This document shows positions 1 through 64,000 of a stretch of 64,000 nt of DNA, one piece after another. A program made the position numbers and the translations under genes. The DNA lies in the NCBI GenBank assembly GCA_963664115.2, contig CAXWPJ010000012.1, positions 64,001 through 128,000 of the forward strand. The letters are read 5' to 3'. The stretch is from Terriglobia bacterium (GTDB lineage Bacteria; Acidobacteriota; Terriglobia; 20CM-2-55-15). Positions within the stretch are counted from its first letter, which is position 1. Each line of letters begins with the position of its first letter. The notes under the pieces are model-generated. The model saw only the letters and a program-made list of their open reading frames with translations, did not search any database and was not told the DNA's origin.

Positions 1-27
1 AAAGGCTCCCCCAGCCAGGAGGAGCCA
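1..27 (-). terminator. Probable intrinsic terminator downstream of rpsA
   Basis: Minus strand reads GGCTCCTCC-TGGCT-GGGGGAGCC-TTT; the U-tract is cut by the window edge. Confidence 0.55.
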
Positions 28-110
28 TATAAACATACGGTTGCGCATAGAACGCCTCGTTACTATTTTCCGATCAGCCGATTGCCTGCCGATGCACCTG
101 TCCGATCCGG

Positions 111-1868
111 CTACTGATCCGCATCCTTTGCCTGAAACAAGTCTGCGAGCGTCGCACTGCCATCGTCACCCTCGCGATAGGGTTCTGCTGCTTCCTGATG
201 ACGTTCGGCTTCTTCCGCTGTCGCTTTCCAACTCAATCCAATTTTCCGCTCAGCGGGATTCAGCTTGATGATCCGGAGTTCAATCTCATCACCGACATTG
301 AATCGCGCTTCCGGATTGTCGCGATCGGCATCGTCCAATTCCGAAACGTGACACAGACCTTCAACGCCATCGGCAAGTTCGACGAATATCCCGAACGGCG
401 CATGCCGGATCACCTGACCCTTGACGTTCGCACCAACCTTGTGCGTATCGAAGAATTCATCCCAGCCGTCCGGTTCCAACTGCCGGATGCCCAGCGACAG
501 GCGGTGGCTGTCGACATCGATGTTAAGAATGACTGCATTCACCAGGTCGCCCTTCTTCAAGGCCTCTGATGGATGTTTGATTCTGCGTTGCGAAATGTCC
601 GACACGTGAACCAGGCCATCGATACCTTCTTCAACTTCAATGAATGCACCAAAGTCCGTCAAATTGCGAACCCGCCCGGATATCACCGAATCCACGGTGT
701 AACGCTCGGCAAGGGTGCTCCAGGGATCCGGTTCGATCTGTTTCAGCCCTAAGGAAATCCGCCGATTCTCGCCGTCCAAATCGAGTACAAGCGCCTCGAT
801 GTCCTGACCGACTTCGAGGACCTTGGACGGATGCTTCACCCGTTTGCTCCAGGACATCTCTGACACGTGAATAAGACCTTCAACGCCCGCTTCCAGTTCA
901 ACGAATGCGCCGTAGTCGGTAATGTTCACCACCTTACCCTGAACCCTGTCTCCGACAGGATAACGGTCCCTCACGACGGACCAGGGATCCGGAGACAACT
1001 GCTTGAAGCCCAACGAAACCCTTTCCTTTTCTCTATCGAACTTCAGTATCTTCACTCTTGTCTCATCACCGACTTTGAACATCTCGGAGGGATGGTTCAC
1101 TCTTCCCCAAGACAGGTCGGTAACGTGAAGCAGACCATCGAGGCCGCCCAGATCGACAAACACGCCGTAATCGGTAATGTTCTTCACCACGCCTTCGATA
1201 ATCGCGCCTTCTTCGAGCGTCGCCAGGGTTTCTGACTTCTTCACATCCAACTGTTCTTCGAGGACGAGTTTGCGGGACAGGACGATGTTGCCACGCTTGC
1301 GGTTCAGCTTGATCACCCGGCACTGTATGTCCTGACCTCTGAGCGAATCCAGGTTCTTTATCGGCCGCACGTCGATTTGGGAACCCGGCAAAAACGCTCG
1401 CACGCCGACATCCACACTGAGGCCGCCCTTGATCCGTTCGATGACGCGGCCGGTTATGATCGCGCCGTCATCGTAGGCCTTTTCGACGTCTTCCCAAACA
1501 CGAACCTTTTCCGCCTTTTCCTTGGAAAGAACGATATGTCCATCGCGGTCCTCGGTCTTTTCTATGAAGACGTCAACCTCATCGCCCACAGCGACTTCAA
1601 CTTCTCCGGAATCGTTCCGGAACTGGCTAAGCGGAATCATTCCCTCGGACTTGTATCCGATATCTACTACAGCTTCATTCTCCGTGACCTTCAGAACCGT
1701 CCCCTTGAGAACTTCACCTTCTTCGAACTTGCGGAATCCGCCGTACTGATCTAAAAGTTGCTCGTAACTTACCTCCTCTTCTTCGCCTCCCTGGGAAGTG
1801 GCGAATTGTCCGCTCCCCTCTGCGTCACCGGAAGGGATATCGGTCAATTCTTCGGGTTTGTTAACCAT
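111..1868 (-). CDS. rpsA: 30S ribosomal protein S1
   Basis: Six S1 repeats (GVVKNITDYGVFVDLGG, VTDLSWGRVNHPSE, NLTDFGAFIE). ATG at 1868 preferred, with AGGAGG upstream. Confidence 0.97.
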   Translation of the reverse strand: MVNKPEELTDIPSGDAEGSGQFATSQGGEEEEVSYEQLLDQYGGFRKFEEGEVLKGTVLKVTENEAVVDIGYKSEGMIPLSQFRNDSGEVEVAVGDEVDVFIEKTEDRDGHIVLSKEKAEKVRVWEDVEKAYDDGAIITGRVIERIKGGLSVDVGVRAFLPGSQIDVRPIKNLDSLRGQDIQCRVIKLNRKRGNIVLSRKLVLEEQLDVKKSETLATLEEGAIIEGVVKNITDYGVFVDLGGLDGLLHVTDLSWGRVNHPSEMFKVGDETRVKILKFDREKERVSLGFKQLSPDPWSVVRDRYPVGDRVQGKVVNITDYGAFVELEAGVEGLIHVSEMSWSKRVKHPSKVLEVGQDIEALVLDLDGENRRISLGLKQIEPDPWSTLAERYTVDSVISGRVRNLTDFGAFIEVEEGIDGLVHVSDISQRRIKHPSEALKKGDLVNAVILNIDVDSHRLSLGIRQLEPDGWDEFFDTHKVGANVKGQVIRHAPFGIFVELADGVEGLCHVSELDDADRDNPEARFNVGDEIELRIIKLNPAERKIGLSWKATAEEAERHQEAAEPYREGDDGSATLADLFQAKDADQ

Positions 1869-2101
1869 TTGACTTGGCTTCCTCCTGCATAAATTGCGAG
1901 CCGCTAAGGTACCGGATTTCACCCACTATTGCAACCTTGCCGCAGGGCTCCGACTAGCCTCAGCTATCTGATCCTCGGGCATTTATCGCGCTTGCCCTCC
2001 CGGCCTGAAGGACAATCTCACAGGGCGAAACAGACCCCCAATTCCCCTACCCTGGCTCCGAGTCTTGTCGAGACTGTGCAGGCCCTCTATAATGGGAGCT
2101 T

Positions 2102-2308
2102 ATGAGAAACGGTATCCACCCTGACTACGTCGACTCGGTTGTCACCTGCGCCTGCGGAGAGACGTTCCGCACCCGATCGACCAAGGCCGAGATCCACCTG
2201 GACATATGCTCCAAGTGCCATCCATTCTTCACCGGCAAGCAGAAGCTGATCGATACCGCGGGCCGGGTCGAACGATTCCAGCGCAAGTACGCTAAAAATA
2301 AGGAGTAG
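2102..2308 (+). CDS. rpmE: 50S ribosomal protein L31, Zn-binding type
   Basis: [12 protein letters not shown] and [22 protein letters not shown]. Confidence 0.97.
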
Positions 2309-2469
2309 GCGGGCCATGCGATTCCTTCCCCGCCTGAAGTGCATCTGTTTGACGCAGACAGGATGGGAACATCGGAATCGGGTCCCGGCGCATGTTGCTC
2401 CGAACAGACTGAAACTACTGCGGCAGGAACTGCGAGAAGCCCTGACCGCGGGCACGGAAATGTTTAGCG

Positions 2470-3558
2470 ATGAATGACGCGCTTCTTGTCGAAAAACTAG
2501 CCACGCTGGAAGTACGCTACCAGGAACTGACCGAGGAACTGGGTGATCCTGAGGTCGTGACCAACAACCTCCGCTATCAGAAGATCGCCAAGGTACATAG
2601 CGAACTTGGCGAAATCGTTGAGAGATTCGACCAATTCCGTACTCTACAGAAAAAGCTCGCTGAAACCAGAAGTATGTCGGAAGACGGAGACGAAGATCCG
2701 GAAATGAAAGCCCTGGTGGGCGAAGAGTTGGCAACTCTTGAATCCAGCCTGGAAACCTGCCGCCAGGATCTGAAAGTCCTGTTGCTGCCAAAAGATCCCA
2801 ACGACGAACGAAACGTGATTCTTGAAATTCGGGCCGGTACCGGCGGGGATGAAGCCACACTCTTCACGGCCGACTTGTTCCGGATGTACTCCCGGTATGC
2901 CGAACGCCACCGCTGGAGGGTCGAGATCATGTCATCCAATCCAACCGGAGTTGGCGGTTTCAAAGAAATCATCCTCTTGGTCGAGGGTCATCAAGTGTAT
3001 AGCCAGCTGAAATATGAGAGCGGCGTTCACAGGGTGCAACGCGTACCGGCCACTGAAACCAGCGGAAGGACCCACACTTCAGCCGTGACGGTGGCGGTGC
3101 TTCCCGAAGCCGATGAAGTTGAAGTCCAAATCAGCGACAAGGACCTGCGCGTCGACACTTTTTGTTCTTCCGGGCCAGGCGGTCAGAGCGTCAACACCAC
3201 GTATTCGGCCATCCGCATCACACACATTCCAACTGGACTGGTCGTTTCGTGTCAGGACGAAAAATCCCAAATCAAGAACAAGGCCAAAGCCATGCGCGTG
3301 CTGCGCTCCCGCCTTTTCGACCTGGAACTGGAAAAACAACAGCAGGCCATGGCCCAGGAGCGGCGTTCGATGGTCGGCACCGGAGACCGGAGTGAGAAGA
3401 TCCGAACGTACAACTACCCTCAAAACCGCGTTACAGATCACAGAATTGGTCTGACACTTCACCAGCTGGAAGCTGTCACCGGCGGCGAACTCGACGTAAT
3501 CCTGGAAGCGCTCACCACGCACTACCAGGCGGAACGACTCAAGAAAGCAGTGGCGTGA
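2470..3558 (+). CDS. prfA: Peptide chain release factor 1
   Basis: GGQ motif, PAT anticodon-mimic motif, [25 protein letters not shown]. Confidence 0.97.
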
Positions 3559-4385
3559 CGCTCGGCGAAACCCTCGCGGCCGCAAGCAAATCCCTGGACG
3601 AACATCGCATTGCGTCCGCGCGCTTGACCGCCGACGTCCTGCTCGCGCACTGCATGGACGTCGACCGGCCTTTCCTTTACGCTCACACCGATAATCGTCT
3701 CAGCGAAAAATCGTATAAGTCCTACCGATCAATGATAGCCCGCCGCATCGCGGGCGAACCGCTCCAATACATCACCGGTGTCCAGGAGTTTTACGGCAGA
3801 CGCTTTTCTGTCGACCCTTCGGTGCTCATACCCCGACCGGAAACCGAGGGTGTCATCGCAGCGGTCCTCGAAATCAAGCCCGGACCCGACTCGAGAATCA
3901 TCGACATCGGCACCGGTTCCGGATGCATAGCCTGCACGATGGCGCTGGAGTTGCCCGGGGTATCCGTATCGGCTTCGGACATTTCCCTGGCGGCCCTGCG
4001 AACGGCTCAAAAAAACGCAACAGCGCTGCGGGCGCAGGTGGATTTCGTCTGTATGGAATCGCTTGGCGCATGGTCCGGACATTTTGACGTGATCGTCTCC
4101 AACCCGCCCTATGTGGCTGGGGAAGACTACGATGGTCTGCAACGTGAGGTCCGCGATTTCGAACCCAGGGTGGCGCTGATCGGTGACCCCGACCCGCTCG
4201 AGTTCTACCGGCGCCTGTGCTCCCAGGCCCACGAACGCCTGGTCGATAGCGGCACTCTTGTGGTCGAAATTGGATATTCGATGGAGACGGCTGTCCGGGG
4301 TCTCTTTGACCGGGGATGGGAATTGTTGCCCACACGCAACGATCTTCAGGGCATACCCCGTGTCATCGCCGCTCGCAAACGTTAG
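3555..4385 (+). CDS. prmC: Release factor glutamine methyltransferase
   Basis: [21 protein letters not shown]; overlaps prfA stop. Confidence 0.95.
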
Positions 4386-4450
4386 GGGACGGACACGTCC
4401 TGTTGAATTATGGCCTGATTCGTCAATGTCGTTTGAAGTGTCCGTCCCCT
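4384..4450. repeat. REP-like inverted repeat
   Basis: AGGGGACGGACAC (4384-4396) / GTGTCCGTCCCCT (4438-4450), perfect 13-bp arms. Confidence 0.6.
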
Positions 4451-4574
4451 GAGGTTTTTGTCTAGACGAAGTTTCGAGAACTGAGCTAAGCTTGCGACCG
4501 CGGCTTCAAAGTTATTCGAATTGCTGGCTTTAACTCCTGCCTCGTCGGATAATCCGGAGTACACGAGGATTCTT

Positions 4575-5804
4575 ATGCATCGGTATTTGCTCATTGTCCT
4601 CCTGGGAAGTCTTGCCGGCACCGCATTCGGGCAAGCGGACCAGGAAAATACGACCCGCATGACCCGTATCTCCAAGATGAGCGCGACGACATCCGGCGAT
4701 CGCGGCACGTTCACTGTCCCCGGCGTTGAGACACTGAACCGGAACCAGTTTTCCTTTGGGATGGGGTGGAACAATTTTGACCGCACTCCCCGGGATCTGG
4801 ACATCAATTCCGTACCGGCGTTCCTCTCCTACGGTCTCACAGGCAGGTTTACCGTAACCGCAACTTTCGAAACGCAAAAACAAATTGCGGCGCGGAACCT
4901 GTCGCAGCCGGGTTTTTTCACTCGATTACCTTTTATTAACAGCCGTTTTTCGGAAGGGTTCGGAGACACCCTGCTGAACTTCAAGTACCGCATTCAACGC
5001 AAAGCGGACAACGTTGGGGGCATTGCCCTGTCGGGCTTCGTAAAGATTCCCACAGCTGACGAAACCCAGGGTCTGGGTACCGGCAAGGTCGACGGAGGTA
5101 TCGAATTGCTGTTCACTTCCCTGTTGCCACTCAATTTCATGTTGCACTCAAGCATGGGACTGGTTTCAACGGCGGATCCGGAGGTGCCCGTACCCATCGG
5201 TTTGAAGGACGAAATGCGGAGCGGTATCGGCGTTGCGTGGCCGGCGTCTGGAATCAGCCTGCTGGGAAACGAGCATCTGCTCCAGGGGATCTTCGAGTAC
5301 ACCAGTGTCACGTTCATTGGCGCAGGGACTCTGAACGACGTCATTCAAAGCCCTTCGGATCTGACGGTAGGACTCCGCTACCTCAGCCTTGGCCGCGGTC
5401 TGACCTTCAATGCCGGATACAGGCGTAACTCTAATTTTGACCTATCTTTTCCAGGAAATACTGAAAGTGATGGATTCATATTTGGCATCAGCTACACCCA
5501 GCCGGTTGAAGCCGTGCTGACCAACAATTCTCCGCTGGTTCTCCTGGAGGCGCCTTCCGATGAAGTCTCCGTTGGCGCTGCCCTCGAAATCACCGCAACG
5601 TCCTTTGACGCAGACAACGACGACCTGAGCTTGGCCTGGACCACAACGGGCGGACAGATTATTGGTGAAGGCGAAACCGTAAGTTTCGACGCTACAGGCC
5701 TCACACCCGGCCCCTACACCGTCCGAGCCCTCGTAACCGACGGTCAAGGCGGAGAGTTATTGTCAAAAGTGGTGTTTAGGAGATTGATTCAAGCGGCGGC
5801 CTGA
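4575..5804 (+). CDS. Secreted outer-membrane beta-barrel-like protein with C-terminal Ig/PKD-like domain; 3' end interrupted by IS256
   Basis: Signal peptide, amphipathic beta strands, DADNDDLSLAWTTTGG...YTVRALVTDGQGG. The last 16 residues are IS-encoded; the native tail lies at 7148-7186. Confidence 0.75.
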   Translation: MHRYLLIVLLGSLAGTAFGQADQENTTRMTRISKMSATTSGDRGTFTVPGVETLNRNQFSFGMGWNNFDRTPRDLDINSVPAFLSYGLTGRFTVTATFETQKQIAARNLSQPGFFTRLPFINSRFSEGFGDTLLNFKYRIQRKADNVGGIALSGFVKIPTADETQGLGTGKVDGGIELLFTSLLPLNFMLHSSMGLVSTADPEVPVPIGLKDEMRSGIGVAWPASGISLLGNEHLLQGIFEYTSVTFIGAGTLNDVIQSPSDLTVGLRYLSLGRGLTFNAGYRRNSNFDLSFPGNTESDGFIFGISYTQPVEAVLTNNSPLVLLEAPSDEVSVGAALEITATSFDADNDDLSLAWTTTGGQIIGEGETVSFDATGLTPGPYTVRALVTDGQGGELLSKVVFRRLIQAAA

Positions 5805-7138
5805 TCGACTTGTGTCGCTTCGACACCATCGTTGAATTTCACTCCGATGATTACCTTGCTCAGATCATCGAATCCTCGTAATCGTCGCCAATTGTTCTCA
5901 GCGCACTGGCCCAGTTTGAACATCATGTGCAGCATGCCATCCCGTGTCAGGCAACCTCTGGATCGCTTCGTTCGGTGTCGAATGGTGGCAAAGGTCGACT
6001 CAATGGGATTCGTCGTTCTGATGCTCTGCCAGTGCTTGGCCGGAAAGTCGTAAAAGGCCAGCAGTTCCTCTCTGTCTTTCTGCAGGCAGAGTGTGGCTTT
6101 CGGATACTTCGGTTCATAGGTTTCAATGAACAAGTCGAATGCCTTCTCGGCGTCTGCCTTCGTCTCGGCCTGCCAGATCGAGTGCAGGGCCTGTTTCGCC
6201 TTCGCCTGGACCGACTTGGGCAGGCAGTTGAGGACGTTCATGACTTTGTGCATCCAGCAACGTTGTTGACGTGTCTCGGGATAGATTTCCTCCAGTGCGG
6301 CCCAGAACCCCATCGCACCGTCACCGATGGCCAACTTCGGAACATTCATCCCACGGGACTTCAGCTTCAACAAGACCTCGCGCCAACTCTGTGTCGATTC
6401 CCGTACACCGTCTTCGATCGCCAGGAAACGCTTCTCTCCGCGTTCATTCACGCCGATCACGACCAATGCACACAACTTGGTTTGTTCCGCCCGAAGTCCG
6501 CTGTAGATGCCGTCGGCCCAGACATAGACCCAGCGATCTGCATCCAAACGCTCCTCGCATCCGAGGCGGTACTGTTCGCCCCAAACCTGTTTCAACCGCG
6601 ATACCGTGCTCGCCGACAGACCCTGCGCCTGGGGACCGACAAGAACTTTTAGGGCCTCACCCATCTCGCCGCTGGAAACGCCTTTCAAATACAACCACGG
6701 CACCGCTGCTTCCAGCGACTTCGTCTTCCGAATGTACGGTGGTACCAGGGCCGATCGGAACGTCACAGCTTCGCCCGTCTTGGCACGGACCTTCGGGATT
6801 TGGACTGTTACCGGACCCAATCCCGTCTGCAGTTCGCGTTCCGGCAGATAACCGTTGCGTACCACCCCGGCGTTTCCTGTCTCAGTTCGCCGGCCACCGT
6901 GCTGGGATAGCAGCTCTGCCAATTCGGCTTCCACTGCGCGTTGGATCAGTTGCTGTGCCCCAACTCGTAGTAGTTCTGTTACTGGATCCTCAATCGTTTC
7001 TCGACCTTCCGGTCCATTCACGTTACTCTTGCTCACAGTGGCGTATCTCCTATGGTTGCTTTGAAGTTTTGTCACAACAAATCAACCAGATACGCCGCTC
7101 TTATTCAATCCCTCAAACACCAGATTCGGTTATAACTC
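5754..7138 (-). mobile_element. IS256-family insertion sequence, 1385 bp
   Basis: Imperfect terminal IRs GAGTTATtgtcaaaagTGGTGTTT / GAGTTATaaccgaatcTGGTGTTT; 9-bp target duplication CAAGGCGGA at 5745-5753 and 7139-7147. Confidence 0.95.
5789..7036 (-). CDS. IS256-family (Mutator-type) transposase
   Basis: RNGY, YVWADGIY, IGDGAMGFW, QRCWMH, IRTTNPIES motifs; GTG start at 7036 with SD. Confidence 0.95.
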   Translation of the reverse strand: MSKSNVNGPEGRETIEDPVTELLRVGAQQLIQRAVEAELAELLSQHGGRRTETGNAGVVRNGYLPERELQTGLGPVTVQIPKVRAKTGEAVTFRSALVPPYIRKTKSLEAAVPWLYLKGVSSGEMGEALKVLVGPQAQGLSASTVSRLKQVWGEQYRLGCEERLDADRWVYVWADGIYSGLRAEQTKLCALVVIGVNERGEKRFLAIEDGVRESTQSWREVLLKLKSRGMNVPKLAIGDGAMGFWAALEEIYPETRQQRCWMHKVMNVLNCLPKSVQAKAKQALHSIWQAETKADAEKAFDLFIETYEPKYPKATLCLQKDREELLAFYDFPAKHWQSIRTTNPIESTFATIRHRTKRSRGCLTRDGMLHMMFKLGQCAENNWRRLRGFDDLSKVIIGVKFNDGVEATQVDQAAA

Positions 7139-7147
7139 CAAGGCGGA

Positions 7148-7186
7148 TCGAGTCAGGCGGAAGTCACTATTACGGTCACACCGTAA
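7148..7186 (+). pseudogene. Detached native 3' end (SSQAEVTITVTP*) of the 4575 gene
   Basis: In frame with DGQGG when the IS and one TSD copy are removed. Confidence 0.85.
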
Positions 7187-7195
7187 GGCAGAACC

Positions 7196-7240
7196 AGTTA
7201 AGAGTTAAAAGTTAAGGCCGATGGCTCTTAACTTTTAGCT
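7196..7240. repeat. Heptamer tandem repeat (AGTTAAR)x3 with inverted partner
   Basis: AGTTAAG AGTTAAA AGTTAAG ... CTCTTAACTTTTAGCT; the same 19-mer recurs at 60609. Confidence 0.6.
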
Positions 7241-8169
7241 TCCTTCCGGTACCACTCGATCGTTCGTTCCAGTCCTTCAGGGAAAGTTACCGAAGGGCTC
7301 CAGTTGAGAATCTCACGCGCCCGCGAGATGTCGGCCCTCGAGTGTCGGATGTCGCCGGCTCGCGCGGCCGCATGGATGGCCTCAACATTTTGGCCCGTCA
7401 AAGCCCGCGTTTCCTCGAAGACTGCCTTCACCGTAACTTCTTGGCCTGATGCAATATTGAATATCTGTCCCACCCCACGCCGGGCCTCCGCAGCCCGAAG
7501 ATTAGCCGCGACAACGTCAGCCACATAGACGAAGTCCCGGGTTTGCAGTCCGTCTTCATAGATCGTGGGGACACGTGCCTCAAGGACGGCGGGAATAAAC
7601 TTTGCGAACACTCCGCTGTAGTCGGAAGACGCGTCCTGCCGCGGACCGAACACGTTGAAATATCTTAGCGAGACGGTCTCCAGTCCGTAGCTACTCCAGA
7701 ATAGCTGCGCATAGACCTCTCCAAGGTATTTCTGAGCGCCGTATGGAGATATCGGCTCGGCCGGCATGTCCTCAAATTTGGGCAGTACCGGATTGTCTCC
7801 GTATACCGCCGAAGACGACGCATAGACAACGCGGCGCACACCGGCATCCCGGCAGGCTACGAGGAGGCGTAGCGTAGCACTGACATTGGCTTCGTGGGAG
7901 GCAAGCGGATCGCTGATCGAACGAGGGACCGACGGGATCGCTGCCTGGTGAAATACCGTATCCACACCCACCAGATGTTGTTCAAGGCTTGCCTCCCGGA
8001 CGAGATCAAGCTTTCGAAATTCAATTGATTTCTCAACACCTCGAAGATTCTCCGGCTTCCCCGTCGATAAATTATCGAGTACGACAACCTTGTCGCCTCG
8101 CTCGACGAGGGCTTCCGCAATGTGGGAGCCAATGAAGCCGGCCCCACCGGTAACGACATGAACAGCCAA
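7228..8169 (-). CDS. NAD-dependent nucleotide-sugar epimerase/dehydratase (extended SDR)
   Basis: VTGGAGFIGSH, YGAQK (YxxxK), RYFNVFGPRQD. Confidence 0.92.
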   Translation of the reverse strand: MAVHVVTGGAGFIGSHIAEALVERGDKVVVLDNLSTGKPENLRGVEKSIEFRKLDLVREASLEQHLVGVDTVFHQAAIPSVPRSISDPLASHEANVSATLRLLVACRDAGVRRVVYASSSAVYGDNPVLPKFEDMPAEPISPYGAQKYLGEVYAQLFWSSYGLETVSLRYFNVFGPRQDASSDYSGVFAKFIPAVLEARVPTIYEDGLQTRDFVYVADVVAANLRAAEARRGVGQIFNIASGQEVTVKAVFEETRALTGQNVEAIHAAARAGDIRHSRADISRAREILNWSPSVTFPEGLERTIEWYRKEAKS

Positions 8170-8210
8170 AGTTCCTCCGTATCGGGTCTATTTCGGGTGG
8201 GTGTCTGCCG

Positions 8211-8666
8211 GCGGGTGCGCTGTAAGCCGAATTCTGTTCCCCGACCGGGGCCGGGGCGGCAATCATTCATCTGGATCCCGGCTTTCACCGGGATTCGAGC
8301 GGCCTACCCGGAAGCTCGGACGAGCCGTCCTTCGACGCGCCTAAGCGCGACACACTTCCCTATTTGGCCTTGCTCCGTGTGGGGTTTGCCAAGCCGGTCC
8401 GTCACCGAACCGCTGGTGCGCTCTTACCGCACCTTTTCACCCTTACCGCTATTAAATTGAGGTCAGAGCCCTATTTCCCCTTTTAACCGGAACATTCCCG
8501 GCCGTCGAAATTAGGGAAATAGGGCTCTGACCCCAATTTCAAACAGCGGCGGTATATTTTCTGTGGCACTTTCCGTCCCTTTCGGGCCCCCGAATTACGG
8601 GGCACACTGCCCTGTGGAGTTCGGACTTTCCTCTCCCTTGACGGAAGCGATTGCCCACCCACCCGC
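8211..8666 (-). ncRNA. rnpB: RNase P RNA, bacterial type A, with enlarged P12
   Basis: GAGGAAAGTCCGAACTCC, AGTGCCACAGAAAA, GGTAAGGGTGAAAAGGTGCGGTAAGAGCGCACC, ACAGAATTCGGCTTA; P1 GCGGGTG/CACCCGC. Confidence 0.96.
8454..8539. repeat. Palindromic element inside rnpB P12
   Basis: 26-bp arms AAATTGRGGTCAGAGCCCTATTTCCC at 8454-8479 and 8514-8539; the one mismatch is G.U in the RNA sense. Confidence 0.8.
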
Positions 8667-8719
8667 ACTGCAGACACCTCCAATATAGATACCACAGCGA
8701 TGCGGGCCAACGCTTTTCT

Positions 8720-9646
8720 TTAAGCAGAGCCCTTGAGCCGACGCCAAAGCTCTTCAAGCTCGGGAGGCAAGGGTGAATGAAATGTCATAGCGGTTCCGTT
8801 CGATGGATGGGAAAACGCCAGGTCCGAAGCGTGCAGGAAATAACGATGAAATTCCCCCCACTTACGAACAAAAGCCCGATGCCGTTTTTCTCCGTATACC
8901 GTGTCGCCCACCACAGGATGCCCGATCGCGTTCAGATGGACCCGGATCTGGTGCGTACGTCCCGTTCGAATCCTTACCTCGAGCAAGGAAAACGAGGCCG
9001 ACCCCTCCAGCACCCGATAGTCTGAGAAGGCCGTTCGTCCACCCTTGTTACGTACAGCCATTCGGGTGCGTGCACTGGGATGACGACCGATGCTCAGCTC
9101 AACCGTCCCAGTCTCTTTGGACAGCCGGCCGTGAACGAGCGCACGGTAGGACTTTCGAACCTCACGTTTTTCGAAGCTCCTGGACAGTCGAGAGTGCGCC
9201 TCGTTGGTCTTGGCGATCAGAATTAATCCAGAAGTCCACTTGTCCAGTCGATGCACAATTCCGGGCCGACCCGCCCCTCCCGCGTCGGACAGATCGAGAA
9301 AGCGCGCCTGGAGCGCGTTAGCGAGCGTGCCGCCCCGATTACCTGAGCCCGGGTGGACAACCATCCCTGCCGGTTTTTCTATGATCGCGAGAGCTCGATC
9401 TTCGTAGTGAACTTCGAGAGGAATCGGCTCGGGCTCAAGCCTCAACGGTTCGGCGCTGGGTGGGGTAACCTGGATCATGTCGCCGGTTTGAAGCCGGTAC
9501 CCTGCTTTCTCTGCCTCCCCATTGACCAGAATCGCGCCACGCCGGTTCATAGACTGGAGTCGGGACCGCGTCAGGTCTTCAAAAAAGCGGGTCAGGAATA
9601 TGTCGAGTCGCGTACCGCGATCCTCAGGACCGGCTTCGAATTTCAT
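8720..9646 (-). CDS. rluD: RluA/RluD-family 23S rRNA pseudouridine synthase
   Basis: N-terminal S4 domain, KPAGMVVHP, IVHRLDK, TGRTHQIRVH. Confidence 0.88.
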   Translation of the reverse strand: MKFEAGPEDRGTRLDIFLTRFFEDLTRSRLQSMNRRGAILVNGEAEKAGYRLQTGDMIQVTPPSAEPLRLEPEPIPLEVHYEDRALAIIEKPAGMVVHPGSGNRGGTLANALQARFLDLSDAGGAGRPGIVHRLDKWTSGLILIAKTNEAHSRLSRSFEKREVRKSYRALVHGRLSKETGTVELSIGRHPSARTRMAVRNKGGRTAFSDYRVLEGSASFSLLEVRIRTGRTHQIRVHLNAIGHPVVGDTVYGEKRHRAFVRKWGEFHRYFLHASDLAFSHPSNGTAMTFHSPLPPELEELWRRLKGSA

Positions 9647-10136
9647 CTCGAATAATTTCCACCCCCAGGAGGGCTACGCCGACCGAAATCGCCGTGTCGG
9701 CAACATTGAAGTTTGGCCAGTAATAGGCATCCAGATGAAATTCCAGAAAATCAACGACATATCCATAGATCAAACGATCGTAAAGGTTGCCGATCGCGCC
9801 TCCGAATATGAGGGCGAGCCCTGTCTGCAAAACGCTCTGCCCGATCGGGCTCCGAACACTGTAAATCGCAACCACAACGGCGGCTGCAACGGCGAATCCC
9901 GACAGGACGACAACCCGGTACGGAGAGTCGGCTGAGGCAAACACGCCGAATGCAACACCGGTGTTGCGAACGTAGGTCAGGTTGAAGAAGCCGGCAATGA
10001 GCGTCAGGGATTCCCCCACCTCAAAGCGCTGATCGATGAGGAATTTCGTCAGTCGATCGACGAAAACCACTGCACCACTGAGAGCCAGGTAGGGCAATCT
10101 TTCCCTGATAATAAAACTGTCCCTCTGAGTCGTCAT
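9624..10136 (-). CDS. lspA: Lipoprotein signal peptidase II
   Basis: NTGVAFG, GAIGNLYDR, VVDF, FNVAD. Confidence 0.95.
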   Translation of the reverse strand: MTTQRDSFIIRERLPYLALSGAVVFVDRLTKFLIDQRFEVGESLTLIAGFFNLTYVRNTGVAFGVFASADSPYRVVVLSGFAVAAAVVVAIYSVRSPIGQSVLQTGLALIFGGAIGNLYDRLIYGYVVDFLEFHLDAYYWPNFNVADTAISVGVALLGVEIIRDEIRSRS

Positions 10137-10203
10137 GCTATGGTTCTAGGAAATCGCAAGTATGGTACTCTTGACTACGTAAACCATAGTATAGACAAGT
10201 CCA

Positions 10204-11319
10204 ATGCCGGTCACCGACGATTCCATGAAGACCGTTGAAAAGAAAGAGACGATTCCGAATTTTCAATCGGTTCCCTCCGATTCGTGGATCGTTTCTCTGC
10301 GCAAGCAGCTGCGACAGCTTGCCGATGAACGCAAAAACCCTCCGGTTGAGCCGCAGCTTTCGGCTCCGCCCGATCCCACTGCGCTCGACAAACTTGTCGA
10401 TACGCCCACTCCGTTCAGCTCGCTGATCGCACAGATACGCAGGGGCATTGACGATGTCCTCCATCCCAAGGAAAAATTTAAAGCTTCAGCCGAGCCGATT
10501 GAAGTCGAGGCCGTCTGGTCTACGCACGACCAGAGAACACCCGGCGCGATTTCAATGGCAGCCCATGTTGTCGTTGTTGTGCTCTTGATGTTTCCCTTTT
10601 TCGGGTCGGGGTCCGATCCGCTCCAGATTACGGAGACGTTTATCCCCCTCGTGGCCCCAGGTTTGATTCTGACTCTGCCGCAAGAGGATGAGCAGTCCGG
10701 TGGTGGCGGTGGTGGTGGACAACTCGATGAAACACCGCCAATTCTGGGTGAATTACCGGAAATAGACGATGAACAACTCGTACCTCCGTCTCCTGAAATA
10801 CTCAACTTCGATCCCATTCTGGTTGCGGCACCGACGGTGATAGCCCCGCAGCTGGTCGATCTGGATCAGACGATCGACCTGGCAATGCTCGGAGCGTTTG
10901 ACGGCATTCCAGGTCCTCCATCGGCCGGGCCCGGAGTGGGCGGCGGTATCGGGACCGGGCAAGGACGCGGTGTCGGCGAAGGAAGCGGTCCGGGCGTTGG
11001 CGAAGGAGAAGGGGGCGGTTTTGGCGGCGGAATTTTCAGCATTGGTGGCGGTGTAACAACACCGACGCTGCTTGCGCAACTGTTGCCCGAATACTCTGAA
11101 GAAGCGCGTAAAGCTAAATATGAAGGCACCGTGATCCTGGAAACGATTGTCCGGAGAGACGGCACGGTCGAAGTGGTTCGAGTGACGCGCAGCCTGGGAT
11201 ACGGTCTCGACGACAAAGCTATTGAGGCGGTCACTCAATGGCGATTCCGGCCCGGCATGCGCAACGGCGAGCCCGTCGATGTCGCCCTGAAGATCGAGGT
11301 CAATTTCAACCTCCGATAG
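10204..11319 (+). CDS. Energy transducer TonB-family protein
   Basis: TM helix with His (SMAAHVVVV), Pro/Gly-rich linker, TonB_C (PEYSEEARKAK, WRFRPGMRNGEPV). Confidence 0.88.
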   Translation: MPVTDDSMKTVEKKETIPNFQSVPSDSWIVSLRKQLRQLADERKNPPVEPQLSAPPDPTALDKLVDTPTPFSSLIAQIRRGIDDVLHPKEKFKASAEPIEVEAVWSTHDQRTPGAISMAAHVVVVVLLMFPFFGSGSDPLQITETFIPLVAPGLILTLPQEDEQSGGGGGGGQLDETPPILGELPEIDDEQLVPPSPEILNFDPILVAAPTVIAPQLVDLDQTIDLAMLGAFDGIPGPPSAGPGVGGGIGTGQGRGVGEGSGPGVGEGEGGGFGGGIFSIGGGVTTPTLLAQLLPEYSEEARKAKYEGTVILETIVRRDGTVEVVRVTRSLGYGLDDKAIEAVTQWRFRPGMRNGEPVDVALKIEVNFNLR

Positions 11320-11472
11320 CCCACCACCCGAGGGAACAATCCGCGCTGCCCCCGTGGCCAGTTCCTTTCATTCAGCCTGGACATCAAAGCGTGGACGGAG
11401 AAGCCCGTCCCTGGCCGGCATCTCACCATATGAACAGCGTCGCCTGTCGCCGTTTATGGTAACTTCGCCGTC

Positions 11473-12651
11473 ATGAGGGACGCCGTGATCATCAGCGCTC
11501 TGCGAACGGGCGTGGGCAAGTTCCAGGGCTCTATCAGCCCACTCTCTGCAACTGAACTCGGTGCGGCGGTTGTCCGGTCCGTCGTGAAACACGCCGGCTT
11601 GACCCCCGGTCAGGTTGACGAAGTCATCATGGGTAACGTGGTGTCGGCAGGACTCGGCCAGAACCCGGCGCGTCAGGCAGCGCTTGGGGGCGGACTCTCA
11701 CCAGAAGTCGCCGCTATGACGATCAACAAAGTGTGTGGTTCCGGTTTGAAGGCTGTCGGACTGGCCACGCAGGCCATTCAGACCGGCGAAGCGGAAATTG
11801 TTGTGGCGGGCGGGATGGAGAGCATGAGCAACTGCCCCTACTTGCTCCCTAAGGCCCGCGAAGGCTACCGCCTGGGCGATGCCAGGATGGTGGATTCGGT
11901 GATCCATGACGGTCTGTGGGACGTATACGAAGACTTCCACATGGGCTGCACCGGAGAAGTCATTGCCGAGAAATACAGCGTGTCTAGAGAAACCCAGGAC
12001 CGTTATGCACTCGAAAGTCACAACAAAGCCGTCGCGGCCATCCGAGCAGGGCGTTTTAAGGACGAAATCATCCGGCTCGAAGTACCTCAACGCAAAGGCG
12101 CCCCTCTTCCCTTCGACACGGATGAATGTCCACGCACGGATACGTCGATGCAGGCACTGGGCAAACTCAAGCCCGCCTTCAAGCCAGGCGGTACCGTAAC
12201 CGCGGGAAACGCACCTGGCCTCAATGACGGCGCTGGGGCCGTTATCGTCACCTCCCGTGAAGGTGCCCGGCGGGCCGGACGGACACCGATAGCACGCATT
12301 TCAGGCCAGGCGGTATCGGGCATCGAACCCGCCCTCGTGATGATGGCTCCGGTAAAGGCCGTCAATAAATTGATCAGAAAAATCGGCTGGAGCCTGGATG
12401 ACGTCGACCTGATCGAACTCAACGAAGCCTTCGCCGTTCAGGCCGTCGCCGTAATGGCCGAACTCAAGCTCGATCCCAAGCGAGTGAACGTGAACGGCGG
12501 CGCCATCGCGATCGGACATCCGATCGGAGCCAGTGGCGCCAGAATTCTGGTTACGCTATTGCATGAATTGGTTCGGCGGGATGTCCACCGGGGTATAGCA
12601 ACACTGTGCCTGGGCGGCGGCAATGCCGTAGCCCTGGCCGTTGAACGTTGA
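11473..12651 (+). CDS. Acetyl-CoA C-acetyltransferase (thiolase)
   Basis: [26 protein letters not shown]. Confidence 0.95.
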
Positions 12652-12720
12652 GGGGCCTTTACCCCAAAGTTAAGTAGTGTCAGGCAATCTTAGATAGTCT
12701 AAATTGAGGTCGAGAACATC

Positions 12721-13572
12721 ATGACGGCAGTGGAGTCCGTGGGCGTCGTCGGCGCCGGCACAATGGGAAACGGTATCGCGCACGTCGCCGCACGGACCGG
12801 CATCTCAGTCGTTCTTTGTGACCTGGACCCAGCACTTCTCGATCAGGCATTGTCCACGATTTCGCGAAATATGGACCGGGAAGTCGCCAAAGGAAAGCTG
12901 ACTGAAACTGAAAAGCAGGAAGCCCTGAACCGGATCACGCCCACTACGGATTGGAATCATTTGAAGGAAATCGACTTTCTGATCGAAGCCGTCAACGAGG
13001 ATTTTCAGGTGAAATCGCGTGTCTTCGAGCAGGCAGACCGCATCACAAAACCGAAGACCATCCTGGCATCCAACACCTCGTCGATTTCGATCACAAAGCT
13101 CGCTGCCGTCACCGAGCGGCCGGAACAAGTCGTCGGAATGCACTTCATGAACCCCGTCCCTGTCATGCAACTGGTTGAAATCGTTCGTAGCCTGACGACT
13201 GCAGAAGCGACCCTTGTCGGGACGCGGGAATTGGCCCAGCGACTCGGAAAGAAACCCGTCGAGGTAAACGACCATCCGGGCTTTGTGTCCAACCGCATAC
13301 TGATCCCCATGATCAATGAAGCAGCGTTCTGCCTGATGGAAGGCGTGGGCACTGCCGAAGCGATCGACAGCATAATGGAACTTGGAATGCGACACCCGAT
13401 GGGACCGCTTGCGCTTGCCGACCTGATCGGTCTTGACGTCTGCCTCGACGTCATGGAAGTCCTGCATCAGGGACTGGGCGACTCAAAGTACCGGCCCTGC
13501 CCCCTGCTCCGAAAACTGGTCGATGCCGGTCATCTGGGCCGAAAAACGGCCCGCGGATTTTACAGTTATTAA
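12721..13572 (+). CDS. hbd: 3-hydroxybutyryl-CoA dehydrogenase
   Basis: [26 protein letters not shown]. Confidence 0.92.
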
Positions 13573-13623
13573 GAGTTTACAAAAAAGGACCTCAGCTGGC
13601 CCATCCGTTAAGGATTCTTAGGC

Positions 13624-14775
13624 ATGATCCACTGCCAGAATTGCACCACGCGAAACGCACTGACGCGCCAGTTCTGTTGGAAATGCGGCACGAAGCTCCT
13701 GTTGGCGTCGGGGGCAGCGACGGCCGAGTCACCGATGAACTTCATGGACGAGCACGCCCTGGAACGGGTAAGCGCGCTGGAATACGCCATGTCTATCATG
13801 AACAAGCGTTTGGAGTCGTTAGCAGAAACGGTCGAACGCGTAGGAGCGAACAACTTCATCGACCACACGATGATCGAAACCCTGACCGATTCCCTGGAGT
13901 CAGCCGGTATAAACCTTTCCAACCTGGAAACGGAATGGCGAAAACGAATCAATTCGCGACTGACCGAGAACGAAGAAGTCGACCGGTTGGGGTCCCGGAT
14001 GGAAAGGATCATCGAATTCTACAGGGGATCCCAACGTAAGCAGTTCATGCTCTGGATTGAACGGGCCTACGAACACATTGCATCGGACCGGCCGGCTGAA
14101 AGCCTGGGCTCGTTGCAGTCAGCGTTCGAACACGATCCTTCCAACTACGAACTGGGGATGCTTTTAGCCGAAGTTTTTTTCCAGACACAGGATTTTACTG
14201 AGTCTCATGCGTGCCTGTCCCGCGTCCTGGAGTTCAAACGCGATCATTTCGAAGCCACTCTCCTGATGGGACTGATCGAAAAACGACACGGAAATGCCAA
14301 TGAGGCCCAGCGGCTCCTCGAGGTCGCAGTCCACCTCAGGGACAATTCTCCGTCGGCACACGCGACGCTCGCATCACTGCTTATCGACAATGGTAAGCGC
14401 AAACAGGCGATGGGCCACCTGAATCGCGCGCTTGAGCTAAAACCCAGCGCGCCCACTCATTTCATGCTGGGCGCGATTTACTATCAGGACGGTCGCCAGA
14501 AACGCGCAATCAGCCACCTGAAGCAAGCTACGCAACTGGACCCCGAATTTGGCGAAGCCTTCTATCAACTCGGACTTTTATGCCTTGAAATGAAGTGGCG
14601 CCGTAAGGCACAAGAGTGTTTTAACCACGCGCAACAGCTCGATCCCCGGGAAGATCGATACCGCAAGAAGGCACAGAGGTATTTCAAGGGGAACGTGACT
14701 CCGGACCAATTGAGCGGTCTCGTCCGCGACGAACTACACCTAACGACGTGCTGGAGCAATAAAAGCTCCGATTAA
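13624..14775 (+). CDS. Zinc-ribbon / coiled-coil / TPR protein
   Basis: CQNC...FCWKCG at the N-terminus; several TPR-like repeats in the C-terminal half. Confidence 0.8.
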   Translation: MIHCQNCTTRNALTRQFCWKCGTKLLLASGAATAESPMNFMDEHALERVSALEYAMSIMNKRLESLAETVERVGANNFIDHTMIETLTDSLESAGINLSNLETEWRKRINSRLTENEEVDRLGSRMERIIEFYRGSQRKQFMLWIERAYEHIASDRPAESLGSLQSAFEHDPSNYELGMLLAEVFFQTQDFTESHACLSRVLEFKRDHFEATLLMGLIEKRHGNANEAQRLLEVAVHLRDNSPSAHATLASLLIDNGKRKQAMGHLNRALELKPSAPTHFMLGAIYYQDGRQKRAISHLKQATQLDPEFGEAFYQLGLLCLEMKWRRKAQECFNHAQQLDPREDRYRKKAQRYFKGNVTPDQLSGLVRDELHLTTCWSNKSSD

Positions 14776-14863
14776 AAGGCTGAGAGAGTGGCTCATAGCC
14801 CTTGAAGTCACGCGCTCTATGGAAGGCGTGACCCACCGGCCCAATTAACGATAAAGAGGAACC

Positions 14864-15922
14864 ATGGCAGAAGACAAACGTAAAGAAAAGACGCGGGCGC
14901 TGGATCTGGCTGTTTCACAGATCGAAAAACAGTTCGGTAAGGGCTCGATCATGCGCCTCGGTGGCGGACACGAAATTCCCGCGATGGAGATCATTCCTTC
15001 CGGTTCCATCGCACTGGACGCTGCGCTCGGAATAGGTGGCTTCCCGAGAGGCCGGGTGATCGAGATATACGGGCCGGAATCCAGTGGCAAAACCACGTTG
15101 TCGCTACATGTGATAGCGGAAGCACAAAAGTTGGGAGGGACTGCGGCCTTCGTGGATGCCGAGCATGCACTGGATGCGGCTTACTCAAGAAAACTGGGCG
15201 TTGATATCGACAACCTGCTCGTTTCGCAACCCGACAGTGGCGAACAAGCCCTTGAAATCACAGAAGTGCTGGTTCGCAGCGGTGCAGTCGACGTCATTGT
15301 GGTGGATTCGGTGGCGGCACTCGTGCCGCGCGCCGAACTTGAAGGCGAGATGGGAGACGCGCAGATGGGCCTCCAGGCCCGATTGATGTCGCAAGCGCTC
15401 CGCAAACTGACCGGTGTCGTTTCTAAATCAAAGACCAGCCTGATTTTCATCAATCAGATTCGGGAAAAAATCGGGGTCATGTTCGGAAGTCCGGAAACGA
15501 CCACAGGCGGCCGGGCTCTGAAATTTTACGCATCGATTCGTGTCGACATCCGGAGAATCGGCGCCATCAAGGACGCTGACAAGATCGTCGGAAACCGAAC
15601 CAAGGCAAAGGTGGTCAAAAACAAGGTGGCTCCGCCCTTCCGCGATGCCGAATTCGACATCATGTACGGGGAAGGCATCTCGCATGAAGGAGAGTTGCTC
15701 GACCTGGCCGTCGGAGCGAACATCGTCGACAAAAGCGGCTCCTGGTTCTCCTTCGATGGCGAACGATTGGGACAGGGGCGGGAAAACTCCAAGCATTTTC
15801 TCAAGGAACACCCTGAGTATTATGTACGCATCGAGGAAGAAGTCCGGGAGGCCCTGGGTCTGGGGGTCGCCAAGGCAACCGCAGCTGTCGCAGGTCCCAG
15901 TAACGGCAAAAAAGGGAGTTAA
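14864..15922 (+). CDS. recA: Recombinase A
   Basis: [36 protein letters not shown]. Confidence 0.98.
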
Positions 15923-16044
15923 GAACAGGGACGGCTGAGGGGCCAAATACCCTTCCGCCAGGGTGAGCAAAAATAGCGCTAATGTGAAACGAGACCTTCG
16001 CCGATAAGGTCAGTATCTCACTCAGTTCTCACAACTCGTTGCAC

Positions 16045-16073
16045 AAGGCCCCGCTCCGGCGGGGCCTTTTTTT
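16045..16073 (+). terminator. Intrinsic terminator
   Basis: AAGGCCCCGC-TCCG-GCGGGGCCTT followed by a T run. Confidence 0.85.
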
Positions 16074-16164
16074 GTATATATGCCGCTCATTCCACTCTTA
16101 AATAGACCGGTTCAATCATTTAACCTCGTTCAAGCCGGTATGGCCGCACCCTAGTGGCCTGCAG

Positions 16165-16219
16165 CAGAGATATCGCCCGTGGCATTCGGAGCGCACCGGC
16201 ACCGCTTGCGATATCTCTG
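16165..16219. repeat. REP-like inverted repeat
   Basis: CAGAGATATCGC / GCGATATCTCTG, perfect 12-bp arms. Confidence 0.5.
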
Positions 16220-16432
16220 TAGCCGGGCGTTAGGCAGTTCGGCTTGAAGTTCGCCTTCTAAAGAGGCCCGTTGGGTTAGAATGGGACCCGCGAGACCTCA
16301 GTTTTCCTTTCTGGGCGACTGACGGCCTGGATCCCGCTTCGCTCGTACGGACCCGGGGTGGTCTACGCGTTAGCGAATGGCGCATCGATGGGTCACCCGA
16401 CCCGCTCAAAGCGTCAAACCAGGGAGAAAGCC

Positions 16433-16825
16433 ATGAAGAAATTCCTCACTTTCTTTGTTGTTGCCGTTGCACTGTCGATGATTCCTACACCTGCTCCGGC
16501 TCATCACGGCCGCGGACAGACCTACGATATGGAGCAAGAGTTCACCCTGCGTGGCAGTGTGACCCAAGTGCTGTGGCGCAACCCTCACGTCTTGTGGTAC
16601 ATGGATGTCGAGGACGACAACGGCAACGTCGTCAATTGGGCTTTTGAGCATGGAAGCACGAGTTCGCTGTCCCGGGAAGGCTATCATCGGAATACTCTCA
16701 AAGCAGGCGATGAAATTGTCGCGACTGTCCATCCCGCCCGCAATGGCGCGCCAACTTCGATTGTGGTGAAGGTCATTCTACCGGACGGAACGGAAATGAT
16801 GTGTCGCGGCAGCGGCTGCGACTAG
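16433..16825 (+). CDS. Small exported protein, DUF6152-like
   Basis: Signal peptide ending APA then HHG; LRGSVTQVLWRNPH, W-x-x-E, LKAGD pattern recognised by eye. Confidence 0.75.
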   Translation: MKKFLTFFVVAVALSMIPTPAPAHHGRGQTYDMEQEFTLRGSVTQVLWRNPHVLWYMDVEDDNGNVVNWAFEHGSTSSLSREGYHRNTLKAGDEIVATVHPARNGAPTSIVVKVILPDGTEMMCRGSGCD

Positions 16826-18674
16826 ACCCTGAACAAGCGTGATTGACGAGGAAATGATAGTGCAATAAGAGCGGAAGTACCCGAAATGCCCCCTCTCCGT
16901 GCGAAAAAAACCTTGAACAGATTCTTCGGAAAAGGAGGCATTTCAGATGAACGATTATACGCGCAAGAACATGAGGAACCGCAAGCGGCGAATCGAACGT
17001 CGGCTTGGGGACCGGCATTGGACGGATCAGGTAGAGCCGATGTTTTCGGCGAGCAACATTCAGTACGAGATGGGAGAGCGGACGCGGGGCACATCGGTTG
17101 GTGGTATCGGGACGATGCAACTGGTGGCGCGGCGGACCGGGCTGATCGAAGCCATCGACAAGGGCGTGCATGTGTTGAAGCGGCACCTGCCGTATCACGA
17201 GTCGGATCACGTGCTGAACATCGCCTACAACGCCTTGAGCGGAGGAACGTGCCTGGAAGACATCGAACTGCGGCGCAACGATGCGGTGTATCTGGATGCG
17301 CTGGGAGCGCAACGGATTCCGGATCCGACGACGGCGGGAGACTTCTGCCGGAGATTCGAGGCCGACGACGTGGAGTGTCTGATGGAGGCAACCAATCAAG
17401 TCCGGCTCGGAGTCTGGCGACAGCAACCGGCGGCGTTTTTCGAAGAAGCGGTGTTGGACGCGGACGGGACACTGGCCGAAACCACGGGGGAATGCAAGCA
17501 AGGGATGGACGTGGCCTACGACGGGACGTGGGGATATCACCCGCTGATGATCTCGCTGGCCAACACCGCCGAACCGCTGTATCTGGTCAATCGTAGCGGC
17601 AACCGGCCGTCGCATGAAGGAGCCGCGGTCCGGTTCGACCAAGCCATCGCATTGTGCCGGCATGCGGGGTTTCGCCAGATCCTGCTGCGCGGGGACACGG
17701 ACTTCAGCCAGACCCGGCATCTGGACGGATGGGACGACCAGCAGGTGGGTTTCATATTCGGGATTGACGCGATGGCGAACCTGAAGGCCCGGGCCGATGA
17801 ACTGGAGCCGCGCCAGTGGAAGCGCCTGGAACGGCCCGCGAAATACGACGTGGCGACCGAACCGCGCCAACGTCCCGACAACGTGAAGGAAGAGATCGTT
17901 CGGCAGCGCGGTTTCGACAATATCCGCTTGCAGGGTGAGGATGTGGCCGAGTTTCGGTATCGACCCGGAGCCTGCGATCGGGACTACCGTGTCGTCGTGG
18001 TGCGGAAGAATCTGTCGGTGGCCAAAGGAGAGCAGGTGTTGTTTGACGACATCCGGTACTTCTTCTACATTACCAACCGTTCGGATCCGGCCGACCAGAT
18101 TGTGATGCGTGCCAATCAACGGTGCAATCAGGAGAATCTCATTGAGCAGTTGAAGAACGGCGTTCAGGCGTTGCGGATGCCGGTCGGAGATCAGACCAGC
18201 AACTGGGCCTACATGGTGATCGCGTCACTGGCCTGGACACTGAAAGCGTGGTTTGCATTGCTGCTTCCCGAAACCGGACGTTGGGGCCAAAAATATCAGG
18301 CTGAGAAGCAAACCGTGCTGCGCATGGAGTTCAAAACCTTCTTGAACGCTTTCATGCTTGTGCCGTGCCAACTCGTGCGCACCGGGCGGCGCATTCTGTT
18401 CCGGATCCTGGCCTGGAACCGGTGGTTGCCGGTCTTGTTCCGCGGGGTGGATGTGTTGCGTCAGCCTCTGCGATGTTGACCCGATCATGACTCTGAGCCC
18501 GGGCGATCGAGGTCCCGGTTTCTGTCAACCGTCCAACACCAGCGAGGCTGAACTGAAACAGATTCAACAGAAACTCGATACCTGGAACAGGCCATCCGGG
18601 AACGGGATTCTATGCCTCGAATTCTATCGGCGCGAACTGGGCCTCGGCGGACTGGTTATGCGCTTGTTTTGGGA
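16826..18674 (+). mobile_element. IS1380-family insertion sequence
   Basis: IRs aCCCtgAACAAGCG / tCCCaaAACAAGCG; flanking CTAG duplication at 16822-16825 and 18675-18678 (extends to GACTAG, so ends are uncertain by 1-2 bp). Confidence 0.88.
16947..18479 (+). CDS. IS1380-family DDE transposase
   Basis: PDPTT, LDADGT, GYHPL, RGDTDF, R-x-x-x-ENLIEQLK, N-W-A-Y motifs. Confidence 0.9.
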   Translation: MNDYTRKNMRNRKRRIERRLGDRHWTDQVEPMFSASNIQYEMGERTRGTSVGGIGTMQLVARRTGLIEAIDKGVHVLKRHLPYHESDHVLNIAYNALSGGTCLEDIELRRNDAVYLDALGAQRIPDPTTAGDFCRRFEADDVECLMEATNQVRLGVWRQQPAAFFEEAVLDADGTLAETTGECKQGMDVAYDGTWGYHPLMISLANTAEPLYLVNRSGNRPSHEGAAVRFDQAIALCRHAGFRQILLRGDTDFSQTRHLDGWDDQQVGFIFGIDAMANLKARADELEPRQWKRLERPAKYDVATEPRQRPDNVKEEIVRQRGFDNIRLQGEDVAEFRYRPGACDRDYRVVVVRKNLSVAKGEQVLFDDIRYFFYITNRSDPADQIVMRANQRCNQENLIEQLKNGVQALRMPVGDQTSNWAYMVIASLAWTLKAWFALLLPETGRWGQKYQAEKQTVLRMEFKTFLNAFMLVPCQLVRTGRRILFRILAWNRWLPVLFRGVDVLRQPLRC

Positions 18675-18833
18675 CTAGTCAGCCTAGGGCGTCAGACAAA
18701 CACTCGTGGGTCGAAGAGAGATCTGGCGGCGTCTGACGCTGAAAGACTTCAATAACGTCTGGAAGAACGAATCCCTGACACTCGAAAATCCGATACCGGA
18801 CTACGAGGCCGGGATTTGCACGGAGGTACAATC

Positions 18834-19649
18834 ATGCAAAGCCATTCCATCCGCGTGATCATCGCCGCAATGTCAGTGCTCTGCGTCTTGTCATTGACGG
18901 CATGTGCCGGAGCCCCGGAGGACGGGAGCCAATTTGACCCACGTGATTTCTCGGGAGTGTGGCACATGGAAGGGGGATCGGGTCAATTTGGCCCACCAAA
19001 TCCTCCAGCTCTGACATCGGCGGGAATGGCAGCGATGCGAGGGCGTATTCCTTCCCGCAGCGTGGACGATCCCAGCCTTTCAAACGACCCTTCCTATGAG
19101 TGCAATCCGGAGGGCTTTCCGAAGATCCTCTTTGATGCGGAGCCCATGGAAATCTTACAACTCCCCGACAGAATGTTGCAAACCTTCCAGTGGGAAGGAC
19201 GGATTCGCTACCTCTGGCTGGACGGAAGGGAGCTACCAACGGGAGAGAACCTCGAGAATCTAGGCCCGGCCTGGTATGGGCACTCGGTCGCTGAGTGGAA
19301 AGGGAACACGCTCGTCGTGAATACAGTAGGTTTCGACGACAGAGCCTGGCTCGACAGGCCGGGCCACCCGAGAAGTTTCAACGCACGCATCGAAGAACGT
19401 TACCAACGTCTCGATTCAGACACGATTGAACTTCGGTTGACGCTCTACGATCCCGAAAACTATAGCGACACCTGGGCGGGTGAACCGAAAATCTTCAGGA
19501 GACTTCCCAGCGACGAATACACTTTTTTCGGCTGGGAAGGGATCTTTTCGGGAACAACGGAGCAGATCTGTGCGCCGATGAACGAGGTTGAAACGTACAA
19601 TCAGCTGTTTCGGGATCCAGGAGCGGAGGGAATTTCTTCGACCCCATGA
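18834..19649 (+). CDS. Lipoprotein of unknown function, of the type usually found beside DUF6152
   Basis: Lipobox LTAC; DFSGVW, CNPEGFP, WYGHSVAEWKGNTLVVNT; SD GGAGG. Confidence 0.75.
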   Translation: MQSHSIRVIIAAMSVLCVLSLTACAGAPEDGSQFDPRDFSGVWHMEGGSGQFGPPNPPALTSAGMAAMRGRIPSRSVDDPSLSNDPSYECNPEGFPKILFDAEPMEILQLPDRMLQTFQWEGRIRYLWLDGRELPTGENLENLGPAWYGHSVAEWKGNTLVVNTVGFDDRAWLDRPGHPRSFNARIEERYQRLDSDTIELRLTLYDPENYSDTWAGEPKIFRRLPSDEYTFFGWEGIFSGTTEQICAPMNEVETYNQLFRDPGAEGISSTP

Positions 19650-19886
19650 AAACCGGCATCGGATGCACCTGCGCTTTCAATGCAGGTGTTCGGTCCGACG
19701 GCTTGGCGAGCAGGCGCTCTTTGAGGCTTCGGTCCCATCTCGGCCAAAGGTAAACCAGTGCTCCTCACGACACTTGCCTTCCGCCGGGCTGGATTTACCG
19801 GATCTGGTTTTCCGACGGAGGTCTTCCGTCCCGCCGACCCCGCGCCGGAAAGTTTTCCTGCCTGTCTTCGTGTAAGGAGGGGACAG

Positions 19887-20612
19887 ATGAACTCACAAAC
19901 GAGATGTCGACTTTCGTTGTCCTTGGTTGTTGCGCTGGGCGCTGGCAGTGTGTTGGCGGCGGCCCCACACCGCACAACCGTGTCTCTTCAGGAATTTCCA
20001 CCGGAGTTTTCCGGCGAGGGAGCACGGCAGGTTCTCGACAACGAGCGAGCAGTAGTGTGGGCGGCTACCGGGACGAAAGGGCAGCCCACGACCCTGCACA
20101 CGCACGAACGCGATCGGGTTAGTGTGGATCTTGCCGATGCATCTGTTCGATTCACGAGGGCAGATGGGGTTTCCGAGTCTGTGTCACTCACGACCGGTCA
20201 AGTGCATTTCGAGCCGAAAGGCACGACGCACCGCGTAGAGATCGTCAGCGATAGTCCACGGCATGTGATCCTGATCGATCTGAAGGAAGTGGTGGTGCCC
20301 CTGAGTGAGAACTTGAGTGGCTTTGCGAACGCTTATCCGAGGGCGGACGCTGTCAAGCTGTTGGAGAACGATCGTGTCGTTGTCTGGGAGTACACATGGA
20401 CGACAGGTGTGCCGTCGCCAACGCACTTTCACGACAAGGACGCAGTGATCGTTTTCATGGGCGCCGGCGAACTCAGGGCCACAACTCCTGATGGAACGGT
20501 CCGGGGTGGCACCAGATCGTTCGGGGATGTCGTGTTCAGCCCAAGAGACGTCACTCACGTCGAAGAATTGATCTCCGGGTCCGCCAAGTCGATTGTTATC
20601 GAGCTGAAGTAG
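19887..20612 (+). CDS. Exported tandem cupin-domain protein
   Basis: Two repeats: L(D/E)N(E/D)R..VW, HxH (HTHE / HFHD), GTTH / DVTH; SD AGGAGG. Confidence 0.75.
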   Translation: MNSQTRCRLSLSLVVALGAGSVLAAAPHRTTVSLQEFPPEFSGEGARQVLDNERAVVWAATGTKGQPTTLHTHERDRVSVDLADASVRFTRADGVSESVSLTTGQVHFEPKGTTHRVEIVSDSPRHVILIDLKEVVVPLSENLSGFANAYPRADAVKLLENDRVVVWEYTWTTGVPSPTHFHDKDAVIVFMGAGELRATTPDGTVRGGTRSFGDVVFSPRDVTHVEELISGSAKSIVIELK

Positions 20613-20725
20613 GCCAATCCCAACCAAGTGTAACGATTCACATCGCTGCCTCGAAAATAGCCCAGTCTAAGCCAGGCTAATCTTTCAAAAAGCACATTAA
20701 TGTTCAGGAATCAGATAAAGGGTCA

Positions 20726-21358
20726 ATGATCTCAGCGACAGAAGCACTCGAGCGCCTGAGGGACGGGAACCGCCGCTTCGTTTCTGATACGGGAAGGCCT
20801 CGCCCGCTGACGAATCATAGACGCCGCAGCGAATTGGTGCCGGGCCAGGAGCCTTTCGCGATCGTTCTTGGATGTTCCGACTCCCGAGTCCCTGCAGAGC
20901 TGGTTTTCGACCTGGGCCTTGGCGATATGTTCGTCATCCGGGTCGCCGGAAACATCGTTGCGCCTTCTCAGATTGGCAGTGTCGAGTTTGCGGCACACCG
21001 TTTCGGCACACGCCTCGTCGTGGTCTTGGGCCACTCCACATGTGGCGCCGTACTGGCCACCCTGGATGAACTCAGACGGCCGACCGAAAGCCGTCAGGGT
21101 AATATTAGATCGATCGTTGACCGCATTAAGCCATCAGTGGAAGGCTTACTCGAAACCGAAGGTGCCGACGATCCAAAGATTCTGGAAAAACACGCCGTCC
21201 GGGCCAACATCCGTGCTTCTGTCAATCAACTGCGGCACGGGTCCGAAATCCTGGAGCATTTGGTCCGAAACGATAGACTGCTCGTTGTCGGTGCTGAGTA
21301 TTCACTCGATACCGGAATCGTTGACTTCTTCGACGATGGCCCGGAGGCGGGCGGATAA
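20726..21358 (+). CDS. Beta-class carbonic anhydrase
   Basis: CSDSRVP, RVAGN, GHSTCGA. Confidence 0.93.
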   Translation: MISATEALERLRDGNRRFVSDTGRPRPLTNHRRRSELVPGQEPFAIVLGCSDSRVPAELVFDLGLGDMFVIRVAGNIVAPSQIGSVEFAAHRFGTRLVVVLGHSTCGAVLATLDELRRPTESRQGNIRSIVDRIKPSVEGLLETEGADDPKILEKHAVRANIRASVNQLRHGSEILEHLVRNDRLLVVGAEYSLDTGIVDFFDDGPEAGG

Positions 21359-21578
21359 GAATCTTGGCTTCTCGGCTAGCCAAGTCACCCTCCCTTCCGA
21401 AGGCTTCGCCCTCACACAACTCACCCAAACAGCCGGCATCCATGCGTCAGATACGCTGGCACACAACACCATCGACGGCTGAGCAGGTCAACGATGCTTC
21501 GGCTCCTTCCCGGTTTACATGCTTTCAACACAAGGCCCTGGAAGGTCGCCTTAAATTTTCCATGCTAAGTTAGGAGGG

Positions 21579-24500
21579 ATGTTCAAGCGACTACCAGACA
21601 AGCTGCAGCTTCCCAAACTGGAAGAAGAAGTCCTCGCTTACTGGGACGATCACCAGATCTTCGAGCGGACGCTCGACAGGCACGATGCCCCCCACTTCAC
21701 GTTTTACGAAGGCCCCCCGACCGCGAACGGCAAACCCGGAATCCACCACGTTTTTTCGCGGACGATCAAAGACCTCGTGTGTCGTTACAAGACCATGCGT
21801 GGATACCAGGTCCATCGGAAGGCAGGCTGGGACACCCATGGCCTCCCGGTCGAGATCGAAGTGGAACGCCGGCTTGGGATCAAACACAAAGAAGAAATCG
21901 AGGAATACGGCGTCGACCGTTTCAACCAGGAATGCCGAAAGAGCGTCCTTGAATACAAGGACATATGGGAAGAGCTCACGCGCAGAATGGGCTATTGGGT
22001 CGACATGGAACGGCCCTACATCACATGTGACAACGACTATATCGAATCGGTCTGGTGGGCACTGGACTCCTTCTTCAAGAAAGACCTGATCTACCAGGGT
22101 TTCAAGGTTCAACTGTATTGCCCACGCTGCGGCACTCCCCTCTCCTCGCACGAAGTTTCGCTCGGCTACCGGGACGTCGACGATCCATCCGTATACATCA
22201 AGGCACGGCTCAAAGACGAACAAGACACCTTCTTCCTGGTCTGGACAACAACACCATGGACGCTGGTTTCTAACGTCGCTCTGGCGGTTGGACCTGAAAT
22301 CGAATATGTCAAAGTCCGTGTCGCAGACGAATATCTGATCTTGGCAAAAGATCGGCTCTCCGTTCTCGGAGAAGACACCCAGGTTGTGGACTCGTTCAGT
22401 GGCAGCGCGTTGGCAGGAAAGGAATACGAACGCTGGTTCGATTTTTTTCCCGTTGAAGAAAAGGCCTGGTATGTCATCGAAGCCGAGTTTGTGACCACGA
22501 CCGATGGTTCGGGAATCGTCCATCTGGCACCGGCATATGGTGAAGACGACTATCAGGTGGCCAAGGATCATGGTTTGCCGATAATTCAGGCCGTCGGGCA
22601 AGAAGGCGAATTCAGCGCTCAGGCCGGTCCGTTCGCAGGGATGTTCTTCAAAGAGGCCGACCCCGAGATCACGCGTGACCTGAAACGCCGAGGGCTCTTG
22701 TACTCCAAAGAGACCTATCACCACAGTTACCCCCACTGCTGGCGCTGCGACACCCCGCTGATTTTTTACGCACGCAAATCCTGGTATATCCGTACAACGG
22801 ACTACGCAGAACAGATGATCGAACAGAACCGCACGATCAACTGGCATCCACCCGAAGTGGGAGCCGGTCGCTTTGGCAACTGGCTCGAAGAAAACAAGGA
22901 CTGGGCCATATCGCGCAACCGTTATTGGGGCACACCGATACCGATATGGGTTTGCAAGGACTGCGAAGCCCAACGTTCCATTGGAAGTATCGCCGAGCTA
23001 CGCGAGCAGGGCCATGGTGTGGCTGAACCTCTGGACCTACACAAACCGTTTATCGATGCGGTGACGCTGGATTGCACCTGCGGCGCTGTTATGCGAAGAA
23101 TCCCCGAAGTGGTGGACGTGTGGTTTGATTCCGGATCGATGCCCTTTGCCCAATGGCATTACCCCTTCGAAAACAAGGATATTTTCAAACACGCTTTTCC
23201 TGCGGATTTTATTGCGGAAGGGGTCGATCAGACGCGTGGGTGGTTCTACACGCTGCACGCGATAAGCTCCCAATTGTTCGGCCAACCCAGTTTTAAGAAC
23301 GTCATCGTCAACGACATGATTCTGGACCGCCACGGGCAGAAGATGTCTAAATCCCGCGGGAATACGGTCGCCCCCTTTGAAATCATCAATAAGTACGGCG
23401 CCGACGCCGTCCGGTGGTTTCTGATCTCGTCGAGTCCCCCGTGGAAACCCAAGATCTTCGATCCGGATGCGATCTCTGAAATCCAACGGAAGTTGTTGAA
23501 TACCCTTTTGAACACGTATTCGTTCTTTGCGCTTTACGCAAATATTGACGGTTTCGGCAAGGGGGAAAACGAAGAAGAACATGTCAGCTTAGAAGCCAGA
23601 CCTGACATTGATCGGTGGATCCTCTCCGTCCTGCACTCCACGGCAAGAGACTACACAGACGCCATGGACAGCTATGACCCGACCCGCGCCACACGTCTGG
23701 TGACGCACTTCGTTATCGAAGAATTGTCCAACTGGTACGTCCGCCGGAACCGAAGACGGTTCTGGAAAGGTGATTTGAGCACGGACAAGCTTGCTGCGTA
23801 TCAGACTCTGGCCGAATGCCTCCTGGGAGTCATCAAGATGATGGCACCAATTGCGCCGTTCGTTTCTGATGCACTGTACCGTCGCCTGGTCAAAGGACAG
23901 AGGCTCAAAGACCATCCATCGATCCACGTCGCAGCGATGATCGAACCACGGGAGGAACTCATCGATGCTGACCTCGAACGCCGGATGAAAATTGCACAGC
24001 AAGTTGTTTTTCTCGTGCGATCCATGCGGTCCCGCAGTGAACTGAAGGTGCGCCAGCCCCTGGCGCGGATAGCGATTCCGGTGTCCGGCTCATTGCGCAG
24101 TCTTGTCGGGCAGAGCCGCGACATCATATTGGAAGAAATCAACGTTAAGGAAATCGAATTTGTCGAAGAGAATTCGCCTCTCATCGAAAAAACGGCAAGG
24201 CCGAACTTCCGGCAGCTTGGACCGAAATTCGGAAAAACCGTAAATCAGGTTGCAGCTCGAATTCGCGAAATGACACAGCCCGAAATCGCCGAGTTCGAGC
24301 AAAACGGACGCTTTGAGACTTTGCTTGACGGCGCGCCTGTCGTTCTCGAATCCGGGGATCTCTCGACGTCCACAAAAGATATCGAGGGATGGATCGTCGA
24401 ATCCGCCGATGGCCTCACCGTGGCCCTGGACACTACATTGACGGACGATCTCGTCGATGAAGGTTTTGCACGCGAGTTCGTCAACCGCATTCAGAACATG

Positions 24501-24716
24501 CGAAAGGACGCAGGGTTTGAAGTCACCGACCGGATCCGCGTCGGATTCAAGGCAGCGGACCGTTTGAAGGATGCCATCCAGAATATGAGCGACTACGTGA
24601 AATTGGAAACCCTGGCTCTCGCAATCGAGCCCGCACCCCTTGAGAGCGCACACGTGTCCGAGCATGAAATCGATGGTCAGACCTGCGAGATTGCTATCGT
24701 CAGGGTGTCGACGTAG
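21579..24716 (+). CDS. ileS: Isoleucyl-tRNA synthetase, type 2
   Basis: EGPPTANGKPGIHH, GWDTHGLPVE, WTTTPWTL, DQTRGWF, KMSKS; long IleRS2-type C-terminus (EGFAREFVNRIQ). Confidence 0.96.
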   Translation: MFKRLPDKLQLPKLEEEVLAYWDDHQIFERTLDRHDAPHFTFYEGPPTANGKPGIHHVFSRTIKDLVCRYKTMRGYQVHRKAGWDTHGLPVEIEVERRLGIKHKEEIEEYGVDRFNQECRKSVLEYKDIWEELTRRMGYWVDMERPYITCDNDYIESVWWALDSFFKKDLIYQGFKVQLYCPRCGTPLSSHEVSLGYRDVDDPSVYIKARLKDEQDTFFLVWTTTPWTLVSNVALAVGPEIEYVKVRVADEYLILAKDRLSVLGEDTQVVDSFSGSALAGKEYERWFDFFPVEEKAWYVIEAEFVTTTDGSGIVHLAPAYGEDDYQVAKDHGLPIIQAVGQEGEFSAQAGPFAGMFFKEADPEITRDLKRRGLLYSKETYHHSYPHCWRCDTPLIFYARKSWYIRTTDYAEQMIEQNRTINWHPPEVGAGRFGNWLEENKDWAISRNRYWGTPIPIWVCKDCEAQRSIGSIAELREQGHGVAEPLDLHKPFIDAVTLDCTCGAVMRRIPEVVDVWFDSGSMPFAQWHYPFENKDIFKHAFPADFIAEGVDQTRGWFYTLHAISSQLFGQPSFKNVIVNDMILDRHGQKMSKSRGNTVAPFEIINKYGADAVRWFLISSSPPWKPKIFDPDAISEIQRKLLNTLLNTYSFFALYANIDGFGKGENEEEHVSLEARPDIDRWILSVLHSTARDYTDAMDSYDPTRATRLVTHFVIEELSNWYVRRNRRRFWKGDLSTDKLAAYQTLAECLLGVIKMMAPIAPFVSDALYRRLVKGQRLKDHPSIHVAAMIEPREELIDADLERRMKIAQQVVFLVRSMRSRSELKVRQPLARIAIPVSGSLRSLVGQSRDIILEEINVKEIEFVEENSPLIEKTARPNFRQLGPKFGKTVNQVAARIREMTQPEIAEFEQNGRFETLLDGAPVVLESGDLSTSTKDIEGWIVESADGLTVALDTTLTDDLVDEGFAREFVNRIQNMRKDAGFEVTDRIRVGFKAADRLKDAIQNMSDYVKLETLALAIEPAPLESAHVSEHEIDGQTCEIAIVRVST

Positions 24717-24772
24717 TCCGAACTTTCCGGTATCTTAAGAGCGCCGATCCTCTGGCAGAAATCGCTCCCTCA

Positions 24773-24845
24773 GCCTAGGTAGCTCAGTCGGTAGAGCGCT
24801 GCCCTGAAAAGGCAGGCGTCGGCGGTTCAATTCCGTCCCTAGGCA
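24773..24845 (+). tRNA. tRNA-Phe(GAA), CCA not encoded
   Basis: Acceptor stem GCCTAGG/CCTAGGC, D arm GCTC/GAGC, anticodon arm CTGCC-CTGAAAA-GGCAG, T loop TTCAATT. Confidence 0.95.
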
Positions 24846-24893
24846 TTCCGCCCCCCGGAAATAGCAGGAAGAATTAGTAAGAAAGGACTGATA

Positions 24894-25655
24894 GTGCCCA
24901 GCCAGGCTCCGAAATCAGAGTGGTGGGAAGCTTTTTTCGCCACCAACTGGCCCGAAATCCTGCCCTACATCAAACCCGCGGATGCCACGGCCGAGGAAGT
25001 GGAGTTTGTCCGCTCGGTGCTGGACCTTCCAACAGGAAGCCGTGTTCTTGACGTTCCCTGCGGTAACGGGCGACTGGGGATCCCTTTAGCTCTTTCAGGA
25101 TATGAAGTCACTGGAATCGATTATCAGGGAAGCCTCGTCGAGGATGCTGCTTCGCTAGCCCAGGGTAAGAGTGCCAACTTCACCGCACGTCAGGGTGACA
25201 TGCGGGACCTGCCCTGGTGGGACGAATTCGACGGCGCCATCTGTTTCTGGAGTAGTTTCGGATACTTCGATGGAGACGGTGACCGGGAGTTCGCCGACGC
25301 CGTATGGCACGCCTTGAAGCCCGGAGCACCCTTTCTACTGGAAACCCTGACCCTAGAAACCGTGCTTCTTCCCGGCTTCGCGGACAAAGATTGGTTCTCT
25401 TACGGCGAATGGCTTGTACTTGAAGAACGCTCCTTTGATACCGCCACCGGTCGGCTCGACTCCGTATGGACCTTTATCAAAGACGACGTTAAGGAAATAA
25501 AGAAAGCGTCGATCCGCTTATACACACACCGCGAACTCGTGGAACTGTTAAGTTCCTGCGGTTTCACTGATATTGTCGGACTCGATACCTTGACAGAAAA
25601 TCCGTTTTCCACCGATGCTTCCCGCTTGAGCCTGGTTTCAAAGAAGCAGTCATGA
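24894..25655 (+). CDS. Class I SAM-dependent methyltransferase
   Basis: VLDVPCGNGR, GDMRDL, SSFGYF. Confidence 0.88.
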   Translation: MPSQAPKSEWWEAFFATNWPEILPYIKPADATAEEVEFVRSVLDLPTGSRVLDVPCGNGRLGIPLALSGYEVTGIDYQGSLVEDAASLAQGKSANFTARQGDMRDLPWWDEFDGAICFWSSFGYFDGDGDREFADAVWHALKPGAPFLLETLTLETVLLPGFADKDWFSYGEWLVLEERSFDTATGRLDSVWTFIKDDVKEIKKASIRLYTHRELVELLSSCGFTDIVGLDTLTENPFSTDASRLSLVSKKQS

Positions 25656-26227
25656 AGATCCGCTGTGAATGGGTTGCGACTGACCCGTTGATGGTCGCAT
25701 ACCACGACAATGAATGGGGCGTCCCCCTTCACGACGACAGGGACCTCTTCGAGTTTCTTAACTTAGAAGGGGCTCAAGCCGGACTCAGCTGGTCCACCAT
25801 ACTCAAGAAGAGGCCGCACTATAGGAAAGCTTTCGACAACTTTGACGCAAAAAAGATGGCCCGATACACGGAGGCAAGAGTCCGGAAACTGCTCAATAAT
25901 CCGGGCATCGTCAGAAACCGGCTCAAAGTCGCCGCTGCCCGGACGAACGCATTGGCTTTTATAAAGGTCCAGGCCGCGTTTGGTTCCTTCGACAATTACA
26001 TCTGGCAGTTTACCAGCGGCAAACCCATCCAGAATCAGCAGAAAAGGCTATCTGAAATCCCGGCAAGGACTTCCATCTCCGATTTAATGTCTCGCGATCT
26101 CAAGAAGCGAGGCTTCAAGTTTGTCGGACCGACGATCTGTTACGCCTTTATGCAGGCGACCGGAATGGTCAACGATCACACGATAGACTGTTTCCGACAC
26201 CCTCAGATCGCCAAAATGGGCAATTAA
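25652..26227 (+). CDS. tag: DNA-3-methyladenine glycosylase I
   Basis: YHDNEWG, EGAQAGLSW, IVRNRLK, GMVNDH. Confidence 0.95.
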   Translation: MKIRCEWVATDPLMVAYHDNEWGVPLHDDRDLFEFLNLEGAQAGLSWSTILKKRPHYRKAFDNFDAKKMARYTEARVRKLLNNPGIVRNRLKVAAARTNALAFIKVQAAFGSFDNYIWQFTSGKPIQNQQKRLSEIPARTSISDLMSRDLKKRGFKFVGPTICYAFMQATGMVNDHTIDCFRHPQIAKMGN

Positions 26228-26258
26228 GGAACATAACGCTAAATCTCGCTTTCTGTTT

Positions 26259-26352
26259 TTTCAACACGAAGACACGAAGTTAACGAAGGTCGAATGTCCT
26301 AAGACAAAACGGTTTCGTGAACCTTCGTTGACTGCGTGTCTTCGTGTTGAAA
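26259..26352. repeat. Long palindromic element between convergent genes
   Basis: 32-bp arms (26259-26290 / 26321-26352) with 2 mismatches, built from ACGAAG units. Confidence 0.8.
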
Positions 26353-26386
26353 TTCGATCCCTGATGCCTGGCCGGACAGAGTTCGA

Positions 26387-27760
26387 TTAGTGGATCAATT
26401 CCGTCTCTGGAAACTGCGCGTACCAACCGAACCAGAACGCGCGGTTGGCCGTAAAACGGGCAAGTTCAAGTCCTGAGCTGTCTTCGGCGACCAGGGCGTC
26501 TTCTTCCAATCTCCAATTTCGACCGGTCTCGTCGACGATATCGATGGACTCGCTCTGGGGATCAAACCCGACACCTTCCGAGCGGTAAACGCGGTTCTCA
26601 CCACCTGGAGTAGTGATCACCACGAATGGGCGCCCAGCGACGTTAAAAGGATAGATCTGATTCGCTCGCAAAAACTGCTCGGCAATAGCTACGGGAATTC
26701 GATCTCCCGTCTCGGAGTCGACACGTAGTACGAGCACTTCATCCTTATTGTTCAACCGGTCATCCAGCCGCGGCACCTGAAACATCAGCGCATCCGTTGC
26801 GAAGTAGTCGCGATAGGCAACGCCTTCACCGTAATCGCGTTCATAACCGGTATCGATGGAAAGCACTCTTGTGTCGGGATGCCGCCGTCTCCAATCACCC
26901 CAGGTCGTCGTCACCGACGACCGTAGACTAAGACTCAGACCGCTGCCGGCCAGCTGACCGATTACAGGCCTCCCTTCCAGTGTCGACCAGAGGCTCATCG
27001 TTGTTTCATCGAAGAAGAGTTTGTTGGATCTATATAGCAGACCACTGGTACCAAATTTACGGAGTTCGCCGCCCACCTCGCTCTCGTAGGGCAAGACGGT
27101 TCCGCACAAAGTGCAATAGATGATCGTCAAATCGACGCCACCAATTTCATCCAGAGCCATCTCGTGCCAGGCGAAAATCCGTTTGGGATACGCGCGCGCT
27201 TCACCATTGATCGAGATACCGAATACGATGTTGCTGTCTTCGAGATAATCCGCTTCCACTGCCGATACATGAACGGGATGATCCAGTGGTGGTATGCCGT
27301 TCACCACCACACCGCCCCACTCCACTTCGTCAAGCCGGATATCTGAGCGGACACCGAGAGGGAAAAACTCTCGCATCCGGGGATCGATCTGGCCGTAGAT
27401 AAGGCCCTTGAAGATTCCGTAGTCCGGATGCAGGTCCGCGGGAAGATCCCACATCCAACTGCCCCAACGCACGAGATCCTGACCAAACTGCTGGCCTGTC
27501 TGGGTTTCCAGGAAGCCAATCAATCTCTGGCGAATGGGAGAACTGGGGGCGATCATTCGGGACATGTTGATGATGAAAGGGGTATAGCCGTCACGCCAAC
27601 TGGCCGCGATTTCATCCAACGCGGCTTCGGCAACAGCAGGATCAGAACGGGCCGCTTCAAAGAAGAGCAAGATATCGGGTACTTCGGTCTGGGCCGCGCT
27701 GACCCCACATGCGGTAACGAACGCTGCAATGATGAGAGACAGGATGAACCGTTGTTTCAT
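26387..27760 (-). CDS. DUF3179-like exported or lipoprotein
   Basis: GGVVVNGIPPLD, ARAYP, WHE, YCTLC, GTSGLLYRSN, FWFGW. Confidence 0.82.
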   Translation of the reverse strand: MKQRFILSLIIAAFVTACGVSAAQTEVPDILLFFEAARSDPAVAEAALDEIAASWRDGYTPFIINMSRMIAPSSPIRQRLIGFLETQTGQQFGQDLVRWGSWMWDLPADLHPDYGIFKGLIYGQIDPRMREFFPLGVRSDIRLDEVEWGGVVVNGIPPLDHPVHVSAVEADYLEDSNIVFGISINGEARAYPKRIFAWHEMALDEIGGVDLTIIYCTLCGTVLPYESEVGGELRKFGTSGLLYRSNKLFFDETTMSLWSTLEGRPVIGQLAGSGLSLSLRSSVTTTWGDWRRRHPDTRVLSIDTGYERDYGEGVAYRDYFATDALMFQVPRLDDRLNNKDEVLVLRVDSETGDRIPVAIAEQFLRANQIYPFNVAGRPFVVITTPGGENRVYRSEGVGFDPQSESIDIVDETGRNWRLEEDALVAEDSSGLELARFTANRAFWFGWYAQFPETELIH

Positions 27761-28002
27761 ATGAAATTCTCTTTATGCCATGAAACAGACCGGGCGTCTG
27801 TATTCTACCGTCCATTCAGCGAGACACCTATTCCCTGTTCCTATTCGGACCAGTCCGGAGTTGCCGCACCATTATTCAGAAATGCCCGGTGCGGTTGACT
27901 TGATCTCGGCTTCCTGCTACAAATTGCCCCTTCTTGCGCGCTAATCGAGTTGGATTCAAACAACTCGAAGGTGAATCACAAACGCAGCCCGTCGAAGCAT
28001 CG

Positions 28003-29328
28003 ATGTTTCCAACTCTCAGCCAGGACCAGTTGCGGCATTCATTGGGCCACCGTCTCCGCAAAGCTCGAGCCACAACAGATGCACTGTTTTCAATGCTGGC
28101 CCCGAAAGCCATCGCCGAACGTCCGATTGCTGAGCGGCATCGAATCATTTTCTATCTCGGCCATTTCGAAGCCTTCGATTGGAATCTTCTTGGCCGGTCG
28201 ACACTGGGGCTCGAACCTTTCAACGAGTCATTCGACGAGCTGTTCGCGTTCGGGATTGACCCGGTCGAGGGTGACCTCCCCAGCGACACACCGTCAGATT
28301 GGCCAGACGTTTCTGAAATCAGTACCTATAATCAACACGTCAGAACCGCAGTGGACGATATCCTCGAGACGGCTGACTTCGAGGCTTCCGAAGATCTCCA
28401 GAACGGACTCGCCTTTCAAGCTGCCGTAGAACACCGCCTGATGCACGCTGAAACTCTCACATACATGCTCCACAGGCTGTCTCTCGACCAAAAAACATCT
28501 CCAGTGTCCGAGCACGAAATCTCCGGGCCCGGACGGAACGTGAAAGGAAAAGTTGAAATTCCGGCGGGACGGGCCACGCTCGGACAGACAGGGGATCAGG
28601 GACGCTTCGGCTGGGACAATGAGTTTTCCGAAGTCATAAACCACGTGCCTCCATTCCTGATCGATATTTCGAACGTGACGAACGGACAGTTTCTGGAATT
28701 CGTTCGCAGTGGAGGATACGATGACCGGAATCTCTGGCACGATGCTGACTGGGCGTGGAAATCGCGAACAGGCGTCAGTCATCCATGCTTCTGGGAAACT
28801 GATGGCGAAGCATGGATGCAGCGGAACATGTTTGACGTCCAGCCTCTACCCTTGTCGTGGCCTGTCTACGTAAGCCACGCCGAAGCCACGGCGTATGCCC
28901 GTTGGAGGGGAGCCGCTCTGCCTACGGAGTCCCAGTTGCACCGGGCCGCGTACGGCACTCCGAACGGAGGAGAACGAGACTATCCCTGGGGCTCGGATGC
29001 TCCCTCTGTCGCGCGTGGCAATTTCGACTCTCACAGCTGGAATGCCGCACCGGTCGGGTCGTTTCCAGGTGGTGACAGTGCATTTGGTGTCGCCGACCTC
29101 ACCGGCAACGGATGGGAATGGACCTCGACGGTATTCGAACCGTTTGACGGCTTCGAACGCTTTCGCTTTTATCCCGGCTATTCCTCGAACTTCTTCGATG
29201 GCAATCACTATGTGATGAAAGGAGGCTCCTCCCGGACCTCGAAATGCATGCTCCGCCGCTCGTTTCGAAACTGGTTTCAGCCGCACTATACTCACATCTA
29301 CTCTACTTTTCGTTGCGTGGAAGCATGA
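28003..29328 (+). CDS. egtB: EgtB/OvoA/Egt1-superfamily non-heme iron sulfoxide synthase (DinB + FGE-sulfatase domains)
   Basis: FYLGH and EHRLMHAE metal ligands, FGWDNE, GNGWEWT, RRSFRNW; coupled to egtD. Confidence 0.8.
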   Translation: MFPTLSQDQLRHSLGHRLRKARATTDALFSMLAPKAIAERPIAERHRIIFYLGHFEAFDWNLLGRSTLGLEPFNESFDELFAFGIDPVEGDLPSDTPSDWPDVSEISTYNQHVRTAVDDILETADFEASEDLQNGLAFQAAVEHRLMHAETLTYMLHRLSLDQKTSPVSEHEISGPGRNVKGKVEIPAGRATLGQTGDQGRFGWDNEFSEVINHVPPFLIDISNVTNGQFLEFVRSGGYDDRNLWHDADWAWKSRTGVSHPCFWETDGEAWMQRNMFDVQPLPLSWPVYVSHAEATAYARWRGAALPTESQLHRAAYGTPNGGERDYPWGSDAPSVARGNFDSHSWNAAPVGSFPGGDSAFGVADLTGNGWEWTSTVFEPFDGFERFRFYPGYSSNFFDGNHYVMKGGSSRTSKCMLRRSFRNWFQPHYTHIYSTFRCVEA

Positions 29329-30305
29329 GCCAGCCACTAGCTGCCGCCCAGGATCCGGATCCACACATCAGTGAATTCATTGACGCCGTACAACGAGGGC
29401 TGGGGGACCGCTCGCAAAAGACTCTCGATTCCAAATACTTCTACGACGCGATCGGGTCCGCTCTCTTCGAAGTCATTACACGACTCCCTGAATATGGCGT
29501 GACACGTGCCGACGAGCGGCTTATAGAACGCCACGCCGGAGAACTGGGGAAGCAGATGGGAGGCAAGGTCGTGCTGGCGGAGCTGGGGAGTGGAAACGGA
29601 ATCAAGACCCATCGCATTATTTCTGCGCTGAAACTCGAAGGCGCACTGGTCTATATGCCGATCGACGTCTCCGCTTCGGCCCTCGCCCGATGTCAGCGGG
29701 AACTCGAAAACATCGATGGTGTCGATGTCCAACCCATTCAATCGTCGTACTTTGAAGGCCTGCAAGTGGCCATGGAACGTGCGCCGCGAGACAAACGCCT
29801 GCTGCTTCTGTTTTTGGGCGGAACCATCGGCAACTTCGACCGACCCGCCATACCCCGGTTTTTGAAGGAACTGCGCGCCACTATCCGCACCGGGGATGCC
29901 TTCCTGCTCGGAGCCGATCTGGAGAAACCGGCGTCGCAACTGCTGGCAGCCTACGACGACCCCCTCGGTGTGACAGCCGCCTTCAATCTGAACATTTTGG
30001 CCAGAATCAATCGGGAGCTCGACGGCAACTTTGATCTCGCTGAATTTGAACACGTCGCCCTTTACGACGAACACGAGCGACGGATCGAGATGCACCTCCG
30101 GGCCCGCTCCGACCAGGAAGTCCGGATAGCGGCTGCGGAACTCGACATCAAGATCAGGGGAGGAGAGACGATCTGGACGGAGAGCAGTCACAAGTTCGAC
30201 GTCGAAGAAATCGCTCGCTGGAGCGTGGACTGCGGCTTCCGCTGTGCTGCTCAGTGGGTCGACACAGAATGGCCGTTTGCCGAGACTCTGCTGATCGCCG
30301 ATTGA
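29325..30305 (+). CDS. egtD: L-histidine N-alpha-methyltransferase
   Basis: KYFYDAIGSALF, LPEY, ELGSG, AYDDPLGVTAAFNLN, IWTESSHKF. Confidence 0.93.
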   Translation: MSQPLAAAQDPDPHISEFIDAVQRGLGDRSQKTLDSKYFYDAIGSALFEVITRLPEYGVTRADERLIERHAGELGKQMGGKVVLAELGSGNGIKTHRIISALKLEGALVYMPIDVSASALARCQRELENIDGVDVQPIQSSYFEGLQVAMERAPRDKRLLLLFLGGTIGNFDRPAIPRFLKELRATIRTGDAFLLGADLEKPASQLLAAYDDPLGVTAAFNLNILARINRELDGNFDLAEFEHVALYDEHERRIEMHLRARSDQEVRIAAAELDIKIRGGETIWTESSHKFDVEEIARWSVDCGFRCAAQWVDTEWPFAETLLIAD

Positions 30306-30387
30306 TGCAGATGAAACTTAATAGTTAAAGGATACGAACTATGAGAGACGCGCCGCGATTCTCATATCCATCACCCGCAACTTCCCC

Positions 30388-30996
30388 TCAATAGGTCGTC
30401 CAGGCCTCGTACATCCTGCGACGGAGAGCCGATCGCCGCGACTCCAGTTCGCGGATCTCACGCCGATAACGTCCGCGCCGGATGTAGTCATAAAACCCCA
30501 TCATTGCCATCATTGCACCGATAAGCGCAAAGAATCGGGCAAAGGACACGTAGAAAAACGTAATCCCAGATGGGACCAGGGTTCTCGACATCAAGATCAC
30601 GGTAATGATCGACAGTACGCTTGCCACACTGCCGAGCATAATCTTGATCCTGCAGTTCGAATACTTTCCGCTCAGATTCATGATCTCGACCGCAACGCGC
30701 GCATGCTCACGCTGCAGAGCGTACTCCTGACGGGGACTCCGACGGGGTCGGCGGAACATCCCTCGCTTATGTTTTTCAACGAGTTCGTCGTATTCGGTGC
30801 GTCTCTTTGAATCCAGCAAGGTATCGACGATGAAGTTCAACCGGCTCATCTGTTCGTGAGCCCAGTCCTTCTTGTCGGGAGGGTTCATATCCGGGTGGTA
30901 GACCTTCGCGATGTCCTTGAAGGCACGCTTGATCTCGGGCGCACCAGCCTCGCTGGTCACTCCCAACTCATCATAAAACGTACGCATTTCTGGCAT
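30388..30996 (-). CDS. J-domain membrane protein
   Basis: YDELGV...YHPD, followed by two hydrophobic helices. Confidence 0.8.
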   Translation of the reverse strand: MPEMRTFYDELGVTSEAGAPEIKRAFKDIAKVYHPDMNPPDKKDWAHEQMSRLNFIVDTLLDSKRRTEYDELVEKHKRGMFRRPRRSPRQEYALQREHARVAVEIMNLSGKYSNCRIKIMLGSVASVLSIITVILMSRTLVPSGITFFYVSFARFFALIGAMMAMMGFYDYIRRGRYRREIRELESRRSALRRRMYEAWTTY

Positions 30997-31136
30997 CGGT
31001 ATGGAGGATTATAAAACCGGCGTCGGGCCAAATCCAGCCGCAGGGAGGATGGTGGACGGAAACCGGCTTCTTTTCATGTCAGTGGTTTGGTGATCGCGGC
31101 GCGGACATCGGTCTCCGTCTCCGATCTTCCCAGTCT

Positions 31137-32219
31137 CTATTTAAGGCGGGGATCGGCCGCGTCCCTCAGTCCTTCACCAACCAGGTTGTATGACGTGACC
31201 GTGACAAAGATCGCCAGACCGGGAAACAATGTCAACCACCAACCACTGGGCAACAGCACACGCGAACTCGCAAGTATTGCGCCCCAACTGGCCGTCGACG
31301 GCGGCACACCAAAACCGAGGAAGCTCAACGTCGACTCGATCAGAATAGCGGAGGCCACACCGAAAGTCGCCGCGACAAAGATTGGCGCCAGACTATTGGG
31401 AAGGACGTGGCGCAACATCGTTCTGAAATTGCTCGCGCCAAGCGCTTGCGCCGCCAGAATGTAATCGAGGGACTTTGTCCTGAGGAATTCCCCGCGCGTC
31501 AAACGAGCCACTGTCGGCCAACTCGTCAAGCCGATCACGACCATAATGTTGAAGATGCTTTGCGGAAGGAAAGCAACGACCGTAATGATGAGGAAGAAGG
31601 TCGGAATCGTCAGCATGATTTCAATCAGTCGTGATGCGATAATGTCGATCAATCCCCCGTAGTAACCGGCCAAGGCACCGATGATCAATCCGATGAGCAC
31701 GTAAATTGAGACAGCGACGAATCCGACCGATAGCGATACACGTGCCCCGTGAACCATGCGGCTGGCAATATCACGGCCGATATCATCGGTGCCCAGCCAA
31801 TGCACACTGGATGGAGGTTGTATGACCGAGAAGAGATCCGTCTCTGTCGGAGAGTACTTGATCGGTGGGAAGACAGCCCAATCTTCATCGCTGAAATTTC
31901 TTTCGGAAAACTGCTTATAACGAGCGTTCAGAAATTGCGGTTCCCATTGTGTCAGTCCAAGCCAGACTCCGTAGCTGTTCAACACAGGAAAATACGTCCC
32001 GCCCTCATAGCTCATGACCAACGGCATGTCATTCGCGATGAAATCAGCGCCAAGGGCAACCCCGAAAAGGCCCAGGACAAGGACCAGACCCACAACAGCA
32101 ACGTTGTTCTTCCGAAACTGGCGAACAACTATCGACCAGTAATCTTCGCGCCGCTCTGACGCGGCGTCCGGACGTTCCAGGTCCCGTGATGATCCCATGC
32201 TAGGCGGATTCCTGCTCAT
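31137..32219 (-). CDS. Peptide/nickel ABC transporter permease (OppC/DppC-like)
   Basis: HWLGTDDIGRD, RHVLPN, LSFLGFG, GEGLRDAADP. Confidence 0.92.
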   Translation of the reverse strand: MSRNPPSMGSSRDLERPDAASERREDYWSIVVRQFRKNNVAVVGLVLVLGLFGVALGADFIANDMPLVMSYEGGTYFPVLNSYGVWLGLTQWEPQFLNARYKQFSERNFSDEDWAVFPPIKYSPTETDLFSVIQPPSSVHWLGTDDIGRDIASRMVHGARVSLSVGFVAVSIYVLIGLIIGALAGYYGGLIDIIASRLIEIMLTIPTFFLIITVVAFLPQSIFNIMVVIGLTSWPTVARLTRGEFLRTKSLDYILAAQALGASNFRTMLRHVLPNSLAPIFVAATFGVASAILIESTLSFLGFGVPPSTASWGAILASSRVLLPSGWWLTLFPGLAIFVTVTSYNLVGEGLRDAADPRLK

Positions 32220-33207
32220 ACTTGATTCTGGGGTCGACGATCGTATAGAGAATGTCCGCCATCAGGATTCCCAACAACGTCAGGAACGCGCTGATCGTAA
32301 AAACGGCCATAATAACCGGGTAATCCCGCAAAAGAACTGCTTCCCATCCCAACTGACCCATTCCCGGAACCGAAAAAATCGTTTCAATCACTATGCTGCC
32401 GCCGATCAATGTTGGTAAGAGGTTGGCCATGAGCGTCACGATAGGTATCAACGAATTCCTGAGGGCATGGCGATAGATGACAAGTCGCTCACTGAGACCT
32501 TTAGCCCGGGCCGTCCGAATAAAATCCTGCCGGATGACTTCGAGCATGCTGGAGCGCATATAGCGTGATAAAGCGGCCAGCATGTAATACGTCATACACG
32601 TCACCGGCAAAACGAGATGCCACAGTCTGTCGCCGAAGCGCTCCCAGAAGGTCCAGTCGCCAGAGCCTAAGGTCTGAAGGCCGAAGACTGGAAACACATC
32701 TAGGAAATCCCCACCACCCAGATAAACAATCGCTAGGGTTGCGATCCAGAAATTCGGCAGAGAATATAACGTGAAGAGAAATACTGTGATCACCTTGTCC
32801 GATCGGCTGTACTGATGCGTCGCCGAATAAATACCGATAGGAATCGCTAACAAATACGCCAGAATTAAGGAGAGGCCACCCAGTTGAATGGATACAGGAA
32901 CCCTCTCCTTCAGCTTGTCCAGAACCGGTCTTTGATCACGGATCGAATTACCGAAATCGAATGTCAAAATCCGTCCCAGCCAACTCAGGTATTGCTCGTG
33001 AAGCGGCCGATCAAGGCCGTAGAGAGCACGGGTCTCTCGAATGATCTGTTCCGCCAGAGCCTGATCACGGATTCCTTGCGTTGCATCTCCCAACCGCATG
33101 GCTGCCGGATCTCCCGGCGCCAACTGAATGATCAGAAATGAGATCAGGGAAATGCCAATTATCGTAGGCACTAAGAGCAAGATCCGTTTAATGAGGTATG
33201 CGCGCAT
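32200..33207 (-). CDS. Peptide/nickel ABC transporter permease (OppB/DppB-like)
   Basis: APGDP, TARAKGL, HALRN, DPRI. Confidence 0.92.
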   Translation of the reverse strand: MRAYLIKRILLLVPTIIGISLISFLIIQLAPGDPAAMRLGDATQGIRDQALAEQIIRETRALYGLDRPLHEQYLSWLGRILTFDFGNSIRDQRPVLDKLKERVPVSIQLGGLSLILAYLLAIPIGIYSATHQYSRSDKVITVFLFTLYSLPNFWIATLAIVYLGGGDFLDVFPVFGLQTLGSGDWTFWERFGDRLWHLVLPVTCMTYYMLAALSRYMRSSMLEVIRQDFIRTARAKGLSERLVIYRHALRNSLIPIVTLMANLLPTLIGGSIVIETIFSVPGMGQLGWEAVLLRDYPVIMAVFTISAFLTLLGILMADILYTIVDPRIKYEQESA

Positions 33208-33264
33208 GATGGAAGGATGGCCCCGCAAGGATGAGGTTCCCTGTACAGGGCCATACGGGGAAAA

Positions 33265-35019
33265 CTACTGTGGACCAGCCACGTAACGCTGCGACGCGAC
33301 GGGTACGAACCACGTCGTCAAGTCATAGCCCGGGCGCGCCGGCAGCAGCTCCGTATTCTGAAAACGCCTATGGTATGCACCGGCTTCCCGCGGGTACATC
33401 ATGAACGTGTAAGGCTGTTCTTCGTGAAGAATCTCCTGAAACCGCCAATACAACTCTCGCCGCCTTTCCGGATCGAACTCCAGACGTGCCTCTTCGATAA
33501 GCCGATCTGCCTCAGGATTTCTAAAACTCACGAAGTTTGAGCCCCGATTTTCAGCTGAACTTGAGTGCCAAATCTGCCTGGGATCGCTGAGCAGATCCGA
33601 CACCCAATTCATGCTCATTGCATCGAATCGCTTATCCCGCGTACTGTCCGACATGATATTGAACTCGACCCGCCGTTCGGTCATTTCGATGCCGACCTTT
33701 CCTAATTCGTCTCTCAGAATTGGCAAGAGCTGCTCCATATACTGGCTGCCCGTATATCCGAGAAACTCAAAACTGAACTTCACGCCATCCTTGTCCCGAA
33801 TTCCGTCTCCGTCGTGATCCGTCCAGCCGACTTCTTCCAGCAAGGCAACGGCTCTTTCGGGATCATAAGGATAGGGATCGATGTTGGGATTGAAATCAGG
33901 GGCACTTGGATTGAACGAACTCACAGCAACTTCAGCAAGCCCGAATCGCAAGCTATCAACGATTTGTTGGCGCGGTATAAGCATCGTCATCGCCCGGCGA
34001 ACACGCCTGTCAGCAAAAAAAGGTCGCATCGGATTCCAGGCAATGAAATTTATCTGTGGGATCGTATAACTTTCCTTCGCGAACTGGGATTCAAAATCGG
34101 CGCCGCTGGTCTGTTGGACCCACTGAATGGGCGTCATTCGAGGGTAGAAATCCGTATCGCCACTCTTGAGCGAGATTAGCGCCGCCGTACTGTCGGTAAT
34201 GAAACGAAAAACAATCCGTTCCAAATTCGCAGGTTCACCCCAGTAGTCATCATTCCGAACGAGTGTAATCTGCGATCCACTCTCCCAACTCTCGAATCGG
34301 TAGGGCCCCGTACCGATCGGCTGACGGTTGGCCGGGTGGCTGTTGAAAGTCGCGCCGAATTCACGCAAGGTCTCATTATCGCGCGCCGCTGGACTGAGAA
34401 TATCTGGCAATGAAAAAGCGTCCAGGACGCCTTCCGGGTCATAGATGTGTTTGGGCAGAATCGGTAAGCTGGAAAGAATAGAATCGTTCAGCCAAAAAGG
34501 CTGGCTGACTATGAGTCGGACTTCACGGCCCTCGACTTCGACGTTGGCCAAATCGCTGAAGTAGCCTCGCCATGGTGCGGCGTCCACAAATGGAACCATC
34601 ATCGCCTTGGCCGAGAACTCCACGTCGTCTGACGTGAATGACTCTCCATCGTGCCACCGCACACCCTCTCTCAATGTGTAGGTGTAGGTTAAATTATCGT
34701 CTGAAATTTCTGGATAGGATTCTGCCAGCAGCGGCTTCTCCGATCGCCAGGTCTCCGTATCATATCCAAGCAGCCACTCGCCGACGAACGAACCGAGGGA
34801 GCCGTAGAATATCGTCTGGGAAGACTGGCTCGACGAGATCAGCTGATTCATCGTGTCCGCTTCGCTTGAAAGCGACACAATCAGCCAATCACCCTGGACC
34901 GGCTCTTGATCACTGCCATCGGCAAAATTCCCAACAGGTCGATCCCCTCCCCCACATCCAGCCAGGACCAACGGCAAAAGAACCACCAGCAACATTAAAG
35001 TTCTGAAGCGACAAGCCAT
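33265..35019 (-). CDS. Family-5 ABC substrate-binding lipoprotein
   Basis: Lipobox LAGC, LREGVRWHDG, PIGTGPY, VRRA. Confidence 0.92.
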   Translation of the reverse strand: MACRFRTLMLLVVLLPLVLAGCGGGDRPVGNFADGSDQEPVQGDWLIVSLSSEADTMNQLISSSQSSQTIFYGSLGSFVGEWLLGYDTETWRSEKPLLAESYPEISDDNLTYTYTLREGVRWHDGESFTSDDVEFSAKAMMVPFVDAAPWRGYFSDLANVEVEGREVRLIVSQPFWLNDSILSSLPILPKHIYDPEGVLDAFSLPDILSPAARDNETLREFGATFNSHPANRQPIGTGPYRFESWESGSQITLVRNDDYWGEPANLERIVFRFITDSTAALISLKSGDTDFYPRMTPIQWVQQTSGADFESQFAKESYTIPQINFIAWNPMRPFFADRRVRRAMTMLIPRQQIVDSLRFGLAEVAVSSFNPSAPDFNPNIDPYPYDPERAVALLEEVGWTDHDGDGIRDKDGVKFSFEFLGYTGSQYMEQLLPILRDELGKVGIEMTERRVEFNIMSDSTRDKRFDAMSMNWVSDLLSDPRQIWHSSSAENRGSNFVSFRNPEADRLIEEARLEFDPERRRELYWRFQEILHEEQPYTFMMYPREAGAYHRRFQNTELLPARPGYDLTTWFVPVASQRYVAGPQ

Positions 35020-35098
35020 ATCGTTCCCCTCTTGTTTACGGTATTCGAAGCGATCGACGAATTATGTCACGAACTTTACCCGACTGTCCGTGAATAGC

Positions 35099-35866
35099 TC
35101 ATACGATTCCGAGTTTCCTGGCAACGAGGTACAGCCCTTCCAATGTCAGGTTCGGATCCGTCGTCTCGATCCACCGGGACTCTTCCTGAATCAGGTCAGC
35201 CATGCCGCCGGTGGCAATCACGTGCGTGTCCTTTCCAAGTTCATCTTTCATGCGCTCAATGACGCCATCCACCAGTGAAACGTAGCCCCAGAAAAACCCG
35301 CTCTGCAGGCTCGTCACCGTCGATCGACCGATCAGTTCCTTTGGCTTCTTGATGTCGGTTCGTGGCAGACGGGCCGCCTGATCGATCAGTGCAGAAGCGG
35401 AGATCTCGATGCCGGGACTGATCAGCCCTCCCAGATATTCACCCTGGGCCGTGATCGCGTCGAACGTCGTTGCTGTTCCCAGATCCACCACGATCGCCGG
35501 AACGCTGTAGCGATCCAGCACAGCTACGGCGTCAACCATCCGATCGGCACCGACCTCATCAGGATCGTTGTACAGAATCGGAATGCCTGCGTTTTCTGCA
35601 GTCACGAAGGTCGCATTCACGTCGAACGATCGTCTGGACACTTCCTCCAGAATCGGATCGAGAGGCGGCACAACCGAAGCCACGATGACTGAAGTCACCA
35701 CACTGACATCAATTTTTTCGAGTGAGAAAAGGTTTCTGAGAAGCATGACGTACTCATCCACGGTTCGCTGCCGACACGTCGACAGTCGCCAACTGTAGGC
35801 CAGGGCTCCACCATCATAGACGCCGAAAACCGTATTCGTGTTTCCCAGATCAATTGTCAGCAACAT
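35099..35866 (-). CDS. coaX: Type III pantothenate kinase
   Basis: IDLGNTN, VGADR, DLGTATT, ATGG. Confidence 0.94.
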   Translation of the reverse strand: MLLTIDLGNTNTVFGVYDGGALAYSWRLSTCRQRTVDEYVMLLRNLFSLEKIDVSVVTSVIVASVVPPLDPILEEVSRRSFDVNATFVTAENAGIPILYNDPDEVGADRMVDAVAVLDRYSVPAIVVDLGTATTFDAITAQGEYLGGLISPGIEISASALIDQAARLPRTDIKKPKELIGRSTVTSLQSGFFWGYVSLVDGVIERMKDELGKDTHVIATGGMADLIQEESRWIETTDPNLTLEGLYLVARKLGIV

Positions 35867-35880
35867 CGGTTCGCTCCTCG

Positions 35881-36885
35881 CTACTCCCAGTGAACCACAT
35901 CACCGCTATAGACTTCTTCGACACGGCCGTCGTCCTGCCGAATCCTGAGCGCGCCCAGGGCGTTCAGTCCCTCGGTGGTTCCCTCAATCTGGCGCACGCC
36001 ATCGTGAACCTTTACCTTTCGCCCGTGTGCGAAACTGGAGAGCTCCGTCCACGGTTCAGTAATCGACACCGGACCCTTCGAAACGAATCTGTCGTAGATT
36101 TTTTCAAACGCCGTCAGGAAATCGACCAGGATCTCGATCCGCGAGTGTGGACGCCCGGACTCCAGTCGCAATGAACTCCCGATTTCTCGTAATTCCTCAG
36201 GCATTTCGCTATGGTTCACGTTGATCCCGACGCCCACCACCATCGATCGCACCTGATCCAACTCCGCATGCATCTCAGAAAGTATGCCGCAGACTTTCTT
36301 TCTTCCAACCAGAAGGTCGTTTGGCCACTTGATATCGACTTGAAGTCCTGTCGTTCGCTCAATCGAATCGTGAGCGGCCAGAGCTGCCCCGAGCGTCAGA
36401 AGGGGGGCGAGATTAGCCGACACATCCGGCTTGAGAACGATGCTTACATAGAGTCCAACGAATGAATCCGAAAACCAGTGTCTTCCCCTGCGGCCGCGGC
36501 CGGAAGTCTGCCGCTCGGCAACAACCGTCGTACCATGCCCCACGGAGTCGTCTGAACTCAACAAACCGCCTGCAAAAGCGTTGGTTGAATCGACTTCCCA
36601 GAGATGGAACAGATTCCGTCCCATCGTTTTCGTGTGAAGACGCTCAATGACCAACTCTGGAATCAGAACGTCAGGAAGACGTGTCAAACGAAACCCGGAA
36701 AACGGTTCACCCAGGATTTCCACGCCCTCTCCGCGCAGTTTGTTGATCAGTCGCGCGACGCGCGAATGCGAAATCCCGAGATCCTGGGCAAGCTTCTCCC
36801 CGGAAACCGGAACGGTCATGTTTCCAATCATTGAATAGAGGATTGAATCCAGATGTCGGTCTCTCTCAGTCGCGTGACCCGGCAT
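35881..36885 (-). CDS. birA: Biotin-protein ligase / repressor
   Basis: N-terminal HTH (SGEKLA), STN, QTSGRGRRGR, KWPND. Confidence 0.94.
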   Translation of the reverse strand: MPGHATERDRHLDSILYSMIGNMTVPVSGEKLAQDLGISHSRVARLINKLRGEGVEILGEPFSGFRLTRLPDVLIPELVIERLHTKTMGRNLFHLWEVDSTNAFAGGLLSSDDSVGHGTTVVAERQTSGRGRRGRHWFSDSFVGLYVSIVLKPDVSANLAPLLTLGAALAAHDSIERTTGLQVDIKWPNDLLVGRKKVCGILSEMHAELDQVRSMVVGVGINVNHSEMPEELREIGSSLRLESGRPHSRIEILVDFLTAFEKIYDRFVSKGPVSITEPWTELSSFAHGRKVKVHDGVRQIEGTTEGLNALGALRIRQDDGRVEEVYSGDVVHWE

Positions 36886-37730
36886 CAACCCATTTTCACC
36901 CGAAGGTGAATGTCAGCAGCAACAACCGAATGCGTCAGTGCGCCGACGGAAATGAAATCGACGCCGGCCTCGGCAAAGCCCCGGATATTGCTAAGGGTGA
37001 TGCCGCCTGAAGACTCCAGGGGAATCCGGCCGGCCACGATCTCAACTGCCTCCCGTGTCTGTTCGGCAGTGAAATTATCCAGAAGGATCATGTCCGCCAC
37101 ACCCTCGATCGCCTCCTGGAGCTCTCCCAGATTCTGGACCTCAACCTCGATCTTCATCGAGCTATTCGCCCACTCACGCGCCACTTGGACGGCCGAGATG
37201 ACACTGGATTGAAAGATGAGATGGTTGTTCTTGATCAATACAGCATCGAAGAGTCCGACACGATGATTGACACCTCCGCCACAGGCCACGGCGTACTTGT
37301 CCAGTATACGTAGCCCCGGAACAGTTTTTCGGGTATCCAGAATTTGAGCCCGCGCCCCGCCGATCGCGGATACGTATTCGCGGGTCCCGGTCGCAATTCC
37401 CGATAGTCGCTGCAGGAAATTCAGTGACGTCCGCTCTGCGGCGAGTATGGAACGGGCGCTTCCCCGGAGCGAAGCCAGAACCGTGCCTTTCTCAACGTCG
37501 GCACCATCATTTGAAACGCTTTGGAACTCGACGTCGGAATCGCAGATTCGCACAACTTCTTCGACTACTGATAGCCCACAAACACGGAGGGACTCCTTAG
37601 CGACATACTCTGCGAAGGCCTGCGCCGCTCCCCCCACGACGGCCAGGGACGTCACATCTCCGGTCCCCAGATCCTCTTCGATAGCAGCTAGAAAACAGGA
37701 CTCTAACGGTGTGAGATCGATAGGCGTCAT
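36885..37730 (-). CDS. nadC: Quinolinate phosphoribosyltransferase
   Basis: EDLGTGDVT, DTRKT, LLDN, SGGI, ISVGALTHS. Confidence 0.95.
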   Translation of the reverse strand: MTPIDLTPLESCFLAAIEEDLGTGDVTSLAVVGGAAQAFAEYVAKESLRVCGLSVVEEVVRICDSDVEFQSVSNDGADVEKGTVLASLRGSARSILAAERTSLNFLQRLSGIATGTREYVSAIGGARAQILDTRKTVPGLRILDKYAVACGGGVNHRVGLFDAVLIKNNHLIFQSSVISAVQVAREWANSSMKIEVEVQNLGELQEAIEGVADMILLDNFTAEQTREAVEIVAGRIPLESSGGITLSNIRGFAEAGVDFISVGALTHSVVAADIHLRVKMG

Positions 37731-37740
37731 CGTGGTAGCT

Positions 37741-40365
37741 TCATCGCAAACGGGCTATCCCCTCAGCCAGACGGACTGCTTTCCCCTGATAGTCCGCCAG
37801 GCGCTGATGATTCTCTTCGACAACTTCCCTGGGAGCTCTCTCGACGAATTTCTTGTTGGAGAGCTTGCCTTCCAGAGCGCTGATTTCACGCCGGACCTTT
37901 TCCATTTCGCGGCCTAATCGGGCTTGTTCAGCTTCCAGATCAATGACACCGGCAAGGGGCACTTCCAGTGCAACGTCTCCTGCGACGGCCTGCGCGGCCG
38001 CTCGTTCCCCCGTCAGCTTTCCGACGACTTCCAGCGATTCCACTCGCGCAAGACGCTTAATGTATGCTTCCTGGCGCATCAGCATCGCCTGAATGCCGGG
38101 ATCTTCGGTACCCACGCGGAGAGGAACAAACTGTTTCGCCTCAACATTGACCTCGGCGCGTATGTTTCGAACCTTGACGATAATTTCCTGAATCAGCCCT
38201 GCGTCCCTTTCGACCGCCTCGTCCACGAAATCGGCTCGCAGTTTTGGATACGGCGCGATAACAATCGATGCTCCATTGTGCGGTATCCGTTGCCAGAGTT
38301 CTTCAGTTATGAACGGCATGAACGGATGCAAGGTCCGGAGTGTTTTTTCAAAGACATGCAACAGGACGGGTCTGGACTGCTCGGGGTGGAGCTTGACCAT
38401 CTCCAGATACCAATCACAGAACTCGTGCCAAAAAAACTGATAGATGCTGTGTGCCCCCTCGTGCAGAAAATAGCGATCCAGCGCCCGGTTGACATCGTCC
38501 ACGGCCCGCGTCTGACGGGAGAGGATCCAACGATCCGCAAGTGAAAGGTCGTCGAGCTGTATCTCATCCTCGGTAACAGGCCGGTCGGACTCAGCCTCGG
38601 ACCGGAGAATAAACCGGGCCGCGTTCCAGATCTTCGTTGCAAAGGCACGGTAACCGTCCAACTGGTCTTCGGACAGAACAAAGTCCGCGCCGGGTGCCCC
38701 GAGACGCGCCAGTGTGAAACGCACGGCATCGGTGCCGTACTCATCGCAAACCAACATCGGATCTCCGGCGTTGCCCTTTGATTTTGAAAGCTTTTTCCTC
38801 TCGATGTCGCGGACGAGTCCCGTGATGTAGACCTCTTTAAACGGAACGTCTCCTGCAAACTTGAGACCGGCCATGATCATCCGGGCAACCCAGAAAAAGA
38901 TGATGTCGAAGCCCGTTACAAGCAAACTCGTCGGATAAAAGGCTGTCAGGTCGTCGGTTTCCCCGGGCCAGCCCATGGTTGAAAACGGCCAGAGCTGTGA
39001 GCTGAACCATGTATCAAGGACGTCCTCGTCCTGAGTAATTTCTTCGCTGCCGCACTTCGGGCACACCGTGGGATCACTCCGCGAAACTATGATCTCGCCG
39101 CACGGGCAGTACCAGGCGGGAATTCTATGCCCCCACCAGAGCTGCCGGGAGATACACCAATCCCGTATGTTGTACATCCACTCGAAATAGGTCTTGGCCC
39201 AGTTCGCCGGAACAAACCGGATGTCTCCGTCCTCCACGGCCCGGATCGCTTCTTTGGCCAAAGGCTTGACATCGACAAACCACTGGGTCGAGAGCAAGGG
39301 CTCAACAATCGCCCGACAGCGCGAGCAATGCCCGACATTGTGGACGTGCGCCTCGACCCGGGTCAGGAAGCCCTGTGCTTCCAAATCGGACAGTATTTGC
39401 TTTCGAGCTTCAAAGCGATCCAGACCGCTATAGGCACCGCCCTCCGGTGTGATCCTGCCGTCCTCGTCAATCACTCCAATCCGTTTCAAGCCGTGCCGCT
39501 CTCCCATATCAAAGTCGGCCGGGTCATGCGCCGGCGTGACCTTCACAACTCCGGTACCGAATTCACGGTCCACGACACGATCTTGAATGAACGGTAGTTT
39601 GCGCCCGACCAATGGCAGGACGCCGCTCGAGTCTTTGAGGTGCACGTATCGCTCGTCCTCCGGATGCACGGCGATCGCGGTGTCGCCCAACATTGTTTCA
39701 GGACGCGTCGTCGCCACCTCGACGAACTCATCCGCACTGCCTGCTATCGAATAGCGAATGTGGTAGAGCTTCCCCTCAAGCGATTCGTATTCAACTTCCA
39801 GGTCCGACAATGCCGTACGGCATCGGGGACACCAGTTGATCAATCGTTCACCACGGTAAATCAGTCGCTCCTCGAAGAGGCGCACAAACACCTCGCGGAC
39901 AGCCCCGGAAAGGCTCTCGTCAAGAGTGAAGCGCTGCCGGGACCAGTCACAGGAATCGCCGATGCGGCGAATCTGCTGTGTAATGAGATCGCCGTACTCC
40001 CGCTTCCATTCCCAGACTCGCTCGATGAACTTCTCCCGGCCCAGATCGTGACGGGTGAGTCCCTCCTGACGAAGCTGCCGTTCCACCACGTTCTGGGTTG
40101 CTATTCCGGCATGATCGGTCCCGGGCAACCACAAGGTGTTAAAACCCTGCATGCGTTTGCGACGAATGATGACGTCGTGAACCGTGTGGTTGAGCATGTG
40201 CCCCATGTGAAGAGAGCCGGTCACGTTAGGTGGAGGCATTACGATGACGAACGGGGGATCGGTCGAATCGGCGTCGGCCCGGAAATACCCCTGGGTCTCC
40301 CAGAAGTCGTACCAACCCGATTCCACTTCGCTCGAGTTATATATCTTCGAGATATCAGTCTTCAT
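37741..40365 (-). CDS. valS: Valyl-tRNA synthetase
   Basis: [39 protein letters not shown]-terminal coiled coil. Confidence 0.97.
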
Positions 40366-40960
40366 TACGCTTCTTCAACTCATCGTTCACGGCCCGATCC
40401 GCGATCTCCGGAACGACTTCCCAAGCGATGCCTTCGATGACCTCGACGGAAAGCCGCTGAATCACCCGATCGGCGATCGCGTCGATCTCTTCCCCCGAAA
40501 GGTTCCCGCGCCCCCCGTCCGGGTCAAGCTCGGGAAACAAATCTCGCAAACCCAGGATGTCCTCATCAGACTCCTCGATATGAACGCCACCCGCGTCGGC
40601 GATCATCCCGAAAACCATCTCCAGAAGCTCCTGAGGCTCAAAGGGTTTATTGATCCGACCGTCAGCGCTGACACGTTCGGCTTCTGCCGCATCAAACTCT
40701 TCGAAGGCTCCGACGAGCAGGACCACCGGTGTCTTACCCAGCACCGGATGCTCCTTGACGAACGAACACACCTCATAACCGTTCTTACCGGGCATATAGA
40801 TGTCGGCAAGCACTATGGAAGGGCGGACTTCCTCGAACTTACGTACAGCGGCTTCTCCATTGCTGACCGACACCACCGTGTAGTCCCCACCGTCAAAGGT
40901 CTGGGCCACCAGCCGTTGGATGGTCGTGCTGTCGTCAGCGAGCAGAATCGTTTGTGTCAT
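40355..40960 (-). CDS. Response regulator receiver protein with short helical C-terminal tail
   Basis: LLADDS, DIYMPG, KPF; tail [10 protein letters not shown]. Confidence 0.85.
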
Positions 40961-41063
40961 GGTGTGAGGGAGTGGTCAGTTACGAGTTGATAGGTAATAG
41001 ATCGGGCGTTCGGTCAGTGTTTTAACTATCAACTTTGCCGGCCCGGCCGGCACTGGCATAAAT

Positions 41064-41091
41064 ATGGGCGGCCAGAAGGCCGCCCGTTTTT
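41064..41091. terminator. GC-rich hairpin, possible terminator between bamD and the response regulator
   Basis: GGGCGGCC-AGAA-GGCCGCCC; T run on the + side, only an AT-rich tail on the - side. Confidence 0.45.
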
Positions 41092-41135
41092 ATCCGCTTT
41101 CTCGTTCCCCCGCAGGTCAATCCCACGGTCGTTTC

Positions 41136-42149
41136 CTATTGTTCCTCTAACGGTTCGTCCGGGCCTACAATGGCGCCTTCTACCTCAAAAACACCTTCTG
41201 CCCCTCCGGCCCCACCCTCTTCACCCGGAATGATGGAGGCCGCGGTCGTTTCCGTAGAAATGTCGGGACGCCGACTCCAGATTCCGAACACGCGAGCCAG
41301 CAATCCTTTACCGTCAGGCTCGGGAGTGGATTCCGCTCGTGCAAGAGCGACAGGGTTCACCGTGGGTATGACCTGGTCCAATTCACCCAAACGTTCCGTA
41401 GCAAGTTCGACAAATTCCGAGAGTGGGTGGTCCCGGATAACGCGGGTGTAGTAAAGAATCGATTCTCCTTCGTCCTCGCTACTGCGCAGCACTTCGGCAA
41501 GCCGGTACAGGGCCTCCGGCATCGCGGTAAAATCCGGGTACTTTTCGAGAATTTCGAGGTAACGGTCGGTGGCGGCAGGATAAGACTCGACCGTCGAATA
41601 GTAATTCGCTATCTGCAAAACGCCGTCAGCCAGCACTTCCTGCACGGCTCGAAGTTTTTCCTTAGCTTCGTCCAACAGCGGGCTATCCGGATAGGTGGAT
41701 ACGAAGTTCTGCAACTCAAGCTCCGCCATCTGAGCCTGGGTCGGATCCCGGTCGGACTTTTCCATCTGCCGGACGTGTGCCATTGCAACCATGAGCTGGG
41801 CGTCATCGGCTAAGTCGCTTGTCGGGAAAAAAGTGATGTAATCCTTGAACTCAGCCTCGGCTTGGATCAAGTCCGCGCGAGTCCCCAGTAGATAAAAGGA
41901 TTCTGCTACCGCGTATTTAGCCTGTGGCAAGAACTCGCTGTCCGGATAGGTATTGATGAGCGTATTCAACTCGAGCCGTGCACGGACATAACGACTCTCA
42001 TCCAAGTCGAACAACGCTCGGTTAAACAGCGTCCGGTCCGGTTCATCGAGGTCCCCACCGATATCGATGTCATCCGGATACCCGCCACATCCTGCTGTAA
42101 GGAACAGAACGGCGACTACAAACCAAAGCTGATGTAACTTCCGTGTCAT
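41136..42149 (-). CDS. bamD: Outer membrane protein assembly factor BamD
   Basis: Lipobox TAGC, TPRs, TYPDS, DRDPT. Confidence 0.88.
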   Translation of the reverse strand: MTRKLHQLWFVVAVLFLTAGCGGYPDDIDIGGDLDEPDRTLFNRALFDLDESRYVRARLELNTLINTYPDSEFLPQAKYAVAESFYLLGTRADLIQAEAEFKDYITFFPTSDLADDAQLMVAMAHVRQMEKSDRDPTQAQMAELELQNFVSTYPDSPLLDEAKEKLRAVQEVLADGVLQIANYYSTVESYPAATDRYLEILEKYPDFTAMPEALYRLAEVLRSSEDEGESILYYTRVIRDHPLSEFVELATERLGELDQVIPTVNPVALARAESTPEPDGKGLLARVFGIWSRRPDISTETTAASIIPGEEGGAGGAEGVFEVEGAIVGPDEPLEEQ

Positions 42150-42183
42150 TCAGCGACCCTTAAAATCGAGGAAAACCCTTAGA

Positions 42184-42867
42184 TCATGCGTACTTAGAAT
42201 CATAACCGAGCACGGAGGCCTTTTCCAACATTTCCTGCACCACAGCACCCGGGTCGGAGGCATTGAAAATGGCTGTACCCGCAACGATAACCCCGGCACC
42301 GGCCCCCAGGACATCACCCATGTTGGCGAGGTCTATACCCCCGTCAACCTCGATAACGCAAGCCACCCCGACTTGATCGATCATCTCGCGAAGTCGTCTG
42401 ATTTTTTCAATCGTGTATGGAATAAACTTCTGACCGCCGAAACCCGGATTCACCGTCATCACCAGAATCATATCCACAAGATCCATCACGTGCTCGATCT
42501 CGGTAATCGATGTCGCCGGATTGAGCGCAACACCGACCCTGGCCCCGAACGAGCGGATCAGAGCGACGGTTCGGTCCAGGTGCCGCAGTGCCTCAACATG
42601 GACCGTAATACTGTTGGCGCCTGCCTCGGCAAACGCCGGTATGAAGCGGTCCGCCTCCGAGATCATCAGATGCACATCGAGAGGAAGTTGGGTTGCATCC
42701 CGAATCGACCGGACTACCGGAGGACCAATGGTGATATTGGGAACAAAGTGCCCATCCATGACGTCAACGTGAATCATGTGGGCACCGCCTGCCTCAACGC
42801 TGCGAATCTCATCGCCCAGGCGAGTGAAATCTGCCGAGAGTATCGACGGAGCGATTTGTACGGTCAC
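42184..42867 (-). CDS. rpe: Ribulose-phosphate 3-epimerase
   Basis: APSILSADF, HVDVMDGHFVPN, NPGFGGQ, VDGG. Confidence 0.97.
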   Translation of the reverse strand: MTVQIAPSILSADFTRLGDEIRSVEAGGAHMIHVDVMDGHFVPNITIGPPVVRSIRDATQLPLDVHLMISEADRFIPAFAEAGANSITVHVEALRHLDRTVALIRSFGARVGVALNPATSITEIEHVMDLVDMILVMTVNPGFGGQKFIPYTIEKIRRLREMIDQVGVACVIEVDGGIDLANMGDVLGAGAGVIVAGTAIFNASDPGAVVQEMLEKASVLGYDSKYA

Positions 42868-43643
42868 TGGCTCACTTCCAGAAGAATGACGTCGTTTTTA
42901 GAAATTTTATAACCGGGAGCGGGTTGTTGTCCGACGACTCTGCCTGGGAGCATTCCCTCTTGCTCGACATAGGTGATCTCTCCCAGCCGAAACCCTTCCC
43001 CGCGCATACGGGCCACCAGGGTATCCGCTACCTGCTCAATAAGGTCCGGCATGAGGTAGTACTGCCCGGCCGGGCCAAGAGAAATCAGCACGTTGACAGC
43101 CGGATCGTCCGCACTGATATCACCCGCTTCAGGTCTCTGATACACCACCGTCGATGCATCGCCCTCTCCGGTATGAGAATAAACAGTGTTACCGACAGAA
43201 AGACCCCGTTGATTCAACATGATCTGCGTACTCCTCAAGCTCGATCCGGTCAACCGAGGGACCGGAAACTCGCGCGCCCCCAAACTGAGCAAAACTCGAA
43301 CGCTACGATCTCGTTTCACACGTGCCCCAGCATCTGGATTCTGACCCATGATCAGACCTTCCGGGATCGTGTCGCTAAAACGGCGGCTGTCCAACTCCAA
43401 ACCGAGCCCCTCCTGAGCCACCGCGCGCATCGCCTCAGCCTGAACCATGCCATCCAGGTCCGGAACCTCCACTTCTTGCCCGCGGATGGCAAATCGCATT
43501 GCAGTCATCGCACTGAGCATTCCGACCACGGCAAGGACCAGGATCATTAGCGCAACGACTGACATGCGAACCCAGAGACTATCGCTGCCCTCGGTCGCTG
43601 GCTCCGGTTGTTTTCGCGGAGTGTTGTTTATTGTCTTTAGCAC
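42864..43643 (-). CDS. Membrane-anchored triple PASTA-domain protein
   Basis: TM helix, then VPDL / VPRL / MPDL repeats with Q-x-P motifs. Confidence 0.87.
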   Translation of the reverse strand: MLKTINNTPRKQPEPATEGSDSLWVRMSVVALMILVLAVVGMLSAMTAMRFAIRGQEVEVPDLDGMVQAEAMRAVAQEGLGLELDSRRFSDTIPEGLIMGQNPDAGARVKRDRSVRVLLSLGAREFPVPRLTGSSLRSTQIMLNQRGLSVGNTVYSHTGEGDASTVVYQRPEAGDISADDPAVNVLISLGPAGQYYLMPDLIEQVADTLVARMRGEGFRLGEITYVEQEGMLPGRVVGQQPAPGYKISKNDVILLEVSQ

Positions 43644-43694
43644 CGTTCAGTCTATCGCTTTCAGTTTATACAGTTTATGTCCCGGCCGTCCCGA

Positions 43695-44642
43695 TCAGGG
43701 CCTTTCGACAGCGGTGAACCTGTCCCCGGGGACAAGACGAACGCCGTTAGCAAAATCTATACCTGATACGGGGTTCTTGTTCTCCAACTGGAGTCGATTG
43801 AGCTCCAGCCATCGGCCATCTCCACAACTCACAGTCAAACGGTTTGAGACAAACCCAATGGTGCCGGGTTCGCAGTTTTCGGCGACGGCCCCGGAGCACT
43901 GCGAGCTGAGGATCCGACAGGTTTTACCCCTGAAACCGACGACGACTGAGGGCCATGGAAGAAAAGCACGCACTTTATTATGTATCGCCTTCGACGACTC
44001 GTGCCAGTCGATATACCCGTCTTCTTTCCTGAGCCGGGGCGCCATGCTTGCCAGACTCTCGTCCTGCGGCGTCGGATTGACCGAACCCTGCTCAATCGCG
44101 ACTAGCGTCCGAACCAGCAAGCTTGCGCCGAGCTGCGCCAGACGGTTGGCCAACAGTGGGGCCGTCTCGTCATGAGCGATTTCGGTCTGTTCACAGAAGT
44201 AAACGGGCCCGGTATCCATACCTTCGTCGATCTGCATCGTACAGACGCCGGTCACTGCATCCCCGTTGGCAATGGCCCGATTGATCGGGGATGCCCCACG
44301 GTATTTCGGCAACAAGGAGCCATGCAGGTTCACGATCCCGTAGCATGGCAACTCAATAAGCCATGCAGGCAGGATTTTTCCGTACGCAACGACGACGATC
44401 AGTTCGGCGGAGAGATCTTCGATAGTCTCCCGGATGCGCTCAGTTTTGAAAGATTCAGGCTGTTCGACGCCCAGACCCAATGACAGCGCAGCCTCTTTGA
44501 TCGGGGAGAAATGAACTCTCCGTCCCCGCCCGCTTGGCCGATCCGGCTGGGTGACGACGGCAGTGACACTGTGTCGGGCGGAAACCAGCGCTTCCAGCGA
44601 AGGGACAGCAAAAGCCGCGGTGCCCATGAAGGCGAGCCGCAT
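43695..44642 (-). CDS. fmt: Methionyl-tRNA formyltransferase
   Basis: FMGT, VVTQPDRP, NLHGSLLPKYRGASP, MDTG. Confidence 0.96.
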   Translation of the reverse strand: MRLAFMGTAAFAVPSLEALVSARHSVTAVVTQPDRPSGRGRRVHFSPIKEAALSLGLGVEQPESFKTERIRETIEDLSAELIVVVAYGKILPAWLIELPCYGIVNLHGSLLPKYRGASPINRAIANGDAVTGVCTMQIDEGMDTGPVYFCEQTEIAHDETAPLLANRLAQLGASLLVRTLVAIEQGSVNPTPQDESLASMAPRLRKEDGYIDWHESSKAIHNKVRAFLPWPSVVVGFRGKTCRILSSQCSGAVAENCEPGTIGFVSNRLTVSCGDGRWLELNRLQLENKNPVSGIDFANGVRLVPGDRFTAVERP

Positions 44643-44645
44643 GGC

Positions 44646-45155
44646 CTACCATTCATCCTGCTTGACGAGTTTCCGGATCTTTCGCCGAATGAGATCCCGT
44701 TTGATGAAACTCAGATGATCAAGGAACAGCACACCGTTGAGGTGGTCCATTTCATGGCAGAAAGCCCGCGCCAGCAAATCAGACCCTTCGAGGACCAGTT
44801 CCCTGCCCTCGATATCCACTCCCTGAATGACGACGTTCTTCGGACGCCGGACCGCCTCGGTGAAGCCGGGAATGCTCAAGCAACCCTCTTCCTCGTATTG
44901 TTCGCCGTCGGTGGATACGATTTCCGGATTGAGAATGACCATGAGGTTGTCTTCCTTTTCACCGGCACTGGTGTCGGTCACCATGATCCGCTGGGAAACG
45001 CCCACCTGTGGCGCAGCCAACCCGACACCGGGCGCCTTATACATGGTTTCCACCATGTCCTGTATGAGCTTGATTTCCGAGTCGGTCACGTTCTCCACGG
45101 GCGCTGACACTTTATGGAGAACGTCCGCACCGAATTTGACAATGGGTCGATTCAT
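44646..45155 (-). CDS. def: Peptide deformylase
   Basis: GVGLAAPQ, EGCLS, HEMDH. Confidence 0.97.
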   Translation of the reverse strand: MNRPIVKFGADVLHKVSAPVENVTDSEIKLIQDMVETMYKAPGVGLAAPQVGVSQRIMVTDTSAGEKEDNLMVILNPEIVSTDGEQYEEEGCLSIPGFTEAVRRPKNVVIQGVDIEGRELVLEGSDLLARAFCHEMDHLNGVLFLDHLSFIKRDLIRRKIRKLVKQDEW

Positions 45156-45279
45156 AGCTCGAAATTACTATCCTAACATCTCTAATGGTTTGGAGTTTTC
45201 GTTCGAATTGTAGATACGGGCAGGCCGTTGAAAGCATTGTGGTCTCATGAGAGTGTTCACGCTAAGAACTTCGTGAAAC

Positions 45280-45480
45280 AAGATTTCGCTCGGTCGTTCA
45301 AGCGGCTGACCATCTCGCGCGCGTTCCACGCGTGGGCCGAACGACCGGCGACCCTCTCCATCATCCTTGATGGAGAGGCGTATTGGGGATTAAGAAATGT
45401 TGAAGCCGTTCTTAAAGATAACCCGCAGCGTTCCTCGCTGCGGGTGGACAACGAGGCGGTAGCCGAGGCGTCGGAGTAAT
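45280..45480 (-). ncRNA. Candidate structured ncRNA, copy 1 (three GGA-loop hairpins); family not recognised
   Basis: Homologous to 51102-51292, with identical blocks and compensatory stem changes. Confidence 0.65.
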
Positions 45481-45586
45481 TAGATAATCGGATCGAACCG
45501 CGCCAAACTGCTAATCACCGAATTACTTAATCAGGACGCCAGGAGAGACTAAGAACGCCGTCAACAGCACCGCTACAGCTGATATT

Positions 45587-46771
45587 TCAATCGACCCCGC
45601 CAAACCTCCGGAGTTGATCCAGATATCCCGAGTAATTCCTGAGCGTCTCGCCCATCGAATCGCCACCGAACTTTTCGGCTACGGCAGCCCCAAGAACCAG
45701 GGCCACCATGGACTCGGCGATGACCCCGGCCGCCGGTACAGTACAAGTATCTGAGCGTTCGTGCGCCGCCAAGAAGGGTTCCTTCGAAATCATGTCCACA
45801 GAACGGAGGGCTTTCTTGAGCGTAGGGATAGGCTTCAGATACCCGATTACCCGAACATCCTCGCCGTTGGTCATTCCCCCTTCTATGCCGCCGGCTCGAT
45901 TCGACAACCGCACGAAACGGCCCGTTTCCGGATCGAAGGTGATTTCGTCATGGGAAACCGAGCCACGAAGTCCTGCGATACTGACGCCGTCGCCAATTTC
46001 AACAGCCTTGACCGCGTTGATCGACATGATTGCCTGGGCGAGCCGGCCGTCAATTTTTAAGTCCCAGCCGGTATGCGATCCCAAACCAAGAGGCGTGTTT
46101 CGCACGACGACTTCAAAGGTACCCCCGATCGTATCCCCGTCTTTCTGCGCTCCCTCGATCGCGGCGACCATGCGCTTCGAATAGTCTTCGAGGACGCAAT
46201 GCACGACTGTGTCATTGCGAACCGATTCGAGCTGTTCCCAAGAAACAGAAAAACCATCCGGGACCTTGACCCGACCGATTGCTGTTGTGTGACTCAGTAT
46301 GTCCACATCGAAAGCCCTCAGGAACTCTTTGGCCACTGCACCCGCAGCTACACGCGCCGTGGTTTCGCGCGCGCTCGAGCGTTCAAGAATATTTCGGGCA
46401 TCCGATTGATCAAATTTCTGAGAGCCGACGAGGTCCGCATGTCCGGGCCTGGGCCGGGTGACGCGTCTTTTCTCCGCGACTTCGGTCGAAACCGGCCCGA
46501 CCGACATCACGCCTTCCCAGTTCGGCCAGTCCCGATTCTCGATCAGCAGGGCAATGGGACTCCCCAGAGTCCGACCGTGCCTCACTCCGGAAAGCACGCG
46601 AACCTGGTCCGACTCGATCTTCATGCGCCCGCCACGGCCATATCCTCCCTGACGGCGCTTCAGTTCAGCGTTGATGAAATCTATACTCAGATCCAGATTC
46701 GCCGGAACGCCATCCACGATCGTGACCAGCGCCTGCCCGTGGGACTCACCCGCGGTCTTAAAGCTCAGCAT
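45587..46771 (-). CDS. aroC: Chorismate synthase
   Basis: TAGESHG, RPGHAD, ERSSARET, GGIEGG, KPIPT; true ATG at 46771. Confidence 0.96.
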   Translation of the reverse strand: MLSFKTAGESHGQALVTIVDGVPANLDLSIDFINAELKRRQGGYGRGGRMKIESDQVRVLSGVRHGRTLGSPIALLIENRDWPNWEGVMSVGPVSTEVAEKRRVTRPRPGHADLVGSQKFDQSDARNILERSSARETTARVAAGAVAKEFLRAFDVDILSHTTAIGRVKVPDGFSVSWEQLESVRNDTVVHCVLEDYSKRMVAAIEGAQKDGDTIGGTFEVVVRNTPLGLGSHTGWDLKIDGRLAQAIMSINAVKAVEIGDGVSIAGLRGSVSHDEITFDPETGRFVRLSNRAGGIEGGMTNGEDVRVIGYLKPIPTLKKALRSVDMISKEPFLAAHERSDTCTVPAAGVIAESMVALVLGAAVAEKFGGDSMGETLRNYSGYLDQLRRFGGVD

Positions 46772-46928
46772 TTGACCAGTATAGCAGTCCCCCTGCCCGT
46801 CGGCCGGGACTCGATAAACCCATAAGTCAGAGCTGGGGTTCAAACCTCTCGAGCGCTTCGAAACCTTAGCGGTCCACCGACGAGCATCGTTGACCCTAAA
46901 AGGGGTCTTCCGATACGATGACCTCGTA

Positions 46929-47687
46929 ATGTTTTTCAGCCCGAAGACGCTCGTCATCGAGATACAGGGACTCTCAATGATGACAGTCCGTGCACTCCTG
47001 GGCGCATTTAGGCCCCCGTTCTACTTTCGTGAAATCCTGATTCAAATGGACCACGTCGGGGTCCAGTCGATGACCATCATCATCCTGACTGGGTTTTTCA
47101 CCGGCGCGGTCCTCGCCCTTCAAACTTCATCAACACTGGCCACGTTCGGCGCCGTCGGTCTGACAGGGTCTCTCGTGTCGATTTCCTTGGTTCGGGAACT
47201 CGGGCCGGTGCTGGCAGCTCTGATGGTGGCCGGTCGTGTCGGCTCCGGAATGGCATCAGAACTGGGCTCGATGAAGGTCACCGAACAGATCAATGCGATG
47301 CGCGCCCTGGGAACCGATCCCATCAAGAAACTGGTTGTACCCCGCATCTTCGCCACCGTCGCGATGCAACCGCTGCTGACGATAATTGCGGATGCGGTGG
47401 GGGTGATCGGCGGCCTCTTCGTAGCTGTAGGTCTGCTGCATATTTCTGCGAACCTCTATCTGAGTTCGGCATGGGATGTTCTCAGCTATAACGACATCCT
47501 GGGGGGCCTTCTCAAACCTCTTGTCTTCGGCGCAATTATCTCTACGGTCAGTTGTTACACTGGTCTGAGCACCGAAGGAGGCACGCAGGGAGTCGGCCGC
47601 TCCACGACACGCGCGGTGGTTGCGTCCTCGGTTCTGATCCTGGTCTCGGATTTCTTTCTAACGCGCCTCATTCAGACGTATTCATGA
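46929..47687 (+). CDS. mlaE: MlaE-family ABC permease
   Basis: RELGPVL, GRVGS, ELGSM..TEQI.A, GVGRSTT. Confidence 0.92.
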   Translation: MFFSPKTLVIEIQGLSMMTVRALLGAFRPPFYFREILIQMDHVGVQSMTIIILTGFFTGAVLALQTSSTLATFGAVGLTGSLVSISLVRELGPVLAALMVAGRVGSGMASELGSMKVTEQINAMRALGTDPIKKLVVPRIFATVAMQPLLTIIADAVGVIGGLFVAVGLLHISANLYLSSAWDVLSYNDILGGLLKPLVFGAIISTVSCYTGLSTEGGTQGVGRSTTRAVVASSVLILVSDFFLTRLIQTYS

Positions 47688-48523
47688 AAACGCTGGGTCA
47701 GAAGCAGGTATCAGGAACCAACTCATCCTCCGGTGTCATCCTTGAACTTCGAAATGTAACGAAGTTCTACGGCGACCTGCGGGTGCTCGACGACGTGTCG
47801 TTTCAGCTCAGGGCGGGAGAGACGAAGATCATTCTCGGCGGTAGCGGCTCTGGAAAGTCAACCATGTTGAAGTTGATGATGGGACTGGAACGTCCTGACG
47901 ATGGGACGGTCATGATAGAAGGTCAGGACATCACGCGCATGAACGAGCGGACGCTCGGCCGGATTCGACCGAAGATCGGCATGGTGTTCCAGGAATCAGG
48001 ACTGTTCGATTCTCTCTCCGTCTTTGACAACGTCGCTTACCGCCTCTATGAGTTGAACCTCGACGAGGATGAAATCGAGGAACGAGTCCGAAGAGTTCTC
48101 GGTTTTGTTGGCCTGGAAGAAGCGATTGACCGTATGCCGTCTGAACTGTCGGGCGGTATGAAGCGGCGCGGCGCGTTGGCACGGACTCTGGTTTCTGAAC
48201 CCAAGATCATGCTCTACGACGAACCGACTGCCGGTCTGGATCCAGTTACCTCGCGCCGCATCAACGAGCTCATCATACGGTTACGGGATACGCAGGGAGT
48301 CTCGGGCGTGTTCGTTACCCATCGATTGCGTGATGCGTTTACACTGGCGTCTGAATACGCCCTGGAATCTAACGGCAGTTTACAGTTCAAGCGAGAGGAC
48401 GGTACTTTTTGTCTGGCCCACACCCGCTTTGTCATGCTCAATCTGGGCAAGATCATTTTTGAAGGACCCGACGAAGTACTCCGAGAGTCGAAAGACCCTT
48501 ACATACAGAAATTTTTATCTTGA
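47684..48523 (+). CDS. mlaF: MlaF-family ABC ATPase
   Basis: GGSGSGKS, LSGGM, YDEPTAGLDP. Confidence 0.9.
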   Translation: MKTLGQKQVSGTNSSSGVILELRNVTKFYGDLRVLDDVSFQLRAGETKIILGGSGSGKSTMLKLMMGLERPDDGTVMIEGQDITRMNERTLGRIRPKIGMVFQESGLFDSLSVFDNVAYRLYELNLDEDEIEERVRRVLGFVGLEEAIDRMPSELSGGMKRRGALARTLVSEPKIMLYDEPTAGLDPVTSRRINELIIRLRDTQGVSGVFVTHRLRDAFTLASEYALESNGSLQFKREDGTFCLAHTRFVMLNLGKIIFEGPDEVLRESKDPYIQKFLS

Positions 48524-48672
48524 ACAGTCTGTTATTCGTAGCTTGAGAAATCGGTTTGGCGCATCCGTCCGACTAACGGTTCGGGCCCGCGTAATGATAA
48601 TTTAATCGTTAAGCTTAACGGTTAGCAGCCCGGCGGACACTCCGCCACCCACTGCTTGGGAAGGGGACTACC

Positions 48673-49749
48673 ATGGCAACCCGTCAATCAGTATCCTGGA
48701 TCGAACTACGTGTCGGCATCCTCGTCCTCGCCAGTTTTGTGCTATTGGCAGCCGCAATCTTCTTTGTGGGTGGCGAGACGGGTTTCTTCACTCCAACGTA
48801 CACGATTACAACTTACTTCGAATCGGCAAACGGCATGAACACGGGCGCCGAAGTATGGCTGGAGGGGGTCACGGTGGGAAATGTAAGCAGCGTTCGGCTT
48901 TCGAACCTGCCCGAACCGGAACGATCTGTCGCTGTCGAATTGAGCATAGACCAGCAGTTTCAGAACCTGATCCTCTCCGACTCACTCGTCACCGTACAGA
49001 CCATCGGCCTGCTTGGCGACAGCTACGTGGACATCGCGCGCGGCGCCGCGACCGGCGACCCGCTACCTGATGGAGGCACGCTGCAGGGACAGGGCGCCGG
49101 TGATATTCGGGAACTGATCACGGGAACCAACGACATCATCGCTAACCTGGGAATCCTCAGTGACCGCGTACAACAGATCGCCAGTCAGATACAAGAAGGA
49201 GAAGGCACGTTGGGCCGATTTTTGACCGATACGTCCGTTTTCGACAACGCAAACGACATCGTGTTGGAAGCCAGCCAACTCGTACGGGATGTGCGTACCG
49301 GTGATGGCACTCTCGGTCGGCTTATATCCGACGATGTCCTGTTTACCCGGATTACCGCCGCGGTCGACCGAATGGAATCGGTGTTCGCCGACGTGGATAG
49401 CGGCGAAGGGACGCTTGGAAAGTTCATTCACGATCCAACAATATATGACCAGGCCAGCGAGCTGGTTCAAAAGGCGAGTAATGTCGTGGATCGATTGGAA
49501 CGGGGCGAAGGCACTCTCGGTCGGCTGAGCCAGGACGACACCCTCTTCGTCGAAGCGCGGACGGCGATGGAAAGCGTCTCGACCATGGTCTCGAACGTGG
49601 CCAACAGCGAAGGGACCGCGGGCCGGCTAATCAACGATCCGTCCCTCTATAACAACGTCAACCAGGCGGTCTCGGAGGTGTTGAAACTGGTCTACGATTT
49701 CAGACAGGACCCTGGAAGATTCCTCACCATCAATTTCAGACTCTTTTGA
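48673..49749 (+). CDS. mlaD: MCE/MlaD-family protein with long helical repeat tail
   Basis: TM helix, GVTVGNV, GLLGDSYV, five G-[ED]-G-T-L-G-like repeats. Confidence 0.88.
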   Translation: MATRQSVSWIELRVGILVLASFVLLAAAIFFVGGETGFFTPTYTITTYFESANGMNTGAEVWLEGVTVGNVSSVRLSNLPEPERSVAVELSIDQQFQNLILSDSLVTVQTIGLLGDSYVDIARGAATGDPLPDGGTLQGQGAGDIRELITGTNDIIANLGILSDRVQQIASQIQEGEGTLGRFLTDTSVFDNANDIVLEASQLVRDVRTGDGTLGRLISDDVLFTRITAAVDRMESVFADVDSGEGTLGKFIHDPTIYDQASELVQKASNVVDRLERGEGTLGRLSQDDTLFVEARTAMESVSTMVSNVANSEGTAGRLINDPSLYNNVNQAVSEVLKLVYDFRQDPGRFLTINFRLF

Positions 49750-49788
49750 GCGCACCGCCCCGACGGGCCCAGCGCAGGGAGACACTCG

Positions 49789-50256
49789 ATGAAATTGGAA
49801 GCTAGGAAGAAAATAGAAGAAGAAGTCAAGACGCTCGAAAAGGAACTGAAGACCGAGCTCCCGCGCGCACTGAAGACAGCTGTCGCAATGGGAGATCTCC
49901 GTGAAAACGCCGAGTACCACGCAGCAAAGGAACGGCAGGACTTCGTCCAGGCCCGATTGAGCCAACTCAGGAAGCGGCTTTCGGACCTGTCGATGATCAA
50001 CCTCGACAAGATCCCCCGGGATAGAATTTCGCTCGGATCAACGGTCAAGCTTTACGATGTAGAAAATGAGGAAGAAATCACCTACAAACTTGTGACTACT
50101 GAGGACGCAAATCTATCCGAAGGCGCGATTTCCACCACGTCTCCAATCGGCAGGAGTCTACTCGGCAAGCAGGACGGCGACGCCGTATCCGTGAGAATTC
50201 CCGCCGGAGCCCGATCCTTCGAAGTCATCAGCTTTACAACGATTCACGACGACTAG
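49789..50256 (+). CDS. greA: Transcription elongation factor GreA
   Basis: GDLRENAEYHAAK, ISTTSPIG. Confidence 0.93.
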   Translation: MKLEARKKIEEEVKTLEKELKTELPRALKTAVAMGDLRENAEYHAAKERQDFVQARLSQLRKRLSDLSMINLDKIPRDRISLGSTVKLYDVENEEEITYKLVTTEDANLSEGAISTTSPIGRSLLGKQDGDAVSVRIPAGARSFEVISFTTIHDD

Positions 50257-50355
50257 AGCGAGAAACCTTTCTCAACTGCGATTTGTCCGGGACCGGAAAT
50301 TAGCGTAAAATTCCACGGATGGGGGTATCCGGGCACACCCCAAACTAAAGACCTG

Positions 50356-51036
50356 ATGACATTTCACACGATCAGCGGAAAGATCGGCAAGAGCGGCAAA
50401 AAGGCTCAGGATTTTCTCGTTGACCGCCTGTCCAGGCACCGCGTCAACCCCAACATCCTCACCTTCATTGGCCTCGGAGTAAACATCTTCGCGACAGTAC
50501 TCTTCGCCAAGGGCATGTTCTTCTGGGCTGGGTTCGTCGTGCTGTTCGCCGGGGTCTTTGACATGCTCGATGGCGCCGTCGCCCGCGTCACCAAAACCGT
50601 AACGACTTTTGGAGCATTCCTGGATTCCGTTATCGACCGGTACTCCGACATGTTGATGCTGTTCGGACTGCTCATTTGGTACGCCAAGATGGACCGCATG
50701 TTCTATGTCGGCCTCACCGCCATGGTCATCATCGGTTCCGTCATGACCAGCTACACCCGCGCCCGCGCCGAGTCCCTGATCCCCGCCTGCAAAGTCGGCT
50801 TCCTGGAACGCGCCGAACGGATCGTGCTTCTGATCATCGGGGCCTGGACCGACCGTATGGCCGCCATACTCTGGATCATGGCAATCCTTACCAATTGGAC
50901 GGTTTTCCAGAGAATCTGGTACACCTGGAAGGAAGCCAGCAGACTCGAGCGGCAGGAACTTTCTCTCGCGATTGAAGAAGAACAGGACCCCTCAAAGGAA
51001 GCCGAAGTCGCCGCAAAAGCCTCACTTCGAGCGTAA
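50356..51036 (+). CDS. CDP-alcohol phosphatidyltransferase
   Basis: PNILT, D-x-x-DG-x-x-AR...G...D...D motif, SYTRARAE, ERAER. Confidence 0.9.
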   Translation: MTFHTISGKIGKSGKKAQDFLVDRLSRHRVNPNILTFIGLGVNIFATVLFAKGMFFWAGFVVLFAGVFDMLDGAVARVTKTVTTFGAFLDSVIDRYSDMLMLFGLLIWYAKMDRMFYVGLTAMVIIGSVMTSYTRARAESLIPACKVGFLERAERIVLLIIGAWTDRMAAILWIMAILTNWTVFQRIWYTWKEASRLERQELSLAIEEEQDPSKEAEVAAKASLRA

Positions 51037-51101
51037 TAGTCCTGCTTTCTGAGTCAGAGATTCGTCACTTAACAGATTCGTCTTTCCGATCTGATCATTT
51101 T

Positions 51102-51292
51102 ATTACTCCGACGCCTCGGCTACCGCGTCTTTCCTCTGAAAGCGGTCCACCCGCACCGGAGGACCGGTGCGGGTTATTCTGGGACAGGAGCTAACGTTCC
51201 GCCAATCCCCAATAAGCCTTGCCATCAGGAAGATGGCGAGGGTCGCCGGTCGTTCGGCTAGGATGGCCGATTGAACGACCGAGCGAAATCTT
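51102..51292 (+). ncRNA. Candidate structured ncRNA, copy 2; family not recognised
   Basis: Homologous to the reverse complement of 45280-45480; G.U pairs favour this strand. Confidence 0.65.
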
Positions 51293-51408
51293 AATTGCAG
51301 ACCTTTAAATCCACTGCACCTGGATACAAGCGACCATTTGCGTTCAAATTTCGGTCTCAGGGAGTGCCAATATAGGAAGGAAAATCTCGAAGCTATCCGA
51401 ACGTCCGT

Positions 51409-52098
51409 CTATCGAATGACATCCCCTGGAATGTCCAAGTTGAAAACGTCATTGGAAATGCGGCCGTTAAGCACGATGTCGGAATATTTCACGATCTGAT
51501 AGTCACCGCCGGCTTCGTTCAACCGGCTCTGTATGGGAATCCATCGGCTCTGATCGACCCACAATTGAATCGTGGGAAACATACCGGCAACGCGTTCGGA
51601 TTTCGGTTCAAGCTTCAAAATCGATGTTTGAATGCCATCCAGGATCTCCTCGCCTACAAGGACCACATCGTAATCGTCCCTGAGCCTCTGGTTCGAAGCT
51701 CCGAATCCAATCATCAGGAATTCCGCAACGTTCCCTCGCTCGCCGAGATCATGTTCCTCCAGAACATTGATCCGAGGACGGTACAGTTGCGCCTTGCCGT
51801 CGGCTACAAGCAAGTGCTGTTCAGCCGGTTCGCTGATGCTGAGTCGAATGCGGCTGTCTTCGCCGGTCCCAGCAAAATACACTTTGCCGGAGTCCGTGCT
51901 GCGGACGTTGACAAAAATTACAACCTTGGTGCGCTCGATGTCGGCCTCGAGATTACGAAATGCCCGGCCGGCCAAGTCCATGTGTTCCAACACCGCGTCC
52001 AGACCGGTGCCGGCCTGGGCGCCCGGACCGGTCTGAGGAAAGGCCAGGGGGCTCCCGAACAGGGACACCAGGGTCAATAACCACAACAGGGATTTCAT
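51409..52098 (-). CDS. LolA-like periplasmic lipoprotein carrier
   Basis: Signal peptide, G-x-V-Y-F, LLVADG, L-x-L-x-PK, LWVD, F-x-L-x-x-P-x-x-V terminus. Confidence 0.75.
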   Translation of the reverse strand: MKSLLWLLTLVSLFGSPLAFPQTGPGAQAGTGLDAVLEHMDLAGRAFRNLEADIERTKVVIFVNVRSTDSGKVYFAGTGEDSRIRLSISEPAEQHLLVADGKAQLYRPRINVLEEHDLGERGNVAEFLMIGFGASNQRLRDDYDVVLVGEEILDGIQTSILKLEPKSERVAGMFPTIQLWVDQSRWIPIQSRLNEAGGDYQIVKYSDIVLNGRISNDVFNLDIPGDVIR

Positions 52099-52460
52099 TG
52101 CTGCACTACCCAAAACGAATACGCCGCGATGGTGCCGCGGGTATTGTCTATGGGCTCAGTCCGGTAGATGTCTATGGGTTCGTCCGATTGAAGAAACGCC
52201 TGCAGGGTGTCGCGTGCCTCCAGTTCCAGTCTTGGGGACGGATTCGCAAAGATCCTCGCATTGACCTGAACCATATAGACCACGTTCCCGTCATCGTCGA
52301 GAACCCTTTGAACCTCGTCCGGGGGAGACAATCTTCTGAAGTCGGGACGGTCGTTGAAAGCAACCTGAGGAATCATAAAAATGGCAATCAGAATCAGTCC
52401 GCACAGGACGTCGTACTGAAAGGAACCGCGACCAAATTTCCAGATGATCCAGCTTTTCAT
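52095..52460 (-). CDS. Hypothetical membrane protein
   Basis: RGSFQYD plus TM helix; coupled to both neighbours. Confidence 0.7.
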   Translation of the reverse strand: MKSWIIWKFGRGSFQYDVLCGLILIAIFMIPQVAFNDRPDFRRLSPPDEVQRVLDDDGNVVYMVQVNARIFANPSPRLELEARDTLQAFLQSDEPIDIYRTEPIDNTRGTIAAYSFWVVQQ

Positions 52461-52464
52461 CTGC

Positions 52465-53211
52465 TTAACCCTCCGCTGTTACAGTCTGAGACACCAGACT
52501 GGCATCCGTACTCTTGTCACTGGACCCTCCACCTCTGCCATCACTATGAACCGTGCCATCCCGCATCTCGATGATTCGATCCGCATGAGCGGCAAGATCG
52601 GGGTTGTGGGTCACGATAATGATCGTCTGACCCATGCGCCGGTTCAACTCGCGAAACATGGTCAGGACGATCTCGGAGTTTTTCGAATCCAGGTTTCCCG
52701 TGGGTTCGTCCGCCAGAATGATCGCGGGTTCCTTCACAACAGCCCGGGCGATCGCGACCCTCTGTTGTTCCCCACCCGACAATTCTGCAGGACGACGGTC
52801 CATATTGTCTTCCAGTTTGAGCAAATTAAGGATTTTCGAAAGCCGGGTGTCGACCGCAATATCTCCATGATCTCCATGAATTCTCCTGGCAATCTCAATG
52901 TTCGCACGCGCGGTCAGGGTTGGCAAAAGATTGTACTTCTGAAAGACAAAGCCGACTTTGTCCCGCCGAAACGCTGTCCGCGCGGAATCGTTCATCTCCG
53001 CAATCTCCTGGCCGGCAATCAGCACCTGACCCCCGGTAGGATGGGTCATCGCACCCAGGATGTGCATCAGGGACGACTTGCCGCAACCCGACGGTCCCAT
53101 GATTGCCACCATCTCACCCGCATCTACGCGAATGCTCACGCCGCAGAGGGCCGCGACTTCAATCTTCCCTGACCGGTATACCTTCGTTAAATCAATAGTT
53201 TCCAACAACAT
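52465..53211 (-). CDS. LolD/MacB-type ABC ATPase
   Basis: [25 protein letters not shown]. Confidence 0.92.
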
Positions 53212-53261
53212 ACGTCTTCTCTTAACTCAAACCTCAAACGGCTTGAGTTGTACCACCTTAG

Positions 53262-54362
53262 CTATTCATAGGCGAGAGCTTCAACCGGATCCTGACTCGC
53301 TGCACGGAGGGAGGGGTAGATCGCGCCAAGGATGCCGCTGACCAGGGCTAGACCAATGGCCTGAAGAATCCAGTCGGTCGGGATCACAATCGCAAGCGTG
53401 GGATAGGCACGTTGGACCGTGTCGGCGACCACGAAGCTCAGTCCGATACCAATAAGTGTGCCGGCAACGCACAACCAGAGGGTCTCCGTGAGGATCATCC
53501 GAACGACATAACGCTTCGAGGCCCCGAGCGATCGCAGAATACCAATTTCACGGGTCCGTTCGCTGATCGTCGTGTACATCGAAAGAAATATGACAAGCAC
53601 TCCGATGGAAACCGCAAGCGACAGCACAACGGTCAGAAACGCGTCAAGCGCAGGCACGCTGGTGTTGCTCATCAACGAAACCATGTCCCGAACCGGAATT
53701 GCAGGGTAGGTCGGCAGCATCGCCTCCAGTTGATCAACCATCGCATAGGTGTCGTCGGGGTCATCGAGTTTGATGTAAAACAGCGAAGCTCTATCGGGGG
53801 CTCCCATCATTTCCTGGGCTGTGGCCAGATCCATGTACAGCCGGGCGCCTTTGCCGTTATCCACAACGCCGGACACTTCAAAACGATGGTTCAGTATCGA
53901 GATCTCGTCTCCGACACCGATGCCTTTGGCTTCTGCGTAAAGATCGTCGATCAAGATCTCATCGCTCGACTGGAAAATACGGCCGTCAATATAGGAAAAA
54001 CCACCGCCAAGGGCACCGAAGCTGTCTTCGTCAATCCCGAAGACGATGTCCAGACCACCCTGGGAATTGAATTGAGTCACGACTGGAGCAACCGACGCTA
54101 TCCCCTCGACCTCGGTCAACCGTTCGCCAATGGCAACCGGCATCACCGAGCTGTTCAATCCCAGGAACACCGATGAGCCGGGCGCCTGAAGCATAATTTC
54201 CGCTCCAACTCCCTGCGCACGCTCCCCGATATCGATCTTGATTCCGGTCACCAGGCCTACGATCAGAAGGATGAGCGCGACCTCGACAGAGACAGCGACA
54301 ATGCTGACCGCGGTCCTGACGGGCCGGTGGGCGAGGTTGGCGAAAATAATTTCCTTGGTCAA
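53262..54362 (-). CDS. FtsX/MacB/LolE-type ABC permease
   Basis: ERTREIGILRSLGA, P...A...DPVEAL. Confidence 0.9.
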   Translation of the reverse strand: MTKEIIFANLAHRPVRTAVSIVAVSVEVALILLIVGLVTGIKIDIGERAQGVGAEIMLQAPGSSVFLGLNSSVMPVAIGERLTEVEGIASVAPVVTQFNSQGGLDIVFGIDEDSFGALGGGFSYIDGRIFQSSDEILIDDLYAEAKGIGVGDEISILNHRFEVSGVVDNGKGARLYMDLATAQEMMGAPDRASLFYIKLDDPDDTYAMVDQLEAMLPTYPAIPVRDMVSLMSNTSVPALDAFLTVVLSLAVSIGVLVIFLSMYTTISERTREIGILRSLGASKRYVVRMILTETLWLCVAGTLIGIGLSFVVADTVQRAYPTLAIVIPTDWILQAIGLALVSGILGAIYPSLRAASQDPVEALAYE

Positions 54363-54400
54363 GGAAACCTCAGCGATCGGTCTTCAGGCATAGTCACGAT

Positions 54401-55312
54401 TCAATCCAATTGATCCGGTTCGGCGTCACTTATCTCGATCAGCTCCGCGCCTCGGGGAACCTCGACCATAAATGCGCTTTCCTCGATGGGCGTATTCAGT
54501 TGGGTACTGTCAAAGTTGATTTCCAGCGAATAATCTTCGGCAGGCCGTTCGATCAGAATTCGCTGCGGGAAACTTATGCCGTCTATATCCTGGTAGAGAT
54601 CGTAGGCCACGTCGGTCTCGCGGACCCCTTCGAGTCCAAAACTCTGTTTCCTCGAAACCCTAAGGTCTCTTCGATCGATCCATAGCTTTTCGATTACCTG
54701 AGGCGCATCACCAGCGCTGTCGACGAACTCAAAGACATAGAAACTGCGGCGGCCATCGACGGCTTCATAGAAGACTGGTATTACGTTCGAGCTATCGACA
54801 TACTGGGCAACGTCCACGAAAAGGGCATCCATGATGTGCTGAGGCCTGAGATTCAGTATGGCGTTTTCCGCAGTGGCCTGGGTCGAGGTATCGCCGACGA
54901 ACACACGGTTTTGAACCGGCACGTTGAGTTGAAACCGCTCGCCGTCAGACACCATATCAAACACGGTTACCAGCGCCAGCGGGGCCTCTCCCCGCATCCG
55001 GATACGGGACGGCCTCTCCACGACAAGAAAACCTCGGGTCTCCCGATATACGGTTTCCTCCCCCCGGGTCAGCACCCCTGCAGAAGCAGTGAAGTTGACT
55101 GCCGCCGTCAGGGTACTCACAGATCTACTGATTTCTTCAAGGTTTTGGAGCAACTCCCCTCGCGAGGCATCCAGTGAAGGAAACGGGAGTTCTTCGGTCG
55201 GGACAACCCTCGTTCGAGAAACACCACAACCCGTCAACAGGAGAACCACGCTCAGCCCGATCAACTTGAACGATCCCGTAAAACCGGCAGGTCTTGAAAC
55301 CGTACTCCGCAA
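54401..55312 (-). CDS. Lipoprotein, probable LolA/LolB-like fold; start uncertain
   Basis: Lipobox LTGC, MVSDG, LWIDR, FPQRI, F...VP.G terminus. Confidence 0.65.
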   Translation of the reverse strand: MRSTVSRPAGFTGSFKLIGLSVVLLLTGCGVSRTRVVPTEELPFPSLDASRGELLQNLEEISRSVSTLTAAVNFTASAGVLTRGEETVYRETRGFLVVERPSRIRMRGEAPLALVTVFDMVSDGERFQLNVPVQNRVFVGDTSTQATAENAILNLRPQHIMDALFVDVAQYVDSSNVIPVFYEAVDGRRSFYVFEFVDSAGDAPQVIEKLWIDRRDLRVSRKQSFGLEGVRETDVAYDLYQDIDGISFPQRILIERPAEDYSLEINFDSTQLNTPIEESAFMVEVPRGAELIEISDAEPDQLD

Positions 55313-55340
55313 TTTCCTCGATTCCCTCAAATTTCTATTC

Positions 55341-55949
55341 TTAGATTTCCTGGCTTGCCACTCGACGCCGGGAAAACACATAAAAAACAGTGGACACGAC
55401 GATAACGGCCGCAATACCTGCACCGATCTTTCCGAAATTCTGCTGGACAAAGGTGATCGCTGCGGCGCCGTACACAACGGCAAGAATGCCCTGGGAAAAG
55501 TAACGGATCCCGCGGCCGACCAGGACGGCAATCATGAAACGTGGCCAGGATATGCCGAACATTCCCGCTGAGAGAACAAATACCTTGAATGGTGTCGGCG
55601 GAGGCAAGAGCGACGGCACAACCACGGCAAGAATCCCGTAACGGCTATACCATGTGCGGACCCTCTCCAGGCGTCGTGCGGAAAAGCGCTTCCGGACCAG
55701 GGCTTCACCACCCCTTCGACCGACGGCATAGAGCATGGCACAACCAATGACCGAGCCCAGGGTTGTCAGTCCGGCATAGACCAACATCTGTTCCGGCGCC
55801 CGAATCGAGAACGTCATCAACAGGATGTCGTTCACTTCCGGCAGCGAGACGAACGATGAATCGCATATCGCCAGCAACATCAACCCGACACCACCGTAAG
55901 GTAGCAACGCCTGCTCCAGCCATTCGGAGATCGTACTGAATATTTCCAT
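55341..55949 (-). CDS. YqaA/DedA (VTT-domain) membrane protein
   Basis: DSSF, GSVIG, Y.VGR.GG, PPPTPFK, GR.IRY. Confidence 0.88.
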   Translation of the reverse strand: MEIFSTISEWLEQALLPYGGVGLMLLAICDSSFVSLPEVNDILLMTFSIRAPEQMLVYAGLTTLGSVIGCAMLYAVGRRGGEALVRKRFSARRLERVRTWYSRYGILAVVVPSLLPPPTPFKVFVLSAGMFGISWPRFMIAVLVGRGIRYFSQGILAVVYGAAAITFVQQNFGKIGAGIAAVIVVSTVFYVFSRRRVASQEI

Positions 55950-56248
55950 TTTGCGATCGAATTGGCAATCGAAGTGCCCGCCGCTGCTCCACCAAGGCCT
56001 TTACCTCAGACAGCCTCTGCGCTCTCACGAAGCAGGCTGCTATCTCGTACAAACCTTTTATTTTAGCACGTCCATTCCACGCCAGTCGGGCCTATTTGAG
56101 CGGTAGAGATCGGGCGGTTTATTCCGGATTCTTGTCCCAGCAGGCCCGCTTTTGACTTCTGACTTGTGGCGCAGATTTCCAAGCTTTCCAAATTTGGCTT
56201 GAAGTCGTGTAGACTGGCCCGGATATCAATTTCCGAAGGGGACTTACG

Positions 56249-56587
56249 ATGAAAAAGATCCTCTCTTTCGTTTTTATTGCAACTCTTCTCGCGAGCGCGC
56301 TCGCGCTCCCAACCCTGTCTCAAATCCGTGGAGGCCGGCGCTCGGAAACTGAGGCCCGGGTCCGTGCCGAAGCCCGGCAGGAACGGAGGGACGAGGCGCA
56401 GGAAGAGCTCAAGACCGCGACGAATGAACTGGAGACTCTCGCGAAAGTTTTGGTCGATGAGGTTGCCGCGTCTGACGGATACACGACCTCAATGCAGATT
56501 CTGGAAGCGAGTGGCCGAATCGAAGAACTCGCCAAACAGATCGAAGAACTCGCCAAGACGATCAATCGAAGGGCCCGGGGTCGCTAG
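56249..56587 (+). CDS. Small exported helical hypothetical protein
   Basis: Signal peptide MKK..., SD, coiled coil IEELAK x2. Confidence 0.7.
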   Translation: MKKILSFVFIATLLASALALPTLSQIRGGRRSETEARVRAEARQERRDEAQEELKTATNELETLAKVLVDEVAASDGYTTSMQILEASGRIEELAKQIEELAKTINRRARGR

Positions 56588-56847
56588 TACGGTCGAGGGA
56601 CAGAGACTTCGTCCCGGATCGATTCGTCGGGACAGGTCGGGGGCGGCAATGCGCGCCCCCTGACATTCAATCTTGCAACTGCCCACCAACCGGCTTCACT
56701 CCAAAGACCACCCTCCGCCACATCGTGATCCATCAGTGTAGGAATAAGGAAGACGATGATGGCGATTGTCGTCCATCTGATTTAATTGTTGGCTGCTCAC
56801 GCTGACCGAGCGGGGGGACACAACCAGGCGCTCTGTCAGCGCACAAC

Positions 56848-58098
56848 TCATTGAGTCAGCGTAAAGGGTGAAACGCTCGTAAAGACGGAAAAATCTGTCT
56901 TGAAACGCAAAGATACGACCGTCACTTCCACGTCGCTCGTGATCTGCATTGTACCGATATGACCGGTCGATTCGGCGAAAAGTTGGAAGACGAACTGGAA
57001 ATTGTGGTTCAGGGGAGCGAGCGTCGCCGTCTGCTCTGTCCCGACGATCTGGCCTTCTGGGTCGAGCAGCTTAAAAGTTATATTCGCCGTCTGAGTCGAG
57101 GACGGGTTTGCGTATGACACGGCTGTCAGGAATCCCTCCTCATCCACGAAAATCGCCTGCGACCTATCCGTGGACGAAGGAGGAAAGCTCGCCTCGGCAA
57201 CCACAGAAGAGCCTGAAAACTGAGAAACAATGGCGCTGCCCGTCACTGGAATGTCAGAAGCCACCGTTGCGAATCCTATGCCGATGTTGGACGAATCTGA
57301 GGTTGACACCAGCCGCCGGCTTTCCCCGCCTGCCAGTTGGAAGTCGATGGTCCCCGTGGCGAATTGCTGGTCCAGATTGTCCAGCAAACGTGGCACGAGC
57401 GGAATCCCTCCGAAATCCGCAAAGTCGCCGAAAGTAATCGTGCCAGTTGCAGGTGTGCTCGACGCACTGGGGTTCGTAATAAACAATGTCGTCTTAAAGC
57501 CACCGCCGTCCACAATTAGCGGAAAATAGAAGATTTCGTTCTGGGTAATTACCGTCGCAGCTGAAACAGTCACTTCGTCTGAGTAAATAAAATCTCCCGT
57601 TGAGCTTCCGCTGCCATTCGCCGCATTGCCTGCCACACTAAATCGGACGTCCCCGGTGGCACTGCTTGATGGTGAAGTCCAGTCGAAGGAAAACGTAGCA
57701 CTGCCGCTCCCCGCCTTTCCGAATGAGTGCTCGATTCCACCTAGAGGCCCCAGATCAAGCTTTGTGCCGCCACCGGCTGTGAACGAACCAGCCTCAGCCA
57801 CCGTCGAATCAACAGCAGTCATCTGGAAACCGAAAAGGCTCTGACCACTCTGGCTAACCGTGACTGTCAGTGGGTAAGTCGTGCTTGGACTCCACTGACT
57901 AGGCAGTCCACCTATATTTACGCCTCCACCAAAAGGGGGGTTCACCTGAAAGTCGTTGTGACAGCCCGATGTACTACAGGTCGTTCCAGTCACACCTGAA
58001 CGCTCACTGGGAGGCCCAGCAAAATTATTCCCCCAAACCATAGCTGCCCAGGCCAGCAGCAGCACCGAAGCAAAGAATGACAGTCGATTCAGAGACAT
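56848..58098 (-). CDS. Exported protein with Reeler-like N-terminal domain carrying CxxxxCH
   Basis: Signal peptide, CSTSGCH, GFQMTA, FDWTSP, GNAANG...TGDFIY; SD GGAGG. Confidence 0.75.
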   Translation of the reverse strand: MSLNRLSFFASVLLLAWAAMVWGNNFAGPPSERSGVTGTTCSTSGCHNDFQVNPPFGGGVNIGGLPSQWSPSTTYPLTVTVSQSGQSLFGFQMTAVDSTVAEAGSFTAGGGTKLDLGPLGGIEHSFGKAGSGSATFSFDWTSPSSSATGDVRFSVAGNAANGSGSSTGDFIYSDEVTVSAATVITQNEIFYFPLIVDGGGFKTTLFITNPSASSTPATGTITFGDFADFGGIPLVPRLLDNLDQQFATGTIDFQLAGGESRRLVSTSDSSNIGIGFATVASDIPVTGSAIVSQFSGSSVVAEASFPPSSTDRSQAIFVDEEGFLTAVSYANPSSTQTANITFKLLDPEGQIVGTEQTATLAPLNHNFQFVFQLFAESTGHIGTMQITSDVEVTVVSLRFKTDFSVFTSVSPFTLTQ

Positions 58099-58190
58099 TC
58101 AGCACTTCCTCCATTTCCACCAAGAGACCCATTCCACAGGTCAAGGGACTAACGGGAAATTAAATTTCCTCTTGTTTCAACCCGAATTCT

Positions 58191-59720
58191 CTACTCCAAC
58201 ACCAAATCGACGGGACTTCCATCCATAGCAAAGAAACGCATGATGCCGGTGGTCACTTGCCCGGCATGACCACTAAACAGGATGGTCTGGGTCGTCCAGC
58301 CCCCACCGTCGACCAGCTGAAAGAATAACTCTGCAGTCGTCGTTACACCCGCCTCATTGGTCGCTTTCATCGCTGTCATCAGGGCGTTTTCGCGCTCGTT
58401 CATTCGGCTTCGAAGCCCGACGACGGCAATCGTATCGAGTGAGCTCACCTTCAAGACACCCTTGAGAGGGGAAGGGAGTACGTCCGAGGCAAACGCGTCA
58501 TTCAAAAAGATCGCCTGTTGCCCCGATGCAGGAACCACCCGTTCTGTAACGGCGACCAGAGAACCGTCTAGGCGGGTCAATTCCAGAGTCACCGTCGTCG
58601 GCTCAAAAGCGATGTTTGCGACGGCAACACCGGACTGAACGGAACCGATACTGCCGGGTTCACCGGAGCTTTCCACATACATCCTGAACGCATTCCCTGT
58701 TTCAGAAGGCGCTATGGTCGCTTCGGATATGGTCGTGAGCTCGCTGTCTTGAATGCCAATAACGATTTGGGCAATCGGAGCGATATTCCCTTCATCGGGA
58801 ACGACACGAAACGAACCCAACTCTACAAACGGACTCGGGTTTGTCGTAACGAACTCCGTGAAGCCGCGGGCACTGAGGGAGTAATCCTGTGTCGTCAGTG
58901 AAAGTCCGTTCAATGGTGTGGGTGTCGTAAGTCCCGGCGACACGGGGTCGACAGTGCCCTGGGTGATGAATCCGACTCTTCCAGCAATCGTTTCGTCCGT
59001 CGGATTGACTAAAATCACCCGCGACGACCAGGCCCCACCCGTAACAAAATGAGGTAGAAACACGGTCTCCGTCGAAGTCCGCGTGAGATCGGATACCGGC
59101 ATACTGCTGAAGACAAAATCGCCATTCGAAGCGAGCGACAGTCTCAATGCCACTACCGACACGGGGAGCGTCGAGGTTAAGGTCAGAGCACCCTTAGTTC
59201 CCGTCGCCAAATTGAAGGGATCTTCGGAAATGAACCGGGCAGTCTGTCGGTTTGCCCCAATCGTAAACGATCCCGAAGCAACATCAGTCGGGAGCTGGCG
59301 CGAGTCCGAAAAAACAAAGTCAATCCGCACGTCTCCGTCGTTTGGATTGACGATTGCGAGGACTGTGTTAAGGATATTGGTGGTGAACGTTACAAACACG
59401 CGCCCCGATGTCAGAAGGGGTGCCTCCCCAATCCCGGTTTCCGTCAAGAGCTCACCGTCCGAATTCCGGAAACTGATCATCTCGAAACCCGACGGCGTTG
59501 TGCCCAAGGCATCGGGTTGGATGCGCGCATGCGTCACTGACGCTTCCGAGTCGTTTCCACTTGTGATCAGGGAAACCCCTCCACGATCACTTACTGAGTA
59601 GGGACGCTCGGAACTGCCCGCCTGCGGCATCGGTACCATTGGCACCACGCCCCACAGCAGTGTGCTTCCACCCAAAAAAACGACGGATATCAAAACAACT
59701 ATTCGATTCGCAACCACCAC
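58191..59720 (-). CDS. Exported beta-rich repeat-domain protein related to the C-terminus of 56848-58098
   Basis: Repeated (F/L)P..V.GG.(W/F).(S/T), A.(V/A)N and G.L...S...V.V..LR motifs. Confidence 0.75.
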   Translation of the reverse strand: MVVANRIVVLISVVFLGGSTLLWGVVPMVPMPQAGSSERPYSVSDRGGVSLITSGNDSEASVTHARIQPDALGTTPSGFEMISFRNSDGELLTETGIGEAPLLTSGRVFVTFTTNILNTVLAIVNPNDGDVRIDFVFSDSRQLPTDVASGSFTIGANRQTARFISEDPFNLATGTKGALTLTSTLPVSVVALRLSLASNGDFVFSSMPVSDLTRTSTETVFLPHFVTGGAWSSRVILVNPTDETIAGRVGFITQGTVDPVSPGLTTPTPLNGLSLTTQDYSLSARGFTEFVTTNPSPFVELGSFRVVPDEGNIAPIAQIVIGIQDSELTTISEATIAPSETGNAFRMYVESSGEPGSIGSVQSGVAVANIAFEPTTVTLELTRLDGSLVAVTERVVPASGQQAIFLNDAFASDVLPSPLKGVLKVSSLDTIAVVGLRSRMNERENALMTAMKATNEAGVTTTAELFFQLVDGGGWTTQTILFSGHAGQVTTGIMRFFAMDGSPVDLVLE

Positions 59721-59868
59721 CCATTCCCCCCTGAAATACTACGGATAATCGAAGATCCTTTATTTTTTCATACTCGGACCGCTCTCTGCCACATGCCACA
59801 ACCATCAACCATTTGGAATTCGTTGTGCGCGCATGGCTCGCACCTACAGAAGAAGTGTGGTCCTCGGC

Positions 59869-60573
59869 CTAGGATTTCATTGTCGGCCGCATCACGACTT
59901 CGCTGATAAAGCTGTTGGCTTCCTGGCCAACGAGCATCCGAACGGCATGGGCCACGTCTCCCGGTTGGAGAATTCGATCCCGGGACTTCCCCTTGAGGTC
60001 CTTAGGTGAAAACGTCGTGTTCGTCGAGCCCGGGCAAATCAAAGATACCCGAACCCCGTGCTCGCGCACTTCCTGCATAAGCGCTTCTGTAAAACCAACG
60101 ACACCGAACTTGGAAGCGCAATAGAGAGAACGGCCCGCCGAACCCACCTTACCGGCGATCGAAGCAATGTTGATAATCTGCCCCCGTTTTCGCTCGGTCA
60201 TGGTCCCCAGCACGGATCGACACATCAGAAAGATGCCTTTGAGGTTCGTGTCGATCACGCGATCGAAGTCGTCTTCACTGGCCTCGGTGGTCGCTCCAAA
60301 GTGGTAAACACCGGCAGAATTCACCAGAACGTCCACTGCTCCAAGTTTCCTTTCGGTCTCCGCGACGACTTGTCGGACTTCCGATTCAACGCGAAGATCG
60401 GCCGGAAAAACCATAGCATCAGGGACAGAGCGAGCGGTTTCTTCCAACTCGGACCGCGTCCGTGAAACCAGGGCGACACGCATTCCCAGCCGGCCCAGTT
60501 CCACTGCAATCGCGCGGCCGATTCCGCGGCCGGCTCCCGTCACTATTGCGACCTGATTTTCGAGAGAGACCAT
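59869..60573 (-). CDS. Classical short-chain dehydrogenase/reductase
   Basis: TGAGRGIG, NSAG, YCASK. Confidence 0.92.
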   Translation of the reverse strand: MVSLENQVAIVTGAGRGIGRAIAVELGRLGMRVALVSRTRSELEETARSVPDAMVFPADLRVESEVRQVVAETERKLGAVDVLVNSAGVYHFGATTEASEDDFDRVIDTNLKGIFLMCRSVLGTMTERKRGQIINIASIAGKVGSAGRSLYCASKFGVVGFTEALMQEVREHGVRVSLICPGSTNTTFSPKDLKGKSRDRILQPGDVAHAVRMLVGQEANSFISEVVMRPTMKS

Positions 60574-60608
60574 GAGTTAAATAAACCTGTTAATGAGACG
60601 TTGATAGG

Positions 60609-60627
60609 AGTTAAGAGTTAAAAGTTA
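60609..60627. repeat. Heptamer repeat identical to 7196-7214
   Basis: AGTTAAGAGTTAAAAGTTA. Confidence 0.55.
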
Positions 60628-60676
60628 TGCGCTGAGTCCTTTCGCCCCCCGGCCCTCTTACTAACTGTTAAGGCTG

Positions 60677-62449
60677 TTAACTATTCGCCTGCAGTTCCTG
60701 CTCCCTGTACTGCAGTTGATAGAGCTTAAAGTACAGACCGCGCTGGGCCAGTAGCTCCTGATGGGAACCAATCTCCCGGATCCGGCCCTTGTGCATAACG
60801 ATGATCTTGTCACAGCGCTGTATCGTAGAAAGCCGGTGCGCAATAATGATCGAGGTCCGCCCGCGCATCAATCGTTCGATCGCCGTTCGGATCTCGCCCT
60901 CGGTCTCGGTATCCACGCTCGAGGTCGCCTCGTCGAGAATCAATATTTCCGGATCGTGCGCCAATGCCCGTGCGAACGCGAGGAGCTGGCGCTGCCCGAC
61001 AGATAACGTTGTGCCCCGCTCGTTGACTGGATGCTCCAGCCCCTCCTCCAGGGAACGAATGAATGGCCCCAGATTGACGTCTTCGGTAGCCTGGCGCACT
61101 CTCGCCGGCGATATTTCCGATCCGAGCCGGATATTGGATTCCAGCGTTCCGGAAAATACGAATACATCCTGCAATACAACCGCGAAGCGCCGTCGCATGT
61201 CGCTCAGGTCCATTGCTGAAATGTCGACTCCATCGAGCAGAATCCGCCCCTTTTGTATGTCGTAGAAACGTGTCAGAAGACTCGAGATGGTTGTCTTCCC
61301 TGCCCCTGTGTGTCCGACGATGGCAACGGATTCGCCCTCCCCGACTCGAAACGATACGTCCTTGAGGATCCAATCCTCGTCGTTGTATGCGAACCAGACG
61401 TTCTGAAATTCGATCTCGCCACGCGCCTCAGCGATTGCCCTTGGCGAGGCCGGCGAAACGACCGTTGGAGGGGTGTCGAGCAAATTGAAAATACGTTCGG
61501 AACTCGCCATCGCGGACTGCAGGATGTTGTATTTTTCACTCAGGTCCGCAATCGGGCGGAAAAATCGCTGGGAATACTGAATGAAAGCAATCAGGGTCCC
61601 GAGGGTCAGAATGCCTGTGAGCACCTCGCCGCCTCCGTACCAGATGATCAATGCGATTGCGGTCGCGCTCAGCAGTTCGACGACGGGATAAAAGACGGCG
61701 TACGCCATGATGGAGTCGAGCGTCGCACCCAGATGCTCGCGATTGATGCCGTCAAACCTCTGGGCGCTCTTACGCTCCCGGTTGTAGAGCTGCACGACGC
61801 TCATTCCGGTGATGTGTTCCTGGAGAAATGCATTGATCTTGGCGATCGCGATCCGCACCCGGCGGTAGCCATCGCGCGCGCTCGTTCGGAAAACGGCCGT
61901 GGTAATGCCTATAAACGGAATGATCCCCAGAACAATCAGTCCCAGGCGCCAGTCCAGGACCAGCAAGACGATCATGATACCGGTGAGCGTGAATATATCC
62001 CCGAAGACCGATACGATGCCGGATGAAAACATTTCGTTAAGAACATCGACGTCTGTCGTAACCCGCGTAATCAGTCGACCCACGGGATTGCGATCGAAGA
62101 AACTGTTCGACAGGCTCTGAATGTGGTTGAAGATCTCGCGTCTCATGTCAAACATGATTCGCTGACCCGTGCTCTGAAGCGTATAGGTCTGCAGGAAACC
62201 GATACCGTACTTCGCAACCAGCAGACCGAAATAGACTGCAGCAATCAGCCCGAGCCCACTCATGTCACCGGCAAGGATGTAGTTGTCGACAGCCACCAGC
62301 GTCAGCCATGGGAAACTGATTTCAATCAGGGACTCGACAATGATCAGGAGGAAAGCAAACAGGACCATAGCTCGGTACGGCAGCAGATAGACCAGCAGCC
62401 GTCGCATCAGGTGGGCATCATAGGCCTTTCCAAGTACTTCTTCTTTCAT
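60677..62449 (-). CDS. ABC exporter, fused permease/ATPase (MdlB-like)
   Basis: GHTGAGKT, LSVGQRQ, DEATS. Confidence 0.92.
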   Translation of the reverse strand: MKEEVLGKAYDAHLMRRLLVYLLPYRAMVLFAFLLIIVESLIEISFPWLTLVAVDNYILAGDMSGLGLIAAVYFGLLVAKYGIGFLQTYTLQSTGQRIMFDMRREIFNHIQSLSNSFFDRNPVGRLITRVTTDVDVLNEMFSSGIVSVFGDIFTLTGIMIVLLVLDWRLGLIVLGIIPFIGITTAVFRTSARDGYRRVRIAIAKINAFLQEHITGMSVVQLYNRERKSAQRFDGINREHLGATLDSIMAYAVFYPVVELLSATAIALIIWYGGGEVLTGILTLGTLIAFIQYSQRFFRPIADLSEKYNILQSAMASSERIFNLLDTPPTVVSPASPRAIAEARGEIEFQNVWFAYNDEDWILKDVSFRVGEGESVAIVGHTGAGKTTISSLLTRFYDIQKGRILLDGVDISAMDLSDMRRRFAVVLQDVFVFSGTLESNIRLGSEISPARVRQATEDVNLGPFIRSLEEGLEHPVNERGTTLSVGQRQLLAFARALAHDPEILILDEATSSVDTETEGEIRTAIERLMRGRTSIIIAHRLSTIQRCDKIIVMHKGRIREIGSHQELLAQRGLYFKLYQLQYREQELQANS

Positions 62450-62455
62450 GACGCT

Positions 62456-64000
62456 TCAGTCACTGATCGCCAGCTCCTCTTCCAACAACTGCCGCTGGTG
62501 GAGTTCCGCGTACTGGCCGCCAAGCGCCAGCAATGCGTCATGGCTACCCCGTTCGACGATTGCCCCACCGTCGAGCACAACAATTTCGTCGGCGTCTTTC
62601 ACCGTCGATACCCTGTGGCTGATAAGGATCGAAGTCCGATCCCGCATGACGGCGCGAAGTTCGTGCAGGATCTGCTCCTCTGTGTAGGTGTCGACGCTGG
62701 AAAGCGCATCGTCGAGGATTAGAATCCTGGGATCGCGGACCACGGCGCGGGATATCGCGGTGCGCTGCTTCTGGCCTCCGGACAAGGTAATGCCCCGCTC
62801 GCCGACCATGGTCTCAAAGGCCATCGGAAACTCTTCTATATCGCTTTTTATGTTTGATATACGCGCCGCATCTTCAACTTGTTCATTAGATGCCCCATCG
62901 ATGCCAAAGGCAATGTTTTCGAAGATCGTCTCGCCAAAGAGAAAGGTGTCCTGAGGGATGAACCCGATTGCACGACGGAGGCGCTCAAGGGGAAAACGTT
63001 CAACAGGAATCCCATCGATGAACACGGTTTGCTCCGGCGGGTCGTAAAGACGCGGAATGAGCTGGGCCAGCGTGGACTTGCCCGAGCCAGTCGCACCCAC
63101 AATGGCGAGCGTCTTCCCTTGCGGGACCCGCAAGGAAACATCCCGCAGCACGGGAGTATGGTTATAGGCAAAGCTGAGGTGCCTCAGTTCAATTTCGCCG
63201 CGAATTTCGTCATCAACGCAATCGGGCGTGTCCGCGATCTCGGGGACGGCATTCAGAATGTGGTCCAGTCGCGCCATCGACGCCCGGCCGCGCTCAAGCA
63301 GGTTGACCACCCACCCCACCGCGATCATCGGAAAAGCCAGCATTCCCAGATACACAGTGAATGCGACGAAATCACCCAGGGTGATGACGCCGGAAACCAC
63401 CTGGCGCCCGCCAAACCAGAGCACCACAACGGCCGCGAAGCCGATCGTGAACTGCATCGTGGGATAGAACAGACTGGTCACTCGGATCAAATCCATGTTC
63501 TTTTCCAGCAAGCGTTGATTCAAGCCGTCAAAGGCCTCTTTTTCATGCTCTTCCTGCACAAAGACTTTCACAACACGGATTCCCGCCAAGCTCTCCTGCA
63601 CACGGGCACTGAGGTCGGCCAGTCGCTGTTGCGACTCCTCACTCAGGCGATGAATGCGCTTACCGAACTTCCTGACCCCGTACGATATGAGCGGCAGCGG
63701 GAGCAGAGCCACAAGGGTCAACCGCCAGTCGATGCTCAACATGAGCACGATGGCGATCGTCGTTGTGGCGATGGTGTTCGCGGTGTACATGATCCCTGGG
63801 CCCAGCAGCATGCGCACGTTGCTCAAATCGTTCGTCGCCCGTGACATGAGATCGCCCGTAAAGTTCTTCTGGTAATACGAGAGCTCGAGCGTCTCCATAT
63901 GTTCGAAAACATCGGCCCGGAGGTGGTACTCGATCCGGCGGGAGACGCCGATCATCAGCCATCGCATCAGAAATCGCGCAATTCCCTGCAAGACGGTCAA
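62456..64000 (-). CDS. ABC exporter, fused permease/ATPase (MdlA-like), 5'-truncated by the window edge
   Basis: TGDLMSRATND, GATGSGKS, LSGGQKQR, degenerate DDALS. Confidence 0.92.
   Translation of the reverse strand: MTVLQGIARFLMRWLMIGVSRRIEYHLRADVFEHMETLELSYYQKNFTGDLMSRATNDLSNVRMLLGPGIMYTANTIATTTIAIVLMLSIDWRLTLVALLPLPLISYGVRKFGKRIHRLSEESQQRLADLSARVQESLAGIRVVKVFVQEEHEKEAFDGLNQRLLEKNMDLIRVTSLFYPTMQFTIGFAAVVVLWFGGRQVVSGVITLGDFVAFTVYLGMLAFPMIAVGWVVNLLERGRASMARLDHILNAVPEIADTPDCVDDEIRGEIELRHLSFAYNHTPVLRDVSLRVPQGKTLAIVGATGSGKSTLAQLIPRLYDPPEQTVFIDGIPVERFPLERLRRAIGFIPQDTFLFGETIFENIAFGIDGASNEQVEDAARISNIKSDIEEFPMAFETMVGERGITLSGGQKQRTAISRAVVRDPRILILDDALSSVDTYTEEQILHELRAVMRDRTSILISHRVSTVKDADEIVVLDGGAIVERGSHDALLALGGQYAELHQRQLLEEELAISD

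Follow-up and report, generated by a model that had tools for sequence, protein, structure and literature searches.

The window, by which we mean the whole 64,000-nucleotide stretch of Terriglobia bacterium DNA analyzed here, carries two intergenic stretches (positions 45,280 to 45,480 and 51,102 to 51,292) that a sequence-only reading had presented as copies of an unrecognised structured RNA gene. Both lie where that reading had placed them and are colinear (blastn: 75% identity over 174 nt, plus a 27-nt block), and aroC and def are indeed the genes that flank the first copy. The structured stretch is the inner part of a repeat of about 290 bp, very likely a MITE of the IS630 type, whose parts and neighbors are as follows.

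45250..45542, minus strand: whole MITE copy 1, 293 bp long and lying between aroC and def, with its terminal repeats located
45519..45542, minus strand: left terminal inverted repeat of IS630 type, decayed (6 of 24 positions mismatched against the family consensus); the same terminus is found on complete IS630 elements
45444..45473, plus strand: left module, a short helix closing a purine-rich internal loop with a three- or four-base mini-hairpin (covarying pair, strand preference)
45421..45445, minus strand: hairpin A, a 10-bp stem with a T-rich run after it; it resembles a terminator in copy 1 (fold, covariation)
45379..45420, minus strand: linker between hairpins A and B, of roughly neutral divergence (59% identity in seven same-site pairs, against 67% at fourfold-degenerate sites)
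45353..45378, minus strand: hairpin B (10 bp), whose GGA loop is similar to the CsrB repeat described in PMC7652899 (covariation, loop counts)
45286..45351, minus strand: hairpin C, in copy 1 the variant with a long apex; most copies have a short GGA-loop variant
45250..45273, minus strand: right terminal inverted repeat, likewise decayed, with 9 of 24 positions mismatched against the family consensus
51041..51330, plus strand: whole MITE copy 2 (290 bp; core 51102-51292), between convergent genes
51041-51064 and 51307-51330: terminal repeats of copy 2 (7 and 11 mismatches of 24 against the consensus)
45587..46771, minus strand: aroC, chorismate synthase, upstream of copy 1 (gene identity confirmed)
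44646..45155, minus strand: def, peptide deformylase, downstream of copy 1 (gene identity confirmed)
50356..51036, plus strand: CDP-alcohol phosphatidyltransferase-like gene reading into copy 2 (all family matches below cut-off)
51409..52098, minus strand: LolA-like gene converging on copy 2 (family search)

A dispersed repeat with IS630 termini

The element is far more numerous than the two copies initially counted. An nhmmer profile made from these two yielded 61 matches at E<1e-5 in the 4.9-Mb genome, 43 of them near full length, and 70 matches after one iteration. Six of 41 genomes gave matches: this genome, all four congeners, and G022, a member of another genus that carries the 5' part only; the full element was found in a single genus. 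An 18-base core motif matched 147 times in G002, 42 times in G003, 22 times in G004 and 20 times in G001, and its reversed control matched nowhere. A covariance model limited to the B-C half of the element matched nothing in 150 other genomes of the phylum, where 29 candidates per genome were scored under strict filters.

The Rfam search returned no match for the element at the gathering score; by gathering score and by E-value alike, neither copy and none of 12 related loci gave anything significant, tRNAs aside. The best weak matches were to P11 (17.7 bits against a cut-off of 70) and, on copy 2, to PrrB/RsmZ (15.8 bits against 44; E 0.18). The window as a whole gave RNase P and a tRNA only. 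This RNase P RNA (window 8207-8666, minus strand) contains an 84-nt AT-rich inverted-repeat insertion in one of its helices. Arms resembling those of the insertion flank, by eye, a Y1 transposase gene in G003 (L017:1135-1174 and 1960-1999), which suggests that a REP-like insertion may have entered rnpB.

The family consensus extends beyond the coordinates first noted to about 290 bp, has 24-bp inverted repeats at both ends, and is nearly the same across five genomes (125 copies, namely 42, 62, 10, 6 and 5, a set that holds only part of the copies of each relative). Decayed termini of this kind are visible only in such a multi-copy consensus. The earlier statement that terminal inverted repeats are lacking must therefore be revised, as both copies carry them with 6 + 9 and 7 + 11 mismatches, respectively. 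The repeat is crisp in some G002 copies and decayed in this genome. The same terminus occurs in 14 of 35 family genomes and, in a scan of species genomes, at no fewer than 119 loci across many phyla. Among the loci listed, 54 stretches have paired ends, eight of them 1,145-1,169 bp and 42 of them short (66-453 bp), and a transposase-like frame is present at eight loci. Three proteins tested from same-terminus elements scored 265-270 bits against the NCBIfam IS630 model (cut-off 100); judged by these sequence scores, complete elements with these termini encode IS630 transposases. In the complete IS630 elements, the transposase frame runs into the right terminal repeat, which supplies its last seven residues and the stop codon.

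No transposase with the ends of the MITE was found in this genome, where the transposases of about 35 IS630 loci are 37-51% identical and have other ends, or in the four congeners (best 47-52% identical). The closest IS630 transposase, 63% identical, resides in G047, and its ends differ as well. The lack of an IS630 with matching ends in the genome and its four congeners is consistent with the decayed state of the MITE termini. We rejected the resident IS630 copies as mobilizers because their ends differ from those of the MITE. A now-missing IS630 transposase would instead have copied the element in trans into the four-base IS630 target.

Several further elements came to light. The resident IS630 has recently expanded at its roughly 35 loci into near-identical copies with ends of their own (e.g., C2:407430-408482 and C9:547851-548903), and four resident IS630 copies sit in the left target of a MITE copy. 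The IS630 termini of the MITE also enclose a different structured interior of 269-298 bp (L043, L052-L055 and L060-L063 in genera g4 and g10; L039 in g7; L090; L156); those tested gave no Rfam match. A symmetric purine-rich internal loop like that of the left module is present in 7 of 52 short same-terminus elements. Genomes G022 and G049, both of genus g3, contain a tandem unit of about 307 bp with two oppositely oriented relatives of the left module (L012:1200-1920 and L400, respectively). A different MITE-like family of 275-358 bp has crisp terminal repeats (C1:35948-36246, C2:896417-896691, C2:1029157-1029454, C9:900621-900920 and C9:538985-539342). Elements of 3.1-3.4 kb with IS1-like ends (C4:64359-67482, C6:129402-132525 and C10:484007-487418; L406, L407) show, by eye, 8-bp target duplications. 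Their transposase passes the Pfam model DDE_Tnp_IS1 and not the NCBIfam IS1 model; two of them share the same two passenger genes, one of which looks by eye like an HTH plus peptidase protein, and the third holds another, inserted transposase. At C12:539042-542611 of this genome, three nested inverted-repeat pairs lie 3.4-3.6 kb apart, possibly elements inserted within one another's ends.

Sites occupied in one genome are frequently empty in another. At the aroC-def site, G002 has the element and G004 only a left-end remnant, and the site is empty in G001, G003 and G013; the site of copy 2 is filled in G002 and without a copy in G001, G003, G004 and G013. For the 62 copies of G002, the corresponding sites in this genome are empty in 34 cases, filled in 13 (two of them reversed) and without synteny in 15; one site with opposite orientations is L319 in G002 and C2:787878-788166 in this genome. 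Fifteen sites are cleanly empty: five have a single intact CTAG, two more are one base off, and eight are too diverged to show the target. Two-base and four-base models of target duplication both fit. In relatives, many copies have lost parts or are missing altogether. Copies at the same site often differ in their module variants, for instance in a long versus a short apex of hairpin C, which indicates that conversion or re-insertion occurs.

With genes called by our own simple hexamer caller, 22 of 42 near-full copies lie between convergent genes, compared with 187 of 1,151 long intergenic gaps (p 3.6e-8); seven are oriented with and nine against transcription in tandem gene pairs, and four lie between divergent genes. 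Enrichment between convergent genes is likewise reported for pneumococcal repeats and IS elements in PMC3049150. The copies display no replication-strand bias (24 versus 22).

Collectively, these findings do not support the view of the element as an unrecognised ncRNA gene: its termini are of the IS630 type, dozens to about 150 dispersed copies exist, syntenic sites are empty, two same-site copies are reversed, there is neither a strand preference nor a consistent promoter, and the element is confined to one genus. Nor does it behave as a fixed, widely distributed single-locus ncRNA gene, given the empty sites in relatives and the lack of matches to the B-C model in 150 other genomes of the phylum. 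The sequence-only reading had itself named a MITE as the finding that would speak against its proposal, and a MITE is what we find, although its copies are old and diverged rather than near-identical.

Folding and conservation of the inner hairpins

Hairpins A, B and C and their compensatory changes are real, both in the two copies in which they had originally been seen and across the family. The fold z-scores against shuffles are -4.4 for copy 1 and -5.1 for copy 2. In an alignment of 39 copies (three of 42 were omitted for duplications or poor anchoring), 97.1% of the stem cells are paired, and two-sided changes are seen at 14 of 36 pairs; this level was reached by none of 500 shuffles, and slid controls pair at 30-44%. 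Mutual information over the 125 copies recovers A, B and C together with a short helix before hairpin A, a fourth covarying element on the 5' side that the original set of hairpins had missed. One covarying pair of this left-module helix reads one way in 77 copies and the other way in 42. Read on the opposite strand, the loop closed by this helix is rich in purines and contains a hairpin of three or four bases.

The two halves of the element prefer different strands. The left half folds better on the strand opposite to the one first noted in 109 of 125 copies, and the right half on the first-noted strand in 99 of 123. On the latter strand, G-U pairs outnumber A-C mismatches 44:11 in hairpin B (22:9 once a single polymorphic pair is removed) and 9:2 in C, compared with 18:21 in A; without that one pair, the overall excess of G-U is weak (50 versus 32, p 0.06). 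Hairpin A is followed by at least five T in 49 of 125 copies and is terminator-like in copy 1, whereas copy 2 received no terminator call. No consistent promoter was found: copy 2 has one site matching at 9 of 12 positions, copy 1 has none, and the upstream hexamer is kept no better than neutral DNA. Pairing of the 5' leader with loop B was considered and dropped; the two are complementary, but there is no compensatory change, and the excess of C-to-T equals the neutral spectrum.

Copies that occupy the same site in two genomes allow rates of change to be compared within the element. In the seven such pairs available (an eighth is absent from the alignment), stems A and B are identical at 127 of 140 positions and the 5' arm of C at 88 of 91 (91-97%), and the 5' internal-loop motif, which has no partner arm, is about 92% identical; these values are inflated wherever the copies were gathered by anchors, which lie in hairpin A, in the 5' motif and on the 3' arm of C. 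By contrast, the termini retain 160 of 302 positions (53%), the linker 169 of 286 (59%) and the left subterminal part 50%. Fourfold-degenerate sites of 124 gene pairs are identical at 9,946 of 14,856 positions (67%); termini and linker (50-59%) are thus kept no better than such sites. Within hairpin C, the two middle bulge bases are kept at 50-69% and their neighbors at 97-100%.

Part of this conservation may stem from re-insertion or conversion. Same-site copies share 57 of 105 deviations from the consensus (54%), only slightly more than the 2,904 of 6,307 (46%) shared by random pairs, which also show a similar contrast between stems and ends. Slow change in the unpaired motifs and a fast bulge within a conserved tract nevertheless favor, in our judgment, site-specific selection. 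As to the initial claim that selection acts on RNA structure, a constraint on folding is supported by the covariation and by the better-kept stems at shared sites; these data accommodate RNA and single-stranded DNA alike as the folded molecule.

Explanations for the well-kept hairpins

Taken together, we consider it probable that the element is an IS630-type MITE whose inner hairpins are kept by selection and fold in the transcripts of neighboring genes. It is very probably an ordinary MITE, whose hairpins are likely kept because of how they fold when single-stranded. Transcripts from neighboring genes would run into the element and fold there, and this read-through is the likely reason for selection on the inner hairpins. 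The role would be that of a two-way 3'-end structure, acting in termination or in protection from exonucleases, with one folded half for each strand; we regard this predicted role at RNA 3' ends as evenly balanced between right and wrong. Such action on read-through transcripts has been proposed for other MITEs in PMC3184786, PMC10969869 and PMC3733652, and MITEs that fold, covary and sit at convergent gene ends have a precedent in PMC3184786 and PMC3049150. In contigs assembled from RNA runs, which hold 5-13% of the sampled words, low-depth pieces touch the element and its neighbors, the RNase P control being swamped by other organisms.

A more specific function for the core, binding of the regulator CsrA, is improbable in our assessment. 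The copies, alone or as the 3' tail of an mRNA, would jointly titrate CsrA, each offering two or three GGA-loop hairpins, and the MITE shell would have spread them. GGA is found in the loops of 91 of 125 A hairpins, 107 of 123 B hairpins and 94 of 119 C hairpins. In the 192 five-base loops of B and C, positions 1 to 4 are conserved 191, 183, 191 and 190 times, and position 5 is variable (167 T, 18 A, 5 C, 2 G), as it is in the CsrB repeat (PMC7652899). Of 125 copies, 114 have one or more CsrB-type heptamers on the GGA strand, compared with four that have any on the other strand; all these counts are inflated by the relatedness of the copies. Loop insertions give six-base forms resembling the SELEX site (PMC7652899). 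The 44:11 ratio of G-U over A-C in hairpin B, which is seen on the GGA strand, the weak PrrB/RsmZ match on copy 2, and a genome with two csrA genes, one without an adjoining fliW, fit as well. That Rfam score, however, falls far under its cut-off; a copy has two or three sites and CsrB about 18; stem length is 10 bp, while SELEX ligands mostly have four contiguous pairs at most (PMC7652899); 34 of 125 A loops lack GGA and a few loops are inverted. A consistent promoter is lacking, and 13 of 42 copies have no gene that reads into the GGA strand. csrA is present in 33 of 35 family genomes, whereas the full element is confined to one genus; a csrA gene so common also renders its co-distribution with the element uninformative.

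It is improbable that a MITE scattered a CsrA-binding cassette to 50-150 gene ends per genome, to act through read-through transcripts as a distributed sponge. The chance is equally slim that such a sponge operates alongside a fliW-linked csrA and a stand-alone one in the same lineage, with selection keeping the hairpins long after movement stopped. The two csrA genes lie at L034:1402-3145, after a flagellar-looking gene and fliW, and at L035:1402-1629, standing alone; this pair of paralogues is common across the family, and in this genome its members are in the regions C9:34610 and C9:507406. Should CsrA bind the hairpins, a regulatory network built by a transposon would be at hand. It would bear on the joint action of FliW and RNA antagonists of CsrA within one species, a question left open in PMC7652899.

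That no selection acts on the hairpins at all is very unlikely. Here, template switching would repair or mirror the hairpin arms, recombination between copies would overwrite the palindromes, and ends and linker would drift. Template switching can indeed create compensatory changes without selection and skew base-pair frequencies, and inverted loops, of which we found two in A hairpins and three in B hairpins, are its signature according to PMC8794818. The differing module variants of same-site copies, the many copies partly deleted or missing in relatives, and the weakness of the G-U excess lend themselves to this explanation too. Yet arm-to-arm copying alone should, by our reasoning, pair changes and not make them rarer, and the rate of change in the stems is several times lower than in the termini and linker. 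The variable bulge bases amid nearly invariant neighbors in hairpin C are not predicted by tract-wide conversion, and the internal-loop motif is well kept despite having no partner arm.

Equally small is the probability that the folded molecule is single-stranded DNA, a REP-like cassette for an HUH (RAYT) enzyme or for another protein binding single-stranded DNA, carried in several MITE shells. Two formulas for DNA mini-hairpins (PMC13037366) describe the left module in 99 of 125 copies, and of 64 four-base loops only 10 obey the GNRA rule of RNA. A second genus has this module too (7 of 35 family genomes), joined there to a different right half; 11 of 125 copies fit an IS1-like terminus better than the IS630 terminus; and Y1 transposase genes are present in all five genomes searched. 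None of 13 Y1 loci, however, has any module within 1.5 kb, and a system of the REP/RAYT type is rejected on that count. A bias between leading and lagging strand is absent. The B and C loops have one and the same middle base in 191 of 192 cases, whereas three-base loops of DNA tolerate any base in that position (PMC13037366). The reading as an IS630-type MITE with inner hairpins maintained by selection in neighboring transcripts is the one that we retain as probable.

As a MITE the element is ordinary, and it is instructive: strong covariation and the lack of an Rfam match do not make an ncRNA gene. The remaining puzzle lies in the four helices and the GGA loops that dead copies still retain.

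Comparison with known systems

The element is short, lacks a transposase, is dispersed in many copies, shares its terminal inverted repeats with autonomous IS630 elements and has empty orthologous sites that show the IS630 target, and hence appears, from its sequence, to be of a known kind; the family itself is apparently undescribed in the literature searched. No description of it, or of a CsrA-binding MITE, was found in the titles and abstract openings searched, which mostly do not cover subscription papers, and a large MITE catalogue (PMC11602168) might contain it.

Complete IS630 elements (L069, L081, L115, L141 and others) have the same 22-24-bp terminal repeat and four-base ends as the MITE. 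They are about 1.16 kb long, encode a transposase and, by eye, bear no likeness to the hairpin core beyond the termini. With CsrB/RsmZ the element shares hairpin loops that contain GGA and vary at the fifth base, and a host that has CsrA; those RNAs, however, come from discrete genes, each with its own promoter and many sites on short stems, whereas the element offers two or three long-stem sites in a mobile repeat. REP/BIME sequences with their RAYT are comparable in being GC-rich palindromes at gene ends with modular variants. Unlike them, the element has no RAYT nearby, is bounded by the termini of a DDE transposon, and is much longer.

Two folding repeats come closer. Like our element, bcr1 of the Bacillus cereus group is a dispersed repeat at non-conserved positions in which compensatory changes keep independent stem-loops; it is about 155 bp long (PMC3184786) with 5-bp direct repeats, while the element has IS630 ends and a four-base target. 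RUP of Streptococcus pneumoniae resembles the element in its terminal repeats, target duplication, stem-loops and enrichment between convergent genes. It is thought to be moved in trans by IS630-Spn1 (PMC3049150), just as we propose that an IS630 transposase may have moved the element. Compared by description, RUP has a length of about 107 bp, is AT-rich and forms its fold from the termini, and the element is about 290 bp and GC-rich inside. Unlike RUP, it keeps four internal helices while its termini decay.

Follow-up and report, generated by a model that had tools for sequence, protein, structure and literature searches.

The GGA-loop hairpins analysed here, which lie in a window of 64,000 nucleotides (the whole stretch of DNA under study, from the genome G000, C12:64001-128000), belong almost certainly to an IS630-derived MITE, that is, a non-coding element without a transposase, with many dispersed copies and with empty sites in relatives. 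The core of this element and its loops are very probably under selection. The explanation of the conserved core that we put forward, with somewhat less than even confidence, is that it is transcribed and that, after decay of the ends, its GGA loops bind a flagellar-type CsrA.

Two copies lie in the window. Copy 2 is a unit of 280 bp (51042..51321, + strand, ends placed against the family profile) flanked by a pgsA-like gene (+) and a LolA-like gene (-). Along the + strand it consists of a decayed left terminal inverted repeat of IS630 type with 15/22 matches (51042..51063), a module M1 with a conserved stem and an inner hairpin, here in the form with a 12-nt extra hairpin (51110..51147), hairpin A with an 11-bp stem and the loop AGGA (51149..51174), hairpin B with a 10-bp stem and the loop AGGAA closed by C-G, i.e. 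CAGGAAG (51217..51241), hairpin C in its short form with the loop AGGAT and a variable 4-nt bulge (51242..51286), and a decayed right terminal inverted repeat with 11/22 matches (51300..51321). Module M1 is common to a second genus, and its outer pair covaries. Copy 1, of 291 bp, occupies the gap from aroC (-) to def (-) at 45251..45541 on the - strand, where the same parts are found as a left terminal inverted repeat (16/22, 45520..45541), a short-form M1 (45447..45472), hairpin A with the loop AGGAA (45421..45445), hairpin B with the hexaloop AAGGAT and C-G closing (CAAGGATG, which fits CANGGANG; 45353..45378), hairpin C in its long form with the loop TGGAA (45286..45352) and a right terminal inverted repeat (14/22, 45251..45272). 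The motif TCAAGGATGA is present at 45361-45370 (-), and its second match in the window (47736-47745) is within a gene. The six GGA loops reported by the sequence-only reading are real, being AGGA, AGGAA and AGGAT in copy 2 (51149-51286, +) and AGGAA, AAGGAT and TGGAA in copy 1 (45445-45286, -). On either strand copy 2 folds better than all of 200 shuffles (z -4.9 and -4.0). A tRNA-like reading was rejected, as ARAGORN gives tRNA-Phe alone, elsewhere in the window (24773-24845, +), and a small-ORF reading of the core was dropped by eye on account of second-position changes. An RNase P RNA of class A is also found in the window, at 8207-8666 (-).

The hairpins had been taken for a stand-alone sRNA gene in two copies. 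A profile search of the 4.9-Mb genome of the window gave 42 full and 22 partial copies instead, and the hairpins proved to be the core of a high-copy MITE of about 280 bp with IS630-type ends. The family profile rests on 121 full copies (42 from G000, and 35 from G002, 27 from G001, 10 from G004 and 7 from G003, the four congeners, for which the set holds the fetched copies and not every existing one). It gives a 280-bp unit running from TAGTGTCCTGAGTCAGAAGTTC to its reverse complement, and conservation outside it drops to about 20-40%. Reading outward from the core, decayed inverted repeats of 22 bp of IS630 type appear. The same 22-mer ends bound a full IS630 of 1183 bp in G106 (L121, 381-aa transposase), have a near match on an annotated plasmid IS630 (L129) and are perfect at both ends of L075. 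At L053 we find a clean 280-bp insertion into CTAG with a TA target duplication, the right copy of which has one base changed; this is the one site where the duplication is legible, the other 21 junctions listed being too diverged.

At 60 of 71 syntenic sites no copy is detectable in G000, with remnants in at least four of these rows. The aroC-def site has a 2-bp gap in G003, is empty in G001, and holds a left-end remnant in G004 and a different subtype in G002. At the pgsA site G001 and G004 have no copy, G003 gave no alignment, and G002 has a damaged copy. Hairpin B is missing from this copy, and the same pgsA-lolA gap of G002 (L246) also contains a further short repeat and an element that by eye is IS5-like. 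With loose thresholds, an IS630-type end is recognised on one or both sides of 80 of the 121 copies, 9 have an IS1-type end, of the kind that bounds PF03400 elements in G000, and 32 have neither. No cognate transposase was found in G000. Because the many IS630 copies of this genome carry other ends, having the first five bases alone in common, the element is probably immobile there, as far as its sequence allows us to judge.

Several observations on neighbouring mobile DNA may be recorded. IS630 copies with unrelated ends directly abut five MITE copies (G000 C2:407430, C9:547851, C9:831020, C7:77242 and C10:180377), which suggests reuse of the CTAG site, and about 25 near-identical IS630 copies of G000 have one in-frame TAG in common. 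Other Acidobacteriota carry elements of 130-280 bp with the same IS630 ends and different hairpin cores, some of them REP-like (L093, L097, L102, L116, L123). Two 3118-bp IS1-family elements with passenger genes (L069:163-3280 and L071; G000 C4:64362-67479 and C6:129405-132522) encode an HTH plus IrrE-like peptidase M78 protein of 368 aa and a 228-aa protein without a match. A further IS1-family element (L070; G000 C10:484010-487415) encloses a Mutator-family IS, and among its small passengers is one that by eye has an aspartyl-protease-like motif.

BLAST found the element in each of the 4 congeners and, weakly, in one further genome, and gave no match in the remaining 35 of 40 relatives. Exact matches to a 13-mer of the 3' stem number 103 in G002, 29 in G001, 28 in G003 and 13 in G004, and the copy numbers in these congeners are tens to about 100. 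Genomes with a matching motif are labelled Terriglobia, Acidobacteriota. The 5' module M1 has 18-19 occurrences in G022 and G526 of a second genus (g3), and elsewhere among 401 genomes of the class it gave 2 single matches judged to be chance. Carriage by phages was rejected, since the 2 viral matches were both chance, inside an ORF. On plasmids we found matches to the ends alone, none spanning 80% of the element. Copies were also seen in MAGs labelled Gammaproteobacteria and Verrucomicrobia, there on short contigs (L076, L080), through either mis-binning or transfer.

Constraint on the core shows in 7 cross-species pairs of copies at the same site. Their terminal repeats are 51% and 58% identical, their subterminal parts 47% and 60%, the A-B linker 59% and the C bulge 11/21. 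In the same pairs M1 is 95% identical, stems A, B and C are 93, 91 and 98% identical (copies outside G000 were chosen by an exact stem C match and those of G000 by the core profile, which inflates stem C and touches the loops, M1 and the same-site contrast less), and the GGA of loop B is kept at 21/21. Four-fold sites compared between G000 and G002 are 77% identical in pgsA and 59% in aroC; the ends and linkers (47-60%) have diverged near the synonymous-site level. Core identity is 93% when the ends are under 55% intact (n=43) and 95% when they are at least 75% intact (n=36). Stem pairs were counted, since the structure that RNAalifold derived from the gapped alignment as a whole was poor. In 51 aligned short-form copies 96.5% of the cells are paired and 15/37 pairs show two-sided change, with 0/500 shuffles as high, and the stem changes are compensatory, a pattern that may also arise from kinship or from template switching in palindromes. 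Same-site pairs bear different module types, which points to exchange between copies. Single copies are dispensable, because 60/71 syntenic sites are without a detectable copy and truncated copies are common.

Of the loops themselves, the claim that all of them display GGA stands for both copies in the window, but over the family it fails for many long C loops (GGA in just 13/37) and some A loops (89/120). GGA is kept in 97/116 parsed B loops and in 73/79 short C loops (C loops of 5/121 copies were not parsed and a few A-loop parses remain off). In the second genus 34/34 A loops have it, with ten different loop sequences. As a control, GGA on either strand is present in 14/114 other strong intergenic hairpins. 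The further claim that GGA persists while the stems change is borne out, as it lies far above the neutral level in three loops and in the second genus. Two or three GGA loops occur in 99/121 copies and none in 4/121. The changes seen in loop B affect the first G in about 14 cases and the second (middle) G in one (about 1/114), and two loops are flipped. The base 3' of GGA in loop B may be U, A, C or G, with G in 1/97 cases. The short C loop reads CAGGAUG in 65/79 copies, often inside ACAGGAUGU, near the SELEX consensus RUACARGGAUGU as given in the available text of PMC7652899.

No csrA gene is present in the window, as had been noted before, and a csrA search of G000 finds two homologues. The first comes after flgL and fliW; its product keeps an arginine at the E. 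coli R44 position, which we take to have an RNA-binding role in CsrA, and its RNA-binding end looks intact. The product of the second, which stands alone (L002:1402-1629), is without that arginine, matches 43/53 profile positions and has an altered C-terminal RNA-binding segment. Most genomes of the family likewise have a second csrA with a short match. Six flagellin-like genes were found (L285-L288, G000 C9:22514 and C4:31607), several with sigma-28-like boxes (by eye) and CsrA-type hairpins in their leaders. A CsrA of standard specificity is likely to be active in the host, because 4/6 flagellin leaders carry CANGGANG sites, one with the loop of copy 1 hairpin B. The elements hold 85/1078 intergenic CsrA-like motifs in about 2.6% of the intergenic DNA. 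The co-occurrence of csrA and the RNA, earlier suggested as a check, is seen in all 7 multi-copy carriers, but it says little because csrA is present in 22/24 family genomes, as against 6/34 genomes for the module. Within genus g3, the module and csrA are both present in G022 (99% complete) and G526 (85%), in neither of which fliW was found; G553 has csrA and fliW without the module, and G006 and G016 have neither csrA nor the module. This pattern, of one or two events, fits dependence on CsrA. The csrA of G526 and G022 (L219:1501-1749, L221:1501-1750) is of flagellar type and lies outside any flagellar locus, between a vWA-type gene and a VapBC-like pair (names by eye).

The loops are likely selected because GGA is kept relative to the control, in the same-site contrast and in the second genus. 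With csrA beside fliW and CsrA-type sites in flagellin leaders, CsrA is the best candidate ligand of the loops, at about even chances. Several facts speak against this reading, as CsrA binding would leave the conservation of the stems and of M1 unaccounted for, GGA is poorly kept in long C, copies are readily lost, read-through favours the TCC strand, and csrA is far wider in distribution than the element. Regarding transcription, no conserved promoter was found, with one weak promoter-like match (9/12) and an upstream region 47% identical in same-site pairs, and no terminator was found on the + strand. The public RNA runs X1, X2 and X9, consisting of contigs with small shares, contain pieces of related copies and neighbour genes at a depth of about 3-10, too low to tell transcription or strand. 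A gene runs into the element on the TCC strand at 99/121 copies and on the GGA strand at 70/121, and GGA retention in B and short C loops is independent of an upstream same-sense gene (96/111 vs 74/84). A replication-polarised motif was rejected, there being no relation to GC skew (12/11/11/8).

Other explanations of the conserved core have to be weighed. An ordinary MITE may have been kept at gene ends for the structure of its RNA, which on either strand could serve as a terminator, an exonuclease barrier or an RNase III site, its loops riding along by gene conversion. Such roles have been described for Correia and ERIC elements in the available text of PMC2229807. The covarying stems and the exchange indicated by different module types at the same site agree with it, as does the location of the G000 copies, 21/42 of which lie in convergent gaps against 223/1424 of all gaps. 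We nevertheless regard it as unlikely, as gene conversion by itself fails to account for GGA being kept where the adjacent base, the nearby bulge and the first A-loop bases vary, or for its retention at 34/34 over the ten loop sequences of the second genus. The constraint may otherwise act on DNA, if REP-like hairpins are recognised by some nuclease or recombinase that copies or shuffles modules between MITE ends. Modules do occur between three kinds of ends (IS630-type, IS1-type and, in genus g3, a second IS630-like type) and in inverted pairs, loop flips occur, and variants of M1 resemble GNA mini-hairpins with tandem G-A pairs, a feature of REP-type repeats. Yet no Y1, GIY-YIG or RT gene stands beside any copy in G000 and no mobiliser recurs among 3569 ORFs from the fetched loci. 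The middle G of loop B, changed in so few copies, is unlike a GNA triloop, and flips are rare, which makes constraint on DNA quite improbable in our view. Five reverse transcriptase genes of 446-496 aa, three scoring identically, were recorded at L015-L019, unlinked to the element.

The strand that matters could also be the opposite one, with UCC loops in read-through RNA acting as anti-Shine-Dalgarno seeds or as ligands of another factor. In tandem gaps of the 121 copies the read-through strand is TCC rather than GGA in 42:13 cases (21:1 from G002, about even in G000), the TCC strand folds better in 71/100 copies, and M1 would form its tandem G-A pairs on that strand. The orientation bias in read-through could, on the other hand, come from selection against GGA-sense insertions within operons. 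In stems B and C the high-frequency G-U alleles are those of the GGA strand (51:12), and over all stems G-U exceeds A-C on that strand by 68:33, by 49:32 (p 0.07) without one column, with 17:21 in stem A. Also, a G after GGA, which would extend the pairing to AGGAGG, is nearly absent from the B loops. We consider action of the UCC strand decidedly improbable. Still more remote is the proposal that the GGA loops pair with three conserved internal UCC tracts as pseudoknots or kissing contacts. Two tracts do keep TCC (85/121 and 104/121 copies), but the first keeps it in 24/121, so that not all three are conserved, and the top 40 covarying pairs include none between a loop and a tract. Counted against shuffles for tract 3 with loop B alone, the pairing is 79%, a level reached by 361/500 shuffles.

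Returning to binding of CsrA, the course of events may have been as follows. An IS630 transposase acting in trans would have carried the modular hairpins, as its cargo, to CTAG sites close to the ends of genes. The termini of the element would then have decayed, while purifying selection, aided by exchange of modules between copies, held the core. The GGA strand would be transcribed through read-through or from some promoter, and the two or three loops of each RNA would bind CsrA. Tens of copies together might form a dispersed CsrA buffer, or they might serve as CsrA-dependent tags on carrier RNAs; each copy would contribute little, so the loss of single copies would be tolerated. The full form of this proposal, in which a domesticated MITE of 40-100 copies is a transposon-spread sponge, i.e. 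an RNA antagonist of FliW-type CsrA and its substitute where fliW has been lost (G022, G526), is possible though on balance doubtful. If it is true, one cell would have both FliW and an RNA antagonist of CsrA, and here would be a regulatory RNA 'gene' made up of nothing but a family of dispersed repeats. According to the available text of PMC7652899 it has still to be settled if any species has FliW and sRNAs acting jointly on CsrA, and with this element a single RNA and a single small protein would suffice for a direct test. Should CsrA fail to bind, the element would be a new family of MITEs whose conserved core calls for another explanation. It is also a measured instance of a bacterial MITE whose interior stayed constrained after its ends had died, which is how domestication into a regulatory RNA is expected to look.

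Our literature search, with subscription papers outside its scope, found nothing on this element or on MITE-borne CsrA sponges, and the available part of PMC13443453 does not mention Acidobacteria. At the gathering thresholds of Rfam there was no match for the element, in the window region or at 7 loci. REP and REPIN elements of RAYT transposases are extragenic hairpin modules in mosaic and inverted arrangements. The present element is likewise built of hairpin modules in such arrangements, but it is bounded by DDE-type inverted repeats. Membership was rejected on a search of G000, where no Y1 gene is flanked by the repeat and the nearest copy to either of the two Y1 genes is over 20 kb off. 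Correia and ERIC elements are MITEs with structured RNAs, and RUP is mobilised with IS630-Spn1 (PMC2229807, available text). The element is like RUP in being non-coding, intergenic and present in many copies, with inverted repeats matching an IS630, TA ends and a predicted structured transcript (same source). It differs from IS630-mobilised MITEs in having a 280-bp modular core of several hairpins instead of one long stem, far more conserved than the ends, with GGA loops kept, in occurring also between IS1-type ends, and in that the cognate transposase was not found in G000.

Among RNAs that bind CsrA, it shares with CsrB/CsrC and RsmY/RsmZ (Rfam clan CL00106) GGA hairpin loops with several sites per RNA, and its loop variants follow the CsrB repeat, CAGGA(U/A/C)G (PMC7652899, in the text available). 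Unlike them it has long stable stems, with two or three sites in each unit where they have many, it is a dispersed mobile repeat, and its host uses a FliW-linked CsrA. The SELEX hairpins in the same source mostly have four or fewer pairs, as against 10 bp or more in the stems of the element. Membership in the RsmZ family of Rfam was rejected (PrrB_RsmZ, 15.8 bits, E 0.25, against a gathering threshold of 44), leaving a weak local likeness. The original suggestion of a CsrA-type RNA is in part upheld, by the kept GGA, the CsrB-like repeat variants, the presence of csrA and the flagellin-leader sites, but not by the MITE nature of the core or the score under the RsmZ cut-off. The flaA leader of Campylobacter, as described in the available text of PMC4894983, also has two GGA loops in a FliW-type CsrA system, and loop B of copy 1 fits the same CANGGANG motif. 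The sites of the element are 33 nt apart (B to C) as against 21 nt in flaA, and it is a transposon-derived gene-end repeat known from sequence (PMC4894983 for flaA). By descent, then, the element is a member of the IS630-derived MITEs and not of the CsrB/Rsm families, though by analogy it may work like these or like the flaA mRNA sponge.
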